From positions 4,490 through 68,489 of the forward strand of contig CANPIX010000002.1 in NCBI GenBank assembly GCA_947574215.1: DNA of 64,000 nt, in the 5' to 3' direction. This document shows, piece by piece, positions 1 to 64,000 of this stretch. The notes under the pieces were generated by a model. The model was not told the origin of the DNA, searched no databases, and saw nothing but the letters and a program-made list of their open reading frames with translations. Both the position numbers and the translations under genes were made by a program. Position 1 is the stretch's first letter; the number at the start of each line of letters is the position of its first letter. Origin of the DNA: an uncultured Mycoplasmatota bacterium (GTDB lineage: Bacteria > Bacillota_I > Bacilli_A > RF39 > UBA660).

Positions 1-1986
1 AGAAATACCTTGTAAATGGAATTTCAGCACCTGTTTTAACAACTGGCTTTTTAGCACTCATATCTTCTTCAAATTTTACTATTGCATCTGGAACATGTGG
101 CAATACTTCTTCACTCATATATTCATTAATATCTTTTTTATATTTAACTATTTCAGTATCTTTTGTAGTTTTATCAAGAATAATTTCGCCATTTTTATCT
201 CTATGTATTTCTGCAGTCTTATCCATTACAGATAAGCCATCTGCTATTTTGTCAATTAAATTTTTATTTACTTCTGTATTATCAAAGATATTTTTTAAAA
301 CATTAAGAAAATCTTTCTCATTTTTATAAATTTTATTACTTTTATTATTTTCTAAAATTTTAAAAATTAAATCATACGTATTTTTATTATTTAAGTATTT
401 ATCTAATTCTTTCTTCTCTTTATATGGAATTGGCTCTAACAATTGAATTTCATCAACTTTATCCTGATTATAAAATTTATCAAAAGTACCATTAGTTCTT
501 AATTGTTCAATTCTTTCATCATTTATAGAATAATTTCTTTGTAATGGTTGATAAACTGCATATTCTTTATACAAGAACTCCTCTTTATCGAATATTTTGC
601 TATATTTATTTTCTTTAAAATCTGCATATATCTTTACTATTTTTTCGATTTGTTTTAGAGATAATTCTTTCCTCTTTTTACCTAGTGAAGTTCTTAATTG
701 CGTCCAAAATTCTTTACCTGTTGCATTAATAAGTTGTATTTTATTTCTTCTTTCTGGTCTTTTAGTTGCTTCTTTAGAAAGAATAAATATATAAATACCA
801 ATACCAGTATTATAAAATAAATCAGTTGGTAATGCTATTATTGCTTCTATTAAATCTTGTTCTATCATCCATCTTCTTATTTGGCTTTCACCCGATGATG
901 TTCCACCAGAAAATAATGGTGATCCATTTGTAATAATAGCTGCTTTACCATTATTATCCAATTTAGAAATAGCATGTTGCATAAATAATAATTGCATATC
1001 TCCAGTAGCAGGCAATCCTGCTCCAAATCTTCCTTTAAAACCTAATTTATATTCATCTTTGACAGCTTCTTCTACACCTTCAGCAGCATCTTTCCCACCC
1101 CAAGGTTGTCCAAAAGGGGGATTCATGATAACAAACCTCATTTTTTGTTCTCGTTCATTTAATGTCGCTCTAAAACAGTCTTTAATCATTGTATCTTGAA
1201 ATTTAATATTATTAGCATTTTGACCTTTTATCATCATATCTGCCAAGCATATAGCATATGATTCAGGATTAACTTCTTGACCAAATAATTGAACATCTGC
1301 ATCTGGATTCATTTTCATAATTGTATCTCTTGCAGTGCTAAGCATTCCACCAGTACCACAAGCTGCATCTAATATAGTAATTGCTTTACCTGCTTCCATA
1401 AGATCATCACAACCTTCTGAAAGTAAAATATCTACCATCAACTTTATTACTTCTCTTGGAGTAAAATGATCACCAGCTTCAGCATTTTCTGAAAACCTTC
1501 TAATTATATCTTCAAAAATATATCCCATTTTATGATTATCAACAGTTTCAGGATTTAAATCTAAATTAGAAAATTCTTTAATAACACCTAATAATCTATT
1601 ATTTTTGTCCATTTTATCTATTTCTTTTTCAAATGATAAATTGTCAATAATTTCTTTAACATTTGGTGAAAAACCTTTTATATATGATTTAAAGTTATCA
1701 GCAATGTGATCAGCATCATTTAGTAATTCTTTTAAATCAAATTTACTAGTATTATAAAAAGAATAACCTGATTTTCTACACAACATTTTACATGGCGTTG
1801 TTTTATCGCTATTATATTCATCTAATACTGCTTTTTTAGTTTTAGCAAGTGCACACTCAAATCTTCTAATGATAACTATTGGTATTATTACATCTTTGTA
1901 TTTATCGCTTTTATATGGTCCTCTTAATTTATTTGCAATACTCCAAACTATATTTACCTCTTTTGTTACATTAATTGTATCATTCA
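1..1986 (-). CDS. hsdM: Type I restriction-modification DNA methyltransferase subunit HsdM (partial; 3' end runs off window start)
   Basis: Minus-strand ORF with ATG at 1986-1984, open to position 1. It is absent from the ORF track because the window edge truncates it. My translation shows an HsdM-type N-terminus (VWSIANKLRGPYKSDKYKDVIIPIVIIRRFE), SAM motif I LDAACGTGGML, DHFTPREV, catalytic motif IV IMNPPFG, IALPTDLF, and a C-terminal GAEIPFTRYF typical of Type I M subunits. Confidence 0.8.
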
Positions 1987-2204
1987 TCTTTTTTACCTCT
2001 CTTAACTACTGCTTGTTGCTTATTTTCATCAATTTTAATTTTGCAATCTTTTCGATTAGTCATTTTTACATCATTGTCTTCTAAATGAAATATAACCATA
2101 TCTCCTTCTTCTAGTTCCATTTTATCTCTAACAATTTTAGGAATGGTAATTTGTCCTTTTGAAGTTAATTTTGCATTTGCCAAAATTTCATTATCATTAT
2201 TCAT
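1980..2204 (-). CDS. AbrB/MazE (SpoVT_AbrB swapped-hairpin) family small DNA-binding protein. Possible antitoxin or R-M controller.
   Basis: 74 aa. The motif KGQITIPKIVRDKMELEEGDMV is a typical AbrB/MazE looped-hinge beta-barrel signature. Its stop overlaps the hsdM start (ATGAATGA, 8-nt overlap), implying translational coupling. Confidence 0.7.
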   Translation of the reverse strand: MNNDNEILANAKLTSKGQITIPKIVRDKMELEEGDMVIFHLEDNDVKMTNRKDCKIKIDENKQQAVVKRGKKDE

Positions 2205-2285
2205 AATTTTTTCCTTACTTTCCTTACTCTTAAGTATAGCATATTTTTAATTAAAGATAAATATCTGAACAAAAAAAGAAAGAAA

Positions 2286-3134
2286 TTAATCTTTCTTATC
2301 AAACAAATCTTTAACTATTAAATCCTGTGAATGTAAATTATTATTTTTACCTAATAATAAATTTTCATAAAATTTAACTAAATAGCTACTATTTTCTTTT
2401 ATTTTTAAATAGTTATTAAAGTAATTACTTCTGACTAAAGCGTTTCTAAAATATACTGATTTATCTTTAAATAAACTATTATCCACATTATAACCTAAAC
2501 TTATTAAATATTTTTCAATAAATAATGCTGTTGTTCTAGTATTACCTTCTCGAAAAGGATGCACTTGCCATATATTAGATGAAAATTTAGTTATATTGTT
2601 AATAACTTCAACTATATTCATTTCTTTATAGTTTTTTTCTTTTTCTAAAGATATATCATATTCTAATGATTGAGTTAATGTATTACAATCTCCATAAGCT
2701 ACTGAATCGTTATTTAAGATTTTTTCATGTTTAGAAAAATCAATTTTTCTAAATTCACCTGCAAATTCATAAACATCTTGAAATAAAAACTTATGAACAT
2801 ATTTTAAATAATCAACTGATAATTCAAAATTATCTTCATCTAATAATTCAACTATTCTAGCAGATACAAAATCACATTCTAATTCATTATGATTTATTTC
2901 ACTTTTATTTTCTTTTTCAATATAGTATTCTCTTAATTCTTTTTCTACTTCTTCTATAGTTAAATTGCCTTCTATGTTTTCTTCTAATAGTTTTTCTAAA
3001 TATTTAGAAGGTTTTAAATTATCTACTTCTTGAAGTCCAATAGCCATATCCCATTGTAATTGTTTTACATAGTTACTAAATTTATATTCTTCTTTATATT
3101 CATTAACACTTGAATCTAATTCTTTTTCGCTCAT
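2286..3134 (-). CDS. Fic/Doc family protein (Fic_N plus Fic core) with variant active-site motif HPFREGNTRTT
   Basis: 282 aa. The N-terminal region resembles Fic_N (LQEVDNLKPS...IEGNLTIEEV). The core motif HPFREGNTRTTALF matches the Fic consensus HPFx(D/E)GNGRxxR, with the second Gly replaced by Thr. Confidence 0.75.
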   Translation of the reverse strand: MSEKELDSSVNEYKEEYKFSNYVKQLQWDMAIGLQEVDNLKPSKYLEKLLEENIEGNLTIEEVEKELREYYIEKENKSEINHNELECDFVSARIVELLDEDNFELSVDYLKYVHKFLFQDVYEFAGEFRKIDFSKHEKILNNDSVAYGDCNTLTQSLEYDISLEKEKNYKEMNIVEVINNITKFSSNIWQVHPFREGNTRTTALFIEKYLISLGYNVDNSLFKDKSVYFRNALVRSNYFNNYLKIKENSSYLVKFYENLLLGKNNNLHSQDLIVKDLFDKKD

Positions 3135-3497
3135 AATTTATACCTCCTATTCACTTACAATTATAGCATATCTTAATATATTTTTTAATCTTTATATACT
3201 ACATTTTTACTCATTTTCATTTTTAATGTTTCAGTCCATCCAGAAAAGAGTAAAAAAATACAAAAACTCTTTTTTTAAGTCGATAAATAGGAAAAACCAA
3301 AGAAGTTACTAACAAAATAAAGTATAGATTATAAAATAATAAAGCAATGAAGTATGTAATAACAAAAAGTACTATTACATATATCAAAAAAAGTACTTAT
3401 AATTCTTTAACAACACTTTTAAATATTCAGTCTATTCCAAATATACAAAAACAAATAGAAACTATTCTATCTGCATTTTTTCGTATTTTTAATAAAT

Positions 3498-5219
3498 TTA
3501 AAGTTTATAATTAATATACATTAATTCCATACTATTATATAGCAAGTTTTGATAAATTTCTTTTAATAAATATTGGCAATACACTGATCTAGTGTCTATT
3601 TTTAAGTTTTCATTAAAACCTAAAACATATATTATTTTTTTATTTCTAAACATATCCTTAAACTCATTTTTAGAAATAATTCTTTTATCTTCTTCGTTTA
3701 ATTTATCATAATATTGTTCTAAAATATTAGGCTCATTATCCCTAGCTCTACTAATTATTGAAGATGAAGTAAATACTTGATTTTCTAAATCACGCATCCC
3801 TGGTCCATTAAATTCACTTTTATTACACATTAAATAAACCGAATCATCATCCCAAAAAATCAAGTCTGCTATTTCAACATTTTTAAAATTTTTTTTATGA
3901 GCAAAAATAACATCATCAGATTCTTTAAAGGTTTCATTGTAATCATCTTCACATTTTTCATTCTTTTTCAAATTAAACGTTTTTACAATGCTATCATCTT
4001 CGCTTAAAATTATATCGCAAATATCTTTGTATTGTTGATTTAACATAGCAAAATAAGAATCCTCAAAAACATACCATTCACCATTTAATAAATAATAACT
4101 ATCACTTTCAATTTCTAAACAACCACGTATTAATGTAATAATCTTTGTTTGTGGGATAATTGTGTGTCCATTATCATCTAGAGTTAATAAATAATTGGAA
4201 TTTAAAAAATTCTTTATAAAATTGATACTCTTTTTTTTCTTACATTGTTCTACCATTAAACTAATTAAATCATCAAAACTAATTGGTTCTTCTTTTTTCA
4301 TTATTATACTATCATTATTTTTTATGATAAATTTATCTGACGAGAAGTAAAATGTTTCAATATCATCAGCTATAACTTCAAATGTTTCTATATTATTATT
4401 CAAAATACAATCATATAACAAATTGTTCAAATCTGATTTTTTCTTTCTTTTTTTCTCAGCAGGTACAAAGTAATTTAGAATAAAGTTATCTTCTTTTTTT
4501 GAAAGTTCAGATAAAGTATTTAGTACATTTTCAAGTATTTCAATAGATATGCTTTTTCTTATAACAAAGGAATCTCCACTTGATACACCTATTAATTTTT
4601 TGCTCTCTTCTACTGGAATACCCAATTTAGGAGCAAGTTCATTAGATATTTGTATTGAAAGTTCCTTATATATGCTGCCAATGTTACTTTCAGCAACTAA
4701 ACTACTCATATTTTTTGTAACTCTTCTAGTTGTTAAATTATTTCCACTAGTATTATTTTCTACAATTCTTTTTAAAACTGGATTATTTTTTTGTATTAAT
4801 TTAGGCAATAAATATAATCCAAAATTTTTCTTAATAAATTTAGATATATAATTACTTCCATGTCCACCTGTCATAACATATATTTCATCAGCAACTATTT
4901 TAAAAATTATATATGAAGAACTATCATTAAATATCTTAAATATTGTTTCATTTTCTTCGGTCATTTCCATCAAATTTAATATCAACGACTTCCAAATTGG
5001 CTCTCTTCTACTTTTTATAAAAAATATATAATATCCATTTTTTTCGTTTTTCTTAACATGATCTCTGCCACCACTTTTATTTATATAACATTCTAAATAA
5101 AATAATAATTTGTCCAATAATTCCTCTGTGCTATTTGTTTCATCAACATTATCTAAATTATCTAATATCTGTTGTTTAGAAATTTTATAAATGCTAAATT
5201 GAATTTCCTCTTTGTCCAT
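3498..5219 (-). CDS. Hypothetical protein, 573 aa, of unknown function. Candidate defence-island gene.
   Basis: Long minus-strand ORF with AT-rich codon usage consistent with its neighbours. I see no Walker A, HTH or other recognisable catalytic motif. It lies directly upstream of fic, the abrB-like gene and hsdM on the same strand. Confidence 0.6.
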   Translation of the reverse strand: MDKEEIQFSIYKISKQQILDNLDNVDETNSTEELLDKLLFYLECYINKSGGRDHVKKNEKNGYYIFFIKSRREPIWKSLILNLMEMTEENETIFKIFNDSSSYIIFKIVADEIYVMTGGHGSNYISKFIKKNFGLYLLPKLIQKNNPVLKRIVENNTSGNNLTTRRVTKNMSSLVAESNIGSIYKELSIQISNELAPKLGIPVEESKKLIGVSSGDSFVIRKSISIEILENVLNTLSELSKKEDNFILNYFVPAEKKRKKKSDLNNLLYDCILNNNIETFEVIADDIETFYFSSDKFIIKNNDSIIMKKEEPISFDDLISLMVEQCKKKKSINFIKNFLNSNYLLTLDDNGHTIIPQTKIITLIRGCLEIESDSYYLLNGEWYVFEDSYFAMLNQQYKDICDIILSEDDSIVKTFNLKKNEKCEDDYNETFKESDDVIFAHKKNFKNVEIADLIFWDDDSVYLMCNKSEFNGPGMRDLENQVFTSSSIISRARDNEPNILEQYYDKLNEEDKRIISKNEFKDMFRNKKIIYVLGFNENLKIDTRSVYCQYLLKEIYQNLLYNSMELMYINYKL

Positions 5220-5463
5220 TCATTACACCTCACTTCAAAAAATAAGCAGTATCCATCTTAAAAAAGAATGATACTGCTGTTCTTAACTACACTATACAAC
5301 AAAATTCGACAATTTTTAATATTTGAAGCAAAATTTATTGAGAATCGTTATTTTTGTACCAATAATAGGTGCAAAAACTTAGTTTTAGTATACTTTATCA
5401 ACAAATTACTTTCGCTCAGATACAACCGTCTTAATACCCTTATAAATTTAATCCATGAGAGAG

Positions 5464-5745
5464 CTAAGTCTCTCCTCCTGCATTTATGTGATTAGATACT
5501 AAAATCACATCGCTTCCTTTTCCATAAAAACTTTGTGCCCTTCCAGGTCTCACATCAGGAGATAAAGTTTCATCAGTTGTTCTAGTCATACTGTTTTCAA
5601 TTCCTAAATCGTCCAAACGATTATGGATATATTCACTTATTTTTAATGTGTACTCTTTCTCAGTAATTCCATTTGCAATAGTTCCAGGATCTGTCCCACC
5701 ATGACCAGCATCCAAAACCACTTTTTTTGTTGCTCTTATAGACAT
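5464..5745 (-). pseudogene. N-acetylmuramoyl-L-alanine amidase (Amidase_3, CwlD-like) N-terminal remnant. Truncated after ~93 aa.
   Basis: Translation MSIRATKKVVLDAGHGGTDPGT...DVILVSNHINAGGET carries the Amidase_3 N-terminal motifs (DAGHGG, SNH.NA) but stops at roughly half the length of a functional domain. Its RBS, start and first codons are repeated at 7300-7375. Confidence 0.55.
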
Positions 5746-5790
5746 GTTTTTCACCTCTACTATAAAGTATGAAAAAAGCACAATTTTGTT
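5715..5790. repeat. Direct repeat copy A (~75 bp, ~85% identical to 7300-7375) covering the RBS and 5' end of the amidase remnant
   Basis: ccaaaaccactttttttgttgctcttatagacatgtttttcacctctactataaagtatga here versus ccgaaaccactttttttgttgatcttatagacatatttttcacctctactataagatatga at 7300-7375. Confidence 0.7.
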
Positions 5791-5966
5791 ATATTTATTT
5801 AAAATTTGAAAAAATATTTAATTTTAACGATTTCCGTTAATAAAATTAATAACACATTATTAATTCATAACCCCTTTATAAATGCTTTAATAAATTTTGT
5901 AGTTAACTATCTGCATCATAAAAAATCTGTTACAATTTAGTCGTATTTTCATAATTTTTTTACAAT

Positions 5967-6003
5967 TTAAAACCCTTAACATTTTTTCTACTAAGGGTTT
6001 TAA
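5967..6003. terminator. Perfect 12-bp stem-loop (ttaaaaccctta / taagggttttaa, 13-nt loop) in the intergenic region between the TNF-like gene B and the amidase remnant
   Basis: An inverted repeat seen directly in the sequence. It is followed on the plus strand by a T-rich tract (ttatatattattttt). It may act as a transcriptional terminator or insulator, possibly bidirectional. Confidence 0.4.
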
Positions 6004-6109
6004 TTATATATTATTTTTGATTAATTCTAGATAAACTTGCTTTTGTTTTTTTCTTATGTTATTAAGAACCCTATTTACAATAATTCTTTATTAATTTAAG
6101 TTATTGTTA

Positions 6110-6589
6110 TTAAACTTCTATTTTTTCTATTGTTAATACAAGTCCTTTCACTGTTGTATATTTTACTCCACCACTTGTAACCAGTTGAATTTGAACATTT
6201 TTTGCTTGATCTAATTTTATAGTTTTTGACATAGAAAATGTTAAATATTCCATATATTGGTTATTGTTATATAAATCTACGGAAATTAGAGTATTTCTAT
6301 CACCTGAATGAACATCTATTAATCGTAATAATAATTCTGAACTTATTCCATTTTGTGCCCATTGACCATTTAAATTAAATTCATATACTCCTGGTTCATC
6401 AATTAATACTTGATTACTACTTGCTGAAAAAATATTAGTATTCTGAGGAAATATATCACTTTGTTTAATTGTGAAAGTTCCAGACTTTCCATCATTATAT
6501 ATAACATTAATTGCTGCTTCTATACCACATGAGCCATAACAACCTTTGGGAACCACAAAATCTAGTTCATATTGCTCATTTGATTTCAT
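6110..6589 (-). CDS. Small C1q/TNF-like (BclA C-terminal-domain-like) protein, paralogue B
   Basis: 159 aa. The N-terminus YELDFVVPKGCYGSCG and the block EPGVYEFNLNGQ...LVLTIEKIEV resemble the paralogue at 6654-7112 and, by my recollection, the exosporium BclA C-terminal jelly-roll domain (ETGFYKIT...IIEKVA). Confidence 0.5.
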   Translation of the reverse strand: MKSNEQYELDFVVPKGCYGSCGIEAAINVIYNDGKSGTFTIKQSDIFPQNTNIFSASSNQVLIDEPGVYEFNLNGQWAQNGISSELLLRLIDVHSGDRNTLISVDLYNNNQYMEYLTFSMSKTIKLDQAKNVQIQLVTSGGVKYTTVKGLVLTIEKIEV

Positions 6590-6653
6590 TTTATCACCTA
6601 TAATAGATTATTCTATTTTACTAAAACTGATTGTATTGATGCACATTTTTATC

Positions 6654-7112
6654 TCATATTCTAATTTTTTTAATTGTAATATTTAACTGATTTGTAAAGG
6701 CCGTATCATTTGATGTAAGATACACTCGTAAACTTTTTATAGCGTCTATTTGTAAAATTTTTGTTTGTGAAAAAAACATTGTTGAAGATTGAAAAGCATT
6801 TGTTGTAAGTTCCACTGTTATAATATTTTCCATTACTGAAGTACCATAATCTATCATTTCTAAATATAAAGTGGCACTTTGAGCATTTTTTGATAATTTG
6901 CCACTCAAAGTAATTTCATAAAAACCTGTTTCATTTAATGCTATTTCATTATTTGCAATTGTAAAAATAGTTGTTGGATTAGGCAAAGTGTCATAACTAG
7001 TTATAGGCAACATTCCTTTTTGATTTTCTTGATAATTTGCAAATAAAATTGATTCTAAACCACAAGCTCCTTTTGGGATAACAAAATCTAGTTTATATTC
7101 ATCCAAATTCAT
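6654..7112 (-). CDS. Small C1q/TNF-like (BclA C-terminal-domain-like) protein, paralogue A
   Basis: 152 aa. YKLDFVIPKGACG, NETGFYEITLSGKL and a C-terminal ITIKKIRI. These blocks are shared with the 6110-6589 paralogue. Confidence 0.5.
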   Translation of the reverse strand: MNLDEYKLDFVIPKGACGLESILFANYQENQKGMLPITSYDTLPNPTTIFTIANNEIALNETGFYEITLSGKLSKNAQSATLYLEMIDYGTSVMENIITVELTTNAFQSSTMFFSQTKILQIDAIKSLRVYLTSNDTAFTNQLNITIKKIRI

Positions 7113-7299
7113 ATAATCACCTGTTAATATTTTATGAAATTTATTTTAATTTTGTATGGGACTTATACTATTTTTATTAAAAATTTTCATAATAAAAAAT
7201 ACTTTCCTATCGAAGTACCCTAATTCCTTGTATTTACTATTTCTTTATAACCATTTCTTTTATTTTTGAATTTAACAGATTTCTCGATGACTAGGCATC

Positions 7300-7375
7300 C
7301 GAAACCACTTTTTTTGTTGATCTTATAGACATATTTTTCACCTCTACTATAAGATATGATATTAACACAATTTAG
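7300..7375. repeat. Direct repeat copy B. A second copy of the amidase 5' end with RBS, ATG and 13 codons (MSIRSTKKVVSDA) then a stop.
   Basis: Reverse complement of 7293-7334 reads atgtctataagatcaacaaaaaaagtggtttcggatgcctag. This is ~85% identical to 5715-5790. Confidence 0.7.
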
Positions 7376-7432
7376 CAATTTTTACTTAAAGTTTTCCATT
7401 ATTAGCTAAAAAAATACAAATAAAAAACAGCT

Positions 7433-8524
7433 TTAACTCGCTGCTTTTGATAAATGAATTGTCGTTGTTTTAAGTTCACTACCGCGATAATAACTTATTT
7501 CAACTTTGTCTCCAACACTATGCTTATAAAGTTGATATTTCAAAAAAGCCAAACTCGTAATGTCTGCATCTCCAAGTTTTACAATAATATCTCTACTTTT
7601 TAACCCTGCTTTATCTGCAGGACTATCACTTTCTACTGTATCTATATACACTCCGCTCGTTACAGGAGCATCAACTCGAATTAAAATATCTGATAAATTA
7701 TACATAGAAACACCCAGATATGGTCTAGAAATACTTTCCCCCTTTTCAAATTTTTCTGCATACCACAATGCATCTTCAATTGGTATAGCAAAACCCATTC
7801 CTTCAATTTGACTGCTCGCAAGTTTCATAGACGTTATACCTATAACTTCACCATTTGAATTAGATAATGGTCCACCACTATTTCCAGAGTTAATTGCCGC
7901 GTCGGTTTGAATAACACTCATGACCCAATCACTAACATTATTATTTTTTAAACTCACCTCAACCATTCTATCTTTTCCAGATAAAATTCCTCTTGTAACA
8001 GTCCAAGAATAAGCACTGCTGTCGATTGGAGCCCCTACAGCAAACACAGTATCTCCAATTCTAGTTGCACTATTATTACCAAGTTGAGCAACACTTAAAA
8101 TATTTTTACTGTCCACTGTTAATACAGCAATATCTGCGTATTTGTCACTTCCAACAATTTTTGCCTCCACTGAACTATTATTAGTAAACACAACACGTAC
8201 GGCATCTCCACTTTCAATAACATGATTATTTGTTAAAATATAACCATTGCCATTTTCATTTTTATATACAAAACCTGTACCCGTAGCATACAATTTATCT
8301 TTTTTATAAGTTTCAATAGTTACTACTGAATCATAAACTTTCTCAACAGCGTCCGCTATGCCAGTTTCTGTTACGGTAACATCTTTAATGGTCTTAGTTA
8401 TATTTTCCGTTATATTCATTGGAGAATATTTAACTAAAGCAAACATGGAAAGAGATCCCAAAAAAAACACTCCCATTAAGACAACAACATATTTAACTAC
8501 TTTATTTATTTTATTTTCTTGCAT
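7433..8524 (-). CDS. htrA: HtrA/DegP-family trypsin-like serine protease with N-terminal TM anchor and C-terminal PDZ
   Basis: 363 aa. Catalytic triad contexts TNNHVIESG (His), DIAVLTV (Asp) and GNSGGPL (Ser). A hydrophobic N-terminal segment is present. Confidence 0.8.
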   Translation of the reverse strand: MQENKINKVVKYVVVLMGVFFLGSLSMFALVKYSPMNITENITKTIKDVTVTETGIADAVEKVYDSVVTIETYKKDKLYATGTGFVYKNENGNGYILTNNHVIESGDAVRVVFTNNSSVEAKIVGSDKYADIAVLTVDSKNILSVAQLGNNSATRIGDTVFAVGAPIDSSAYSWTVTRGILSGKDRMVEVSLKNNNVSDWVMSVIQTDAAINSGNSGGPLSNSNGEVIGITSMKLASSQIEGMGFAIPIEDALWYAEKFEKGESISRPYLGVSMYNLSDILIRVDAPVTSGVYIDTVESDSPADKAGLKSRDIIVKLGDADITSLAFLKYQLYKHSVGDKVEISYYRGSELKTTTIHLSKAAS

Positions 8525-8525
8525 T

Positions 8526-9455
8526 TCAATCTATCCTTTCTATTTCTAAATAATTAATGGGAAAACCCATTTTTTCTAAAACTTTTCCAATACTTATACT
8601 TTCTAATTTTCCATTTAATTTTTGTATTTCATAGTCAAGTTCTTTTATTAAAGAATGAAAATCATCTTTACGCAATAACTGCTTTAAAATAATAATTAAA
8701 GAAAATAAATCATCTTTACCATAAATATATTCCGATTCCAATTTAGGTATTTCTAATTTTTCATGAAATCTTGTATCATTAATTTTTCTTTGTACTCTGT
8801 GATCAAATAAAATTTCTTCATGAGCACACAAGTTTCGAAAATTAGCTAAAACGGGAAGATAAGTAGCCAAATCATTTGCATCTACCTTAAAAAACTCTGC
8901 AATGGCTTTCTGATCGCTTGGTTTCAAAATCAAAAAAAGTTCGCTAACAATCCCAAAAGACAAAACTTTCACGGCAATCCACAAAGGAATATATCCATAT
9001 CTTGAATTATAATGAGAAGTCGCTGTGTGACTATCAGCATTTGAACGAATCTGCCTTTTCATTTTATTAATCAAATCATTAATTTGCCTACGTTTCTCTG
9101 GGTGATTGTTAAAATTATTTGGATTTAAATAATCGTTTTCTTTAATACCATACGTTCTAGACAGATGGTACGAAATAAAACTTTTCAAATTATTTTCAAT
9201 AATCAGTAAATTTTTAAATAAAATATTTCGAACTTGACGATCAAAATTAAAAACGCCATACAATTGTCTAAAACTAGTTCCAGGAACAAAACTTTTATCT
9301 ATTAAAGATTTCATAAATAATGTTCGATATCCACTTATAAAGAAATAATTTTCACGTAGCAATATTTCTTTTGTCGCCGATACATCTTCAATAATCATCC
9401 CTTTGTTTTCTAAAATCAAAACCTGTTCATCTAAAGTTTTAAATATTTTATTCAC
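8526..9455 (-). CDS. Abi_2 family abortive-infection protein (AbiD/AbiF-like)
   Basis: 309 aa. The N-terminal pattern LDEQVLILENKGMIIEDVSATKEILLRENYFFISGY matches the Abi_2 (AbiD/AbiF) signature (..EQ..LL..RGL.I.D......L...NYYRLSGY). Its stop lies 1 nt from the htrA start. Confidence 0.75.
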   Translation of the reverse strand: MNKIFKTLDEQVLILENKGMIIEDVSATKEILLRENYFFISGYRTLFMKSLIDKSFVPGTSFRQLYGVFNFDRQVRNILFKNLLIIENNLKSFISYHLSRTYGIKENDYLNPNNFNNHPEKRRQINDLINKMKRQIRSNADSHTATSHYNSRYGYIPLWIAVKVLSFGIVSELFLILKPSDQKAIAEFFKVDANDLATYLPVLANFRNLCAHEEILFDHRVQRKINDTRFHEKLEIPKLESEYIYGKDDLFSLIIILKQLLRKDDFHSLIKELDYEIQKLNGKLESISIGKVLEKMGFPINYLEIERID

Positions 9456-9555
9456 ACTATCACCTTGCCCTACATTATATCATACTGGATAAGCAGAGTA
9501 TATAGTTTTCACGTGTCCTTTATGTTATAATATTGTGAAAGGAATGTGAAAATTT

Positions 9556-10524
9556 ATGCCATTAATTACAACACACAATTATTTTGCTAACGACGTTTTT
9601 TCTAAAACAAATAGTAACATTACGAAAACATTTCAAGAGAAAAAAAATATTTATGAACTTTTTGCACAAGGAACCGATCCATTTATCTTTTATGAATGCT
9701 TTCGCCCTAAAAAATCAGATTATCAACATCTTTGCCATACACAAAACACAGATATTTTTTTTCTAAGATTTATAAAAAAAATAAAAGAGAAAAAATTAAC
9801 ACAAAATCCATTGGTACTTGCGTCTCTTTATGGACAGTTAACTCACTATATACTTGATAGTACCATCCATCCTTATGTTGTTTACAAAACGGGATTTTAT
9901 AACAAAAAAGATAAAAATACTCTAAAATACAACGGTCTTCACAACCAATTCGAATTACAACTAGATGCTTATCTGTATGAACAAAGAGAAAAGAAAGCTT
10001 TTAAAAAGTTTAAAATACACAAATATTTAATTGCAAAAGAAAAATGGGATATAGAACTTATAATTTTACTAAATGAAATTTATTATGAAGTATACAATAT
10101 AAAAAATGGTGGTACAAAATTACAAAAAGGCTGTCACATAATGTATAATTCTTATAAATATTTAATAGAAGATAAAATAGGTATTAAAAAGAAAATTTAT
10201 AAATTATTAGATAAAATGACTCCTAAAAAAGTAGGTGTATACGAAAACTTTAATTCACATGTTACCAAAATAGATCTTTCTATACTAAATCAAAATCACA
10301 AAATTTGGTACAATCCTTGGGATAATTCCATAAAAAGTAAAGAATCTTTTTTTGATTTATACAATAAAGCACTAGAAGATTGTATTCTTCTATTTGAAGC
10401 CACCCATAAATTTTTAAATGATCAAATCACCGAGAAAGCATATAAAGATATATTAAAAGATAAATCTTACTTAACTGGATTATCTTGGAAATTAAATAAA
10501 GAAATTAAATATTTAGAGTTTTAA
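9556..10524 (+). CDS. Hypothetical protein, possibly zinc-dependent phospholipase C-like
   Basis: 322 aa. The N-terminus MPLITTHNYFANDVF resembles the His-containing N-terminus of zinc-dependent PLC-family proteins. It is the only plus-strand gene in the left half and overlaps the cwlD 3' end convergently by 12 nt. Weak call. Confidence 0.35.
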   Translation: MPLITTHNYFANDVFSKTNSNITKTFQEKKNIYELFAQGTDPFIFYECFRPKKSDYQHLCHTQNTDIFFLRFIKKIKEKKLTQNPLVLASLYGQLTHYILDSTIHPYVVYKTGFYNKKDKNTLKYNGLHNQFELQLDAYLYEQREKKAFKKFKIHKYLIAKEKWDIELIILLNEIYYEVYNIKNGGTKLQKGCHIMYNSYKYLIEDKIGIKKKIYKLLDKMTPKKVGVYENFNSHVTKIDLSILNQNHKIWYNPWDNSIKSKESFFDLYNKALEDCILLFEATHKFLNDQITEKAYKDILKDKSYLTGLSWKLNKEIKYLEF

Positions 10525-11172
10525 ACTACCCATAGCCTCCGCGATAATTCGAGCTAACTTTTTTTGATAATCTTCTTTCACTAAAAGGGTTCTTTCGTGT
10601 GCATTAGACAAAAAGCCACACTCAATTAAAACACCTTCTACTTTTAATTCCTTATACATATAAGTAGAACTCGGTATTAATTTTATTTCTCTATTGGTTT
10701 TTAAAGATTTATTAAGTTCATTTTGAATATGTTCCGCAATAACTTTATTATTTTCTTTTTTCTTATTATAAAAAACTTGTGGTCCATAATAATTTGAATC
10801 ATCTAAGTAATTCAAATGGATTGACAAATAATAATTTGCACCACTATTATTAATCATTTTGATTCGATTATCAAAATCACTCTTCTTACGCCAAGAAGCA
10901 TTTGGCTTAGACAAATCATAATCTTCATTGCGAATTAATATGACACTTGCCCCAAGTTTAGTAAGTTCACTCTCTAATGCTTTAGAAATAGCAAGATTAA
11001 TATCTTTTTCATAAATAGTACCAGACATTGTACCTGGGTCTGCTCCACCATGTCCAACATCAACAACTATTAATTTTCCGGATAAAGGCAAACTAGCTAG
11101 CACAATTTTATTAGCAAAGCAGAGTATCATAACAACAAATAAAATACTAATTTTATAAAAATAACTTTTCAT
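10513..11172 (-). CDS. cwlD: Germination-specific N-acetylmuramoyl-L-alanine amidase CwlD
   Basis: 219 aa with a signal/TM N-terminus and Amidase_3 motifs (VVDVGHGGADPG, YLSIHLN). It lies downstream of rpsI as in B. subtilis (rplM-rpsI-...-cwlD). Confidence 0.8.
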   Translation of the reverse strand: MKSYFYKISILFVVMILCFANKIVLASLPLSGKLIVVDVGHGGADPGTMSGTIYEKDINLAISKALESELTKLGASVILIRNEDYDLSKPNASWRKKSDFDNRIKMINNSGANYYLSIHLNYLDDSNYYGPQVFYNKKKENNKVIAEHIQNELNKSLKTNREIKLIPSSTYMYKELKVEGVLIECGFLSNAHERTLLVKEDYQKKLARIIAEAMGSLKL

Positions 11173-11430
11173 ATTAAACTATATGCAAATAAAAAGGAAA
11201 TAAACTTTAATTCTTTTCCTAATTTATTTAATATGATTCCATTCGTTTTACTTTTCTTTTAAGTTTTTAATAACCAAAAACGTATCTTTAAAATTTCTCA
11301 GATTTATAAGAAAAACAAGTAAAAAATACTTTTTACTTCCAATTCGTTTGATACTAAATTTTTATTAATATATTCTTTTTTATAAATTAAAAAAACCCAC
11401 CAAAATAGGCAAGTTTTTATGAAAATATTT

Positions 11431-11853
11431 CTAACGTTTACTAAATTGTGGTGCACGACGTGCTTTTTTAAGTCCTGGTTTCTTACGTTCTTTAATTCTC
11501 GGATCTCTTGTAACAAAACCAGCTGTTTTTAAAATCTTACGATAAGAATCATCTCTAGTTTGATCAGAATTAGCATCATACTTTAAAAGTGCACGTGTAA
11601 TTCCTAAACGAATAGCTCCTGTTTGACCAGAAAAACCTCCACCCTTAACATTAACTGTAATGTCAAATTTATTTTCATTATTGGTCATAGTTAAAGGTTG
11701 TTTCAAATCCATTACTAGCGTTTGATAAGGCATATAATCATTAACATCTACTCCATTAATAATTATGTTACCCGTTCCACCAGTAAGTGTTACTTGGGCA
11801 CTAGAACGTTTTCTACGTCCTGTTGCAGTCCAACTTTGTTTACTTGTAGCCAT
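11431..11853 (-). CDS. rpsI: 30S ribosomal protein S9
   Basis: 140 aa. GGGFSGQTGAIRLGITRAL and a C-terminal KKARRAPQFSKR. Confidence 0.9.
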   Translation of the reverse strand: MATSKQSWTATGRRKRSSAQVTLTGGTGNIIINGVDVNDYMPYQTLVMDLKQPLTMTNNENKFDITVNVKGGGFSGQTGAIRLGITRALLKYDANSDQTRDDSYRKILKTAGFVTRDPRIKERKKPGLKKARRAPQFSKR

Positions 11854-11862
11854 AATACCCTC

Positions 11863-12294
11863 CTAATCCACTTTCAATTCTATAGGTTGTTGTGCTGATT
11901 GTTTGTGTTCTGCACCAGCATAAACAAATAACTTTTTCGCCATTTGTCTTCCAAGTCTATTATGAGGAAGCATTCCTTTAATAGCTCTTTCAACCATTTC
12001 TTCTGGATAATTTTCAATCATAGTTTTGGCATTACGTTCTCTAAGTCCACCTGTATAACCACTATGATTATAATACATCTTATCGTTTAACTTATTACCA
12101 GTTAAATTAACTTTTGAAGCATTTACTATAACTACATAATCTCCACAATCAACGTGAGGAGTATATGTAACTTTGTGTTTACCTCTTAAAATTGTTGCAG
12201 CTTTTGTAGCCACACGACCTAAATTCTTACCACTTGCATCAATCACATACCACTTGCGTTCAATATTTTCTTTTTTTTGCATGAATGTTTTCAT
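11863..12294 (-). CDS. rplM: 50S ribosomal protein L13
   Basis: [20 protein letters not shown] is a canonical L13 N-terminus. The true start is probably the internal Met (12294) rather than the ORF-track start at 12312. Confidence 0.9.
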
Positions 12295-12380
12295 AGCATA
12301 TTTTCCTTTCATTAGTTATCTACAAAATTTACTTTCCCAGGGTAAACTTGTTTCGTAACAAATAAAATGTACCAGTTAAA

Positions 12381-12409
12381 ATTATATGCAACAATTAAGA
12401 AATTGTCAA
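12381..12409 (-). promoter_or_regulatory. Consensus sigma-A promoter TTGACA-17-TATAAT for the rplM-rpsI operon
   Basis: Minus-strand reading: tttgacaatttcttaattgttgcatataat. The -35 is at 12409-12404 and the -10 at 12386-12381. A ~60-nt leader precedes the rplM RBS. Confidence 0.6.
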
Positions 12410-12415
12410 ATAAAA

Positions 12416-12763
12416 TCATAGTTTTTTACAACGATTTATATACATTTCATCTAATTTATTATATTCTTGAACATTATAACCTAGAATTTCAGAAATATTT
12501 TCACTTCTAGCAAGTTTTAAACAATTCAGTACTATACACATTTCTTCTGTAGATAAAAAATTTATATATTTCCAATTTCTTCCAATTAACAAAACAATTT
12601 TTCCCAAACATTTTCTTATTAATTTTTTTCTTTTTTTTATACAATAACACAAATAATCATATTCGCTATTTAATTCCATTCGAAAGCAATAACCTGGTTG
12701 TTTACTTTCAATCTGCTTTTTTCTTAAATTCCTTATTTCTCCCAAGTCTATAATTTCATTCAT
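12416..12763 (-). CDS. Hypothetical small protein with a possible C-terminal HTH
   Basis: 115 aa. STEEMCIVLNCLKLARSENISEILGY looks like an HTH or sigma-region-4-like segment. It sits between truA and rplM, which are adjacent in B. subtilis. Confidence 0.4.
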   Translation of the reverse strand: MNEIIDLGEIRNLRKKQIESKQPGYCFRMELNSEYDYLCYCIKKRKKLIRKCLGKIVLLIGRNWKYINFLSTEEMCIVLNCLKLARSENISEILGYNVQEYNKLDEMYINRCKKL

Positions 12764-12834
12764 AAAAACCTCTCCATTTTTCCTTCAACTAATTGGTAAA
12801 AATTTTTATCTTATTGTATTATTCATACTCAAGT

Positions 12835-13557
12835 TCATTCATAATAAACACTATCTAAATAAAGTCCTCTTGCGGGAGCGCAAGACAAATGATAATCAAA
12901 ATTATCTTCTAACATTTTCTTTAATAACTGTATCTCATACTTTCCTTCATTAATATCCAACATAGCCCCTATTAAATTGCGAATCATATAACGGTAAAAA
13001 CTTTTGCCTATAAAAACAATATTTAATTCATTGTCTTTTAAAATAAATTGAATCTCTTCTATAATCATATCATAATTTTCTCTACTACCGGAAACAAAAT
13101 TATGAAAATTACGACCATACTTTAAAATATTTGCACATTCTTTTAATCTATCCAAATGAATTTTTTTATTATAGAACAAATAATAATCATACCTTTGAGG
13201 ATCATACTCTCCTAACCATATTTTATAAATATATTTTTTTCGTTTTACTGAAAAGCGAGCATGAAATTCATTAGTCATTTTTTTACATTCTTTCACATAA
13301 ATGTAAGGTCGAACAATTGAATTTAACGCAACCAATACTCTTTCCTCGGGAATATCTTGAGTCAAATCAAAATGAGCACATTGTCCATTGGCATGAACCC
13401 CAATATCAGTTCTTCCAGCGCCTTTAATTTCTACACAACTTTTATTTATAATTGTTAAAGCTTCTTCTAAAGTTTTTTGAACACTTTTACCCTCTTTTTG
13501 TCTTTGAAAACCATTAAAATGACTTCCGTCATACGAGAAACGAATCAAATAGCGCAT
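12835..13557 (-). CDS. truA: tRNA pseudouridine(38-40) synthase TruA
   Basis: 240 aa. MRYLIRFSYDGSHFNGFQRQ and GAGRTDIGVHANGQ contain the TruA catalytic-Asp motif. Confidence 0.85.
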   Translation of the reverse strand: MRYLIRFSYDGSHFNGFQRQKEGKSVQKTLEEALTIINKSCVEIKGAGRTDIGVHANGQCAHFDLTQDIPEERVLVALNSIVRPYIYVKECKKMTNEFHARFSVKRKKYIYKIWLGEYDPQRYDYYLFYNKKIHLDRLKECANILKYGRNFHNFVSGSRENYDMIIEEIQFILKDNELNIVFIGKSFYRYMIRNLIGAMLDINEGKYEIQLLKKMLEDNFDYHLSCAPARGLYLDSVYYE

Positions 13558-13560
13558 AAA

Positions 13561-14196
13561 TCACACTTCCCTAAAAATTGCCTTTAATAACTCTTTTAAA
13601 TCTGTATATGGTAATATTTTTTTATCATTTTCTCTTAAATAGTTTACAAACTCTATAATCTTAGGAGGATTCACTAAATTTAGCAATTCTTCTTCATAAA
13701 ATGTAGGTTTATCAAATATTAGAAAATTTTTTTTACTCTTTCGTACCACAATTCGATCCGCAAACTCAAGAAAAAAAGCAAGATTACTATTTAAAAACAC
13801 AAACGTTTTGTGATACTTTTTTACCAATTTTTTAAATAACTTTTTAAAAAAGAACAATTCTTTTTCCATAAAAAATTTATCAAAAGAATCAAAAACTATA
13901 CAATCTACATTTTTTATTAAAAGAATTGCAAGCTCTACTTTCAGAACTTCAGAGGAAGACAAAAAATTCATTTTCTTATCTAAGACTTCTTCGCTTAAAT
14001 GGACTAATTTTAGGCTATCTAACAATTTTTTATCTACACAAGAAGTTTCTTTTAAAATATATTTTTTGACCAATTCCGCATTGTAAGTATTTTTTAAATT
14101 TATTGCATATGTATTTTCGCTGAATACAAGTTCTTCTTTTAAAACATTAAAAAAAGCATTTATACTTTCTGTTTTACAATATTTATTTATTTCCAT
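13561..14196 (-). CDS. Degenerate ABC ATPase-like protein lacking Walker A (EcfA2 position)
   Basis: 211 aa. A signature-like LSSSEVLKVELAILL and a Walker-B-like DCIVFDSFD are present, but there is no P-loop. It occupies the ecfA2 slot upstream of truA. Confidence 0.45.
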   Translation of the reverse strand: MEINKYCKTESINAFFNVLKEELVFSENTYAINLKNTYNAELVKKYILKETSCVDKKLLDSLKLVHLSEEVLDKKMNFLSSSEVLKVELAILLIKNVDCIVFDSFDKFFMEKELFFFKKLFKKLVKKYHKTFVFLNSNLAFFLEFADRIVVRKSKKNFLIFDKPTFYEEELLNLVNPPKIIEFVNYLRENDKKILPYTDLKELLKAIFREV

Positions 14197-14912
14197 AAAG
14201 CACCCACTAACTCTTCTTTAGAACAATAAACTTTATCAATAAGATTATAAAGACGCAATTGAATTGACAAATCCACATAAAATGGAAGTCCTATTCCTAA
14301 ACGTTTTAATAATTTTTCCTGTTCCAAAACCTGTAGGGTTTTTCCTTCAATTGCAATACTTCCCTTATCAAAAACGACCATATATTGATAGTTCAAAGAA
14401 TGTTCAATATTTGTAGAAACATTAACCAATGTAATTTTTTCACTTTTCGCATACTTGTATATTTTTTGTAACATTTTTTCATTTATGTAGGAAAATAAAT
14501 TATCAACAAATAGAAGTTTCGGCTGTTTTAAAAAGGATTTACAAATCAATAGCAATTTTCTTGATTCCAAATTTATATCTTTAATCTTTTTATTCAATGT
14601 ATTTTTTGTAATAAATTTGTTTACAATCTTTTTTTGTTTTTCATCCAAAGTTTTATAATTTAAACTTTCCATTACTGTTTCTTCCTCAAACAATTTGGTA
14701 TCCAACAAAACCTCAACTTTACATAATTTATGAAGACGACCACTATATTTTTTTTCGCCTGCTATAGCTTTTAAAAATAGTGTTTTTCCAGAAGCATTGG
14801 TTCCACAAAGAAACACATTAACGCCTTCATAAAAACATAAAGAAACTTTTTGTAATAAAACTTTTTCTTTATTATGTATAGTCAAATCTTGTATTTCAAA
14901 TAATTTTTTCAT
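14187..14912 (-). CDS. ABC transporter ATP-binding protein-like (EcfA position), with degenerate signature and Walker B
   Basis: Walker A GTNASGKT. Signature LESRKLLL in place of LSGGQ. Walker B LLFVDNLFS (D-N instead of D-E). The likely start is MKKLFEIQDL (14912) rather than the ORF-track start 14954. Confidence 0.55.
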   Translation of the reverse strand: MKKLFEIQDLTIHNKEKVLLQKVSLCFYEGVNVFLCGTNASGKTLFLKAIAGEKKYSGRLHKLCKVEVLLDTKLFEEETVMESLNYKTLDEKQKKIVNKFITKNTLNKKIKDINLESRKLLLICKSFLKQPKLLFVDNLFSYINEKMLQKIYKYAKSEKITLVNVSTNIEHSLNYQYMVVFDKGSIAIEGKTLQVLEQEKLLKRLGIGLPFYVDLSIQLRLYNLIDKVYCSKEELVGALWK

Positions 14913-14969
14913 AAAACCCACCAACTTATAAAATATTATACAAAAAATGAACATTAAAAAAAAGAGTTT

Positions 14970-15278
14970 TTACTCTTTTGCACTTGGCAATTTAATAATC
15001 ACTTCATTAGGCAGAGAATACATAAACTTTTCTCGCGCGTAACGAGCCACATATTCACTATCTTGTAATTTTGTAATTTCTGATTGCAAAGATTCTTCTT
15101 CATGCAACAAAGAATTGTATCGATCCGTCAAAAGTACGATTTCATTTTTATTTTTTAACACTTGACACATATCTTTAAAAACACTTGATACAATAACACC
15201 TACAAGCAAAAGAATAATACTTGATAAAAAAGTTAAACGGCGCCTTGTTTTTTTCGTAATTCTTTTTTTCATCTGCAA
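14970..15278 (-). CDS. divIC: Septum formation initiator DivIC/FtsB-like
   Basis: 102 aa. Basic N-terminus, a single TM and a coiled-coil region. It follows yabP-yabQ as in B. subtilis. Confidence 0.6.
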   Translation of the reverse strand: MQMKKRITKKTRRRLTFLSSIILLLVGVIVSSVFKDMCQVLKNKNEIVLLTDRYNSLLHEEESLQSEITKLQDSEYVARYAREKFMYSLPNEVIIKLPSAKE

Positions 15279-15314
15279 TCCTCTATCCTTAAAAAAAATT
15301 ATAGCACTCTTAAT

Positions 15315-15620
15315 TTAGTCTTTCAATTTTTTCTTCTTAACTTTACAAAATTTCCTAAATTTTTTACAATACAACCATCCTACGTAAAAGCCTAAAAAAA
15401 GTATCCCAATAAAATAAATGTGAATAACGCCATAATTTACTTTATACATTAGTAAAACATACATTAAAGAAATATCTAAGATGTAAATAAAAGTAATTAT
15501 ATATTTAAAAAAAATACTATGTTTTTTAATAATTTTATGATTTAGTAGACTAGTAAAATAAAAGAAAATGCCGAAAAGGAAAGAAACTAAAAAAGATAAA
15601 AGTTGTAATTTATAATTCAT
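15315..15620 (-). CDS. yabQ: Spore cortex biosynthesis membrane protein YabQ
   Basis: 101 aa, multi-TM, immediately downstream of yabP with a 1-nt overlap. Confidence 0.55.
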   Translation of the reverse strand: MNYKLQLLSFLVSFLFGIFFYFTSLLNHKIIKKHSIFFKYIITFIYILDISLMYVLLMYKVNYGVIHIYFIGILFLGFYVGWLYCKKFRKFCKVKKKKLKD

Positions 15621-15919
15621 TATTTAAATAGTTTACTAAAAAAACTTTCGTGATTTTGTTTTCCTTCTCCATCTAGATAAGTAAAACTAATTATTTTTCC
15701 TTTTATTTTTACATTTCCATCATGTGTGTCTAATTTTATAATTTCCAAATTGGTCCCTTTAAGAAGAATAATACCCATGTTGCTTTCCATTAAAAATTCT
15801 TCATTATCAAAACTATCAATTTTTTTTATTCCGGTTAAATATATTTCTCTACGTTCACTTATTTTTAATTCATGTCCACCAAGTATAAGATTGTCCACTT
15901 CTTTATCCATTTCTACCAC
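15620..15919 (-). CDS. yabP: Sporulation protein YabP
   Basis: 99 aa. DSFDNEEFLMESNMGIILLKGTNLEI matches the YabP conserved core (ESFDNEEFLLETVMG...IKGQNL). Confidence 0.75.
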   Translation of the reverse strand: MVEMDKEVDNLILGGHELKISERREIYLTGIKKIDSFDNEEFLMESNMGIILLKGTNLEIIKLDTHDGNVKIKGKIISFTYLDGEGKQNHESFFSKLFK

Positions 15920-15994
15920 GCTCCTAATAAATGGTATGAAAAAAATAAAAATTTATGCAAAAAAAAATCTAGTTTCCTAGACTAATTTATGTTT

Positions 15995-16261
15995 CTATTC
16001 TTCTTCGCTAGCTTTATTATATTCTTCTATAATGGCAGTTTGAAACATATTACGAACATCGGTATTAATTGGATGAGCAATGTCTTTGTATTCGCCAGTT
16101 GCTGTTTTTCTACTAGGCATTGCGATAAACAAACCATTATCTCCTTCAATAATACGGATATCATGAATAGCAAATGCATCATCTATTACGACGGTTGCAA
16201 TTCCTTTCATTCTGTTTCCTTCTTTTTCAAATTTACGAACTGTTACTGATGTAATTTTCAT
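15995..16261 (-). CDS. spoVG: Septation protein SpoVG
   Basis: 88 aa. [50 protein letters not shown] matches the SpoVG consensus. Confidence 0.9.
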
Positions 16262-16344
16262 GTTTACTCTCCTTCTAAAGTTTTCCTTATTTTCTAGTAA
16301 CTTAATACTATTTTATGATAAATTAGAAAAGTTATCAAGAGTTT

Positions 16345-16557
16345 TTACAAATACTTGATACTTATTTCACCCGTTGCTATATCCGAATAGGTAAAACTTT
16401 TTTCAACTCCACTTTCATTTACTGTAAAAATACTAGGATATACATTAGAAATATACCCATTTACTTTATAATTTTTATTTCGCATTCCAAATACGGAAAT
16501 TGAGACTTTGTCATTTAAATGTTTTTTTACTTCTTCTTTAATTGCATCTAAATTCAT
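16345..16557 (-). CDS. veg: Veg (biofilm-stimulating small protein)
   Basis: 70 aa. YPSIFTV and SFTYSDIATGEISI match B. subtilis Veg (YPSVF..., SYSYADILTG). Confidence 0.75.
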   Translation of the reverse strand: MNLDAIKEEVKKHLNDKVSISVFGMRNKNYKVNGYISNVYPSIFTVNESGVEKSFTYSDIATGEISIKYL

Positions 16558-16568
16558 ATTTTCCCCCT

Positions 16569-17348
16569 TTATCTCGGATAGCCTACATACATAAGTCCAT
16601 TACACATAATTCCACCCATACCTTCACTTCCATATTTCGTTTTTTCTAGTAAAGATAACAAGTCAATTTCTTTATTTCTTTCAGTAAGTGATACAGAAGT
16701 TGCAATAATGGCCGGATCTAAACAGTGAATATTCACACGTTTAGGACTAGAAGCAAAATTGGCACCCGCTTTAATTAATTCTTCATAATTGCTTTGACAA
16801 GCACCAGCTATTACAACCAATTTTTCATGACTTTTTTCATATTTTCTGCACTCTTTTACAGCTTTAATAAAATTTTCCGTATTTTTATAATTATGGACAT
16901 CTTCCAAACGCCCTTTTTTCTTAAAATAAGCATCATGCCCTGTAATGATTACAATATCTGGCTTATATTCCTCCAAAAGTCCACGAATTTTCATAGGAAT
17001 TTCTACTTCGTTAACTCTTTTACCTATTGCAAAAATATTATGCTTTTTATAATACTCTAAACAACGATGTAAATATTCATTGTCGCCATCCAAATGCAAA
17101 ATTTTTGCTGGCAAATAAAAAAATTCACTTCGGTCTAAGGCATCATCCTCCGCTTCTTCCATATCCATCTTTAGTTCTTCCTGCTCTTCTTCGGAAGCTA
17201 AACTTAAATCTTCTATAGCACTATCCGCATACAAACGAACATCCATGCCTTTTAAATAGCAAGTAGTTCCTTTTACATTCATCACCTTAAATAAAGTGTC
17301 ATGATTGTAACTTTTACGCGTTACAATATCTCCCTTTTTTACTTGCAT
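16569..17348 (-). CDS. yabG: Sporulation-specific protease YabG
   Basis: 259 aa. MQVKKGDIVTRKSYNHDTLFKV...DVRLYADS matches the YabG N-terminus (MQFQIGDMVARKSYQMDVLFRI...EVRLIADS). Gene order is ksgA-yabG-veg. Confidence 0.8.
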   Translation of the reverse strand: MQVKKGDIVTRKSYNHDTLFKVMNVKGTTCYLKGMDVRLYADSAIEDLSLASEEEQEELKMDMEEAEDDALDRSEFFYLPAKILHLDGDNEYLHRCLEYYKKHNIFAIGKRVNEVEIPMKIRGLLEEYKPDIVIITGHDAYFKKKGRLEDVHNYKNTENFIKAVKECRKYEKSHEKLVVIAGACQSNYEELIKAGANFASSPKRVNIHCLDPAIIATSVSLTERNKEIDLLSLLEKTKYGSEGMGGIMCNGLMYVGYPR

Positions 17349-17390
17349 ACTATCACCAATATACTATATGCAAAAAAATAAAATTTTTGC

Positions 17391-18176
17391 CTAATCTTTA
17401 TAATGATTTGCTAATTCTTTAAAATCTTCTTTACTGATTTCTTCTGCTCGAACATTTTCTTTATAATTAAGTTCATTTAATAATTTTTTAATTCGATTCC
17501 AATCGTAACTTTTCAAATTATTTTTTAAAGTTTTTCGTTTATTCAAAAAAGCATCTTTTGTAAATTGTAAATAAAAAGGAATATCTTTAATGTTATTTTC
17601 TTCTTTTCGAGTTAATTTTATGATAGCACTATCTACTTTTGGGACAGGATAAAAATCATTTTTTGAAACATAAGAAATAAGTTTTGTTTCATAAAAAGCA
17701 TCAATGTATAAAGTAAAAGCGTTGTATTCTTTGCAATGACTTTCCGAAACCACACGCTCGGCAAATTCTTTTTGAACCAATACTACAATTTCTTTTATAG
17801 GAACTGCAAACTCAACTAGTTTAGAAAGAATCGGTGAAGTTATATAATAAGGAATGTTAGCAACTACATAAATATTTTCATAAGGTATATTTTTTATATC
17901 TTCTTCAATATTTCTTTTTAAGAAATCACCATAAAGTACTTTACTTTTTTTAGAATCGTATTTTTGTAAATAGGCTTTCATACGTTCATCTATTTCATAA
18001 CAAAGTAAAAAACTTTCTTTTTGAAATAAATATTCAGTTAACGCTCCCATACCAGGACCAATTTCAATAATTAAATCATTTTCTAAAACATCTACTGAAC
18101 ATGCTATTTTTTGTAATATTCTTTCATTTTTCAAAAAATTTTGTCCATATTTCTTTTTTGCTTGTATATATTCCAT
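17391..18176 (-). CDS. rsmA: 16S rRNA (adenine1518/1519-N6)-dimethyltransferase RsmA/KsgA
   Basis: 261 aa. KKYGQNFL, IEIGPGMGALT and VVANIPYYITSPI are KsgA motifs. Confidence 0.85.
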   Translation of the reverse strand: MEYIQAKKKYGQNFLKNERILQKIACSVDVLENDLIIEIGPGMGALTEYLFQKESFLLCYEIDERMKAYLQKYDSKKSKVLYGDFLKRNIEEDIKNIPYENIYVVANIPYYITSPILSKLVEFAVPIKEIVVLVQKEFAERVVSESHCKEYNAFTLYIDAFYETKLISYVSKNDFYPVPKVDSAIIKLTRKEENNIKDIPFYLQFTKDAFLNKRKTLKNNLKSYDWNRIKKLLNELNYKENVRAEEISKEDFKELANHYKD

Positions 18177-18203
18177 ATTTTATCCACTCACTTAAAAAAT
18201 GGC

Positions 18204-18740
18204 TTATTGCCATCCATTTCTTAAAACATCATAGGTAACTACTGAACGCCCAACCATTCTAGCGTAATCCATACTACTCGTTAATAAATCTAAATCTTGA
18301 CCTAAAACCCCTCGATCTAGCACAATAGCAAACACTGGATCGTCTGATAATTTTGTTTTATTTAAGCGTACAATAGATCCACAGGGTAAATTCTTACTTG
18401 AAGCAACAATTTGTACTTTACCATAAGAAATATCGTTATAAGTTTCCGTTCCATCTAAAACATTGTATTTAGGAAGGCAGGCAAGTTTACCACTACACAA
18501 TGGGCATGTAGGAAGATAACTAGTTAAATCTCCTGTAAAAGTATCTTTTGCACTATATAAGTCATTTGCTATATCTTCTTTTAATTTCATTGCCATAGTA
18601 GCCAAATCTATCGATTTATTATAATTATCATTTAATACTTTTGTTTCTTTACTATTGTTATTAGATTCTACAAAGATCACAAGCAAAAGAAGCAATGCGA
18701 TTTGAAGTAATTTCTTCGTCGTTTTTAAAATAGATAGCAC
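18204..18740 (-). CDS. 3D-domain (RlpA/MltA-like DPBB) cell-wall protein with N-terminal signal/TM, YabE-like
   Basis: 178 aa. The C-terminal GSIVRL...FAIVLDRGVLGQDLDL resembles a 3D/DPBB domain. It lies between tatD and ksgA like B. subtilis yabE. Confidence 0.5.
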   Translation of the reverse strand: MLSILKTTKKLLQIALLLLLVIFVESNNNSKETKVLNDNYNKSIDLATMAMKLKEDIANDLYSAKDTFTGDLTSYLPTCPLCSGKLACLPKYNVLDGTETYNDISYGKVQIVASSKNLPCGSIVRLNKTKLSDDPVFAIVLDRGVLGQDLDLLTSSMDYARMVGRSVVTYDVLRNGWQ

Positions 18741-18795
18741 TTAAACCATCACCTCGCTAGTAACTTGTTTCATAAACAGTTTAACAAAGAAAGCC

Positions 18796-19551
18796 TTAAA
18801 TGTCAAAAATTCGTTTACTATTTTCATTTGTTATTTCAGCCAACTGTGCAAAGGATATATTTTTTAATTCACAAATATACTCTGCTATATTTTTTACTTT
18901 ACTTGGATCATTTCTTTTTCCACGAAAAGGAACAGGTGTTAAATAGGGAGAATCGGTCTCTAATACAATGTTATGCAAATCAATTTCTTTTATTACTTCT
19001 TTTAAGTTACAATTTTTGAATGTAATAACTCCATTAACTCCCAATAAAAAGCCCATTTTTATATATTGATTAGCAGTTTCTAAACTTCCACTAAATGAAT
19101 GAATTACACCACGAACTTTATATTTTTTTAGACATTCAATTGTATCTTTCGTAGCCTCCCTTGAATGAACAACAATAGGCATATCGTATTTTTCTGCGAG
19201 TTTCAGTTGTTTTTCAAAAAGAAGAATTTGTTTCTCTCTATTTTCTTTCGTATAATGATAATCCAATCCTATCTCACCAATTGCAATAACTTTTTTAGTA
19301 TTCATGTTTTTTTCAATAAATTGTAAATCTTCTTCTTTATAACTTTCCACTTCTTCTGGATGTATTCCGATAGCTCCATAAATTTCTTCTTTTTGAATTA
19401 ATGACAATACTTCTTTATTGCTTTTAAAATCACAACCCGCTACAATCATACGACTTACACTATTTTCTTTGGCAAGCTTTATAACTTCATCAATATTTTC
19501 ATAATATTCTTGAAACAAATGACAATGCGTATCACAAAACATAAATATCAC
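18796..19551 (-). CDS. tatD: TatD-family metal-dependent DNase/hydrolase (YabD)
   Basis: 251 aa. FCDTHCHL and GEIGLDYHY are TatD motifs. The real start may be the internal Met of MFCDTHCHL. Confidence 0.85.
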   Translation of the reverse strand: MIFMFCDTHCHLFQEYYENIDEVIKLAKENSVSRMIVAGCDFKSNKEVLSLIQKEEIYGAIGIHPEEVESYKEEDLQFIEKNMNTKKVIAIGEIGLDYHYTKENREKQILLFEKQLKLAEKYDMPIVVHSREATKDTIECLKKYKVRGVIHSFSGSLETANQYIKMGFLLGVNGVITFKNCNLKEVIKEIDLHNIVLETDSPYLTPVPFRGKRNDPSKVKNIAEYICELKNISFAQLAEITNENSKRIFDI

Positions 19552-20396
19552 TCTTTTCCATTTAGCATTTTAGCTTGTTTATGCAAAGTTAACAATAAAG
19601 AATTACCAAACTCTTCTTCAATATTAGGATTCATAGAAGCTACAATTGCTTCATCTAAATGACTTACTAAATCTTCTTTTCTCGTTTCACAAACTATTTG
19701 GCCTTGGTAGAATTCTTTTCTTGTCTTCTCATCATACACAACTTCATTAGCTAAATCAATAAACATTCCTTCTTCATTTCTTATTATACTATGATAATAG
19801 TTTCCATCATAACAACATGGCAAAAGCTCAGTTACTAAGCTTGCATTATCTAATAAATCCATAAAGTCCCAAGAAGCAATATGACAAATACCACCATCCT
19901 TGCAATTGTCTTCATATCGCATTTTTCTTATAAATTGTTTTGCCAAAAAATCTTCTCGAAAATAATCTTGGATAGAATAAAAGGAATGTTTACCAAAATT
20001 CTCACTAGAAACTATAATTTTTCCATGGTAGTATTCTATGTTTTTTATAGAAGGAGATAACATTAAAAGATTTTTCCATTCTTTATTTAAATTTTTATTC
20101 GTTGTAGAGCCTAAATAAAACATAGCTTCTTGTATAGCGTAAATCGTATTAAATCCACTTTGTTTCAATAAATCTTCAAAAAATGGAATAAGGTTTGGAT
20201 AAAAACGATACACTACTTTTTTTAAGGAATCATAAAAATCCATAAAATCATTTTCTCTACAATCGTATATCGCTTTAACTTCTTTTTCACGAATGCCTGA
20301 CTCTTTTAAAAATAAATAAACAAATTCTTTTATTCGTTGATTGTTTCTATCTATATATTGTTCTTCGTACTGATAAAATATTTTTTCATAGTCCAT
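19548..20396 (-). CDS. Hypothetical protein of unknown function
   Basis: 282 aa. It sits between metG and tatD, overlapping the tatD start by 4 nt (ATGA). It has no recognisable motif apart from Cys/His-rich patches (CKDGGICHIASWDF). Confidence 0.5.
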   Translation of the reverse strand: MDYEKIFYQYEEQYIDRNNQRIKEFVYLFLKESGIREKEVKAIYDCRENDFMDFYDSLKKVVYRFYPNLIPFFEDLLKQSGFNTIYAIQEAMFYLGSTTNKNLNKEWKNLLMLSPSIKNIEYYHGKIIVSSENFGKHSFYSIQDYFREDFLAKQFIRKMRYEDNCKDGGICHIASWDFMDLLDNASLVTELLPCCYDGNYYHSIIRNEEGMFIDLANEVVYDEKTRKEFYQGQIVCETRKEDLVSHLDEAIVASMNPNIEEEFGNSLLLTLHKQAKMLNGKE

Positions 20397-20471
20397 AATA
20401 AAAAACCCCTTTTTTAATTAGAACAATATTATACATGAAAATAAAAAAAAGAAAAGTATTTTTTCGCTTTT

Positions 20472-21992
20472 CTATTTATCCATATCTATTCTTTGAAATA
20501 AAATTTCAGCTTCATTTAAGTCATACACAGCATTTTCATTAAATTTAAATGAAGTATCAGTCGAATGAATTTGACTTAAAATTCTTTCACTCGTTTCAGG
20601 TAAGAATGGACTTAAAAATACAGCACATACTCGAATCGCTTCTATTAAATTATAAAGTACGGTTTCAAGTCTTTCTTTTTTACTTTCTTCTTTAGCTAAC
20701 GTCCATGGTGTTGTTTCATCAATATATTTGTTACTTCTTCGTAATACTTCAAAAATTTCATCTATAGCAGATCCAATTTCTAAGTTGGTCATTTTATTAT
20801 CTATTTCACTTTCTAAAGCATTTATCATCGAAATAAGTTCATTATCCACAATTTCAATTACTTTTTTATTTTCTAAGTGACTATCAAAATATTTTTTTGC
20901 CATAGAAATGGTACGATTTACTAAATTCCCTAATATATTTACCAAATCTCCATTTATTCTCTCAATAAGTAAATCTTTAGTAAATACGCCATCACTTGCA
21001 AAAGGAATCTCGTGTAACACATAAAAACGTACTGCATCTACTCCAAATTCTTTCACTAAATCATCAGCATAGATAACATTTCCTTTTGACTTACTCATCT
21101 TTCCATCACTCATAATAAGCCAAGGATGTCCGAAAACTTGTTTTGGAAGAGGTAAATCCAAACTCATTAAAAAACAAGGCCAATAAATGGTATGAAAACG
21201 AATAATATCTTTACCAATCAAATGCAAGTCTGCTGGCCATAATTTATTAAATTCTTCACTTGAACCATCTGGGTCGTAACCTATATTGGTAATGTAATTT
21301 GTTAAAGCATCTAACCATACATAAACCACATGTTGTGGATTTTCTACTACAGGAATTCCCCAATCAAATGAAGTTCTAGAAACACATAAATCTTGTAAAC
21401 CAGGTTTTAAAAAATTATTAATCATTTCATTTTTTCGAGAAGCTGGTTGAATAAATTCTGGATGCGATTCAATATAGTCCATTAACTTTTCTTGATATTT
21501 ACTTAATTTAAAAAAATAAGATTCTTCACTTTTCAACTCTACTTCTCTTCCACAATCTGGACACTTTCCATCTACAAGTTGATTTTCAGTCCAAAAAGAT
21601 TCACAAGGAGTACAATAAAGTCCCTTGTATTCTCCTAAATAAATATCTCCTTTATCCAACATTTTTTTAAATATTTTTTGAACAATTTTCTCATGATGTT
21701 CGTCAGTCGTTCGAACAAATTTATCATAACTAGTATTCATAATATCCCAAATACTTTTAATTTCACTAGCTATCTCATCCACAAATTCTTTTGGTGTTAT
21801 ATTTTCTTCTTTCGCTTTAATTTGGATTTTTTCCCCATGCTCATCGGTTCCAGTTTGAAAATAAACTAAAAAACCTTTCAATCTTTTGTAACGAGCAATT
21901 GCATCTGCTAAAACGATCTCATAAGTATTTCCTATATGAGGTTTTCCTGATGTATATGCAATGGCTGTTGATATATAATACTTTTCTTTCAT
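20472..21992 (-). CDS. metG: Methionine--tRNA ligase (short form without C-terminal tRNA-binding domain)
   Basis: 506 aa. HIGN motif (GKPHIGNTYE), KMSKS motif (GKMSKSKGN) and a zinc knuckle (CPDCGREV). Confidence 0.9.
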   Translation of the reverse strand: MKEKYYISTAIAYTSGKPHIGNTYEIVLADAIARYKRLKGFLVYFQTGTDEHGEKIQIKAKEENITPKEFVDEIASEIKSIWDIMNTSYDKFVRTTDEHHEKIVQKIFKKMLDKGDIYLGEYKGLYCTPCESFWTENQLVDGKCPDCGREVELKSEESYFFKLSKYQEKLMDYIESHPEFIQPASRKNEMINNFLKPGLQDLCVSRTSFDWGIPVVENPQHVVYVWLDALTNYITNIGYDPDGSSEEFNKLWPADLHLIGKDIIRFHTIYWPCFLMSLDLPLPKQVFGHPWLIMSDGKMSKSKGNVIYADDLVKEFGVDAVRFYVLHEIPFASDGVFTKDLLIERINGDLVNILGNLVNRTISMAKKYFDSHLENKKVIEIVDNELISMINALESEIDNKMTNLEIGSAIDEIFEVLRRSNKYIDETTPWTLAKEESKKERLETVLYNLIEAIRVCAVFLSPFLPETSERILSQIHSTDTSFKFNENAVYDLNEAEILFQRIDMDK

Positions 21993-22019
21993 AAAAAACC
22001 TTCTTCCATTTAATCATAT

Positions 22020-22270
22020 TATTTATCCATGATTTTTTTCTAAAACAAAAAAATCACAAATTAAGGGCGAAAAATTTTCCGCGGTACCACCTTAATTCAT
22101 GATTTTAATCATGCACTCTAATTCGTAACGAGAATGAATCGATTTAACTCCAGAACCATGTTCATACTCTTATTTAGATTTACTCGCACCAAATGTAAAT
22201 TCTCTTTGCTAAACAATAAGTACTACTCTTTCCTTCTTTATTAATTGCTTTTATCTTAGCATAGAATTTT
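22020..22270 (-). promoter_or_regulatory. T-box riboswitch leader upstream of metG
   Basis: Plus-strand ccgcggtaccaccttaatt (22079-22097) is the reverse complement of the conserved T-box sequence AATTAAGGTGGTACCGCGG. On the minus strand it is followed by a stem plus U-run (terminator/antiterminator) before the metG RBS. Confidence 0.7.
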
Positions 22271-22277
22271 TATAGTT

Positions 22278-22799
22278 TCAAGAAATATCCACCTTACTTA
22301 CAATCAAATTTGAAATAAATTTTAAAAGACTATTATTGGATTCTTCAATTGGCTTTTCCGAAAACAAAATAAGTAGTCCTAAACAATCTGTAGAAGAAAT
22401 AATCGGCTGAACAAAATAATACCCACTTTTTTCTTCATTATTAAATTTAAAGGTTTGCATTTCTCTTTTAAAAACACTTTCTCGATTATGTATATAATGT
22501 ATAAATTTTGTATCTAAATCCGTACTTTCAAAAGAAGCAAATTTATTAGCATAAATAATTTTGTCACGATCACTAATCATTAAATTAAGTTCATACACTT
22601 GTGTTACTAAATTTGCAATCGTATGAATAATTTCTTTGTAATCTTTAATTTTTGAATATTTTTTTAAAATCACTTGATCTTCTTCTACAAAAATTTCTAA
22701 ATTTTCTCCTTCCCGTATTCCTAAATTACGTCGTATTTCTTTTGGTAATACAATTCTTCCTAACTCATCAATCCTACGAATTACACCAGTCGACTTCAA
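22278..22799 (-). CDS. spoVT: Stage V sporulation transcriptional regulator SpoVT (AbrB N-domain plus GAF-like C-domain)
   Basis: 173 aa. MKSTGVIRRIDELGRIVLPKEIRRNLGIREGENLEIFVEEDQVILKKYS matches the SpoVT N-terminus. It is adjacent to mfd as in B. subtilis. Confidence 0.85.
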   Translation of the reverse strand: MKSTGVIRRIDELGRIVLPKEIRRNLGIREGENLEIFVEEDQVILKKYSKIKDYKEIIHTIANLVTQVYELNLMISDRDKIIYANKFASFESTDLDTKFIHYIHNRESVFKREMQTFKFNNEEKSGYYFVQPIISSTDCLGLLILFSEKPIEESNNSLLKFISNLIVSKVDIS

Positions 22800-22928
22800 A
22801 AGATAATCACTCCTTACGTATATTAGTTTGAGTTATAGTAAAAAAAATATACAGAAGAAAATAGAGAATTTAGATTTTAGGTATATAAAATAAAATTCTA
22901 CTTCTCCTATGTAAGAAATAAGTAGAAT

Positions 22929-25900
22929 TTAATCTTCTTTTACATCTCTTAGAATCAATTCCAAAAGGGGTACAATTGAGTATAAAAAATGTTTTTCATT
23001 TCTTTTAAGAAGCAAAGAAATTGAAATTTTTTTATTCACATATTTAAAAGAAAAATTAGGATTTATATTGTACGCTTCAAAAAACAATTTATCGCCTTTT
23101 ACTTTTGAAGAATGTACTTCTGGAATTTCCACTTCAACCAAACGTTCAGTTTGTTTCACATGTGAAATATCTAATTTTTTAGCTAATTTTTCAAACCATT
23201 CTTCATACATATAAATCTCTATTTCTTCTGTTATTTTACCAAAACGATCTTCTAATATTTTTTTAACGCGTTGTAAAGAGGAATTGTCTTCTATTTCATT
23301 GATCAATTGATGAATTTCAATTTTAACGTCTTCATCACTTACATAAGTATCGCTTATGTGCGTACTAACATTAACTAAAGATTTCGCATCTAAATCTTCT
23401 TCCACTTCTTCTCCATTTAAACGTCTAATTTCTTCTTCTACCATTTTGGTATACAAAGAAATTCCAACGGAATCTATAAAACCCGCTTGTTCACTTCCTA
23501 ATATATCTCCAGCTCCACGGAGAGATAAATCTCGCATTGCTATACGATAACCACTACCAAGTTCCGTAAAATCTTTAATAGCTTGTAAACGTTTCACTGC
23601 AATATCATTTAATAATTTATGACTGTCGTACAAAAGATACGCGTAAGCTATTTTATCACTTCTACCAACACGACCACGTATTTGATAAAGTTGAGACAAA
23701 CCAAAGTGATCAGCGTCATAGATAATTAAAGTATTGGCATTAGGAATATCAATACCCGTTTCAATAATCGTTGTACAAACCAAAATATCAAACTCGTAAT
23801 TAACAAACGATTCCATAATAGCATCCAATTCTTTTTTTGTCATCTGTCCATGAGCAAAAGAGACTCTAGCTTCTGGAATTAGACGAGAGAGTTTATTGGA
23901 GAATTCTTCTATTGATGCCACTTTATTATACAAAATAAAGATTTGTCCTTTACGTGATAATTCTTTATAGATAGCGTCTTTTACAATAAGTTCATTTTCC
24001 TGTATGACATAAGTTTGTACAGGATATCGATTCACAGGGGCTGTATCAATAATAGATAAATCTCTTAAACCACTCATAGCCATTTTCATTGTTCTAGGAA
24101 TAGGAGTTGCTGAAAGTGTTAATACATTCACATCATTTTTAAAAGTTTTTATTTTTTCTTTATGTGTAACTCCAAAACGTTGCTCTTCATCCACAATAAG
24201 TAAACCTAAGTTTTTACATAAAACGTCTTCACTTAAAAGTCGATGGGTTCCAAATAAAATATCAATTTTTCCGCTTTTTAAATCTTCTAAAATACGTTTT
24301 GTTTCTTTAGAAGAAGTAAAACGATTTAATAAAGCCATTTCGATTGGATAAGAAGAAAAACGTTTCAAAGCAGAACTATATTGTTGTTTTGACAAAATGG
24401 TCGTGGGACATAAATACAACACCTGTTTATTATTTAATATCGTTTTAAAAATAGCTCGAAAAGCCACTTCTGTTTTTCCAAAGCCAACATCTCCACATAA
24501 AAGACGATCCATTGGAATAGGACTTCTTAGGTCTTTTTCTACATCTTGAATGGCTTTTAATTGATCTTTAGTTTCTTCATAAGGAAACTCCGTAGCAAAT
24601 AAATCTTCCATTGGATAATCAAGATAACTAGTTCCTTTCGTATTGGTACGAATAGCATACAGACGCATTAATTCTTCTGAGATATCTTTAATTTTCTTTT
24701 GACAAGCACGTTTCTTCAATTCCCAAGAAGTACTATTTAATTTATTAATTTTAGGTTTTACTCCATCTTTATCAGTATACTTAAAAATAGTAGTGATTTT
24801 TTCTACAGGAATATATACTTTATCATTTCCCAAGTAATTTATTTGAATAAAATCTTTTTGCATTCCCATTTGGTTTAAGGTTACAACACCATTATATATT
24901 CCAATACCATGACTACGATGTACAACGTAGTCTCCTAATTCTAAATTGTTTAATGTATTTATCTTTTTCCCTATTTTTAATGTATTTTTGTATTTAATTT
25001 CTTTGCTAGTAACTTCTTCGATATCAAATTCTGATAAAAAAACATATTCATCAAATAAAAAACCACGATTTATTTTTTTATTTAAAATATTTATTTGATT
25101 TATCTCTAATTTTTCTTTTACAAGAATAGGAACCCCAACAAATAATTCTTTGATTTCTTTTATTTGATTTTCTTTAGATAAACAAAAAACTACAGTTTTC
25201 TTCTTTTGAATCCACAACAAGACTTTTTCTTTTAATAAGGAAAAATTAGATTTAAAGTTTTCCATTTCCATCGACTGGTAAGAAACTATTTTTTTATTAT
25301 TACTATTCAAATTTGTAAATGTATCAATAAAAATTTCTTTTGCGTTTGAAAAATCTTCCATTTGGTACATATACTTTTTATTTTGATCTACTTCATTACT
25401 GGTTTTATATTCTAAAATGTCCTCTAATAATTTCTTATAAGAAACTTCAATTTGTTCATAATCATAATAAACTACAAGAGGAACTTTTAAATAATCAAGT
25501 AAAGAATTATGCCCTTTTTCGATTACTTCGTCATAAGGACCAATTGAAACTTCTTTTAACGTTTCTAGTGAAAGTTGTGAATCTTCATCAAAAGTACGAA
25601 TAGACTCAATTGTATCTCCAAAAAATTCAATTCGTATAGGGTGTTCTAAAAACGTAGGAAAAACATCTAATATAAAACCTCTCATGGCAAAAGTTCCTGT
25701 TGCAGTAACTAAAGAATCTCTTGTATAACCAAAAGCAAGTAATCGTTCAACAATTTTTTCTCGACTCATTTCCTCATTTACTTTTAGATTTATTTCTTTT
25801 TCTTCTTTTTCTTGCATAGGTGGTAAAAATTTTAAATATCCCATTAAATTAGTAACCACAATATGTTTCTTCTCTTCTATTTTTTTTAAGGTTTCTAATC

Positions 25901-26159
25901 GTTTAATTTTTAAATCTGGAGAAATTGCTAGCGCTACACTTGATAAAAAATCATCCATAGGAAAAAGAAGCACATCGTCTGTATAAGTACTTAACAAGGA
26001 ATACAATCTATTACATTCATACAAAGAATTCACTACTACTAAAATATTTTCTTTTTTCGTTTCAAAAAGATAAAGTAAATAAAATATATTTAATTCTTTT
26101 GTAAGACCTGTAACATGAATATTGAACTCACTGGAAAACTTTTCATTTAACCATTTCAT
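22929..26159 (-). CDS. mfd: Transcription-repair coupling factor Mfd
   Basis: 1076 aa. Helicase motifs (LLCGDVGFGKTEVA, DEEQRFGV) and a TRCF domain. Gene order is pth-mfd-spoVT. Confidence 0.9.
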   Translation of the reverse strand: MKWLNEKFSSEFNIHVTGLTKELNIFYLLYLFETKKENILVVVNSLYECNRLYSLLSTYTDDVLLFPMDDFLSSVALAISPDLKIKRLETLKKIEEKKHIVVTNLMGYLKFLPPMQEKEEKEINLKVNEEMSREKIVERLLAFGYTRDSLVTATGTFAMRGFILDVFPTFLEHPIRIEFFGDTIESIRTFDEDSQLSLETLKEVSIGPYDEVIEKGHNSLLDYLKVPLVVYYDYEQIEVSYKKLLEDILEYKTSNEVDQNKKYMYQMEDFSNAKEIFIDTFTNLNSNNKKIVSYQSMEMENFKSNFSLLKEKVLLWIQKKKTVVFCLSKENQIKEIKELFVGVPILVKEKLEINQINILNKKINRGFLFDEYVFLSEFDIEEVTSKEIKYKNTLKIGKKINTLNNLELGDYVVHRSHGIGIYNGVVTLNQMGMQKDFIQINYLGNDKVYIPVEKITTIFKYTDKDGVKPKINKLNSTSWELKKRACQKKIKDISEELMRLYAIRTNTKGTSYLDYPMEDLFATEFPYEETKDQLKAIQDVEKDLRSPIPMDRLLCGDVGFGKTEVAFRAIFKTILNNKQVLYLCPTTILSKQQYSSALKRFSSYPIEMALLNRFTSSKETKRILEDLKSGKIDILFGTHRLLSEDVLCKNLGLLIVDEEQRFGVTHKEKIKTFKNDVNVLTLSATPIPRTMKMAMSGLRDLSIIDTAPVNRYPVQTYVIQENELIVKDAIYKELSRKGQIFILYNKVASIEEFSNKLSRLIPEARVSFAHGQMTKKELDAIMESFVNYEFDILVCTTIIETGIDIPNANTLIIYDADHFGLSQLYQIRGRVGRSDKIAYAYLLYDSHKLLNDIAVKRLQAIKDFTELGSGYRIAMRDLSLRGAGDILGSEQAGFIDSVGISLYTKMVEEEIRRLNGEEVEEDLDAKSLVNVSTHISDTYVSDEDVKIEIHQLINEIEDNSSLQRVKKILEDRFGKITEEIEIYMYEEWFEKLAKKLDISHVKQTERLVEVEIPEVHSSKVKGDKLFFEAYNINPNFSFKYVNKKISISLLLKRNEKHFLYSIVPLLELILRDVKED

Positions 26160-26167
26160 ATAGCCTC

Positions 26168-26716
26168 CTAAGAATTGTATTTATTCATTGTTTTTTCAAG
26201 ACCATTAGAAATAAACGATTCTATGATTTCATTATAAAGTGGATAACTAGTATTTAAAAAACTTAATTCTTCTTTAGTAAATTTTCCCAATACATAGTGA
26301 ATAGTATCTTGTTTTTTATCATGAGAGATTCCTATTTTTAGTCTGGCAAAAGAATCTGTATTCAATGCATTTATAATGGATTTAATTCCATTATGTCCCC
26401 CTGCAGAACTATTTATTTTTATTTTGTGTTTTCTAAACTCGATATCCATATCGTCTTGTATTACTAAAATATCACTTGGATCTATATCATAATATTTGCT
26501 TGCTTGAACAACTGAAATCCCAGAGTTATTCATATACGTTGATGGTTTTAAAAATAACACCTTTTCTTTTCCATAATTAAGAATTTGATAAACACCATCA
26601 AATTTTTTTTGCCAAGTATTATTTTCTAAATAATGATCTAATATCATAAAACCTATATTATGACGAGTATTCTCATACTCCTTTCCCACATTTCCTAAAC
26701 CTACAATTAATTTCAT
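26168..26716 (-). CDS. pth: Peptidyl-tRNA hydrolase
   Basis: 182 aa. MKLIVGLGNVGKEYENTRHNIGF is a canonical Pth N-terminus. Confidence 0.9.
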   Translation of the reverse strand: MKLIVGLGNVGKEYENTRHNIGFMILDHYLENNTWQKKFDGVYQILNYGKEKVLFLKPSTYMNNSGISVVQASKYYDIDPSDILVIQDDMDIEFRKHKIKINSSAGGHNGIKSIINALNTDSFARLKIGISHDKKQDTIHYVLGKFTKEELSFLNTSYPLYNEIIESFISNGLEKTMNKYNS

Positions 26717-26721
26717 ATTCT

Positions 26722-27429
26722 CTACCTTCTAAATATATTTTTATAACTATTGTAATTATTTATATACAAAGGGTTCCTTACCTTTACTCCATTTTTACCA
26801 TTTTTAATACATTTTAGCAAAACCATACTTGCTTCTTTGTCATCTTTTGTATAAATAAATTGAATTTGTTTGGCAATTATGTGATATTTTTCGCATAAAT
26901 ATAAAATTTCTTCTAAACGTTCTGGGATATGCACCAAATAAAACGTTCCATATTCTTTTAAAGCGTAAAAAACGGTTCTAAATAAATCTTCTAACTGTAA
27001 ATGAATCTCATGACGTGCAATCGCTTTTTCCCTATTTTCATTTATTAAAGAACTTTCTTTGTATTTAAAATAAGGTGGATTTGCTATTACTATATCAAAA
27101 TTATTTCCCGGGAAATATTTGTGGATAACTTTTACATCATCCTGTATTACTTGTATTTGATCTTCCAAGTTATTAAGTTTTAGGCTTTCTTGGGCCAATA
27201 TAGCTATATATTCTTGTATTTCAAAAGCTACAATTTTGTTTGGGAAATAATTTGATAAGATTAATGGAATCACTCCATTTCCCGTACAGACATCTAAAAT
27301 CTTATCATTAGGTTTTACACCAGTTACAAATTCGGCAAGTAAAATGGAATCTAAAGAAAATTTAAAAACGTCACTATCTTGAACAATTTTTTTTGGTTCA
27401 TAATCGTACAAATCATTTATTATTTTCAT
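26722..27429 (-). CDS. Class I SAM-dependent methyltransferase (YabB/TrmN6-like tRNA m6A methyltransferase)
   Basis: 235 aa. SAM motif ILDVCTGNGVI and IANPPYF (an N6-adenine methyltransferase motif). Confidence 0.7.
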   Translation of the reverse strand: MKIINDLYDYEPKKIVQDSDVFKFSLDSILLAEFVTGVKPNDKILDVCTGNGVIPLILSNYFPNKIVAFEIQEYIAILAQESLKLNNLEDQIQVIQDDVKVIHKYFPGNNFDIVIANPPYFKYKESSLINENREKAIARHEIHLQLEDLFRTVFYALKEYGTFYLVHIPERLEEILYLCEKYHIIAKQIQFIYTKDDKEASMVLLKCIKNGKNGVKVRNPLYINNYNSYKNIFRR

Positions 27430-28201
27430 TATTCAAATTCACTTCTTTAATTTCATTATCACAATCTAATTTTATTTTACGATTTAATATATCCACGGAA
27501 ATTACTTTTCCTCTTGTATTTTCTATAGTAACAATATCACCAAGATTTGGTAAACCTTTTTGAGCCTCTAAGTAATTTTGATCTTCATAAGCAAGGCAAC
27601 ATAAAAGTCTACCACAACAACCATTAATTTTAGAAGGATTAAGAGCCAAATTTTGGTTTTTAGCCATATTCATTGAAACAGATTCTAAAGAATTTAAAAA
27701 AGAAGCGCAACACAATTCTCTTCCACATTGTCCTATACCACCAACACTACAGGCTTTATCTCTAGCCCCTATCTGACGTAATTCTATTCGAGTTCGATAA
27801 ATAGATGCCAGTTTACGAGTCAATTCACGAAAATCGATTCTTTCATCAGCCGTAAAACTAAGTAACAATTGTTTTTTATCAAACGTAAACTCTGAAGATA
27901 AAAAATGCATTTCTAATTTCAATTCGTTTGCTAATTCTTGTGCCTTTTTTAAAGCCTGTTCCGCATCTTTAAGATTATTTAAATGTTTTTTATAATCTTC
28001 TTTTGTTGTTAATCTTATTATATCTTTAAAATTTCCTTTATTAATGACTTCATTATCCTTAATTTTTTCTACAACTTTACCGTATTGCAAGCCCTTCTCG
28101 GTTTCTACAATAACACAAACGTTGGTATTTACTTTTAACTCATGAGCATTAAAATAATATATTTTGCCTTTATCATTAAACTTTACTCCATAAATATTCA
28201 T
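27413..28201 (-). CDS. yaaT: PSP1-domain protein YaaT/RicT (stage 0 sporulation protein)
   Basis: 262 aa. MNIYGVKFNDKGKIYYFNA...CVIVETEKGLQYGKVV matches the YaaT N-terminus. A Cys cluster CGRELCC...CCGRLLCC is present. Confidence 0.8.
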   Translation of the reverse strand: MNIYGVKFNDKGKIYYFNAHELKVNTNVCVIVETEKGLQYGKVVEKIKDNEVINKGNFKDIIRLTTKEDYKKHLNNLKDAEQALKKAQELANELKLEMHFLSSEFTFDKKQLLLSFTADERIDFRELTRKLASIYRTRIELRQIGARDKACSVGGIGQCGRELCCASFLNSLESVSMNMAKNQNLALNPSKINGCCGRLLCCLAYEDQNYLEAQKGLPNLGDIVTIENTRGKVISVDILNRKIKLDCDNEIKEVNLNNENNK

Positions 28202-28202
28202 T

Positions 28203-29030
28203 TTAATCCTCCAAACTTAATACAAAATAATCTAAAAGCAAATTAACATTTACGTTATAATTTAACCGTTCAATTATTCTATTAACTAAATCAATTCTTT
28301 TTATAAGTTCCTGCTGTGAATACTGAATTAATTGATTCATCTTTTCTGGTACTTCCTTTTTATTAATACAATTTAAGTATATTGTTAATATATTTTGAAA
28401 CAATTCCAATAAATCTTCTTTTTCTAATTTTTCTTCAAGAATAATTTTATTATATACGATACTTTGTTCTTTTTCTACTTCTATTTTATATAAATATTTT
28501 AAAGCTAAATCTAAAATATTTTGATTCTTAAAATAACTACTCTCTTTTTCATAAAAAGCTTTTATAATTTCACAACGACTTTTAATTGTATGAATTACAT
28601 TTTCTTTATTATTTGTAATTAAAAAGCCCAAAATATTTTGCTCTGGTTCTTCAATAAATTTTAACATTGTATTTGCAGAAGAAGCGTTTAACTTTTCTGC
28701 ATCATTTAAAATATAAATATTGAATTTTGTTAAATAAGGAACATTTAAAAAATCTCTTTTTAAGTCTTCCATTTGCGACTTTTTAATAGCTTGTCCATCA
28801 GGATAAATAATTTTTAATGAAGGTAAATTTGCAGTATCTATTAAATGACAAAGATTACATTTTGTACATTCAGGAATAAAACTATTTTCTGTACAATTAA
28901 TAATCTTGATCAAATTAGTAATATCTTGTAATGCCTTTTGTTTATCATTGGTTTCAATTAAAAAAACATGAGATAATTTATTCTCATTATGTTTTTTTAT
29001 TAAAGAATGAATATTTTTATTTTCAATCAA
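28203..29030 (-). CDS. holB: DNA polymerase III subunit delta' (HolB)
   Basis: 275 aa. It is AAA+-like but degenerate (LSHVFLIETND) and carries the zinc-module cysteines CTKCNLCHLI. It sits in the holB-yaaT synteny position. Confidence 0.6.
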   Translation of the reverse strand: MIENKNIHSLIKKHNENKLSHVFLIETNDKQKALQDITNLIKIINCTENSFIPECTKCNLCHLIDTANLPSLKIIYPDGQAIKKSQMEDLKRDFLNVPYLTKFNIYILNDAEKLNASSANTMLKFIEEPEQNILGFLITNNKENVIHTIKSRCEIIKAFYEKESSYFKNQNILDLALKYLYKIEVEKEQSIVYNKIILEEKLEKEDLLELFQNILTIYLNCINKKEVPEKMNQLIQYSQQELIKRIDLVNRIIERLNYNVNVNLLLDYFVLSLED

Positions 29031-29042
29031 ACTACCACCTAC

Positions 29043-29240
29043 TTACTTCGTCATAAAAAACATTGCAACTAACGAGACCAAACCAGGTACTCCTAGAAAA
29101 GTAACTGTCCCTAATGTAAAGGCATTTATAGGAATTACTACATTTATTGAATTAATACATAGATTTAAACCATACAACAATAAAAATGCAAAGATAAACT
29201 TTTTAACAAACGAGACTATTTTTTTTACCATATCTATCAC
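29043..29240 (-). CDS. bofA: BofA-like pro-sigma-K processing inhibitor (small membrane protein)
   Basis: 65 aa. VVIPINAFTLGTVTFLGVPGLVSLVAM resembles BofA (HVPINLVTTAISGILGIPGIAALVVI). Confidence 0.6.
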   Translation of the reverse strand: MIDMVKKIVSFVKKFIFAFLLLYGLNLCINSINVVIPINAFTLGTVTFLGVPGLVSLVAMFFMTK

Positions 29241-29274
29241 CTTTATAAAGTATATGGGACAAACCTAAGAATTA

Positions 29275-29877
29275 TTATTCTGAAATTTGCTTACGATCAT
29301 CTAGTGCTTTATCTAAAGTGACTGTATCCATATAATCTATATCAGCACCAATAGGTATACCATAAGATAACCTGGAAATTATAACATCCTTCTTTTCCAA
29401 AATTTTTTTAATAAAAAGAGTTGTAGTTTCTCCTTCAATATTGGACTTCAAAGCTAAAATCAATTCTGGACGTTTCAATTTTTCTATTCTTTCAATTAGA
29501 TTGGATATATTTATATCTTCATATCCTACACCTTCAGATGGAGAAATTAGCCCTCCTAACACATGATAAACGCCTTTAAAATTACCAGCTTTTTCAAAAG
29601 TGAAAACACTTTTATAATCCTCTAATACACATATAATATTTTTATCTCTACTATCATCATTACAAATATCACATATTTCTTTATCTGTAATATGTCCACA
29701 TATTTTACATGGTTTTAAAGTTATTTTGGCTTCCATCAAACTTGTACTAAAACTTTCAATTTGCTCTGTTGTTAATTCCAAAGTAGCTAAAGCCATTCTC
29801 TCTGCACTTTTTTCACCGATTCCTGGTAATTTTTTATAAGATTCAATAATGTTTTCTAACTTTTTAGGGTAAATCAT
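29275..29877 (-). CDS. recR: Recombination protein RecR
   Basis: LPGIGEKSAER (HhH), a Cys4 zinc finger CKICGHITDKEICDIC and a Toprim domain. The likely start is MIYPKKLENIIESYKKLPGIG at 29877, which abuts the ybaB stop. Confidence 0.85.
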   Translation of the reverse strand: MIYPKKLENIIESYKKLPGIGEKSAERMALATLELTTEQIESFSTSLMEAKITLKPCKICGHITDKEICDICNDDSRDKNIICVLEDYKSVFTFEKAGNFKGVYHVLGGLISPSEGVGYEDINISNLIERIEKLKRPELILALKSNIEGETTTLFIKKILEKKDVIISRLSYGIPIGADIDYMDTVTLDKALDDRKQISE

Positions 29878-29878
29878 G

Positions 29879-30172
29879 TTAGAATAATCCACCCAAACCA
29901 GCACCTAAAGATCCCATTTTATCTTCAATTTCTTGGTCAATTTTATTTGTAGCCTCTTTAGAAGCTAAAACAATCATATCTTCTAATATTTCTAAGTCAT
30001 CCTTGTCAAGGTCCCCTTTAATTTTTATAGAAACCATTTCCTTTTTACCATTATAAACGACTTCTACCATTTCAGAAGTACCTGTAAATAAAGTACTATC
30101 AATTTCTTCTTTCTTTTTTTGCATATCTCTTTGCATTTTTTGAGCTTGCGCCATTAAATTTTGCATATTCAT
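29879..30172 (-). CDS. ybaB: Nucleoid-associated protein YbaB/EbfC
   Basis: 97 aa. MQNLMAQAQKMQRDMQKKKEE...GAGLGGLF is the canonical family pattern. It sits between dnaX and recR. Confidence 0.85.
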   Translation of the reverse strand: MNMQNLMAQAQKMQRDMQKKKEEIDSTLFTGTSEMVEVVYNGKKEMVSIKIKGDLDKDDLEILEDMIVLASKEATNKIDQEIEDKMGSLGAGLGGLF

Positions 30173-30190
30173 ATTTTTTCCTTCTTTCTA

Positions 30191-31852
30191 TTATTTAACT
30201 TCTACATGTCCTTCATCAAATATAGATAATACATTCGTACAATCCAATGTTTCATTTATTTCATTAGAAGTATTTTTTAATTCATAAATAGGTTCATCTA
30301 ATATTTGATAAACATAATTTTCTTTTTTATTTTTAATATACTCTTTTTTCTTTTGTTCCCAAAATTCATTTGTTAAAGCAATAAAAGAAATTTTACAACC
30401 TGTATATTCTTCATATTTTTGTTCTATGTTAATTAAATTGCTATTAAACATTTCTACAATGCTTTCCTGTGCATCAATTATAATATTAATTTTTGGAGAG
30501 GCAAGCACCAATTGAGAATCAATAACAATTGATTTTAAAGAATCAATACTACTTAATGAATTAGTAAAATCCAACCATTTCCCCTTACTTTCTAAAAGAA
30601 TATTTTTATCAGCTTCTGCAAAGCAATTGTTAACTCGCACTCCAGTTAATTTTTCTAAATAATTTTTATATTCTTGACTTTCTTCAGAAGTAGAAAATTC
30701 AGTATTAATTTCTTTTTGATCCTTTAAAAATACTATTTCATTGTTTTCTTCTTCCATTAATTCTTTTTCAAAATCAGATGTACTTTCTTGAGTTTCTAAA
30801 TTGAACTTTTCTTTATTTGCATCATTGTTAACTGTTACATTTTTTATAATGGCTAAAAAGATTAATAAAAAAGGATCCACATTAATATTAATTTTATTTA
30901 TTAAATCATTTAATTCAAAAATAGTATCCTTAATTGCTATATATTTATCTTCCTTTTTTTCCACTTTACATTCCATAGCTTTTATAAATAATTGGTCTAT
31001 TATTTTCTTTATAAACACCTTATAATCTACTGATGATTTTTTCAAACTATCAAATATACACTTTAATTGTTCGTAATTATCTTTTATATAATTATCAGCA
31101 ATATTTTTTATTTGAATCATTGAAACAGAACCATAGTTGTTTAAAACCACTTCTAAATCAATTGAATCATTGCTTGTGGATAACTGATTTAATATACTAA
31201 GAGCGTCTCGACATCCACCTTCCGACAAATACGCAATTTCATTGATTGCCTCTTCAGTTATATGAATATTTTCTTTATCTACAATATTTTTCAAATGATT
31301 TATTAATTCTTCATCCGATAACTTCTTAAAATCATACCTTTGACATCGAGATAAAATTGTAATTGGAACGCTTTCAATATTTGTTGTTGCTAAAATAAAA
31401 ACAATATGGCTTGGTGGTTCTTCTAAAGTTAATAATAAAGCGTTAAAAGCACTTTGAGAAAGCATATGTACTTCATCAATAATATAAACCTTATATTTAC
31501 TAAAAGATGGGGCTATTTTAACATTGTTGATAAGTTCTCTTATTTCATCAACCCCATTATTAGAGGCAGCATCTATTTCAATTATATCAGCACTGTTATT
31601 TATATTTATACAAGATTTACAAGTACCACATGGAATTCCATCATGTGCATTTTCACAATTAATTGTTTTTGCAAATATTTTTGCTGTACTTGTTTTTCCT
31701 GTTCCTCTTGGACCTGTAAAAATATAAGCATGAGATATTTTATCATTTTTAACAGCATTTTTTAACATTTCAATTGAATACTTTTGACCTACAATTTCAT
31801 TAAAAGAAGATGGTCGATATTTTCTGTATAATACTTTATAATTGGATGTCAT
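30191..31852 (-). CDS. dnaX: DNA polymerase III subunits tau/gamma (DnaX)
   Basis: YRKYRPSSF, GPRGTGKTS (Walker A), DEVHML and a zinc module CGTCKSC. The likely start is MTSNYKVLYRKYRP (31852). The ORF track extends it to 31894. Confidence 0.9.
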   Translation of the reverse strand: MTSNYKVLYRKYRPSSFNEIVGQKYSIEMLKNAVKNDKISHAYIFTGPRGTGKTSTAKIFAKTINCENAHDGIPCGTCKSCININNSADIIEIDAASNNGVDEIRELINNVKIAPSFSKYKVYIIDEVHMLSQSAFNALLLTLEEPPSHIVFILATTNIESVPITILSRCQRYDFKKLSDEELINHLKNIVDKENIHITEEAINEIAYLSEGGCRDALSILNQLSTSNDSIDLEVVLNNYGSVSMIQIKNIADNYIKDNYEQLKCIFDSLKKSSVDYKVFIKKIIDQLFIKAMECKVEKKEDKYIAIKDTIFELNDLINKININVDPFLLIFLAIIKNVTVNNDANKEKFNLETQESTSDFEKELMEEENNEIVFLKDQKEINTEFSTSEESQEYKNYLEKLTGVRVNNCFAEADKNILLESKGKWLDFTNSLSSIDSLKSIVIDSQLVLASPKINIIIDAQESIVEMFNSNLINIEQKYEEYTGCKISFIALTNEFWEQKKKEYIKNKKENYVYQILDEPIYELKNTSNEINETLDCTNVLSIFDEGHVEVK

Positions 31853-31897
31853 ATAATATCTCCTCACATAAATATTATAGCATAAAAAAAACAATTA

Positions 31898-32320
31898 TTA
31901 ACGCATATTTTGAAAAAAATCAGATAATAATTGTTGATAAATATCAATTGTTTTTGGACTATTTATTTTCATTATATTTGTTTTAGAAAAGTCATGTTTA
32001 TAGTCTAATTTATCTAATAAATAATAAACATTTTGGATGCGACTTTGTTTTAGAACCTCCATACACATATTACAAGGCTTTAAAGTAACATACAAATTAC
32101 AATCAGATAAATTCCATCTTCCCAACTTCTTAGCAGCTTTTTGTAAAGCCAATATTTCAGCATGAGCAATAATATTTTTTCTTTTTTCCTTCTGATTATA
32201 CGCTTGAGAAATCCATTTACCATTCCTTTCAACTATTGCAGAAACTGGTATTTCTCCTTTTTTATAAGCAATACGAGATAATTTAATTAATAAATTTATT
32301 ATTGATTCATTTGTATTCAT
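31898..32320 (-). CDS. tadA: tRNA-specific adenosine deaminase TadA
   Basis: HAEILAL and LKPCNMC are CDA zinc-binding motifs. The ORF-track GTG start at 32356 would run into the SRP RNA hairpin. The likely start is MNTNESIINLL (ATG at 32320), 13 nt after an AGGTGG RBS. Confidence 0.8.
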   Translation of the reverse strand: MNTNESIINLLIKLSRIAYKKGEIPVSAIVERNGKWISQAYNQKEKRKNIIAHAEILALQKAAKKLGRWNLSDCNLYVTLKPCNMCMEVLKQSRIQNVYYLLDKLDYKHDFSKTNIMKINSPKTIDIYQQLLSDFFQNMR

Positions 32321-32342
32321 TCTTTTAAACATCCACCTAAAT

Positions 32343-32419
32343 AAAAAAGTGCACACGAACAGAGACTGATGTGGCTGCTATCTTCCGATCCTGACCAGAT
32401 TACAATATATTCGTTGCAC
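32343..32419 (-). ncRNA. ffs: Signal recognition particle RNA (small 4.5S-type, helix 8 / domain IV only)
   Basis: The minus strand reads gugcaacgaauauauuguaaucuGGUCAGGaucGGAAgauAGCAGCCacaucagucucuguucgugugcac followed by uuuuuu. It contains the conserved domain-IV motifs GGUCAGG...GGAA...AGCAGCC around a GNRA-type tetraloop. The ends pair (gugcaacgaa/uucgugugcac). A TTGAAA-17-TATTAT promoter sits at 32454-32426. Confidence 0.7.
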
Positions 32420-32493
32420 AAATAAATAATAACAATTTTTCTTTTATATTTCAAGAAGTTCCACGTGAAACATAGTTTATTTACACTTTCTTA

Positions 32494-32525
32494 TAAAAAA
32501 ATGTTCCACGTGGAACATTTTTTTA
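32494..32525 (-). terminator. Rho-independent terminator after gyrA (perfect palindrome atgttccacgtggaacat flanked by A/T runs; bidirectional)
   Basis: An 18-nt perfect palindrome at 32501-32518 immediately after the gyrA stop (32523-32525), followed on the minus strand by T7. Confidence 0.7.
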
Positions 32526-35024
32526 ATCACTAGAAATCTGATTTTCCTTTTCTTCTGCTGATAAACTATTTTCATTTGTTTCCAAAACAGTTTCATCTTC
32601 TTCTATCATTTCTGGAGTTTTTTCAACTAAACTTATATTCGATACTTCCTGATTTTCTTTTAAATTAATAACTCTTACTCCTTGAGTAACTCTTCCCAAA
32701 ATATTAATTTGATCAAGTGGTACTCTTATTACCATACCTGTATTCGTAATGATAACTAAGTCACTATTTTCTTGAGCTAATCGGAATGCCGCCATCGAAC
32801 CATTTTTTTCTGTGATATTAAGTGCTTTTACTCCTTTGCTTCCTCTTCTTGTTTGTCGATAATCACTAATTTTGGTTTGTTTTCCATAACCTTTTTTAGT
32901 AACAATAATTAAGGAATCATTATCTGTTGCAATTTCTGCACCAATACACTCCCCACCATCTAAGTTAATTCCACGAACTCCACTAGCAGTTCTTCCCATA
33001 ACTCGAATTTCATCTTCAATAAATTTGACCATTCTTCCATTATCTGACCCTAACAATATACAATCAGATCCTGTCGTCTTTTGAACTGAAATGAGTTCGT
33101 CATTTGGTCGTAAACTAATACAAATTTTACCATTATTACGTATACTATCAAATTCGGTAATACTAGTTCTTTTAACAATTCCTAATTTTGTAGCAAACAA
33201 TAAATATTTAGCTGTATCTTCTCTTTTTACACTTAAAATAGAATTAATTTTTTCTTCTTTTTCAATTTGCAACAAGTTGATAACTGGTAATCCTTTAGAT
33301 TGACGACTAAACTCTGGTATTTCATACCCCTTTAAACGATACACTTTTCCTTTATTCGTAAAGAATAAAATATAATCATGTGTGGATAAGTTTACCAAAT
33401 GTTCAACAAAATCTTCTTCATTGGTATTCATACCCTTAATTCCTACTCCACCACGATTTTGTAATTTAAAAGTATCAGAAGTTGTACGTTTAATATAACC
33501 ATTGTGAGTAAGTGCTATCATTATGTCTTCTTCTGGTATTAAAGATTCATCTTCAATAAATTCAATAGCGGACATATCAATATTTGTTCTTCTCTCATCT
33601 GCATATTTGTTTTTAATTTCAAGAAGTTCTTCTCTTATAATACCAAGAATTTTTTCTTCACTTGCTAAAATACTTCTTAACTCTTCTATTGATTTTAATA
33701 ATTCTGCAAGTTCATTTTCAATTTTTTCGCGTTCCAATCCAGTCAAACGACGCAATTTCATTTCTAGAATTGCATTGGCTTGAATATCATCAAGACCAAA
33801 TTTTGCCATCAATTGTTCTTTAGCAATAATATCAGTTGCAGATTCACGAATAGTTTTAATAACTTCGTCTAAATGATCCAAAGCAATTTTTAAACCTTCT
33901 AAAATATGAACTCGATCCAAAGCTTTATCTAAATCGTATTGTGTTCTTCGAATAATAATTTCTTTTTGATAATCAATATATTTCGATAAGATATCTTTAA
34001 GTCCAAGTATTTTTGGTGAACCTTGATCAATCATCAACAAATTAATACCATAAGTGGTTTGCAATTGCGTGTATTTATATAAATTATTTAATACTACATT
34101 TGCGTTAGCATCACGTTTTAAATAAATAACCACACGAACTGGATTTTCTAAATTTGATTCTTCATGAAGTTCACTAATTCCATCAATAATTTTGTCACGA
34201 ACCAGTTCTCCAATACGAGACTGAAATTCTGCTTTATTTACTTTATAAGGTAAAGCTGTAACCACAATTCGAGTTTTGCCACCATCTTCTTCAATATCAG
34301 CCTGTCCACGAATCGTAATAGAACCTTTACCTGTTTCGTAAGCCTTTCTAATACCGCTATTCCCTAAAATAGAGGCTCCAGTTGGAAAATCAGGTCCTTT
34401 AATGTATTGCATTAATCCATCCGTATCAATTTCATGATTATCAATATAGGCAACACAACCATCAATGACTTCTCCTAAATTATGTGGTGGTATATTAGTA
34501 GCCATACCAACAGCTATTCCCATTGTTCCATTTACTAAAATATTAGGAAATCGACTCGGTAAAATAACAGGTTCACTTTCTGTTTCATCAAAATTTGGGA
34601 CAAAATCAACAGTATTCTTATTTAAATCACGAGTCATTTCCAAAGCAAGTTTTGAAAGTCTTGCTTCCGTATAACGCATGGCAGCTGCACCATCACCATC
34701 CATATTACCAAAGTTCCCATGACCATCCACAAGCATATGTCGATAAGTAAAATCTTGAGCCATTCCCACCATAGCTTCATAAATAGATGAATCACCATGA
34801 GGATGATATTTACCCATTACATCTCCAACAATTCTGGCACTTTTACGATGTGGTTTATCGGGAGTATATCCAGATTCATACATGGAATACAAAATACGAC
34901 GATGAACTGGTTTTAAACCATCACGAAGGTCTGGAATCGCACGAGCGGTAATAACACTCATAGAATAATCTAAAAAGGATTTTTGTACTTCTTGTACGAT
35001 ATTATTTTCTATAATTCTTTCCAT
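32523..35024 (-). CDS. gyrA: DNA gyrase subunit A
   Basis: 833 aa. [18 protein letters not shown], the active-site Tyr region ([10 protein letters not shown]), the QRDR ([13 protein letters not shown]) and C-terminal beta-pinwheel repeats. Confidence 0.95.
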
Positions 35025-35033
35025 ATAAACCTC

Positions 35034-38049
<3,016 letters not shown>

Positions 38050-38155
38050 ATTTAGCCTCTTTTACGCCCGTATAATAAAATAATAGGTATTTATGTACTC
38101 CTATACCTATTAAAATTATATCATAAAAAACACACTATTTGTAATTTTTTTCTGT

Positions 38156-38641
38156 TTATTTTTGAATTTTTCGATCTTTCAATACGGATTCTAATCTTGT
38201 TGCTCTCAATATTTGATTATTAATCGTTTCATAAGAAATATTTAATAAAATTTTATCCCCATTTTTAAATTCTACTACTAAGTGATTGTTTTGGTAATAA
38301 TAATTTTTAATTTTATTAGAACGCAACCAAGAACAATTTTTTTGTTTTGGACTAGATGTAGGAAAAAAAATTAAATCTTTACTTTCTTCTACGATTATTG
38401 GAACTTTATAGGTGACACCAATTAAATTATTTGTCCCTTTCTTTCTTCCATCCATAGAACTTCCAAAATAAGAACAACTGGTTTCCATAATTTCATTTGC
38501 AGATTGATCTACCACAAAATTTTTATCTTCCTCATAAATTCTTGTTTTATTAGACATAGAAAATAATGCAACCGTATTTTCATTGATCTCATACTTTTCC
38601 ATAGTTTCACCTCCCACCTGATTAAAATTGTTTTCTATCAT
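38156..38641 (-). CDS. comK: ComK-family competence transcription factor homologue
   Basis: 161 aa. SCSYFGSSMDGRKKGT, LIFFPTSSPKQKNCSWL and NNQILRATRLESVLKDR align with B. subtilis ComK blocks (SCRFFGSSYAGRKAGT, IFLFPTLSSTRPQCGWI, ENQVYRTAWLRTKFQDR) as I recall them. Confidence 0.6.
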   Translation of the reverse strand: MIENNFNQVGGETMEKYEINENTVALFSMSNKTRIYEEDKNFVVDQSANEIMETSCSYFGSSMDGRKKGTNNLIGVTYKVPIIVEESKDLIFFPTSSPKQKNCSWLRSNKIKNYYYQNNHLVVEFKNGDKILLNISYETINNQILRATRLESVLKDRKIQK

Positions 38642-38692
38642 AAAACCTTAAAAAGAAAAATTTTGTCGGAAAATGAAAAAACTTACTATTTT

Positions 38693-39811
38693 TTAGTAAG
38701 TTTTAATTGGTAGAATAAGTTGAATTAAAGATTCATCACTGATTGATTTTATTACAATTGGTTTTACATCATCAGTCATTAATAACAAGATTTCCTCTTC
38801 TTTAATAGTTTTTAAAGCCTCTAACATATACTTTGAACTAAAAGAAATATCTATAGCAGAACTTGTATCTGTATCTACGATAAGTTTTTCTTCTACTTTT
38901 CCAATTTCTGAAGCATAGGAATTAATCGTAATCACTTTATTCTCTAATTTCATTTTTATAATATTTTTATCTTTTCCTTGAGTAAGTAATGCAGCTCTAT
39001 CTACACTAGCAGAATACTCATCTTTATTAACTTTTACTATAATGCCGTACTCTGTAGGAATTAAATTGGAAGTGTTGGGATAAGTTCCTGATAAAAGATT
39101 GGTTTGAAATTTTATATTTTTATATTTAAATAATACTTTATTATTGAAAATATGCATTTCTACTTCCTCTTCGTCCGTAATTATTTTTTCCAATTCAATA
39201 ATATTTTTTCCTGGTATAACAATATTCACGTCCGTAGATATAGGACTATCTAATTTAACATTTTTCTTGGCCAATCGATAAGAATCTGTTGCAATAAATA
39301 GAAGCTCATCTCCAATAATTGAAACATTTACCCCAGTTAATAAAGGACGAAGTTCTTGATTGGATATGGCAAAAACCGTTTGATTAATTAAAGATTTTAA
39401 TACATCCCCTTTTAAAAGAATTGGATCCTTATGTTCTTCTAACTTTAAATTAGGATAATCATTTGCGTCTAAACAATTTAAGTTAAATTGAGCATTTTCT
39501 GTATAAATTCTTATTTTTAAACGATCAATTACTTCAAAATTAATTGTGTCACTAGGTAGTTTTCTAACTATATCTAATAAAAATTTACTTTGAATAATTA
39601 TTGTTCCTGTTGTCCCTATATTTTGAATTTCTTTTTCTTCAATATAAGAGGTAATGGTAAGTTCACTATCACTCGCGGTTAGAAAAAGTCCTTTATTCGT
39701 TAATTCAAATTTAATTCCATTTAAAACTGGAATAACATTTTTTGTAGATACCCCTTTTATTACATTGTTTAAGTTTTCTAATAAAATAGTTTTCGAAATT
39801 GTAAATTTCAT
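38693..39811 (-). CDS. dnaN: DNA polymerase III beta sliding clamp
   Basis: MKFTISKTILLENLNNVIKGVS is a typical DnaN N-terminus, and the protein has three-domain length. The likely start is 39811. The ORF track extends it to 39838. Confidence 0.9.
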   Translation of the reverse strand: MKFTISKTILLENLNNVIKGVSTKNVIPVLNGIKFELTNKGLFLTASDSELTITSYIEEKEIQNIGTTGTIIIQSKFLLDIVRKLPSDTINFEVIDRLKIRIYTENAQFNLNCLDANDYPNLKLEEHKDPILLKGDVLKSLINQTVFAISNQELRPLLTGVNVSIIGDELLFIATDSYRLAKKNVKLDSPISTDVNIVIPGKNIIELEKIITDEEEVEMHIFNNKVLFKYKNIKFQTNLLSGTYPNTSNLIPTEYGIIVKVNKDEYSASVDRAALLTQGKDKNIIKMKLENKVITINSYASEIGKVEEKLIVDTDTSSAIDISFSSKYMLEALKTIKEEEILLLMTDDVKPIVIKSISDESLIQLILPIKTY

Positions 39812-39854
39812 TTGTTTTTCCTTCTTTCTTTTTTTCAATTTTTTTATTTTTATT

Positions 39855-39960
39855 ATAGTGTGGATAACGTGTATAAGTCGTTTTTCTATTGAAATAACTG
39901 AAAAATTTGTAGTGGATAACTTTTTCTTTTGTCTTTCTTTTTTTTAAACTTATCCACTTT
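39855..39960. promoter_or_regulatory. oriC segment 2: DnaA-box cluster in the dnaA-dnaN intergenic region plus an AT-rich putative unwinding element
   Basis: tgtggataa (39859-39867, perfect), agtggataa (39911-39919) and ttatccact (39950-39958), with T/A-rich tracts between them. Confidence 0.7.
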
Positions 39961-39961
39961 T

Positions 39962-41317
39962 TTAAAATTTACTTTTTATTTCATTAATTTCCAACTCCAA
40001 TTGTTTATTGTTCTTTAAATCTTCTGTAATTTTATCACATCCATGAATCACAGTAGAATGATCTCTTCCACCAAATTCAAGACCGATTCGAGAAACGGTT
40101 TCATCGGTAAGCATTCTAGATAAATACATTCCAATTTGCCGCGAATAAGCAATTTTAGCACTTCGTTTTTTCCCTTTTAAATCTTCAATAGTAATGTGAT
40201 AATAATCCGCTACCGCTTTTTGAATGTTTTCTATAGAACTATCAGAGTAAATATTCACATTTAAATAATCTTTGAGCGCCTCATTTGCAAATTCTAAGTC
40301 AATTCGATCGGGAACAATCATCGCTGTATACGCCATAAGTCGATTTAAGGTCCCTTCTAAAAATCGCACATCGTTTTGACAACTATTAGCAATAAACTGG
40401 ATTACATTTTCATCAATTTTATCCTCTATACTCTTGCCCTTTAGTTTTTCTTTAATTATACGTACTCTAAGTTCAAAATCTGGAGGATCAATATTAACTG
40501 GAAGTCCCCACATAAAGCGACTTCTTAAACGTTCTTCTATCTTTTTTAAATCATCAGGGCTTCTATCCGAGCTAATAATAATTTGTTTGTTTGCTTGATG
40601 AAGTGCATTAAAGGTGTAAAAGAATTCCTCTTGTGTTTTGTCTGCCCCCACTAGATATTGAATGTCATCTATAATTAAGACATCAACATTCCGATATTTA
40701 TTTTTAAAATTATTTGAATAATCAATGGCATTTTTTCCTTTTTCCATTCCTGCAATACCAATGTATTCATTCATAAACATGTCACTTGTTGTGTATAAAA
40801 CTTTTTTATTTGTCGTTTCGGTAATAAAATTCCCGATGGCATGCATTAAATGAGTTTTACCAAGTCCACTTTTTCCATAGATAAATAATGGATTGTGAAT
40901 TTTCCCAGGTTGTTCTGCAACAGCCATTCCCGCTACTTTAGCAAAACGGTTTGTGTTTCCAACTATATAATTATCAAAATTTAAAGATTTATCTAAATTA
41001 TTTTCCCATAAATCATCTACTTTAGTAGTTTCAAAGTTTGATGTTTCCATCTCTTTAATTATTTTTTGTTGTTCTTCTTCTAAAACAAATTTAATATTGT
41101 AAGTAATTCCTGATAAATTAAATAGAATTTCTTCCATTAAAGAATAATAATTATCCCCTAATATTTTTTTGTGGATTTCCATAGGAACTTGTATTGTCAA
41201 GGAATCATTTTCCACAAGAATTAATTTTAAATCATTAAACCAAGCATTATAAGAAGCAGAATTGATCTCATTTTTTACATTACTTAAAAAAGTAGTCCAT
41301 AATTCTTCAACTAGCAA
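39962..41317 (-). CDS. dnaA: Chromosomal replication initiator protein DnaA
   Basis: 451 aa. AAA+ motifs (NPLFIYGKSGLGKTHLMHAIGN, LIIDDIQYL) and a C-terminal DNA-binding domain (AKIAYSRQIGMYLSRMLT). Confidence 0.95.
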   Translation of the reverse strand: MLVEELWTTFLSNVKNEINSASYNAWFNDLKLILVENDSLTIQVPMEIHKKILGDNYYSLMEEILFNLSGITYNIKFVLEEEQQKIIKEMETSNFETTKVDDLWENNLDKSLNFDNYIVGNTNRFAKVAGMAVAEQPGKIHNPLFIYGKSGLGKTHLMHAIGNFITETTNKKVLYTTSDMFMNEYIGIAGMEKGKNAIDYSNNFKNKYRNVDVLIIDDIQYLVGADKTQEEFFYTFNALHQANKQIIISSDRSPDDLKKIEERLRSRFMWGLPVNIDPPDFELRVRIIKEKLKGKSIEDKIDENVIQFIANSCQNDVRFLEGTLNRLMAYTAMIVPDRIDLEFANEALKDYLNVNIYSDSSIENIQKAVADYYHITIEDLKGKKRSAKIAYSRQIGMYLSRMLTDETVSRIGLEFGGRDHSTVIHGCDKITEDLKNNKQLELEINEIKSKF

Positions 41318-41379
41318 ATTCCATCACCCCACTCTTTGCTACTTTATGTAATTTCATTTTATCTCAATAAATTTGGATT

Positions 41380-41610
41380 GAAAAGTAAAAAAACATATCC
41401 ACATAACTATCCACAAGTTATCCACTAAAATTTCCATTATAATATCTTACTTTTTGTTATTTATCAACATTATCCACAAATTTCGTTTTTTTTCATTGTC
41501 CACATGTTACTATCTTATATTAAAAAAAGTGGACTTGGTTTATAACTCTCTTTCTTTTAGATATAGATTAAAAAATTATCCACATAGAATTATGATTTAT
41601 AAGAAAGGAA
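41380..41610. promoter_or_regulatory. oriC segment 1: DnaA-box cluster upstream of dnaA
   Basis: atatccaca (41415-41423), ctatccaca (41427-41435), ttatccact (41438-41446), ttatccaca (41490-41498, perfect), ttgtccaca (41516-41524) and ttatccaca (41596-41604, perfect). All are in the same orientation. Confidence 0.8.
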
Positions 41611-41747
41611 AATAATTTTAAAGTAAAAACTGGTATATATATTTTTATCGTTGCATTTAATAAATGGATAAACATATGATTGTAATAGTTCAGACAAAAT
41701 AGAAAAAATTTTAAAGAAAAATTAAATTAAAGAAATTATCTTATTTC

Positions 41748-41777
41748 TTGACAATTCTATTTTCCTAATATTATAAT
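41748..41777 (+). promoter_or_regulatory. Sigma-A promoter for the rpmH-rnpA operon (TTGACA-18-TATAAT)
   Basis: cttgacaattctattttcctaatattataat. A strong RBS aaaggagg precedes the rpmH ATG. Confidence 0.55.
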
Positions 41778-41809
41778 AAGGAGACTTTAAATTTAAAGGA
41801 GGAACGATT

Positions 41810-41938
41810 ATGAAAATAGGTACTTATCAACCAAATAAAAGAAAAAAAGCAAAAAAACATGGATTTTTTGCACGTAAAGAAACAAAAATTTTAAAAAATA
41901 GAAGAAAAAAAGGTCGTAAAAATTTAATTACAAAATAA
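41810..41938 (+). CDS. rpmH: 50S ribosomal protein L34
   Basis: 42 aa, MKIGTYQPNKRKKAKKHGFFARKETKILKNRRKKGRKNLITK. It is below the ORF-track length cutoff. It is typical L34 (very basic, with HGF.AR). Confidence 0.85.
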   Translation: MKIGTYQPNKRKKAKKHGFFARKETKILKNRRKKGRKNLITK

Positions 41939-41987
41939 ACCACACATTGTGGTTTTTTTGCTCTATTCTAATAAGGAAGGGATTTTC

Positions 41988-42314
41988 ATGAAAAAACACG
42001 AAGTAGTTAAATCAAAGTTAGAATTTAATGACATTATTAAAAATTGTCCATTTCGAAAAAATGCAAGTTATGTTATATATATAAGGAAAAAAGAGGAACC
42101 AAAAAAAAGGTTTGGAATCGCTGTATCTAAAAAACTTGGAAATGCTGTAGTAAGAAATAAATTAAAAAGAAGAGTAAGAGCAATTATAGATGAATTAAAG
42201 ATAAACTTTCCAAATGGGCAAGATTATATTATAATGATAAAAAAAAGTTGTGTAGAATTATCATTTTCTAAAATGAAAAAAGATTTAGAAAGTCTAATAA
42301 AGGAGATTCAATGA
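41988..42314 (+). CDS. rnpA: Ribonuclease P protein component
   Basis: MKKHEVVKSKLEFNDIIKN...RFGIAVSKKLGNAVVRNKLKRRVRA matches the RnpA basic RNR-like motif. It overlaps the yidC start (ATGA). Confidence 0.85.
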   Translation: MKKHEVVKSKLEFNDIIKNCPFRKNASYVIYIRKKEEPKKRFGIAVSKKLGNAVVRNKLKRRVRAIIDELKINFPNGQDYIIMIKKSCVELSFSKMKKDLESLIKEIQ

Positions 42315-43264
42315 AAACAAAAAAAATAATTGTATTATTAAGTGCTGTAATGTTAGTAACCGGTTGTGGAAATAAAACGTATTTGAAAGAAGATAAAAAC
42401 ATAGTAACTTATGAAAGTACGGGTCAAAGTTTACAAAATAATATTTTATGTAAACCAGAGGAAGTCGAGTTATATGAATTGTATGAAAAGTACAACGATC
42501 AATTAAGTACAAAATTAGAAGAACTTCCAATATGTAGAGATTTTAAGCCAAGTGATATCAAATATCATAGTTTATGGGAATCTTTGTTTGTAAAACCACT
42601 TGCTTGGCTTATATTAAAATTAGGAATTTTAATTCAGAACTTTGGTATATCTGTTATGCTTATAGGATTAGGAATTCGTTTGGTGTTATTACCATTTTCT
42701 AAAAAGACAATGGATCAATCTGAAAATATGAAAAAAGCTCAACCTGAAATTAAAAAGATAGAAAAAAAATACGCTGGCAAAACCGATAGTGATTCTATGA
42801 TGATGAAAAGTCAAGAAACCATGTTAATCTATAAAAAGTATAAAATCAATCCTGTATCAGGATGTTTAATTGCTTTTATTCAGTTACCTTTGTTCTTTGC
42901 ATTCTTGCAAGCAATAAACAGAGTTCCTGCAATCTTTGAAGATAGTTTGTTTGGGATGAAACTTGGAATGACACCTTGGGTTGGTATTAGCCAAGGAAAA
43001 TATATTTATATAGTATTAATCGTTTTAATTATATTATCTACTTATTTTTCATTTAAAAACGCGATGCAGAATCAAAATACAAATAGTGAAATGGAACGTC
43101 AAATGCAATTTACATTAAAATTTATGATTATTATGATTTCTATAGCATCCTTTAGTCTTCCAACAGCCATTGCTTTGTACTGGGTGGTAACCAATGGATT
43201 TGTAGTAGTACAAAATTTTATATTTAAAAAATTAAGAGAAGGATCTATGAAAAGAGGTAAGTAG
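42311..43264 (+). CDS. yidC: Membrane protein insertase YidC/SpoIIIJ (lipoprotein type)
   Basis: 317 aa. Lipobox LVTGC and a YidC/Oxa1 core with multiple TM segments. Gene order is rnpA-yidC-jag. Confidence 0.85.
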   Translation: MKTKKIIVLLSAVMLVTGCGNKTYLKEDKNIVTYESTGQSLQNNILCKPEEVELYELYEKYNDQLSTKLEELPICRDFKPSDIKYHSLWESLFVKPLAWLILKLGILIQNFGISVMLIGLGIRLVLLPFSKKTMDQSENMKKAQPEIKKIEKKYAGKTDSDSMMMKSQETMLIYKKYKINPVSGCLIAFIQLPLFFAFLQAINRVPAIFEDSLFGMKLGMTPWVGISQGKYIYIVLIVLIILSTYFSFKNAMQNQNTNSEMERQMQFTLKFMIIMISIASFSLPTAIALYWVVTNGFVVVQNFIFKKLREGSMKRGK

Positions 43265-43266
43265 TA

Positions 43267-43881
43267 ATGAAGGAAGTAATATTAGAAGCAAAATCAAAAG
43301 AAGAAGCGATACGTCTTGCTTGTGAAAAACTAAATGCAAGTGAAAGTGAAATCATTTATTCAATTAAAGAAGAAACTACTGGCCGTTTGTTTAAATCTTC
43401 AACTTTTAAAATTAAAGCAACCCCTTTAATCGATTTAGTAGAAGAAATAAAAAATTATTTAAAAGAGGTAATTACAAACTTAGGATTAGAAGTTCAATTT
43501 GAATCTTCTATAAGAGATAGAGTGATAAATATTGCAATGTATGCTGATAATAATGCTATCTTAATTGGTAAAGAGGGAAAAACCTTAAAGGCTTTAGAAA
43601 CATTAGTAAAACAAAAAGTATTGAACGATTACAATGTTTATATTAATATCTCTTTAGATGTAGAGAATTATAAAGAAAAAAGAATTAAAAATTTAGAATT
43701 TTTAGCTAAAAAAGTAGCAAGAGAAGTAAGGAATACAAAAGTAGAAGCAACTCTTGAAAATATGAATTCTTTTGAAAGAAGAATCGTTCACAACATATTA
43801 ACGGATTTTAAAGGAGTTACAACAACCAGTGAAGGTGATGAACCAAATCGTCACGTTATAATAAAACCTACGGATAATTAA
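43267..43881 (+). CDS. jag: Jag/KhpB RNA-binding protein (KH plus R3H)
   Basis: 204 aa. A KH-like segment IGKEGKTLKALETLV and an R3H segment MNSFERRIVHNILTDF. Confidence 0.85.
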   Translation: MKEVILEAKSKEEAIRLACEKLNASESEIIYSIKEETTGRLFKSSTFKIKATPLIDLVEEIKNYLKEVITNLGLEVQFESSIRDRVINIAMYADNNAILIGKEGKTLKALETLVKQKVLNDYNVYINISLDVENYKEKRIKNLEFLAKKVAREVRNTKVEATLENMNSFERRIVHNILTDFKGVTTTSEGDEPNRHVIIKPTDN

Positions 43882-44006
43882 AAAGTAGGTTTTTTTAAAT
43901 TCTCATTGTTTCTAAGAAATAAAAATTTTATATTTTTAGATTTACAATTTTTTTTATAAGAACCTTTATATTTATGCTATAATAACGAGCGAAAGAAGGT
44001 TTCTTT

Positions 44007-45356
44007 ATGGAAGATACGATAGTAGCTATTTCTACTTCTTTAGGAGTAGGAGCTATTTCCATCCTACGTGTAAGTGGAAAAGAATCAATTCCTTTAGTAA
44101 ATTCTATTTTTAAAGGCAAAGATTTAGCAAAAGTAAAAAGTCATACAATACATTATGGTTTTATAAAAGATAAAGAAGAAATAATTGATGAAGTTTTAGT
44201 AAGTGTTATGTTATCTCCTAAAACTTTTACCACTGAAGATATTGTAGAAATCAATTGTCATGGTGGAATAGCAACTACCAATCGTATTTTAGAGTTATTA
44301 ATAGAAAATGGTGGAAGACTTGCAGAACCTGGAGAGTTTACAAAGAGAGCATTTTTAAATGGTCGCATTAGTTTATTAGAAGCCGAATCCGTAAGTGATC
44401 TAATTGAATCAAAGAGTGAAAGTCAAAGAAGAATGGCCATTTCAGGGGTGAATGGAAGACTGACAGCCATTATTAAAAAAATAAGAGAAGATATTTTAAA
44501 CATTATTGCCAATATAGAAGTAAACATTGATTATCCAGAATATGAAGATGCTTTAGAAATTACCCATGAATATTTAAAAGAAAAAGGAAAAATGATAAAA
44601 CAAGATTTAGAACTATTAGTATCCAATGCAAAAGTTGGAAAACTAATAAAATCTGGAATCGATATTGCCTTAGTAGGTAGACCAAACGTTGGAAAAAGCA
44701 GTATTTTAAATGCTTTATTAAATGAAGAGAGAGCCATTGTAACTGACATTTCTGGAACAACAAGAGATGTAATAGAAGCTCATATGACTCTTAATGGTAT
44801 TGAAATCAATTTAATTGATACAGCTGGAATAAGAGAAACAGAAGACGTCGTTGAAAAAATAGGTGTTGATAAAAGTAAACAAATAATAGATTCTGCAGAT
44901 TTAATCATTTTAGTTTTAAATAATAATGAAAAACAAACAGAAGAAGATCAAAGATTATTAAAACAAATAAATGATAAAAAATATATTGTTTTTGTTAACA
45001 AAGATGATTTAGAAACAAAATTAATTTTAGAAAATAATCTAAACGTTATAAAAGGAAATACTAAAGAATTAGAAGGTCTTGAAAAATTAAAACAAAAAAT
45101 AATTGAGATGTACAATTTAGATCAAATTAATGAAAAGGATTTAACCTATTTATCCAATGTACGCCAAATAAACTTAGTGAGTGAATCCTTAAAAAGTATA
45201 GAAAAATCATTAGAAGATATAGAAAAAGAAATTCCAATAGATATGCTTGAAATTCATTTAAGACACGCATTTGATGTTTTAGGTACTTTAATTGGAGAAA
45301 CTTATGAAGATGAACTTGTAGATAAATTATTTAAAAATTTTTGTTTAGGAAAGTAA
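44007..45356 (+). CDS. mnmE: tRNA modification GTPase MnmE
   Basis: 449 aa. The G domain (GRPNVGKSS, DTAGIRET, NKDD) and a C-terminal CLGK tetrapeptide. Confidence 0.9.
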   Translation: MEDTIVAISTSLGVGAISILRVSGKESIPLVNSIFKGKDLAKVKSHTIHYGFIKDKEEIIDEVLVSVMLSPKTFTTEDIVEINCHGGIATTNRILELLIENGGRLAEPGEFTKRAFLNGRISLLEAESVSDLIESKSESQRRMAISGVNGRLTAIIKKIREDILNIIANIEVNIDYPEYEDALEITHEYLKEKGKMIKQDLELLVSNAKVGKLIKSGIDIALVGRPNVGKSSILNALLNEERAIVTDISGTTRDVIEAHMTLNGIEINLIDTAGIRETEDVVEKIGVDKSKQIIDSADLIILVLNNNEKQTEEDQRLLKQINDKKYIVFVNKDDLETKLILENNLNVIKGNTKELEGLEKLKQKIIEMYNLDQINEKDLTYLSNVRQINLVSESLKSIEKSLEDIEKEIPIDMLEIHLRHAFDVLGTLIGETYEDELVDKLFKNFCLGK

Positions 45357-45400
45357 GAATGTTAAAAATGCATACAAGAGAAATAACAAAGAATTAGGAA

Positions 45401-47269
45401 GTGATACATATGAAATACGACGTTATTGTTGTAGGTGGTGGACATGCGGGATGTGAATCGGCTCACATAAGCGCATTTATGGGTAAAAAAACATTACTTG
45501 TAACTATGAATAAAAATAATATTGCGGATATGCCATGTAATCCTTCAATTGGTGGAACAGCAAAAGGGGTAATTGTTCGTGATATTGATGCTTTAGGTGG
45601 CTTAATGGGAAAAGTCGCAGACGAAAGTCATTTTCAAATCAAAATGTTAAATAGCAAAAAAGGACCTGCAGTACGTTCCTTACGTTGCCAAGCGGATAAA
45701 ACAACTTACCCTAAAAATATGTTAAAGAGATTAGAAAGTACCAAAAATCTTACAATTCTTGAAGCTACGGTAGAGAATATTTTAGTAGAAAATAAAAAAG
45801 TAAAAGGTATTGTACTTGCAAATGACGATGAAATAGATTGTGACTCTCTCATTTTAACAACAGGTACTTACTTAAAAAGTAATATTTTAAGAGGGTCTAC
45901 AAATAGAGAAGGTGGTCCTCATGGTGAAGCACGAAGCAACTTTTTAAGCGACAATTTAAGAAAATTGGGATTTACGATTCAACGCTTAAAAACAGGAACA
46001 CCCCCTCGTATAAAAAAGGAATCAATCGATTTTTCTGTATGTAGTGAAGAATACGGTGATACTACTTTCTTTACATTTTCTCATGACGATGCTCCAAAAT
46101 ACAAAATCGAAGAACAACAAAAATGCTATTTAGTTTATACAAATGAAGTAACCCATCAAATTATATTAGATAATTTAGACAAGTCAAGTATGTATGGTGG
46201 TTATGTTACGGGTGTAGGACCTAGATATTGTCCATCAATTGAAGATAAAATTGTTCGTTTTAAAGATAAGTTGCGACATCAACTTTTTTTAGAACCAGAA
46301 AGTATGTATTACGATGAATGGTATTTACAAGGATTTTCTACAAGTATGCCAGAAGAAGTACAAGAAGAGATGGTACACAGCTTAAAGGGACTTGAAAAAG
46401 CGATAATTACAAAATACGCCTACGCTATAGAATACGATGCAATTGATCCCCTACAACTAAAGCCATCTTTAGAAACAAAAATAATAGAAAACTTATTCAC
46501 CGCAGGACAAATTAATGGTACTAGCGGGTATGAAGAAGCTGCAGGACAAGGATTAATTGCAGGAATCAACGCCGTACGAAAATTAGACAATAAAGAAGCT
46601 TTTGTATTAAAACGAAATGAATCGTATTTAGGAGTTCTTATTGATGACTTAGTAACAAAAGGAACAAAAGAACCATATAGAATGCTTACATCACGTGCAG
46701 AATATCGTCTTTTATTACGTCACGATAACTCTGATTTACGTCTACGTGAATATGGCCATCAATTAGGAACTCTAACAAATCAAATGTATGAGAATTATTT
46801 AAACCATCTAAAGGAAATAGAAGAATTAAAATCATTTTTAAAATCAACAAAATTAGAAATAAATGACAAAATAAAAACGTATTTTTTAGAAAAAAATTAT
46901 TCGATTCCTTTAAATAAAACATCTCTATTTGAACTTTTAAAAAGACCAGAAATTACAATGGAATTTTTAGAACCCATTCAAGAAATTCCTTTTAATGAAA
47001 GTTGCAAAGAAATCGTAAGTATAGAAATTAAATACGAGGGATATATTAAAAAAACGGAAAAAGAAATAGAACGTATGCTAAAATTAGAAGAAAAACAAAT
47101 CCCAAAAGACATTGATTATAAAAAAGTTAAAAATTTAGCTAGCGAAGCTAGACAAAAATTGGAAATTGTTCGTCCTTTATCTATAGGACAAGCTTCGAGA
47201 ATTAGCGGAGTAAATCCTGCAGATATTTCAATATTAACTATTTACTTAAAAAAGGAATATGGAAAATGA
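45401..47269 (+). CDS. mnmG: tRNA uridine 5-carboxymethylaminomethyl modification enzyme MnmG (GidA)
   Basis: FAD-binding YDVIVVGGGHAGCE. Full-length GidA. The likely start is MKYDVIVV at ~45410. Confidence 0.9.
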   Translation: MIHMKYDVIVVGGGHAGCESAHISAFMGKKTLLVTMNKNNIADMPCNPSIGGTAKGVIVRDIDALGGLMGKVADESHFQIKMLNSKKGPAVRSLRCQADKTTYPKNMLKRLESTKNLTILEATVENILVENKKVKGIVLANDDEIDCDSLILTTGTYLKSNILRGSTNREGGPHGEARSNFLSDNLRKLGFTIQRLKTGTPPRIKKESIDFSVCSEEYGDTTFFTFSHDDAPKYKIEEQQKCYLVYTNEVTHQIILDNLDKSSMYGGYVTGVGPRYCPSIEDKIVRFKDKLRHQLFLEPESMYYDEWYLQGFSTSMPEEVQEEMVHSLKGLEKAIITKYAYAIEYDAIDPLQLKPSLETKIIENLFTAGQINGTSGYEEAAGQGLIAGINAVRKLDNKEAFVLKRNESYLGVLIDDLVTKGTKEPYRMLTSRAEYRLLLRHDNSDLRLREYGHQLGTLTNQMYENYLNHLKEIEELKSFLKSTKLEINDKIKTYFLEKNYSIPLNKTSLFELLKRPEITMEFLEPIQEIPFNESCKEIVSIEIKYEGYIKKTEKEIERMLKLEEKQIPKDIDYKKVKNLASEARQKLEIVRPLSIGQASRISGVNPADISILTIYLKKEYGK

Positions 47270-47979
47270 ATAAAGAAGAATTTATACAAGAACTTAATAA
47301 ACTCAATATAGAAATTAACGAAGAACAATTAAAATATTTAGAAATTTATAAAACGTTTTTATTGGATTACAATAAACATACAAATTTAACAGCAATCAAA
47401 GAAGAAAAAGAAATATACTTAAAACACTTTTATGATTCCTTGACAATAAGTAATTTTTTAGAAAAAGAAAACAAAGTTTTAGATATTGGAACAGGTGCTG
47501 GTTTTCCAGGTATGGTTCTTGCTTTATTTCATCCAAATATCAATTTTGTCTTATTGGATTCCAATAACAAGAAAACAACTTTTTTAAATTTATTAAAAGA
47601 AAAACTTAGTTTAAAAAATGTTGAAGTTGTGCATGCTCGAGCAGAAAATTATGTAAAAGAGCATTTAGAAGAATTTGACATTGTAACTTCAAGAGCGGTG
47701 GCGGAATTAAGAATTTTAGCAGAACTTTCTCTTCCCGCTTTGAAAATAAAAGGAAAATTTATACCTCTTAAAGCCAATATTGAAAAAGAAATGCCCCTAT
47801 TTTTGGATGCTTTAAAAGAACTAAACGGCCAATTAATTGAAAAAAAAGAATTTTATCTACCTATTGAAAATAGCAAAAGATCCGTATTGATCATAGAACA
47901 TTTTTTGAAAACAAATTCAATTTATCCAAGAAGTTATGACAAAATTCTAAAAAAGCCATTGAAAATAAAAAAGAAATAA
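47266..47979 (+). CDS. rsmG: 16S rRNA m7G527 methyltransferase RsmG (GidB)
   Basis: 237 aa. VLDIGTGAGFPG is the SAM motif. It overlaps the mnmG stop. Confidence 0.9.
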   Translation: MNKEEFIQELNKLNIEINEEQLKYLEIYKTFLLDYNKHTNLTAIKEEKEIYLKHFYDSLTISNFLEKENKVLDIGTGAGFPGMVLALFHPNINFVLLDSNNKKTTFLNLLKEKLSLKNVEVVHARAENYVKEHLEEFDIVTSRAVAELRILAELSLPALKIKGKFIPLKANIEKEMPLFLDALKELNGQLIEKKEFYLPIENSKRSVLIIEHFLKTNSIYPRSYDKILKKPLKIKKK

Positions 47980-48014
47980 GGTATATTAATAATAGGCTAA
48001 AGGGGCTGATTAGT

Positions 48015-49751
48015 ATGAATATCGATAAAAATATTCTAGAAGTACCAATTGAGGATATTATTCCCAATCGTTTTCAACCAAGACTTGCATTTAATGAAGA
48101 AGGAATCAATGAATTGTCTGAATCTATAAAAGAGCATGGGATTATTCAACCCCTTGTTGTAAGAAAATTAGGAGACAAATACGAAATTATTGCTGGGGAA
48201 CGTCGATACAAAGCATCTACGATGGCAGGTCTTACAAAAGTTCCAGTAATTATTTCAGATATAGATGATAATAAAAGTGCAGAGGTGGCTTTAGTGGAAA
48301 ACATTCAAAGAAGAAATCTAACCGCAATTGAAGAAGCAAAATCTTATAAAAATTTATTAGACAGAGGTTATTTAACACAAGAACAACTTGCTAACAAAAT
48401 GGGTGTTAGTCAAAGTGCTATTGCAAATAAATTACGTCTTTTAAATTTAGATGAAGAAGTACAAGAAGCTTTATTAAACGAAAAAATTTCGGAACGCCAT
48501 GCAAGATCATTACTTACTTTAGAAGATAAAGAAGATCAAAAAAAATGGTTAAAGCGCATAATTGAAGAAAGATTGACTGTAAGACAATTGGATTTAAAAT
48601 TAAAAAAACAACAAGAAGATGGAGAAGAGGATGAAATTCCATTAGTAAATATTAATCCGAATTTGGATGAAATCGTATCTCACGCTGAAGATATTCATGT
48701 TGAACGTACACCACATGACGTAGCTAGTATGTTAATACCCGAAGGAGGAATTTCTCTTCCAGAACAAAAAGAAGCCATTGAAACTGTAAAATCGACTAAT
48801 AAATTTTTTAATTTTTTAGAAGATGAACAAGCAAATATGAGCGTTGTGGAACCGGATGAGATTTTTAATTCCTTTATTGAAGAACCAAAAAATGAACCAC
48901 AAGAAATAAAAGAGGAAATAAAACCTACATCTGTATCATTAGATGAAATTTTAAATCCAAATCCAGCGACACAAAGTATAGAACCAAATAAAGAAAAAGA
49001 AGAAACTATTTTGGAACCTTTAGAAATTTTAGATGATTTGGATATTCCAATATTTGAATCAATCAAAGAAGAAACTCCAGAAAAATTGGATAGTTTAGAC
49101 AATACTTTTTTAAAAGAAAATATTGAAGAAAATAATTTCTCTGAAATACCGTTAATAGAAGACTTACAAGAGAAAGAACCTATTTTTAATGAAATATCTA
49201 CAATAGAAAATAAAGATCCAATAGAAACTTCTCCAGAAGATTTAAAAATCAGTATAGAAGATCAAAAAGATAATAATCCGTTACCAATTGTAGAAGAAGT
49301 TGTTCCAACTTTTATAAAAAATGATAGAGTGGAAGAACAAGAAGTAACTTCAAATAATCAACTGATTGAAGAAAAAATATTCCAAAATGATGAAAATATT
49401 GATGAGGATAACGAAGAAGCAAAACCATTTAAATCTATATTTTTTCATAATGAAGAAGAGGATGAAACTGCTCCAATTGTAGAAAATCCTATTTTAGCGA
49501 ATCAAATACAAGAAATAGAACCAGTTATTGAGGAACCAATAGTGGATCCTCTAGATCGTATTGTTACTTTAGAACCAGGTTATGAGCAAAAACAACAAGA
49601 ACTTGCAGGTACAGATTTAAAAACGGCAATTAATATTGTTAGAACTACAGTTAAAGACTTAGAAGACCGTGGATTTATTGTAGAAAGTGAAGAAGCCGAT
49701 TTGGAAGAAATTTATCATATTACGATAAAAATTAATAAAGAAAATAAATAA
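48015..49751 (+). CDS. ParB/Noc-family protein with a ~370-aa acidic low-complexity C-terminal extension
   Basis: The N-terminal ~200 aa is ParB-like (IQPLVVRK, GERRYKAS, an HTH QEQLANKMGVSQSAIANKLRLL). The remainder is E/D/P/I-rich repeats ending in a short ordered segment (TAINIVRTTVKDLEDRGFIV). No parA/soj is adjacent. Confidence 0.8.
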   Translation: MNIDKNILEVPIEDIIPNRFQPRLAFNEEGINELSESIKEHGIIQPLVVRKLGDKYEIIAGERRYKASTMAGLTKVPVIISDIDDNKSAEVALVENIQRRNLTAIEEAKSYKNLLDRGYLTQEQLANKMGVSQSAIANKLRLLNLDEEVQEALLNEKISERHARSLLTLEDKEDQKKWLKRIIEERLTVRQLDLKLKKQQEDGEEDEIPLVNINPNLDEIVSHAEDIHVERTPHDVASMLIPEGGISLPEQKEAIETVKSTNKFFNFLEDEQANMSVVEPDEIFNSFIEEPKNEPQEIKEEIKPTSVSLDEILNPNPATQSIEPNKEKEETILEPLEILDDLDIPIFESIKEETPEKLDSLDNTFLKENIEENNFSEIPLIEDLQEKEPIFNEISTIENKDPIETSPEDLKISIEDQKDNNPLPIVEEVVPTFIKNDRVEEQEVTSNNQLIEEKIFQNDENIDEDNEEAKPFKSIFFHNEEEDETAPIVENPILANQIQEIEPVIEEPIVDPLDRIVTLEPGYEQKQQELAGTDLKTAINIVRTTVKDLEDRGFIVESEEADLEEIYHITIKINKENK

Positions 49752-49788
49752 AAACTTATCAACAAAATGATTGATAAGTTTTTTTATT
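49752..49788. terminator. Bidirectional rho-independent terminator between the parB-like gene and the convergent PBP gene
   Basis: aacttatcaa-caaaatga-ttgataagtt is a 10-bp perfect stem followed by T7, with an A-run on the other side. Confidence 0.7.
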
Positions 49789-51730
49789 CAGTGGTATTTA
49801 CATCAGGACTTATAGAATTTCCTTCGCTACCTTTTACATAATAAAATACACTAGCATTTCCATTTGTAACAGGCTTACCAGTTACAGGATCTTGTAAAAT
49901 GCCAACAATGTTACTAGGGGTTTCGTACCAATTGTCTTCCTTATCTTTTAAAAAATCTTCAATTGTATTGATCCAAATACTTTTTGCCCACTTACTTGCT
50001 TCATTTGTTATGTCACTTGCATCATCATATCCAAGCCATACCATTAATAAAGCATCCTTATTATACCCTACCGTCCAATAATCCGTTTTGGTTGTGCCAG
50101 TTTTCAAAGCGTATTTTTTACTCATTTTACTTGCTATAGAAAGAGCGGTTGGAGTTGTATAACTTTGAAATTTAACGTTGCTTGTATTGGATAGCATTTC
50201 ATTTAGTATATATACATAATTAGAATTTAATACCATTTTCTTTTTATTTTTATGTTCATACAAAATATGCCCATTTAAATCTTCTACTCTTTCAATGAAA
50301 TAATTATCCGTTAAATATCCCCCATTTGCTAAAGTCGTATATCCATTAGCAAAATGTAGCATTGACATCTCACTTGTTCCTAAAGCCAAAGAAGGATTAG
50401 CAATTAATTCATCTTTTATTCCCATCTTTTCTGCAGTGTTTACTAAGGTTTCTTCTCCTAAAAATAAATGTGTTTTTACAGCATAAATATTATCAGAATA
50501 GGCAAGAGCAGCAGCCATCGTTATATTTTTGTTTGCATATACATCGTTATAGTTATTAGGATGATAAGTTTGATTATTAGCAAAAACAAAATTGGTAGGT
50601 TCACTTACAAAAGTTGAAGAAGAAGTCATTCCATTTTCTAAAGCTGCATAGTAAAGAAAAGGCTTCATAGTTGATCCAACTTGTCTTTTTGCTTGTATTG
50701 CACGATTAAATTGCGTTTCAGCGTAGTTTGTACCACCTGTTAAAGCCCTAACCGCTCCACTTTCTGGATCCACTAAAATACTAGCAACTTGTAATTTATC
50801 ATCTTTTATGTTTTCAAGTATTTCTTCTTCTAATTTTGTTTGAGCATTCAAATCCAAACTAGTATAAATTTTCAAACTTCCAGAATCAAGTAATGAAGTA
50901 GGAATTCCATTTAAAGTTTCTAATTCTTTTAAAACAGCGTCTTGGTAATACATTAGCATTTGTAAATTGTTTGTTTCTCGTTTTCCATAAATTTCAATTT
51001 TTTCTTTAAATAAGTTGTTGTAAGTGTCTTCTTCCATTACCCCATTATTTTTCATAGATAAGGCAACAATTTTTGCACGTTCAATACATTTATCATAATT
51101 TTTTACTGGATTGTAGTTACTAGGATTTTTAGGAATTCCAGCAAGCATTAAAGATTCCTCTAAGGTAAGATCACTTGCTCTTTTATTAAAATAATATTTA
51201 CTAGCGTTTAAAACTCCATAATTCCCAGCACCAAAATTAATTGTATTTAGATACCCTTCTAAAATTTCATCTTTATCATAATGTACTTCTAATTCTAAAG
51301 TTAAAAAAGCTTCTTCTATTTTTCTTTTCCAAGTTTGATTGAAGTCCAAATACATATTTTTAATATATTGTTGACTGATAGTAGAAGCGCCTTGCACAAT
51401 GCTCTTATTTTTGATATTAAGTGCCATAGCTTTAGCGATTCGTAAATAATCAAATCCTTGGTGTTTGTAAAAATTTTTATCTTCCACATTTATAACCGCA
51501 TCAATTAAATAAGGAGAAATTTCATTTAAATTTACCCATTCGCTACTTCCGCTTCCTTGATAAACCAAATTTTCATCTTTATCATAAATATACATTTGGC
51601 CTATACTTGTAAGCTCTAATTTGGGGCTAAAATAGGCATAAGTATAAAGACCTGTCATTACAATTACAAAAGCTAAAAATAAAAAAACTCCAAATTTTAA
51701 TAAAAAGCGTATTTTTCGCATAGTATTCAC
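49784..51730 (-). CDS. Class A penicillin-binding protein (transglycosylase plus transpeptidase)
   Basis: 648 aa. An N-terminal TM. GT51 motifs (EDKNFYKHQGFD, GASTISQQ) and a transpeptidase SxxK (GSTMKPF) with downstream KTG. Confidence 0.8.
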   Translation of the reverse strand: MNTMRKIRFLLKFGVFLFLAFVIVMTGLYTYAYFSPKLELTSIGQMYIYDKDENLVYQGSGSSEWVNLNEISPYLIDAVINVEDKNFYKHQGFDYLRIAKAMALNIKNKSIVQGASTISQQYIKNMYLDFNQTWKRKIEEAFLTLELEVHYDKDEILEGYLNTINFGAGNYGVLNASKYYFNKRASDLTLEESLMLAGIPKNPSNYNPVKNYDKCIERAKIVALSMKNNGVMEEDTYNNLFKEKIEIYGKRETNNLQMLMYYQDAVLKELETLNGIPTSLLDSGSLKIYTSLDLNAQTKLEEEILENIKDDKLQVASILVDPESGAVRALTGGTNYAETQFNRAIQAKRQVGSTMKPFLYYAALENGMTSSSTFVSEPTNFVFANNQTYHPNNYNDVYANKNITMAAALAYSDNIYAVKTHLFLGEETLVNTAEKMGIKDELIANPSLALGTSEMSMLHFANGYTTLANGGYLTDNYFIERVEDLNGHILYEHKNKKKMVLNSNYVYILNEMLSNTSNVKFQSYTTPTALSIASKMSKKYALKTGTTKTDYWTVGYNKDALLMVWLGYDDASDITNEASKWAKSIWINTIEDFLKDKEDNWYETPSNIVGILQDPVTGKPVTNGNASVFYYVKGSEGNSISPDVNTTE

Positions 51731-51865
51731 CTTTTTTTAGTATGAGAAAAAGCTAAATAATTTATGCCTTTATAAATAGACATTGTCTTTTCATTTCCTC
51801 TTTTTTTGCAATTGCTATGTTGTAAAGCCTATGTTATAATGTCCTAGAAAAAAGAGGTAATATTA

Positions 51866-52228
51866 ATGAATTTTATAGAATTTACTTGTACCTTGTATAA
51901 AAATAGTATAGAAGAATATAAAGAACATTTTAAGAATAAAAGTAAAAATAAAAATAAATTGAATTTTAGAATGTTAAACTTTGACACAACAATTGATAAA
52001 GTAGAGCAAACTTTTTTAAGAGAAAATGAAGAGTATATTTTTTTCTTAGATATTAAAAATAAAAAATGTAAAGTGGTACTCAAAAAAGAAAATATAGATT
52101 TTAACGTTATGGTTGAAGAAGCTACTATGGAGGTATTGAACAATCAAATTATTATAGAGTACTTTATAGAAACAGATGAAGCTAGAAATAAAATTAAAAT
52201 ACAAGAAAGTGGATATGATTATGAATAA
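51866..52228 (+). CDS. DUF1934 (YwiB-like) beta-barrel protein
   Basis: 120 aa, immediately upstream of and overlapping argS, as ywiB is in B. subtilis. The composition is consistent with DUF1934. Confidence 0.55.
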   Translation: MNFIEFTCTLYKNSIEEYKEHFKNKSKNKNKLNFRMLNFDTTIDKVEQTFLRENEEYIFFLDIKNKKCKVVLKKENIDFNVMVEEATMEVLNNQIIIEYFIETDEARNKIKIQESGYDYE

Positions 52229-53906
52229 AGAATTAAAAGAAACAATAAAAAAACTATTTAAACTTGAAAATACTGCTGATATTACTCTATCCAATCGTCC
52301 AGATTTATGTGATTATCAATTCAATGGTACCTTTGAGATAGCTAAACTTTTGCATCAAAACCCTTATGAAATTGGCTTAAAAATAACTGAAGAATTACAA
52401 AAGAAGGAAGAAATACAAAATAAATTTTCTAAAATTGAATGTATAAGACCAGGTTTTATTAATTTTACATTGTCTGATTGTTATATAAATACTTTATTAA
52501 AAGAAATGATAGAAAAAGAAAAATTTAATATTACTTTACCGAAAAAAGAAACCATTATAATAGATTATGGAGGTGCAAATGTTGCAAAACCACTTCATGT
52601 GGGGCATTTAAGACCAGCCATAGTGGGAGAAAGTATCAAACGATTATTAATTTACATGAACCAAAATGTTCTATCTGATGTTCATTTAGGAGATTATGGA
52701 TTACAAATTGGGCAAGTTATATATGGACTAAAGGAAGAAAATATTCATCCAGATGCTATAACTTTAGAAAAACTGTCTGAAATTTATCCTAAAATGAGTA
52801 CGCTTTGTAAGGAATTTGAAAATATAAAAGAAAGTTGTGCAACGATCACTAAAGATTTACAAGATGGTAATGTAGAATATCAAGAGTATTTTAAGAAAAT
52901 TTTGGAAATTTCTAAAAAAGATATTAAAAAAATGTATGATTATTTAGGAGTAAGTTTTGATTATTGGTTGGGAGAATCCGACGCCTATAAGTTTATTCCA
53001 GAAGTAACCAAAAGTTTAGAAGAGGAAAATTTACTAAAAGTGAGTGATGGGGCTAAAATTGTTGCTGTGGAAGAAGAAAAAGATAAATTAACTATCCCTC
53101 CACTAATCTATCAAAAATCCAATGGAGCCTACCTTTATGGCACAACCGATTTAGCAACACTTTGGCAAAGACAAAAAGAAATTCATCCCAATAAAGTATT
53201 GTATGTCACCGATAGTCGCCAAAATCTTCATTTTACACAAGTATTTCGTACCGCAAAAAAAATAAATTTTCTAAAAAATATAGATTGTGAATTTTTAGGA
53301 CTTGGAACTATCAATGGAAATGATGGAAAACCTTTTAAAACACGTGCTGGAAATACACCACGATTAGAAGAGTTATTTCAAGAAACTAAAGAAAACTTTT
53401 TAAATAATGAAAATTACAGTACTGATTATGAAAATGATGACTTAGAAAAAATCATTGGTTCTATTATAAAATTTGCAGATTTACAAAACAATCGTGAAAA
53501 AGAATACATTTTTGACATTGCTAAATTTTCTAAGACTATTGGAAAAACAGGACCTTATATTCTTTATACATACGTTAGAACCCAAAAAATTGTTAAAAAT
53601 AATGATTCTTTTATAGACAACTTATCAAAAACAATATATAATGTTCACGACCGAGAATTAAGATTAAAAATTTTAGAATTAAATGAAATTCTAAACTATG
53701 CCTTTAAAACAAGGATGCCATCGGTAATTGCCAATTATTTGTATGAAATTTGTGTTTTAGTGAATGCATTTTACGAAAACAATCATATTAATAATTTAGA
53801 AGAGATTGAAAAGAAAAAAGATTGGGTTACTCTACTGAATTTAACTCTAGAAGTAATAAAAGATTTACTTGATATATTGATAATAGAAATCCCATCAAAA
53901 ATGTAG
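52221..53906 (+). CDS. argS: Arginine--tRNA ligase
   Basis: The HIGH-class motif ANVAKPLHVGHLR and a DALR anticodon-binding C-terminus. The likely start is MNKELKE (52221), overlapping the ywiB stop. Confidence 0.9.
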   Translation: MNKELKETIKKLFKLENTADITLSNRPDLCDYQFNGTFEIAKLLHQNPYEIGLKITEELQKKEEIQNKFSKIECIRPGFINFTLSDCYINTLLKEMIEKEKFNITLPKKETIIIDYGGANVAKPLHVGHLRPAIVGESIKRLLIYMNQNVLSDVHLGDYGLQIGQVIYGLKEENIHPDAITLEKLSEIYPKMSTLCKEFENIKESCATITKDLQDGNVEYQEYFKKILEISKKDIKKMYDYLGVSFDYWLGESDAYKFIPEVTKSLEEENLLKVSDGAKIVAVEEEKDKLTIPPLIYQKSNGAYLYGTTDLATLWQRQKEIHPNKVLYVTDSRQNLHFTQVFRTAKKINFLKNIDCEFLGLGTINGNDGKPFKTRAGNTPRLEELFQETKENFLNNENYSTDYENDDLEKIIGSIIKFADLQNNREKEYIFDIAKFSKTIGKTGPYILYTYVRTQKIVKNNDSFIDNLSKTIYNVHDRELRLKILELNEILNYAFKTRMPSVIANYLYEICVLVNAFYENNHINNLEEIEKKKDWVTLLNLTLEVIKDLLDILIIEIPSKM

Positions 53907-53917
53907 GAGGAAAATTT

Positions 53918-54346
53918 ATGAAATTAAAAGATTTAAGTCAAGAAGAATTGGAAAATATGTCTTATGACGATATTGCCTTTGTTATTCTTACAGAAAAAAA
54001 TGAGAAAATGAAAATTATTGATTTGTTTCAAGAAATAGGAAAACTAATTCATTTATCACAATCCGTAATCGAAGATAAAATTGGAGATTTTTTTGAAATG
54101 TTAACTTTAGATAAGCGTTTTATTATGCTGGATGACGGTTCGTGGGATTTAAAAACACGTCATGCTCAAAATGTGATCATTGAAGAGGAAGAAGATGACA
54201 TAAGTGTAGAAGAAGTTGAAGATTCTGAAGAAGAAAATGAAGACGAAGAAGTTTTTTATGATGAAAGTGAAGATGACGAAGCAGAAGACGATTTAAAAGA
54301 TTTAGTTGTAATAAGTGATGATGAAGACGAAGAATCCATGTTATAG
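53918..54346 (+). CDS. rpoE: DNA-directed RNA polymerase subunit delta
   Basis: 142 aa. The N-terminal LSQEELENMSYDDIAFVIL...RFIMLDDGSWDL resembles B. subtilis RpoE, and there is a polyacidic C-terminal tail. Confidence 0.75.
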   Translation: MKLKDLSQEELENMSYDDIAFVILTEKNEKMKIIDLFQEIGKLIHLSQSVIEDKIGDFFEMLTLDKRFIMLDDGSWDLKTRHAQNVIIEEEEDDISVEEVEDSEEENEDEEVFYDESEDDEAEDDLKDLVVISDDEDEESML

Positions 54347-54390
54347 CTATTCTTTTTCTTTATAAAACATTATAGAAAGAGGAAAGTACA

Positions 54391-55446
54391 ATGGAAGAAA
54401 GATTAGAGGCTATTTTAAAAAGGTATAAAGAAATTGAAACTGAACTTATGGACCCTAACACGATTGGAGACTTTAAAAAAGTTAGTAAATTATCCAAAGA
54501 ACAAAGTAATTTGGAAGAAATAGTAAAAAAATACGAAGAATACAAAGATGCAAATGAAAAAATAGCAGAAGCTAAATCATTGATGAGCGACGTAGAACTT
54601 CGTGAAATGGCAGAATTAGAGTTAGAAGAACAAACAGAAAGATTCACCAAAATTACAAGTGAGTTGGAAATCTTATTAATACCGAAAGATGAAAACGATG
54701 GTAAAAATGTAATTATGGAAATACGTGGGGCTGCTGGGGGAGATGAAGCAAATATATTTGCTGGAGATCTGTTTAGAATGTATACGTATTATGCAGAAAA
54801 AAATAATTGGAAAATAGAAGTAACGAATGAAATTGCTGGTTCAAGCGGAGGATTTTCTCAAGTAGAATGTATGATTAAGGGAGAAAATGTTTATTCAAAA
54901 TTAAAATATGAAAGTGGAGCGCATCGTGTTCAAAGAGTTCCTGAAACAGAATCGCAAGGTAGAGTACATACATCTACAGCTACAGTAGTAGTTATGCCAG
55001 AGGCAAATGATATCGATATCGAAATAAAAGAAAGCGATTTAAAAATAGATGTTTATCACTCTAGTGGAGCTGGGGGTCAATCTGTAAATACTTCAAATTC
55101 TGCGGTTCGAATTACACATTTACCCACCAATACAGTAGTTACATGTCAAAATGAACGTAGTCAAATGAAAAATAAAGAGCAAGCTATGTCCATATTAAAA
55201 GCGAAAATATATGATAATTTAGAACAGCAGAAAAACAAAGAACTCACTGAAACACGTAAAAGTAAAGTAGGAAGTGGAGATCGTTCGGAAAAAATTAGAA
55301 CTTATAATTATCCTCAAAATCGAGTAACTGATCATCGTATAAATTTTTCTATCATGGAACTTGATCGTGTGATGGATGGTGGATTAGAGCCTATTGTTAC
55401 GGCTTTAATTACAGAAGACCAAAGAAGAAAACTTGAGGGAAAATAA
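54391..55446 (+). CDS. prfA: Peptide chain release factor 1
   Basis: 351 aa. GGQ motif (SSGAGGQSVNT) and a PxT-type recognition region. Confidence 0.9.
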   Translation: MEERLEAILKRYKEIETELMDPNTIGDFKKVSKLSKEQSNLEEIVKKYEEYKDANEKIAEAKSLMSDVELREMAELELEEQTERFTKITSELEILLIPKDENDGKNVIMEIRGAAGGDEANIFAGDLFRMYTYYAEKNNWKIEVTNEIAGSSGGFSQVECMIKGENVYSKLKYESGAHRVQRVPETESQGRVHTSTATVVVMPEANDIDIEIKESDLKIDVYHSSGAGGQSVNTSNSAVRITHLPTNTVVTCQNERSQMKNKEQAMSILKAKIYDNLEQQKNKELTETRKSKVGSGDRSEKIRTYNYPQNRVTDHRINFSIMELDRVMDGGLEPIVTALITEDQRRKLEGK

Positions 55447-56168
55447 TGTTAAAAAACAGGACTTTAACTGATTTAGATATAAAACTTTTAAAAGAAAAAT
55501 ACCCTAATACATATAAAAAGAAAATAGAGAAAGTTGAAAACGGCTATCCAATACAATATATTCTTGGGAATGTCGCTTTTTTAAATGTAGAGATTAAAGT
55601 AAATGAAAAAGTTTTAATACCTCGTTTTGAAACTGAGTATTTTGTAGAAAAAATATTAAAGAAAGTTGATTTAATCCCCAAAAAAAATTTGAAAATGATT
55701 GATATTTGTACTGGTAGTGGATGTATTGCTGTTGCAATAGCCAAAAATACAAAATTTGACTGTGTAGGGATAGATATATGCAAAGAAGCTTTAAAAATAG
55801 CAAAAGAAAATGCTAAGAATAATAATGTGAGTGTAGAATTTAAACAATTAGATATATTAAAAGAAAGCTTAAAAAAAGAATATGACGTTGTCATTGCCAA
55901 TCCACCTTACATTGCCCGAAATGAAAAAGTGGACCCTTCCATAGAATATGAACCTTCTATTGCATTATACGCTGAAGAAGATGGAATACTATTTTATAAA
56001 AAGATATTAGATAAAATAAAAAATAAACCAAAATTAGTCGCGTTTGAAATAGGAGAAAATCAAAGTGAAATTTTATTAGAACTATGTAACCAAAAATTTC
56101 CAACAGGGCGAATCTCTCTAGAAAAAGATTTATGTGAAAAAAAACGTTATATTTTTATAGAACACTAG
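55446..56168 (+). CDS. prmC: Release factor glutamine methyltransferase PrmC (HemK)
   Basis: 240 aa. DICTGSGCIAV and NPPY. It overlaps the prfA stop. Confidence 0.85.
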   Translation: MLKNRTLTDLDIKLLKEKYPNTYKKKIEKVENGYPIQYILGNVAFLNVEIKVNEKVLIPRFETEYFVEKILKKVDLIPKKNLKMIDICTGSGCIAVAIAKNTKFDCVGIDICKEALKIAKENAKNNNVSVEFKQLDILKESLKKEYDVVIANPPYIARNEKVDPSIEYEPSIALYAEEDGILFYKKILDKIKNKPKLVAFEIGENQSEILLELCNQKFPTGRISLEKDLCEKKRYIFIEH

Positions 56169-56284
56169 ATAAACTAAGAATAGAAAAGTGTGTAACATCT
56201 GAAAAACTTGACATTTTAGTCTATAAACTATAAAATGGAATAGAATTAATAACAAAAGTCACATTCCAGTCACATAAAATACAT

Positions 56285-57547
56285 ATGATGTTATTAAATA
56301 AAGGAGTAAATAGTATGATACAATGGATTTACTATATATTATTTATTATTACACTTTTATATGGATTATATTTTGTAATTACAGGATTGTTTGCCTTTAA
56401 AAAAGAGGATGCAAGAAAAATACGTTCATTTAGAGCTAGAGTAAAATTTGCTATTGTAATCGCGGCTAGGAATGAAGCTCAGGTAGTAGGGGATTTAATA
56501 AAAAGTCTGAAAGAGCAAAATTATCCAGAAAATTTGTATGATATTTATACTTTTGTAAATAATAGCAATGACGATACCTTTGCTGTTGCAAAAAAAGCAG
56601 GTGCAAAAACAATTAATGTAACGGTGCCCGTTAAGTCAAAAGGAGATGTTTTAAAATTTGCCTTTTCAAAATTAAAGAAAAAAGATTATGATGCTTACAT
56701 CATTTTTGATGCCGATAATGTTGTTCATCCTGATTTTTTAAAATTAATGAATAACACTTATTTATCTGGTTATAAAGTAGCGCAAGGAAGAAAAGATAGT
56801 AAAAATATTGAAGACAATTGGTTAAGTGCAAGTCATTCTATATTTTATTATATTCAAAATTTTTTCTTCAACAAAGCACGTATGAAAATTGATTCTGCTG
56901 CTGCTATAAATGGAACAGGATTTATGGTAGCTAAAACCATTATAGATGAAGGATTTGAACCAAAGACAATAACTGAAGATATTGAATTGTCTATACAATG
57001 CGTTTTAAAAGGTTATAAAATTGCTTATATAGAAGATGCAATTACTTACGATGAACAAGTTTTAAAATTCATGGATTCTTGGAATCAAAGAAGTCGCTGG
57101 AGTAAAGGGATAATTGAATGTTTTCGTATCTATAGAAAACCATTACTTAAAAAAATTATAAAAGAAAGAGATTTTGCAAGTCTTGATAAATTTATGTTTG
57201 CGATCGCGCCATATTTTCAAGTTTTGGCAGTGGGTCTAATACTTACTTTAGGTGTATTTAATATATTAGGAATAGAATTAAACGATTTATTCTCTTATTT
57301 CTTTTCATTAGGCTATATTTGTTTCATGATTGGATATTTGTGTTGTATTATTATGAATATGTTTGTAATTTTATACTATAAAAGAGATATTGAAACAACA
57401 TTACATGGTATACTATTATTTATGATTTTCTTAATTTCATGGATTCCAATAAATATAATATGTTTATTTAGAAAAGAATTAAAATGGGTATATATTGAAC
57501 ACAATAGAAAGGCCAACATAGATACTTTGGTAAACGAAAACCAATAA
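56285..57547 (+). CDS. Membrane-bound family 2 glycosyltransferase
   Basis: 420 aa. An N-terminal TM and a GT-A domain (AIVIAARNEAQVV, FDADN, a QxxRW-like RSRWSKG) followed by C-terminal TM helices. The real start may be the internal Met at ~56315. Confidence 0.7.
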   Translation: MMLLNKGVNSMIQWIYYILFIITLLYGLYFVITGLFAFKKEDARKIRSFRARVKFAIVIAARNEAQVVGDLIKSLKEQNYPENLYDIYTFVNNSNDDTFAVAKKAGAKTINVTVPVKSKGDVLKFAFSKLKKKDYDAYIIFDADNVVHPDFLKLMNNTYLSGYKVAQGRKDSKNIEDNWLSASHSIFYYIQNFFFNKARMKIDSAAAINGTGFMVAKTIIDEGFEPKTITEDIELSIQCVLKGYKIAYIEDAITYDEQVLKFMDSWNQRSRWSKGIIECFRIYRKPLLKKIIKERDFASLDKFMFAIAPYFQVLAVGLILTLGVFNILGIELNDLFSYFFSLGYICFMIGYLCCIIMNMFVILYYKRDIETTLHGILLFMIFLISWIPINIICLFRKELKWVYIEHNRKANIDTLVNENQ

Positions 57548-57586
57548 AGTGTATAAAAAATTAATAAATAAGACATAATTATTTAG

Positions 57587-58102
57587 GTGAAAAAAATGAA
57601 AAAAATAATTATTGTCTTATTTTTATTTACATTTGTATTTCTCATTTTACACGGAGAAGAAGAATATATTATTCCAAACAACGCGATTCGATTGAGAGTA
57701 GTAGCGAATAGCAATACGTTTGAAGATCAAGCAACAAAAATGGAAATAAAAAATAATATAGAGTCAATTTTAAAAAAAGATTTGATTGATATAAAAAGCG
57801 ATGTAGAAGCTGATCATATAATTAATCAAAAAATTCCTGAAATTAAAACAATGATTGACAACTATGATGTATCCTATAAATTAAATTATGGCCAAAATTA
57901 TTTTCCTGAAAAAAGTTACAAGGGAATTAAATATGAAGAAGGAAACTACGAATCGCTTGTAGTAACACTGGGAAAAGGAAAAGGTGATAATTGGTGGTGT
58001 GTTTTATTTCCTCCACTTTGCTTAATGGATGCCTCTACATCTAGTATGGAAGAAGTAGATTATAAATGGTTTGTACAAGATATATTTAAAAAATATATGT
58101 AA
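57587..58102 (+). CDS. spoIIR: Stage II sporulation protein R
   Basis: 171 aa. IPNNAIRLRVVANSN and GDNWWCVLFPPLC match the SpoIIR conserved blocks. It follows prfA-prmC as in B. subtilis. Confidence 0.85.
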   Translation: MKKMKKIIIVLFLFTFVFLILHGEEEYIIPNNAIRLRVVANSNTFEDQATKMEIKNNIESILKKDLIDIKSDVEADHIINQKIPEIKTMIDNYDVSYKLNYGQNYFPEKSYKGIKYEEGNYESLVVTLGKGKGDNWWCVLFPPLCLMDASTSSMEEVDYKWFVQDIFKKYM

Positions 58103-58148
58103 TTTTATCTTTATCTTCTTAGTATATTTTTACTAGGAGGATTTTTTT

Positions 58149-58685
58149 ATGAAAGAAATTATTACAATAATAACTATAGCTATTGCTTTGAGTATGGATA
58201 CATTTTCTTTGTCTTTAGGAATTGGAACAGGAAAAATATCTAAAAAACGTTGCTTCCTTTTTTCTATAATTGTAGGAATTATGCATTTTTGTATGCCTTT
58301 ACTAGGCAATATAATTGGTCAAAAAATTGTTCAAATTTTTATGCTAAAAAGCAATTTTTTATTGGGAATCATATTAATATATTTAGCATTAACAATGCTC
58401 ATAGAAATAATAAAACCAGAGGAAAAAAACAAAAATATGAATGTAATCAATATGTTTTTGTTTGCTATCGGTGTCTCTATTGATAGTTTTTCTACAGGAA
58501 TTGGACTTTCTGCAATTACAACTAATATGTTTTTGGCTGTTTTCATTTTTTCTGTAACTAGTTTCTGTTTTACTTACATAGGATTATTAATTGGCAAATA
58601 TGCTAATCGTTTATTAGGAGTGTATGCCACTATTTTTGGTGCTATTTTATTAATTATTATTGGAATCTTTCATCTTTTCAAATAG
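58149..58685 (+). CDS. mntP: Manganese efflux pump MntP (UPF0059/DUF204)
   Basis: 178 aa. Six TM segments and the duplicated motif ALSMDTFSLS / GVSIDSFSTG. Confidence 0.8.
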   Translation: MKEIITIITIAIALSMDTFSLSLGIGTGKISKKRCFLFSIIVGIMHFCMPLLGNIIGQKIVQIFMLKSNFLLGIILIYLALTMLIEIIKPEEKNKNMNVINMFLFAIGVSIDSFSTGIGLSAITTNMFLAVFIFSVTSFCFTYIGLLIGKYANRLLGVYATIFGAILLIIIGIFHLFK

Positions 58686-58753
58686 TAAATAATCATGAAC
58701 TCGACAAACCTTTCATAAAATTATATAATTAAATAATAAAGGATCGTGAAAAA

Positions 58754-60010
58754 ATGCAAAAATTAGTAATACAAGGTGGAAACAAATTATCTGGTACAAT
58801 TAAAATAAACGGTGCTAAAAATAGTGTAGTTGCGCTTCTTCCCGCTGCAATATTATCTGATGAAGAGACAACTATCTATAATGTGCCTCAAATTACAGAT
58901 GTTGATGTTTTAAAAGAAATTATAGAATTATTAAATGGGCATTTAGAAGTTTCTAAAGATTCTATTAAAATAGATGCAAAAAATATAAAAAATACTGTGA
59001 TTCCAGAAAATTTATCCAATAAACTTCGTGCTTCCTACTATTTTATGGGAGCTTTACTTTCAAAATTTAAACATGTAGAAATTTATTTTCCAGGAGGATG
59101 CAATTTTGGAGCAAGACAAATAGATTATCATTTAAAAGGATTTGAATCTCTTGGTGCAACAATTACTATGGAAGAAAATAAATTTATAATTGACGCAAAA
59201 GAATTAAAAGGTTGTGAAATTGCTTTAAACTTTGCTAGTGTAGGTGCAACCATTAATTTAATGCTAGCTTCTGTAAAAGCAGAAGGAGAAACTACTATTT
59301 ACAATGCAGCCAAAGAGCCAGAAATTGTAAATGTTGCCTCTTTCTTAAACAATATGGGTGCAAAAATAAGGGGCGCAGGAACAAGTACAATAAAAATAAC
59401 AGGAGTCGAGAAATTAGGATCAGCTATTGTAGATGTTATTCCTGATCGAATTGAAGCTGGTACTTATATAATTGCAGGAGCCTTATTAGGAGATAATTTA
59501 AAAATAACCAACATTATTCCAGAACATCTATCCAGCTTATTAGTTAAGTTAAAAGAAATGAATGTAAAATATGAAGAAACTTCTAATGAAATCACAATTA
59601 GCAAATGTGAGAATCTTCGTGCTACAGATATTAAAACACAAGTGTATCCCGGATATCCAACGGATCTTGCACAACCAATATGTGTTCTTCTAGCAAGCGC
59701 ATTGGGAACCTCGCATTTAACAGAAACGATTTATACAAAAAGAATGGGGCACGTAGAATATCTAAAATGGATGGGAGCTCATATAGAAATTTTAGACAAT
59801 ACAGAAATTATTACGGGTCCTACAAAATTTTATGGGACAGAAGTCGAAGCAAGTGACTTGCGAGCTGGTGCAACACTTTTTCTTGCTGCTTTAGTTGCTG
59901 AAGGAAAGACCTATATTACAAATATTCAATATATTCTCCGAGGCTATGAAAATATCGTAAAAAAATTATCGAATGTTGGTGCTAATATTCATATAGAAGA
60001 AATAGAATAG
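58754..60010 (+). CDS. murA: UDP-N-acetylglucosamine 1-carboxyvinyltransferase
   Basis: 418 aa. KIxGGxxLSGxVxISGAKN is a typical MurA N-terminus and the active-site Cys region (GGCNFGARQID) is present. Confidence 0.9.
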   Translation: MQKLVIQGGNKLSGTIKINGAKNSVVALLPAAILSDEETTIYNVPQITDVDVLKEIIELLNGHLEVSKDSIKIDAKNIKNTVIPENLSNKLRASYYFMGALLSKFKHVEIYFPGGCNFGARQIDYHLKGFESLGATITMEENKFIIDAKELKGCEIALNFASVGATINLMLASVKAEGETTIYNAAKEPEIVNVASFLNNMGAKIRGAGTSTIKITGVEKLGSAIVDVIPDRIEAGTYIIAGALLGDNLKITNIIPEHLSSLLVKLKEMNVKYEETSNEITISKCENLRATDIKTQVYPGYPTDLAQPICVLLASALGTSHLTETIYTKRMGHVEYLKWMGAHIEILDNTEIITGPTKFYGTEVEASDLRAGATLFLAALVAEGKTYITNIQYILRGYENIVKKLSNVGANIHIEEIE

Positions 60011-60012
60011 TA

Positions 60013-60744
60013 ATGAAATTACTATTTTTTAATGGGGGAATTATGAAATACAAAATATTTATTATTATAATTTTAGGAACAATTTTTACGTCGATTATTT
60101 ATTTTCATACAGATAAAGATAATTTAAATGTATTAGCTTTAGGAGATGGAATATCAACTGGTATGACACCTTATCATATTGAAGGATACGATTACAATGA
60201 TTATTTAATTGAATTCTTAAATGAAAATAAACAACTTGAAAACTATTACAAAGGGTACAATGAAGTGGATGAAACAGCAACCAATCTGCTAATCAAAATA
60301 AATAATAATATAGAAAGTATTAATAAAAAAATTAAACTAAAACAAGCCATTAAAGAAGCTGATATCATAACAATTTCTATAGGAATGGATGAACTAAATA
60401 ATTATGCCAAAAAAAATAATTTAGGTTCAACAAAAATAAATGGATATTTAAAAAAATATGAGGAAGTATTAAAAACTTTAAGAAAGTTAAACAATAAAAA
60501 GATTTATATAATAGGTCTTTACGAAACTAATTTTATTAGTTATTCAAAAATAAACAAATTAAACGAAATGTTACAAAATTTGTCAAAGCAATACAATGCA
60601 ATATTTATCGATATTGAAGACATTAAAAAATACAATGAATATTTTGTGAATGAAAAAGATTATTATTTAAATTATAAAGGTCAAGAATATATTTTTAATA
60701 AAATAAGATCTAATTTAGAACAACCAACTATAAAAATTATATAA
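60013..60744 (+). CDS. Membrane-anchored SGNH/GDSL-like hydrolase (possibly degenerate)
   Basis: 243 aa. An N-terminal TM. Block I-like LALGDGIS (GDS to GDG) and a block III-like SIGMDE. No clear DxxH block. Weak call. Confidence 0.4.
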   Translation: MKLLFFNGGIMKYKIFIIIILGTIFTSIIYFHTDKDNLNVLALGDGISTGMTPYHIEGYDYNDYLIEFLNENKQLENYYKGYNEVDETATNLLIKINNNIESINKKIKLKQAIKEADIITISIGMDELNNYAKKNNLGSTKINGYLKKYEEVLKTLRKLNNKKIYIIGLYETNFISYSKINKLNEMLQNLSKQYNAIFIDIEDIKKYNEYFVNEKDYYLNYKGQEYIFNKIRSNLEQPTIKII

Positions 60745-60889
60745 GTAGGTAATATAAAATTTTTAATAGAGAAAATACTTTCAAAATCATAAAATAAATT
60801 AGGGATTGCCAATTCCTTTAAATATGATATAATACTTAAGACAAAGAAATTACTATGCCTAAAAATAGGTATGGCGAAAGGAGCGAATT

Positions 60890-61108
60890 ATGAGAGCAAA
60901 TATTCATCCAGAAATGAAAGAAGCAATGGTAAAATGTGCATGTGGAGCTACTTTTAAAACAAGATCAACTAAAGAAAATATTGAAGTTGAAATTTGTAGC
61001 GAATGTCATCCTTTTTATACAGGAAAACAAGGAAACGCAAAAAGAACTGGAAATATTGAAAAATTTAATCGTAAATACGGCTTAAACAATGATAATAAGA
61101 CTGCATAA
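60890..61108 (+). CDS. rpmE: 50S ribosomal protein L31 (zinc-binding type A)
   Basis: 72 aa. [22 protein letters not shown]...[12 protein letters not shown] carries the Cys motifs. Confidence 0.9.
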
Positions 61109-61137
61109 GTCGTTTTTTTATGCTATAATTTGAATGT

Positions 61138-61902
61138 GTGAGAATTATGAGAAAAATAAGATATCTTTTTAAATTGATTAATAAACTAAATGAAAAAACA
61201 AAAAAAAGAAAAATAATTTTATTTTTTGACATTTTATTTTGCAAAATATGTTATAAAGCCACTAGTAAAGATTATGATTATTTTGATATGGTAAATTTAA
61301 CAAATTTTGAAAGAAAAACGATTATTACTAGTGGAATTAACAAAGAATATATAAGAAAATACAACAATCCAAAACACGTAAAAAATTTTAATACGATGTT
61401 ATTTACAAAAACTTTTGAAAAGTATTTAAAAAAAGATGAACTTGAGTTGAAACAATGTCAATCTTTATTAGAAATTTGTCCTAACAGTTTGAATACTGTA
61501 TTGGTGGTTTTATTACTCGGTCAAGTGATTGTAGCTTATCTCCAAGCAGGGGAAGAAAAATTAATGGCTCCAATTGATGTAGAGACTGGATTGGTAACTT
61601 CAAACTTTTATGATAAAAAGAAAAATAGTTATAAAAAACATCCTAATTCTCAAAAAGAAGTTCAAGGTTTTTCTATTCCAAATTGGGATAAAGTAATTGC
61701 ACTTGCTGAACAAGCTGCTTTAGAAGTTCCAGCAATAGGGTATGTTAGTTTTGAAATTGCTATTGAAGAAAATAAATGCTATTTAATTGATGGAAGTTTA
61801 AAACCTAATCATAATTATTACAAACTGGTTCCTCATAAAAACAATAATATAGGATTGTTGCCATTATTTAAAAAGAAAGAAAAAAGGAAAGTGAAAGAAT
61901 GA
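61138..61902 (+). CDS. Hypothetical protein (possible sugar-transfer-associated ATP-grasp-like)
   Basis: 254 aa with no recognisable catalytic motif. It overlaps the rpiB start. The family assignment is a guess. Confidence 0.35.
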   Translation: MRIMRKIRYLFKLINKLNEKTKKRKIILFFDILFCKICYKATSKDYDYFDMVNLTNFERKTIITSGINKEYIRKYNNPKHVKNFNTMLFTKTFEKYLKKDELELKQCQSLLEICPNSLNTVLVVLLLGQVIVAYLQAGEEKLMAPIDVETGLVTSNFYDKKKNSYKKHPNSQKEVQGFSIPNWDKVIALAEQAALEVPAIGYVSFEIAIEENKCYLIDGSLKPNHNYYKLVPHKNNNIGLLPLFKKKEKRKVKE

Positions 61903-62342
61903 AAATATTTATTGGTTGTGATCACCAAGGAGTTGAATTGAAAAAAGAAATTATTAAGCTATTGCAAGAGGATGGCTTTTCTGTTTTTGATACAAAATTA
62001 GAAAATAATGCATTAGATGATTATCCAGATTTTGCTTTTGAAGTAGGTAAGAATATTATAAATAATGAATCTTCTCTTGGGATTTTAATATGTGGAAATG
62101 GAATTGGAATCAGTATTGCTGCTAACAAGATAAAAGGAATACGTTGCGCAAGAGTTTTAAATGAAGAAGATGCTTTTCGTTCCAAAAATCATAATGGGGC
62201 AAATGTGATTGCATTAGGGTCCGATATTTCCTTAGAAAAAGCAATGGAAATCATAAATGTATTTATTAGTACAAAATCGGCAAGTGAAGAAAGACATTTA
62301 AAAAGAATAGAAAAAATCATAAAATACGAAAATGGTGAATAA
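61899..62342 (+). CDS. rpiB: Ribose-5-phosphate isomerase B (RpiB/LacAB family)
   Basis: 147 aa. MKIFIGCDHQG and ILICGNGIGISIAANK. Confidence 0.85.
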   Translation: MKIFIGCDHQGVELKKEIIKLLQEDGFSVFDTKLENNALDDYPDFAFEVGKNIINNESSLGILICGNGIGISIAANKIKGIRCARVLNEEDAFRSKNHNGANVIALGSDISLEKAMEIINVFISTKSASEERHLKRIEKIIKYENGE

Positions 62343-62541
62343 AATGAATTATAAACTTTTAATATATATATTTAATATAATGTTATGTATGTTTTGTTTA
62401 AGTGGAATTCATTATGAAAAAATTATAAAAAAAGATAGAGTTTGGGAAACTAGAATATTAGTTATGATTCTATCTTTTATACTTGCTTATTTACTCACTA
62501 ATTTTTTATGGGATTTTTTAAATGTTAGTAAAATAACGTAA
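62332..62541 (+). CDS. Small hypothetical membrane protein
   Basis: 69 aa with two hydrophobic segments. It overlaps the rpiB stop. Coding status is uncertain. Confidence 0.3.
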   Translation: MVNKMNYKLLIYIFNIMLCMFCLSGIHYEKIIKKDRVWETRILVMILSFILAYLLTNFLWDFLNVSKIT

Positions 62542-62552
62542 GGAGCCTTTTT

Positions 62553-63464
62553 ATGAAAAACAAAATACTATTAGCAGTAGTAGTTGTTTTAAGTATTATA
62601 GCGTTAGGAGTGATAAGTAGTAAAAATACCAATCACTCTTTTTTTGATAAAGACGATACCATTAAAGTTAAAACAAAAGAAGAAAAAATCGAAGAGTTAA
62701 AAATTGAAGATTATTTGGTTGGAGTTCTAGCGGCTGAAATGCCAGCTTCTTTTGAAGTTGAAGCGCTAAAAGCTCAAGCAGTAGCTTCTCGTAGTTATGC
62801 AATGTATAAAATTTTACACAATGAAAGCGAAGAATATGATATTTTAACAGATGTAACCAATCAATCCTATATAACGAAAGAAGAGATGAAAAATAAGTGG
62901 GGAACTCATTATGATTTTTATTTAAATAAAATAACGAACGCTGTAAAAGATACTGAAAAAGAAGTCCTTTATTATGATGATGCAATTATTGAGGCATTTT
63001 ATTTTGCTATGAGTAATGGTGCAACAGAAGACGCTAAAAGCGTTTTTCAAAGTGATCTCCCTTACATAAAAGCTACAACTTCTTCATGGGATAATGAAAC
63101 TTTAAATAATTTTAAGGTAACAACGAAATTTCCAAAAAAAGCGTTTTGTGAAAGTTTAAAATTAGAAGAATGTAATAAAATTCAAATTGATAAAATCAAT
63201 CGAAGCGCTAGTCAAAGAGTAAATAGCCTAGTTATCAACAATCAAGAATTTTTAGGTACTGAAGTAAGAAAACTTTTAAATTTACGTTCTACCGATTTTG
63301 AAATAGATGTAAATAATGATGAAATTATTATTACAACAAAAGGATATGGCCATGGAGTAGGGATGAGTCAGTACGGTGCGAATGGTATGGCGAAGGAGGG
63401 GTACAACTACAAAGATATACTTGCACACTATTATAATGATATAACAATAAATAAAATGGTATAA
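62553..63464 (+). CDS. spoIID: Stage II sporulation protein D (lytic transglycosylase)
   Basis: 303 aa. ALKAQAVASRSYA and GYGHGVGMSQYGANGMA are SpoIID signature blocks. It follows murA as in B. subtilis. Confidence 0.85.
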   Translation: MKNKILLAVVVVLSIIALGVISSKNTNHSFFDKDDTIKVKTKEEKIEELKIEDYLVGVLAAEMPASFEVEALKAQAVASRSYAMYKILHNESEEYDILTDVTNQSYITKEEMKNKWGTHYDFYLNKITNAVKDTEKEVLYYDDAIIEAFYFAMSNGATEDAKSVFQSDLPYIKATTSSWDNETLNNFKVTTKFPKKAFCESLKLEECNKIQIDKINRSASQRVNSLVINNQEFLGTEVRKLLNLRSTDFEIDVNNDEIIITTKGYGHGVGMSQYGANGMAKEGYNYKDILAHYYNDITINKMV

Positions 63465-63508
63465 AAGATTTTCTTTTGGGCGAAACTATCTAACAGGAAG
63501 GTGATTAG

Positions 63509-64000
63509 ATGACGAAAAGAAAATTGAAAGGAAGCGTAAAACGAGTATTGTGTGTTGCAAGTATAAGTGTTATATTCATTTCACTATTCTTTGTAACAAA
63601 AAATTTAAAGCCAACAAATGAAAGTGATGGTTCTTATGTAATGAACTCCATTTTAGAGCCAATTGAACCTGTTACAAATATCACAGAAACACCAAAGTTA
63701 ACAAGACCCTATACTAGTGATAAAGTAAAAATTAGCAAATATTTTTATGAAAAAGACGCTACAAATGAAGAACAAGAAAGATCTCTAATTTATTACGAAA
63801 ACACATATTTACAGAATAGTGGAGTTGTTTATAGTAGTGAAGAAGAATTTGATATAGTTTCTGTTTTTGATGGAACTGTAATTGATGTAAAAAAAGACGA
63901 TTTATTAAATAATATTGTATACGTATCTCACAACAGTAGTCTTACCACAATATATTATGGTCTTAAAGATGTAAAAGTAAAAGTAAATGATACAATAACA
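63509..64000 (+). CDS. M23/LytM-like (SpoIIQ-like) membrane protein, partial (runs off window end)
   Basis: The ATG at 63509 follows an aggaaggtga RBS. It has an N-terminal TM and a C-terminal region (VVYSSEEEFDIVSVFDGTVIDV...VYVSHNSSLTTIYYGL) resembling a degenerate M23 peptidase fold. Confidence 0.5.
   Translation, partial: MTKRKLKGSVKRVLCVASISVIFISLFFVTKNLKPTNESDGSYVMNSILEPIEPVTNITETPKLTRPYTSDKVKISKYFYEKDATNEEQERSLIYYENTYLQNSGVVYSSEEEFDIVSVFDGTVIDVKKDDLLNNIVYVSHNSSLTTIYYGLKDVKVKVNDTIT

Follow-up and report, generated by a model that had tools for sequence, protein, structure and literature searches.

A motif-degenerate pair of EcfA1/EcfA2-derived proteins without EcfT beside truA in uncultured gut Bacilli, probably doing something other than powering transport

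Two adjacent genes, here called A1 and A2, lie directly upstream of truA in the window, the whole 64-kb stretch of DNA that was analysed (Table 1). The gene order at the locus is A1-A2-truA-orf115-rplM-rpsI-(cwlD), preceded by yabP-yabQ-divIC, with divIC as the immediate neighbour of A1. An earlier note on this DNA had recognised the ecf-type position of the pair by truA, which was borne out, and had put it on the rplQ side, which was not, as the upstream gene is divIC. Both minus-strand ORFs exist as the note described them. At 27% GC stops make up about 8.5% of random codons, and the probability of a chance open frame is ~6e-10 for the 241 codons of A1 and ~8e-9 for the 211 codons of A2.

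The extent of the pair had been given as 13561-14954. This holds for both ORFs, the longest A1 ORF indeed reaching 14954, but not for the start of A1, which from its sequence context is almost certainly the ATG at 14912: a GGTGGG Shine-Dalgarno sequence stands 5 nt upstream of this ATG, TATAAT sits within the extra 14 codons, and among the homologues (127 clusters) most of those listed have a length of 241 aa. The region between divIC and A1 may possibly hold a promoter belonging to A1-A2-truA; its TATAAT was not among the matches listed by a promoter consensus scan. The start of A2 overlaps the stop of A1 by 10 nt (ATGGAAATAA) and the truA ATG lies 3 nt past the A2 stop, so that at either junction the stop codon of one gene overlaps or adjoins the start codon of the next.

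Table 1. Positions of the genes and motifs of the A1-A2-truA locus in the window
Feature	Position	Strand	Basis or remark
divIC-A1 intergenic region	14913..14969	-	Short hairpin and T-run after divIC stop, TATAAT, Shine-Dalgarno; read from sequence; possible promoter
A1, 241 aa, predicted EcfA1-derived pseudo-ATPase	14187..14912	-	ORF, Pfam, NCBIfam, AlphaFold2
A1 Walker A / P-loop, GTNASGKT	14781..14804	-	Translation; intact
A1 Q-loop / Q-helix position, VLLDTKLF	14688..14711	-	Q-loop Gln replaced by Asp; Q-helix X-P-D/E-X-Q-phi absent
A1 signature position, INLESRK	14556..14576	-	Replaces LSGGQ; translation, profile alignment
A1 Walker B, LLFVDN	14499..14516	-	Asp kept, catalytic Glu replaced by Asn
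A1 H-loop position, VSTNIE	14403..14420	-	His replaced by Asn
A1 ECF-type C-terminal helices, LEQEKLLKRLGIGLPFYVDLSIQLRLY	14247..14327	-	Alignment to L. delbrueckii EcfA1 C-terminus
A2, 211 aa, EcfA2-derived, without P-loop	13561..14196	-	ORF
A2 signature-like LSSSE	13948..13962	-	Aligned to LSGGE of ABCE1-type domains
A2 Walker-B-like CIVFDS	13885..13902	-	Aligned to hhhDE of ABCE1-type domains
A2 H-loop position, FLNSNL	13780..13797	-	No His
A2 conserved C-terminal helix, KELLKAIFREV	13564..13596	-	Conservation in T-less sequences
truA	12835..13557	-	TIGR00071 150 bits, above cut-off

Both proteins were compared with family models. A1 matched Pfam ABC_tran (PF00005, gathering score 25 bits) with 38.6 bits (E 2e-9), and A2 reached only 16.3 bits; among 56 clusters of A2 homologues none carried a precomputed Pfam match. 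The top NCBIfam models were ECF ATPases for A1 (56.5 bits against a cut-off of 392, 54.3 against 315) and ECF/cobalt ATPases for A2 (31.9 against 432, 28.7 against 330). Scores so far under the cut-offs set A1 and A2 apart from the EcfA1 and EcfA2 equivalogs (TIGR04520/NF010156 and TIGR04521/NF010170 respectively).

AlphaFold2 gave models with a pLDDT of 93.4 for A1 and 89.6 for A2, and Foldseek returned ABC domains with a probability of 1.00 as the top matches for both. The best PDB matches were EcfA/CbiO chains for A1 (TMq 0.84-0.87) and mostly EcfA2/EcfA' chains for A2 (TMq 0.70-0.76), with 4mki, a two-chain entry of an EcfA-EcfA' pair solved alone, as the top structural match for each. Over its full length A1 matched EcfA1 best in the PDB. 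Both proteins thus model confidently as ECF-type nucleotide-binding domains. The alignment to EcfA1 and EcfA2 that the earlier note had proposed as a check gave ECF ATPases as the best matches in sequence and in structure, and group II EcfA1/EcfA2 (L. delbrueckii 5JSZ/8BMS, L. brevis 4HUQ, 4MKI) are the closest known relatives. The likeness extends to gene organisation: these too are two adjacent paralogous genes in an ecf operon upstream of truA-rplM-rpsI, the ancestral order (PMC8046335).

The ATPase motifs themselves are strongly altered. Translation and profile alignment verified the Walker A, signature and Walker B that had been read for A1; when aligned to canonical ABC domains, INLESRK falls exactly on LSGGQ and LLFVDN exactly on hhhhDE. 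G....GK[ST] is present in 30 of 31 A1 sequences of the window type, some members of the window clade carry a D-E Walker B, and the T-docking position of A1 holds an acidic residue in most of the clade. In A2 no G....GK[ST] was found, in agreement with the P-loop-less protein first described; about 70 N-terminal residues including the P-loop, that is the whole N-terminal beta-subdomain, are missing. The signature-like and Walker-B-like segments of A2 were also recovered. Within LSSSE, L79 and S80 predominate, each in at least 85% of sequences from loci without EcfT (T-less sequences), and E83 does not vary in the window clade; CIVFDS has no catalytic Glu and its Asp is not conserved within the clade.

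The losses go beyond those first noticed: the H-loop His, the Q-loop Gln and the Q-helix are also missing from both proteins. The Q-helix, X-P-D/E-X-Q-phi after the Q-loop, has been described as essential for EcfT coupling (PMC6828968). Its position in A1 reads LLDTKLFEEE, which does not fit this motif. A2 has nothing comparable, and its Q-loop position, LVFSEN, has no Gln. Misreading of intact motifs in AT-biased sequence, which the earlier note had considered, was ruled out by the profile alignments, which put the degenerate residues on the canonical positions, and by the related genome L038, whose ABC exporter has canonical motifs (GPSGCGKS, LSGGQ, ILDEA, AHRL).

The C-terminal helices are the most conserved part of A1 and A2. 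In A1, L202, R204, L205, G206, L209 and Y222 are invariant, K203, P210 and F211 are conserved in at least 90% of sequences, and W240, further downstream at the C-terminal end, is again invariant; this corresponds to the LKR(L/I)G..(L/I)PF and terminal LW of EcfA1. In A2 the window clade shows no variation at E202, L203, K205 and R209; these residues and I207 each predominate at their positions, being found in at least 85% of T-less sequences. The EcfA subunits of group II ECF ATPases dimerise through their C-terminal helices (PMC6828968). By analogy, those of A1 are presumed to be an A1-A2 dimerisation module.

Uncultured gut Bacilli carry the A1-A2 pair beside truA in 79 related loci, which reach down to about 25-30% identity; both frames were intact in 79 of 79 that could be read. 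The dN/dS of A1 and A2 was 0.02-0.25 throughout, the same range as that of truA; for the window genes against their nearest relative it was 0.17 (A1) and 0.20 (A2). These values and the intact frames rule out pseudogene decay. Functionless remnants left by the loss of ECF transport might have explained the lost catalytic motifs, the N-terminal truncation of A2, the sub-threshold family scores and the somewhat faster evolution of A1 and A2 than of neighbouring genes. With reading frames free of stops at such divergence, confident AlphaFold2 models and nearly invariant C-terminal motifs, however, this explanation is so improbable that it can be set aside, and with it the earlier suggestion of a decaying ECF transporter.

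The unit A1-A2-truA is the only invariant one at these loci, truA being its third member; in 56 of 56 T-less loci having both genes the A2-truA gap ranges from -22 to +5 nt and in most lies between -3 and +5. Such tight junctions would also be expected if A1 and A2 were retained mainly as translated leader cistrons that bring ribosomes and transcription to truA, the identity of the proteins being unimportant. A leader of this kind would not keep its amino-acid sequence, its fold, a dN/dS of about 0.1 or an invariant KRLG..LPF, and we regard the idea as very unlikely. Apart from the link to truA nothing in the gene context was invariant, and no candidate partner or function emerged from it.

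The related loci can be arranged as an erosion series. In the first grade (L048-type, L040, L028, L083-L085) a CbiQ/EcfT-family gene lies between A2 and truA. These relatives share with the window pair the operon position, the invariant C-terminal motifs and the absence of the H-loop His and of LSGGQ, neither of which occurs in any A1 (0/79) or A2 (0/79) sequence, so that the motifs were already degenerate while EcfT was kept. They differ from the window pair in having, besides EcfT, proteins of full length with the TVxDEIAFG docking helix intact; in the L048 type it is A2 and not A1 that carries the P-loop. EcfT-less lineages with full-length proteins follow, then the window type with its truncated A2; no A2 of the T-less lineages (0/60) has a P-loop. 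In the last grade (iv) A1 is 148-165 aa and A2 181-191 aa long, neither protein has a nucleotide-binding motif, the P-loop being gone from both and the Walker-B Asp from most, and there is no Pfam match; dN/dS is nevertheless 0.1-0.24. Window-type A1 has lost 9 residues from the docking helix TVxDE(I/L)AFG; in A2 this helix varies, and grade iv no longer has it. The C-terminal helices stay near-invariant along the series. From these alignments, the T-coupling elements (Q-helix and docking helix) appear to erode following the loss of EcfT, and nucleotide binding would be dispensable in the sister lineages of grade iv.

EcfT was then sought around the pair. As the earlier note had observed, truA and not an EcfT gene follows A2, and there is no EcfT-like ORF between the two. 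An EcfT HMM built from the T-containing relatives had no match in the 64-kb window or in the T-less flanks, and hydrophobicity screens of the window and the T-less loci gave no ORF resembling EcfT or an S-component, the multi-pass membrane ORFs of the window being only YabQ, YidC, a GT2 and MntP. A hidden EcfT nearby was ruled out on these grounds: neither EcfT nor an S-component is present in the window or in any of 56 T-less loci. Relocation was addressed by querying with EcfT from L028, a locus of the same clade, in a search of limited sensitivity that did not take in whole genomes; it returned 10 proteins, and the three that were looked up all lay in situ between A2 and truA. The ecfT gene is absent from the A1-A2-truA locus through precise excision. 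An Rfam scan for RNA clues to vitamin transport (riboswitches) gave only a T-box and SRP RNA, and a tRNA search found none. PADLOC gave marginal generic matches only, and a defence-system ATPase was rejected.

Little can be read into the lack of S-component genes in 64 kb, as group II ECF systems have theirs dispersed over the genome. It is therefore conceivable that A1 and A2 still energise ECF transporters with EcfT and S-components encoded elsewhere in the genome, and that a single non-canonical site, formed by the A1 P-loop and the A2 LSSSE, binds ATP, perhaps hydrolyses it slowly, and drives or gates toppling of the S-component. The Walker A, Walker-B Asp and mostly acidic docking residue of A1 would fit such a single-site motor, as would the D-E Walker B of some clade members. 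The T-containing relatives are equally non-canonical, yet keep an EcfT with both coupling-helix Arg motifs; degenerate motifs alone consequently do not prove that a T-dependent function has been lost. Against this stand the lack of EcfT in the window and in the 56 T-less loci, the in-situ position of every same-clade EcfT homologue that was looked up (3 of 10), the missing Q-helix, the deletion in the A1 docking helix together with an unconserved docking residue in A2, the loss of the A2 beta-subdomain, and an erosion that would extend in grade iv to forms unable to bind nucleotide or T. Continued energising of transport is possible but, on this evidence, rather unlikely.

We favour instead, with a probability of roughly 55%, the reading that A1 and A2 are a non-hydrolysing heterodimer derived from ecfA1/ecfA2 and repurposed away from transport; whatever their exact role, it probably no longer lies in powering transport. 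By position and structure A1 and A2 would descend from the ecfA1 and ecfA2 genes of the ecf operon ancestral to Bacilli, in a lineage where ecfT was excised and the ATPase chemistry lost. Through the retained ECF-type C-terminal helices they may form a soluble, constitutive heterodimer with at most one vestigial site, in which the A1 P-loop and Walker-B Asp would face the A2 LSSSE head-to-tail. A second site does not exist, because A2 has no P-loop. The vestigial site could bind Mg-ATP, but hydrolysis is predicted from the motifs to be none or very slow and would not be expected at a useful rate, because the catalytic Glu, the H-loop His and the Q-loop Gln are all absent. Since EcfT, the Q-helix and an intact T-docking helix are all missing, the dimer should be unable to drive S-component transport. 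Purifying selection would keep it for a non-transport role, as a scaffold or a switch that binds nucleotide, expressed together with TruA and coupled to it in translation.

Two of the readings first offered for the pair, a pseudo-ATPase heterodimer with non-canonical ATP handling and a system repurposed for something other than transport, are hence supported by the motif census, the ECF-ATPase fold and the excision of ecfT, and also by the loss of the Q-helix, the erosion of the T-docking helix and the motif-free sister lineages under selection.

The window pair differs from group II ECF ATPases in lacking an EcfT gene, the Q-helix, LSGGQ, the catalytic Glu, the H-loop His and the Q-loop Gln, and A2 differs from EcfA2 in its missing N-terminal residues. 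Nothing describing a degenerate EcfA pair that lacks EcfT turned up in a literature search. Several known systems nevertheless resemble it in part. In the heterodimeric ABC proteins TM287/288, TAP1/2 and CFTR one nucleotide site is degenerate, and the asymmetric pair of nucleotide-binding domains with one non-catalytic composite site recalls A1-A2. Their consensus site, however, keeps the full catalytic machinery and a membrane domain, whereas in A1-A2 one site is absent, the other has no catalytic Glu, His or Gln, and there is no membrane partner at the locus. Soluble non-transport ABC ATPases (ABC-F proteins such as EttA, ABCE1, SufC) hydrolyse ATP with canonical Walker A/B, LSGGQ and H-loop motifs. 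They share with A1 and A2 an ABC fold without a transmembrane domain and weak sequence matches, but not the non-canonical motifs; the likeness is generic to the fold, and the specific affinity is to ECF ATPases. Another parallel is reported from an Alicyclobacillaceae species in which the whole ecfA1A2T was deleted (PMC8046335). There, too, ECF function was lost from the ancestral ecf operon and truA-rplM-rpsI was left. The difference is that all three genes went in that case, while the lineage of the window lost ecfT alone and has retained both ATPase genes under selection.

A more far-reaching proposal, which we put forward as speculation and hold more tentatively than any continued role in transport, is that EcfA1/EcfA2 have an EcfT-independent and ultimately nucleotide-independent function in their C-terminal halves, possibly tied to TruA or translation. 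Such a function might have kept ecfA1-ecfA2 welded to truA, and a large clade of gut Bacilli could then have dropped ECF vitamin transport and kept the moonlighting heterodimer, in its extreme form as motif-free proteins of 150 aa and 185 aa.

ECF transporters are the main route of vitamin uptake in Bacillota and Mollicutes and are pursued as antibacterial targets. A low-GC gut Bacilli clade in which EcfT is deleted and the catalytic motifs are destroyed while both ATPase-derived genes remain under selection would represent a natural pseudo-enzyme made from an ABC motor. Either EcfA would then have a second function that has gone unrecognised, or ECF systems could operate with very little ATP chemistry. 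The erosion series, from T-containing through T-less full-length and truncated-A2 to motif-free forms, supplies natural variants for testing which parts of EcfA1 and EcfA2 matter. There is also a consequence for annotation: Pfam gives no match for A2-type proteins and fails to detect either protein in its shortest form, and metabolic reconstructions from MAGs may therefore mis-score ECF transport as present or absent.

The minus-strand gene order in the window is ksgA-yabG-veg-spoVG-yabP-yabQ-divIC-ORF1-ORF2-truA-orf115-rplM-rpsI-cwlD, in which the part from ORF1 on has exactly the order of the ancestral ecf operon less ecfT, the gene for the membrane subunit of ECF vitamin transporters. The products of ORF1 and ORF2, A1 (241 aa) and A2 (211 aa), gave AlphaFold2 models with pLDDT 93.4 and pTM 0.87, and 89.6 and 0.81, respectively. 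The best solved-structure matches of A1 were ECF ATPases (4mki, 5x40, 6zg3_F and 8bms_A; TMq 0.84-0.87) and those of A2 were mostly EcfA2/EcfA' chains (4mki_B, 9kym_B, 8bmq_B, 5jsz_B and 7nnt_B; TMq 0.70-0.76). Position and fold show that A1 and A2 are the orthologues of EcfA1 and EcfA2. When A1 is aligned to L. delbrueckii EcfA1, its C-terminus, EQEKLLKRLGIGLPF...LVGALWK, falls on the C-terminal helices; such helices help to dimerise group II ECF ATPases (PMC6828968).

The start of A1 was placed at the ATG because its Shine-Dalgarno sequence lies at the proper distance, the 14-codon upstream extension of the frame contains TATAAT and, among the homologues listed in the protein collection, most are also 241 aa long. 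At this composition (genome G+C ~27%, sporulation genes present) the chance probability of an open frame is ~6e-10 for 241 codons and ~8e-9 for 211. A2 starts inside the A1 stop and truA 3 nt past the A2 stop, and the three genes look translationally coupled. The hairpin and T-run read directly 3' of the divIC stop point to a possible own promoter, suggesting that A1-A2-truA would be transcribed separately from yabP-yabQ-divIC.

Features of the window with their positions
Feature	Position	Strand	Remarks
ORF, phospholipase-C-like	9556-10524	plus	zinc-dependent; Pfam Zn_dep_PLPC, E 4e-9
orf115	12416-12763	minus	115 aa, between truA and rplM
A2	13561-14196	minus	start inside A1 stop (ATGGAAATAA)
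A1	14187-14912	minus	ATG 14912, GGTGGG upstream; open frame reaches 14954
divIC-A1 intergenic region	14913-14969	minus	hairpin AAGAGT-aaa-ACTCTT and T-run, then TATAAT, then GGTGGG
506-aa ORF	20472-21992		downstream of T-box leader
T-box leader	22060-22247	minus	117.8 bits
Bacterial small SRP RNA	32333-32430	minus	57.4 bits
dnaA	39962-41317	minus	adjoins GC-skew sign change near 42 kb
yidC	42311-43264	plus	other side of the GC-skew change

The earlier note had described A1 as having a Walker A with a degenerate signature and Walker B, A2 as lacking a P-loop while keeping signature-like and Walker-B-like segments, and truA as the next gene in place of ecfT; translation, profile alignment and the truA start agree with this. 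In A1 the Walker A (GTNASGKT) is present, while the segments falling on LSGGQ, hhhhDE and the H-loop His of canonical ABC domains (INLESRK, LLFVD-N and VSTNIE) are degenerate, as is the Q-loop (VLLDTK). It scored 38.6 bits against Pfam ABC_tran, and its best NCBIfam models were ECF ATPases (56 bits; cut-off 392). A2, in which no P-loop was found, scored only 16 bits against ABC_tran; LSSSE and CIVFD-S are retained, aligned to LSGGE and hhhDE, and the H-loop position reads FLNSNL. The ECF-specific Q-helix X-P-D/E-X-Q-phi, described as essential for coupling to EcfT (PMC6828968), is in neither protein. The motifs had not been misread in AT-biased sequence: a composition artefact was ruled out because a related genome encodes a canonical ABC exporter whose motifs are perfect.

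The pair is a conserved family and not a one-off. Homologues formed 127 clusters for A1 and 56 for A2, all of them from metagenomes or from MAGs of uncultured gut 'Bacilli/Tenericutes' (mouse, rabbit, human, chicken, ruminant), and none of the 56 A2 clusters had a Pfam match. An A2 profile searched against 1.84 billion representatives retrieved only 763 proteins at E <= 1e-3 (312 at E <= 1e-10). Among the best 150 of these 763, Walker A occurred in 0/62 proteins of 170-235 aa and 26/71 of 235-300 aa, and the string LSGG[QE] in one of the 150.

Related genome loci (80) were sorted into four grades, with L040, which keeps EcfT, examined by hand outside the counts; in all 80 the pair lies immediately upstream of truA. 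Grade i (19 loci, including L028) has a CbiQ-family EcfT between A2 and truA, with A1 of ~255-270 aa and A2 of ~280 aa. The remaining grades have no EcfT. In grade ii (12 loci) A2 abuts truA (A1 258-271 aa, A2 259-277 aa); in grade iii (31 sequences, including the window) A1 is mostly ~240 aa (213-258, with one ORF call of 291 aa) and A2 194-222 aa; in grade iv (17 loci) A1 is 148-165 aa in all but one locus (190 aa) and A2 181-191 aa in 15 (209 and 265 aa in two). Walker A was found in 1/19, 10/12, 30/31 and 0/17 A1 proteins of grades i to iv, and in 18/19 A2 proteins of grade i and 0/60 of grades ii-iv. No A1 or A2 of any grade has the H-loop His or LSGGQ. Most grade iv sequences have lost the Walker-B Asp too, and Pfam gives no match in this grade. 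In the extreme form (L043, L044, L046, L047, L049, L052, L058-L062, L065, L073, L075, L078), with A1 of 148-162 aa and A2 of 181-191 aa, neither protein has a nucleotide-binding motif or a Pfam match. The T-docking helix TVxDE(I/L)AFG is canonical in grade i, retains its acidic residues in grade ii, is followed by a 9-residue deletion in A1 and unconserved in A2 in grade iii, and is absent in grade iv. The motif census therefore places degeneracy before EcfT loss, with erosion going on afterwards. Both the erosion series and the absence of catalytic and T-coupling motifs from A1 and A2 are shown by these data.

Upstream of the pair, grades ii and iii have yabP-yabQ-divIC, and grade iv has CofD/YvcK-WhiA. 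In five of five extreme-form loci inspected (L049, L058, L060, L075, L078) whiA is just upstream of A1, with an nrdG-like ORF between them in L075; three of the five have a CofD/YvcK gene ahead of whiA. The sole invariant unit is A1-A2-truA. In a single-gene NJ tree of truA, which is only indicative, the T-less grades form one large clade apart from the main T-containing clade, with T-containing L028 nested inside it, suggesting that EcfT may have been lost one or more times.

In EcfT-encoding relatives too (L048, L053, L066, L079 (grade i), L040, L028, L083-L085), neither ATPase has an H-loop His or LSGGQ, and in the L048 type A1 has no P-loop. The L048-type EcfT narrowly misses the Pfam CbiQ cut-off (23.8 bits against 25), its two Arg coupling motifs still being readable. 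The ECF module of the whole super-clade is thus strongly non-canonical, and its competence as an ATPase is doubtful. A functional module with EcfT encoded elsewhere in the genome is a serious if less likely alternative. An EcfT HMM built from T-containing relatives gave no match in the window and the flanks of 56 T-less loci. Neither the window nor the T-less loci yielded an S-component-like ORF, and the window has no further ABC ATPase. A search with the EcfT of L028, a same-clade locus, gave 10 proteins; each of the three looked up is encoded in situ, with A2 on one side and truA on the other. At the A1-A2-truA locus itself ecfT has been excised. In the public record of L028 (7945-8184) the EcfT gene is broken by a masked run (N, giving X on translation), and the ORF looks split; the intact homologue P0177 (247 aa) shares 98% identity with the C-terminal portion outside the mask, which served as query.

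Nei-Gojobori dN/dS for closely related pairs was 0.02-0.27 for A1, mostly 0.01-0.22 for A2 (0.35 for L053/L068) and 0.04-0.21 for truA. Values were low in every grade, including motif-free grade iv (0.10-0.24 where close pairs were comparable), which shows purifying selection on A1 and A2. Between the window and its nearest relative, L081, they were 0.166 (A1) and 0.197 (A2), against 0.07 for truA, 0.045 for divIC and 0.11 for yabQ; the pair is somewhat less constrained than its neighbours, yet clearly functional. The decaying transporter offered in the earlier note was thus rejected, and very little credence is given to decay or to pure leader cistrons. Among T-less sequences, conservation is focused in A1 at 170-241 (E170, Y177, E189-G190, L196, E199-G206, L209-F211, D214-S216, L219, Y222, W240) and in A2 at the signature LS, in the helix that follows Walker B and at ELxKAIxR near the C-terminus.

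The preferred reading, held jointly at a probability of about 55%, is a non-transport heterodimer that at most binds nucleotide without useful hydrolysis. A1 and A2 would associate constitutively through their C-terminal helices, and A1 may bind Mg-ATP against the LSSSE of A2. The Walker B D-N resembles the classical E-to-Q trapping mutation. The selected function would be other than transport and, in grade iv, nucleotide-independent. No account of an EcfT-less degenerate EcfA pair was found in the literature. The only reported change of this operon found was in one Alicyclobacillaceae species, in which all three ecf genes are deleted (PMC8046335), whereas the window retains A1 and A2. A1 and A2 are best described as an ABC/ECF-derived pseudo-ATPase pair.

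Beyond truA, orf115 had no Pfam, NCBIfam or PADLOC match; 13 related loci, among them L001, L007, L012 and L067, have a homologue of it (34-60% identity) between truA and rplM as well, and the best match in L002 is 410 aa long. The phospholipase-C-like ORF shares 12 nt with the end of cwlD and is the sole plus-strand ORF of at least 150 aa in the otherwise minus-strand first 42 kb. The window includes the chromosomal replication origin (~39962-43264), marked by dnaA and the GC-skew switch in the ~40-42 kb region.

Follow-up and report, generated by a model that had tools for sequence, protein, structure and literature searches.

A Noc-type gene with a long acidic linker and no N-terminal membrane helix in uncultured Bacilli

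In the ancestral origin cluster of the Firmicutes the genes are arranged in the order dnaA...gidB-noc-parA-parB (PMC8136486). In the stretch of DNA analysed here (64 kb in length and referred to as the window throughout), which belongs to a genome with a G + C content of 27% from a low-GC clade of spore-forming Bacilli of the gut that have not been cultured, a ParB-fold gene lies directly behind rsmG (end at 47979) and is followed by a convergent class A PBP gene (49784-51730, minus strand), in agreement with the arrangement given in a preliminary description of the locus. The position after rsmG is kept in all 17 related loci examined. The question that this locus raises is which member of the ParB family has been retained there, and what the long acidic part of its product might do. 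The reading favoured here, to which as a whole a probability of about one half is assigned, starts from a gene derived from noc, the ParB paralogue found after rsmG at the Firmicutes chromosome origin. The left edge of the window is formed by a mobile island that lies on short contigs. The gene and the signals preceding it are as follows.

47959-47987, plus strand: promoter-like sequence TTGAAA-17-TATATT from a consensus scan (consensus match only)
48000-48005, plus strand: AAGGGG ribosome-binding site with the ATG 9 nt downstream (consensus match only)
48015-49751, plus strand: long-linker noc-type gene, an open reading frame for 578 aa plus stop, with an identical protein in four assemblies and a match to TIGR04285 (nucleoid_noc) in two stretches

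An N-terminal extension of this reading frame is impossible, since the nearest upstream in-frame stop lies 26 codons before the ATG and no start codon intervenes. The unusual length of the 578-aa protein, and nothing more, speaks for an assembly error or a frameshift having fused a ParB gene to unrelated sequence, a possibility which the preliminary description had itself raised against its reading. However, the same 578 residues are found in four assemblies obtained independently from one species, a genuine Noc C-terminal domain follows in frame at the end of the protein, and Tandem Repeats Finder reports no DNA tandem repeats in the acidic region beyond trivial AT-rich matches of 17-44 nt. 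In addition, more than 150 homologue clusters of 395-639 aa retrieved from NCBI, ENA, JGI and Logan have the same continuous architecture and synteny, with the N-terminal domain, the conserved islands of the insert and the C-terminal domain in common, so that an artefact is excluded for all practical purposes. The variant is shared by far more than a hundred related proteins from metagenomes. Of the earlier suggestion that repeats are a source of assembly or length variation, only the variation in length between species has survived. In the literature searched, the coverage of which was incomplete, no description was found of a Noc protein lacking the N-terminal helix or having a long acidic linker.

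With respect to the folded parts of the protein, both the ParB N-domain with its GERRYKAS motif and the helix-turn-helix (HTH) that had been read from the sequence are detected by Pfam, and a further domain lies at the C-terminus.

48030-48308, plus strand: ParB N-terminal domain of the CTP-binding type, residues 6-98 (Pfam PF02195, ParB_N, E = 2.7e-34)
48195-48215, plus strand: GERRYKA, residues 61-67, part of GERRYKAS at residues 61-68 (sequence read)
Residues 95-101, plus strand: ENIQRRN motif of the ParB N-domain
48315-48614, plus strand: HTH DNA-binding domain, residues 101-200 (Pfam PF17762, HTH_ParB, E = 1.1e-32)
49494-49748, plus strand: island f and Noc-type dimerisation domain, residues 494-578 (pLDDT 64-93)

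In the family alignment, the two CTP-binding motifs, whose general forms are GERRxRA and ENxQRxxL, appear as GERRYKA in 115 and as ENIQRRN in 110 of 117 members. In an HMM search with the whole protein, TIGR04285 scores 292.6 bits as compared to 188.5 bits for the generic parB model, a value that lies below the curated NCBI cut-off for Noc of 315, the match being split in two by the insert, while Bacillus subtilis Noc itself scores 373.7 bits. The closest matches in the PDB by both sequence and fold are the Noc structures 7ng0, 7nfu and 7ol9, with an identity to solved Noc structures of 51-53% over about 200 residues, and Spo0J ranks behind them; the N-domain has its closest fold match in apo Noc (7nfu), and the HTH compares to the complex of the Noc DNA-binding domain with its binding site (6y93) at a TM-score of 0.91-0.92, normalised to the target. 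At the other end of the protein, TIGR04285 (positions 204-255, E = 5.7e-6) is the only family matched by residues 524-575, the C-terminal domain is 32% identical to that of B. subtilis Noc (BLASTP, E = 2e-4), and AlphaFold models residues 523-574 with confidence as two helices plus two strands. The short ordered segment in which a dimerisation helix had been suspected thus turns out to be a dimerisation domain of the ParB/Noc type.

The residues governing specificity point in the same direction. Noc specificity is conferred by Q173, K179, K184 and R201, of which Q173 and R201 switch specificity, and K or R is found at position 179 or 184 in 91% of the variants specific for the Noc-binding site (NBS), whereas R173 and G201 are invariant among parS-binding ParBs (PMC7383237). 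The corresponding residues of the 578-aa protein are Q133, K139, N144 and R161; this QKNR set is found in 114 of the 117 aligned members, and Q and R occupy positions 173 and 201 in all of them. The protein has both switching residues and a lysine at one of the two permissive positions, with N at 184 as the departure, and lacks the R173/G201 pair of ParB/Spo0J. Taken together, sequence comparisons and structure models place the 578-aa protein in the Noc type and not among the parS-binding ParBs; of the two options in the preliminary description, the Noc-like one is thus borne out by HMM, structure, specificity residues and C-terminal domain alike, and the CTP-dependent parS clamp is disfavoured.

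The search for parS and Noc-binding sites that had been proposed for this genome gave three matches when run on the window.

27102-27117, no strand assigned: perfect 16-bp NBS TATTTCCCGGGAAATA, presumed loading site of the 578-aa protein (motif match)
32457-32472, no strand assigned: near-perfect parS site AGTTCCACGTGAAACA (motif search)
32502-32517, no strand assigned: near-perfect parS site TGTTCCACGTGGAACA (motif search)

Only one NBS is visible in the 64 kb, for which a perfect match is expected by chance at about 1e-4 according to our own composition-based estimate. In it, Phe is encoded by TTC and Pro by CCG, both of them rare (8% and 1%, respectively, of the codons for these residues), the 16-mer recurs at the orthologous position in the loci L019 and L023 of distant relatives, the peptide encoded there varies in other orthologues, and L019 has four perfect NBS within 20 kb; judged by codon usage and orthologue comparison, the site is maintained by selection against codon bias. 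A perfect DnaA box lies 2 nt from the NBS of the window. Neither NBS nor parS was found in 11 noc loci of relatives, which is uninformative because the corresponding part of the window is likewise devoid of both.

The parS pair shows that parS sites are present near oriC, which is a statement on the presence of sites alone and not on binding. In L019, L024, L027, L028 and L029 the corresponding place is occupied by arrays of two to nine parS sites, and in L019 exact-consensus parS and NBS are even interleaved. The two sites of the window together with these arrays suggest that a separate parS-binding ParB is probably encoded elsewhere in the genome, and the conservation of both parS and NBS at the exact consensus points to a distinct protein for each of the two specificities; the pair at 32457-32517 is probably not the target of the 578-aa protein. 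As to a gene for such a protein, tblastn with Soj and the ParB domain revealed neither parA nor a second parB in the window (best Soj E = 3.1), nor were they found in the 10 kb to its right. The related loci L001-L038 contain no soj or spo0J by tblastn, and in four more members of the clade that are represented by long contigs (L039-L044) the genes called around noc include neither Soj nor a second chromosomal ParB. The only additional ParB-like open reading frame, in L002 (19425-20357), looks like the ParB-nuclease type of mobile elements and was rejected as a chromosomal ParB. The reported lack of a Walker-type parA/soj gene consequently holds for the window and the 10 kb beyond it, and no ParA/Soj partner lies adjacent to the gene in any of the related loci; the term singleton is doubtful, given that the parS sites and arrays make another ParB probable.

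It is very improbable that the 578-aa protein is the only chromosomal ParB of the cell, binding the origin-proximal parS sites and serving segregation or SMC loading without ParA in a manner comparable to Streptococcus pneumoniae. This would be in keeping with the lack of any other ParB-family gene or parA in the 64 kb around oriC and the adjoining 10 kb, with the near-perfect parS pair just 15 kb away, and with the absence of the soj-spo0J pair from its ancestral place in the whole clade. However, Q and R at positions 173 and 201 are not the invariant pair of parS-binding proteins, and at the second of these positions T or S prevails among dual-specificity variants (PMC7383237). Besides the two kinds of site at exact consensus, the Noc-type C-terminal domain and overall profile also argue against it, as does an N-terminus which on reading lacks a Lys-rich peptide of the ParA/SMC type.

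Assignment to the Noc type makes the absence of another feature conspicuous. Canonical Noc begins with MKHPFSRFFGLGEKE and depends for its function on an amphipathic helix at the N-terminus (aa 1-14) that targets it to the membrane (PMC4331003). The 578-aa protein starts with MNIDKNILEVP, every N-terminus in the family alignment has only 17-19 residues before PNR, and no N-terminal amphipathic helix is found in the protein or in its family. Since in canonical Noc the membrane helix is coupled to the CTP-gated N-domain (PMC8429893), the canonical switch is unable to work as described there.

Instead, the protein has a long insert between the HTH and the C-terminal domain. The tail of about 370 aa in the preliminary description is indeed acidic and, according to AlphaFold, disordered, but it is an internal linker of about 315 aa interrupted by conserved islands.

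48630-48743, plus strand: island a, residues 206-243, IPLVNINPNLDEIVxxAEDIxVxRxPHDVASML (median identity 0.68)
48792-48842, plus strand: island b, residues 260-276, NKFFNFLEDEQANM (identity 0.82; invariant columns)
48885-49016, plus strand: variable acidic disordered spacer, residues 291-334 (median identity 0.21, gap fraction 0.47, pLDDT <50)
49017-49049, plus strand: island d, residues 335-345, LEILDDLD (moderate conservation with a median identity of 0.45; E337 kept by at least 90% of members)
49050-49415, plus strand: variable acidic disordered spacer, residues 346-467 (median identity 0.27, gap fraction 0.64, pLDDT <50)
49416-49445, plus strand: island e, residues 468-477, KPFKSIFF (identity 0.71; the linker segment most resembling the canonical Noc N-terminal membrane helix)

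Residues 206-520 consist of 20% E, 13% I, 9% P, 9% N and 8% D, with 86 acidic versus 22 basic residues and a net charge of -64. The AlphaFold model built on a 101-sequence family alignment has pLDDT values below 50 at residues 245-259 and 287-497, and the spacers remain below 50 in two independent models. Island a, for which the median spacer identity of 0.19-0.27 serves as comparison, reaches pLDDT 60-72 with short helices and is kept in distant members. In island b, F264, F265, N266, F267, L268 and E271 are invariant across 101 sequences, a helix is predicted by AlphaFold at 266-274, and the pattern [KR]FFNF[LT]E occurs in every family member read or scanned for it. Of 96 members, 70 have PFKSIF and 15 have PFFFG as island e, for which AlphaFold predicts no helix. 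The linker varies from 142 to 363 aa between species, mainly in the spacer at residues 346-467. In distant members the linker is non-acidic and rich in Pro and Ala, and it contains at least five INPF repeats.

No known domain was detected in residues 206-499 by Pfam or NCBIfam, and an exhaustive phmmer search with residues 200-292 against 1.84 billion representatives returned only the own family and one repeat-protein false positive. A comparison of the insert to canonical Noc by hhalign has as its top local match island e on residues 4-33 (E = 0.16). A PSSM derived from canonical Noc N-termini also picks island e in the 578-aa protein, a score reached by 80 of 2000 shuffles, and places its top window on island b or e in six of seven diverse members; in five of them, 2-98 of 2000 shuffles reach the score, and in two members the fractions are 0.31 and 0.71. 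The phenylalanine motifs thus weakly resemble the canonical membrane helix, a likeness that is not statistically significant alone. Two further candidates were rejected. An origin of the insert from a degenerate second noc copy is unsupported, as hhalign aligns island a with the C-terminal domain or canonical Noc over 6-10 residues only (E = 0.05-0.26) and the order of the matches is not colinear with a duplication; and a putative mimic of the FtsZ C-terminal peptide (LDDLDIPIFE, residues 338-347) was dropped because the family conserves E.LDDL but not the IPxF part.

Could the insert be functionless, that is, a neutral low-complexity expansion by AT-rich codon drift in a decaying Noc that has lost its anchor? 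With an identity of about 0.2 the spacers change very rapidly, and they vary from 142 to 363 aa, their E, I, N and K composition suits a genome of 27% G + C, and the lineages of this clade undergo genome reduction (PMC10868615). Nevertheless, decay is improbable, because islands a, b, e and f retain identities of 0.68-0.82, as compared to 0.86 for the folded domains, even between members with spacers too divergent to be aligned, more than 150 clusters have an uninterrupted reading frame, the motifs for CTP and DNA binding hardly vary, the NBS is maintained against codon bias, and a negative net charge is kept in all members measured.

From these features we infer an NBS-loaded Noc-type clamp in which the motifs of the linker have taken over the effector role and the acidic chain forms a brush. 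A dimer held by the C-terminal domain would load at the 16-bp NBS via its NBS-specific helix-turn-helix, as in Noc, the conserved GERRYKA/ENIQRRN N-domain would bind CTP, and the CTP-bound dimer would then close into a sliding clamp. The phenylalanine motifs would replace the lost helix as effector, most likely by weak multivalent attachment to the membrane, the near-universal [KR]FFNF[LT]E helix being the putative carrier of this role together with PFKSIFF or PFFFG in most members, and the acidic chain would provide long reach and an excluded-volume brush by which the division machinery might be kept off the nucleoid. Points against this reading are the missing N-terminal membrane helix, which is a defining feature of Noc, the non-significant likeness of the motifs to it, the invariant glutamate and acidic flanks of island b, the lack of a predicted helix in island e, N at position 184, the score under the Noc cut-off and the single NBS in 64 kb.

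In a competing interpretation, the same NBS-loaded clamp uses the phenylalanine motifs to recruit a specific protein, e.g., a division, replication or condensation factor, and thus acts as a DNA-anchored adaptor. Membrane helices usually tolerate polar changes and have basic flanks. Inside island b, by contrast, polar N266 and E271 never vary, and acidic residues flank the motif, which on sequence grounds fits a specific protein contact better than attachment to an anionic membrane. In addition, the INPF repeats of distant members resemble a multivalent ligand array, islands a and b behave in the models like conditionally folding elements, and the NBS adjoins a DnaA box; Staphylococcus aureus Noc is reported to play a part in replication initiation (PMC5540599). 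Against an adaptor, no partner has been identified, the conserved neighbourhood holds no gene co-varying with the noc-type gene, searches with B. subtilis Noc yielded no protein partner (PMC4331003), and the motifs resemble the canonical membrane helix by hhalign and PSSM. The adaptor is considered possible but rather doubtful.

A bolder proposal, which we regard as unlikely though not negligible, is that in this natural Noc the effector is no longer coupled to the CTP-gated N-terminus but resides in the giant acidic linker, and that division is occluded either by a polyanionic brush with multivalent membrane contacts through the phenylalanine motifs or by a division or replication protein recruited via the invariant FFNFLE helix. 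If true, the lumen of the sliding clamp would have more than 10 times the usual contour length, and nucleoid occlusion would proceed by a mechanism distinct from the CTP-released N-terminal helix of B. subtilis.

What appears to be new, as judged from the sequences, is a large natural clade with a predicted NBS-specific clamp that lacks the membrane helix and has phenylalanine motifs in an acidic linker of 142-363 aa. As the current model of Noc relies on an amphipathic helix beside the CTP-gated N-domain, the long-linker clade constitutes a natural test of whether the position of the tether matters, of the weight of linker or lumen length in ParB-family clamps, and of nucleoid occlusion via an excluded-volume or adaptor mechanism. 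Since it sits among uncultured Bacilli losing cell wall and sporulation, it also bears on the rewiring of division control in genome reduction. The proteins are at present annotated as generic "ParB/RepB/Spo0J partition protein" and, with scores slightly short of the Noc cut-off, can readily be confused with the centromere-binding protein of the chromosome.

Compared to known systems, the 578-aa protein shares with canonical Noc (B. subtilis YyaA, G. thermoleovorans Noc, TIGR04285) the position after rsmG, the ParB-type CTP-binding N-domain, Q, K and R at positions 173, 179 and 201, the Noc-type C-terminal domain, and the occurrence of the identical 16-bp NBS sequence in the genome. It differs at position 184, where K is replaced by N, in lacking the N-terminal amphipathic membrane helix, helix alpha-2 and the spacer, so that 6 residues instead of about 27 precede the first strand, in the linker between DNA-binding and C-terminal domains (315 aa, and 142-363 aa in the family, versus about 20), in the lineage-specific conserved islands including [KR]FFNF[LT]E, and in a score under the curated cut-off; canonical Noc proteins have a total length of 265-298 aa, nearly all of 279-298 aa, among 120 clusters listed. 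With chromosomal ParB/Spo0J it has in common the overall fold, the GERRxRA CTP motif, the HTH, C-terminal dimerisation and a predicted sliding clamp, in contrast to which stand Q and R in place of the invariant R173 and G201, the lack of an adjacent ParA gene, the missing N-terminal ParA-stimulating peptide, a predicted target that is the NBS rather than parS, and a far longer, acidic linker. Arrangements without soj are known for ParB of S. pneumoniae and for Noc and Spo0J of S. aureus. As in these, parA has gone from the ancestral origin cluster, here together with parB; unlike in these, the gene retained is the Noc paralogue in a remodelled form.

The window constitutes an origin region, as is evident from the sign of the GC skew, which flips near 42 kb, from the gene order, in which the minus-strand series mfd-pth-...-dnaX-tadA-gyrA-gyrB-recF-comK-dnaN-dnaA is followed on the plus strand by rnpA-yidC-jag-mnmE-mnmG-rsmG, and from nine perfect DnaA boxes against 0.7 expected. 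The ORF coding for the 578-aa protein (48015-49751, plus strand) lies directly behind rsmG (stop at 47979), is preceded by the ribosome-binding site AAGGGG, 9 nt before its ATG, and faces a class A PBP gene (49784-51730) in convergent orientation, which confirms the arrangement given in the preliminary description. Its N-terminus cannot extend further, since the reading frame is closed by a stop 26 codons upstream and offers no start codon from there to the ATG. Within the origin cluster, a ComK-family gene (38156-38641, minus strand) sits between dnaN and recF, an unusual site for this competence regulator that is kept in all relatives examined (L039, L041, L043, L044). The left end of the window (1 to about 6000) is a mobile or defence island with Fic, a MazE-type antitoxin, an HsdM methylase, DUF6119 and a large serine recombinase, recovered in other assemblies on short contigs only (L013-L015).

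The protein represents a large family and not an assembly artefact, as had initially been considered: four assemblies contain it in identical form, its homologues (395-639 aa) make up more than 150 clusters formed at 90% identity, and all subfamilies examined share the synteny comK-dnaN-dnaA / rnpA ... rsmG-noc / convergent PBP. An artefact driven by repeats is likewise not supported, no DNA tandem repeats having been found in the acidic region. Every homologue cluster listed stems from gut MAGs (mouse, rabbit, others) of uncultured "Bacilli" or "Tenericutes". The organism carries spoIIR, spoIID and spoIIID plus PBPs, consistent with the partly reduced orders of Bacilli treated in PMC10868615. 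As these spo genes and a SpoIIQ-like M23 peptidase gene (all within window 57587-58102 and 62553-63464 and related locus L016, 11639-11896) accompany class A PBP genes in MAGs labelled "Tenericutes" by public records, the lineage keeps wall and endospore genes.

Judged by its sequence and fold, the 578-aa protein is of the Noc and not of the Spo0J type. In NCBIfam, TIGR04285 (nucleoid_noc) reaches 292.6 bits in two stretches, under the curated family cut-off, compared to 188.5 bits for generic parB. The C-terminal 79 residues alone match solely TIGR04285 (positions 204-255, E 5.7e-6) and are 32% identical to the C-terminal domain (CTD) of Bacillus subtilis Noc. By sequence and fold the nearest solved structures are those of Noc (7ng0, 7nfu, 7ol9), with Spo0J and ParB ranking lower, and the DNA-binding domain (DBD) superimposes on 6y93, the complex of Noc with its 16-bp binding site (NBS), at a TM-score of 0.91-0.92 normalised to the target. 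DNA specificity is set at four positions, 173, 179, 184 and 201, which read R, T, A, G in ParB (R173 and G201 being invariant) and Q, K, K, R in Noc; Q173 and R201 make the switch, while K or R at 179 or 184 is permissive (Jalal et al. 2020, PMC7383237). The corresponding residues here are Q133, K139, N144 and R161, a combination common to 114 of 117 family members, which differs from canonical Noc in the asparagine at the third position and from ParB in the Q and R at its two invariant positions. Of the two roles initially proposed, these data back the Noc-like one, whereas a parS clamp is not supported by switching residues of the Q/R type.

A single perfect NBS is present in the window (TATTTCCCGGGAAATA, 27102-27117), against roughly 1e-4 expected by chance in 64 kb (our estimate from base composition). 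It lies in frame within a methyltransferase gene, reading Y-F-P-G-N, in rare codons (TTC and CCG, which account for 8% of Phe and 1% of Pro codons, respectively). Among metagenomic orthologues (41-51% identical), those of loci L019 and L023 carry the identical 16-mer at the matching position while other orthologues have unrelated peptides there, so that the site is conserved at the DNA level and is, on this comparison, evidently under selection; L019 contains four perfect NBS within 20 kb. A perfect DnaA box (TTATCCACA, 27120-27128, minus strand) lies 2 nt from the NBS in the methyltransferase gene; it is not kept at the orthologous site of L019 or L023, and such adjacency recurs within the L019 parS array.

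The suggested search for parS (ParB sites) yielded two in the window (32457-32517), in the intergenic stretch immediately downstream of gyrA: AGTTCCACGTGAAACA (at 32457) and TGTTCCACGTGGAACA (at 32502), the latter a perfect palindrome. Related metagenomic loci have dense arrays of 2-9 consensus parS at the same place:

L019, 4071-4967
L028, 3877-4948
L027, 1982-2973
L029, 4963-5587
L024, 4681-4838

In the L019 array, two NBS, of which one is perfect and the other has one mismatch, are interspersed among the parS, and a DnaA-box-like TGTGGATAAC or TTTATAAC precedes each parS. Such an array resembles a compact centromere or cluster of DnaA boxes, of a kind that to our knowledge has not been described. 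Neither a second ParB nor Soj was found in the window (tblastn with Soj and the ParB domain) or in the next 10 kb beyond it, in agreement with the initially noted lack of a parA/soj. Both site types being held at exact consensus and the switching residues being Q and R, a separate ParB of the R..G type would be expected elsewhere in the genome, and the label "singleton" is thus not supported. A 310-aa ParB-like protein in locus L002 (19425-20357), about 8 kb downstream of noc in one relative, is of a mobile-element or nuclease-like type, lies within inserted DNA and is not a chromosomal Spo0J.

Domains and conserved linker islands of the 578-aa protein (median identity to this query in an alignment of 117 members)
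Residues 6-98: ParB_N (Pfam)
Residues 101-200: HTH_ParB (Pfam)
N-domain plus DBD: 0.86
Residues 206-243: island a, 0.68
Residues 260-276: island b, NKFFNFLEDEQANM, 0.82
Residues 335-345: island d, 0.45
Residues 468-477: island e, KPFKSIFF, 0.71
Residues 494-520: island f, 0.56
CTD: 0.71
Spacers: 0.19-0.27, gaps 47-64%

The GERRYKAS motif of the N-domain is located at residues 61-68. In an AlphaFold2 model built with a 101-sequence family alignment, residues 1-204 are confidently folded, 206-245 form short helices (pLDDT 60-72), 266-274 a helix, and 523-574 a confident domain of two helices and two strands; this pattern recurs in a second model, made for a relative of 404 aa. The ordered C-terminal segment noted earlier is accordingly a Noc-type CTD by its TIGR04285 match. 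The predicted disorder likewise holds, as the acidic region mostly has pLDDT below 50 (residues 287-497). This region does exist, but as a linker inside the protein, about 315 aa long, instead of a 370-aa tail, and low complexity is not uniform along it. Between residues 206 and 520 there are 86 acidic residues against 22 basic ones, for a net charge of -64; E accounts for 20% of the composition, I for 13%, P and N for 9% each and D for 8%. A 142-aa protein (53918-54346, plus strand), folded in its N-terminal half and ending in a strongly acidic Asp/Glu tail, resembles RpoE, the delta subunit of RNA polymerase in Firmicutes, so that the Noc variant is not alone in this genome in having an acidic disordered tail.

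Comparison among relatives revealed linkers of 142 to 363 aa with a net charge per residue of -0.14 to -0.25. Residues F264, F265, N266, F267, L268 and E271 of island b are invariant, distant members retain island a, [KR]FFNF[LT]E and the CTD, and an exhaustive search found no relatives of residues 200-292 outside the family. In one branch (distant members P0279 and P0157) the linker is Pro/Ala/Ser-rich with at least five INPF repeats and not acidic, and FFNFLE and the CTD are kept, which suggests that the F-containing motifs, and not charge, are the constant feature. The FtsZ conserved C-terminal peptide is DIPxFL; the likeness to it of LDDLDIPIFE (residues 338-347, window 49026-49055) is probably coincidental, only E.LDDL being conserved in the family.

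The literature searched holds no description of such a Noc. Canonical Noc is 265-298 aa long (nearly all 279-298, among 120 clusters listed) and starts with MKHPFSRFFGLGEKE, followed by an acidic spacer; its amphipathic helix is strongly conserved and needed for function (PMC4331003), and the current model has it released when CTP drives the N-domains to engage (PMC8429893). This helix is absent from every family member, 17-19 residues preceding the PNR motif. Island e, K-P-F-K-S-I-F-F plus an acidic run (PFFFG in shorter members), aligns with H-P-F-S-R-F-F-G plus an acidic run of canonical Noc. When the whole insert profile was compared to the canonical profile by hhalign, the best local match joined island e and its spacer to residues 4-33 (E 0.16), and with a PSSM of canonical N-termini the best window was island b or e in six of seven diverse members, the score being reached by 2 to 98 of 2000 composition-preserving shuffles in five of the seven and by fractions of 0.31 and 0.71 in the remaining members. 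This resemblance of the F-motifs to the canonical membrane helix is suggestive, not proven, and they might tentatively be considered a relocated membrane tether (probability roughly 0.35-0.4). However, island b has acidic flanks and an invariant glutamate within its hydrophobic face, which speaks against a pure membrane element there; recruitment of a protein partner by the F-motifs is a somewhat less likely alternative. Whichever the role of these motifs, the protein descends from Noc, yet fails one of its defining features, the N-terminal membrane helix, and compared to canonical Noc the family is in effect a natural NocN-delta-26.
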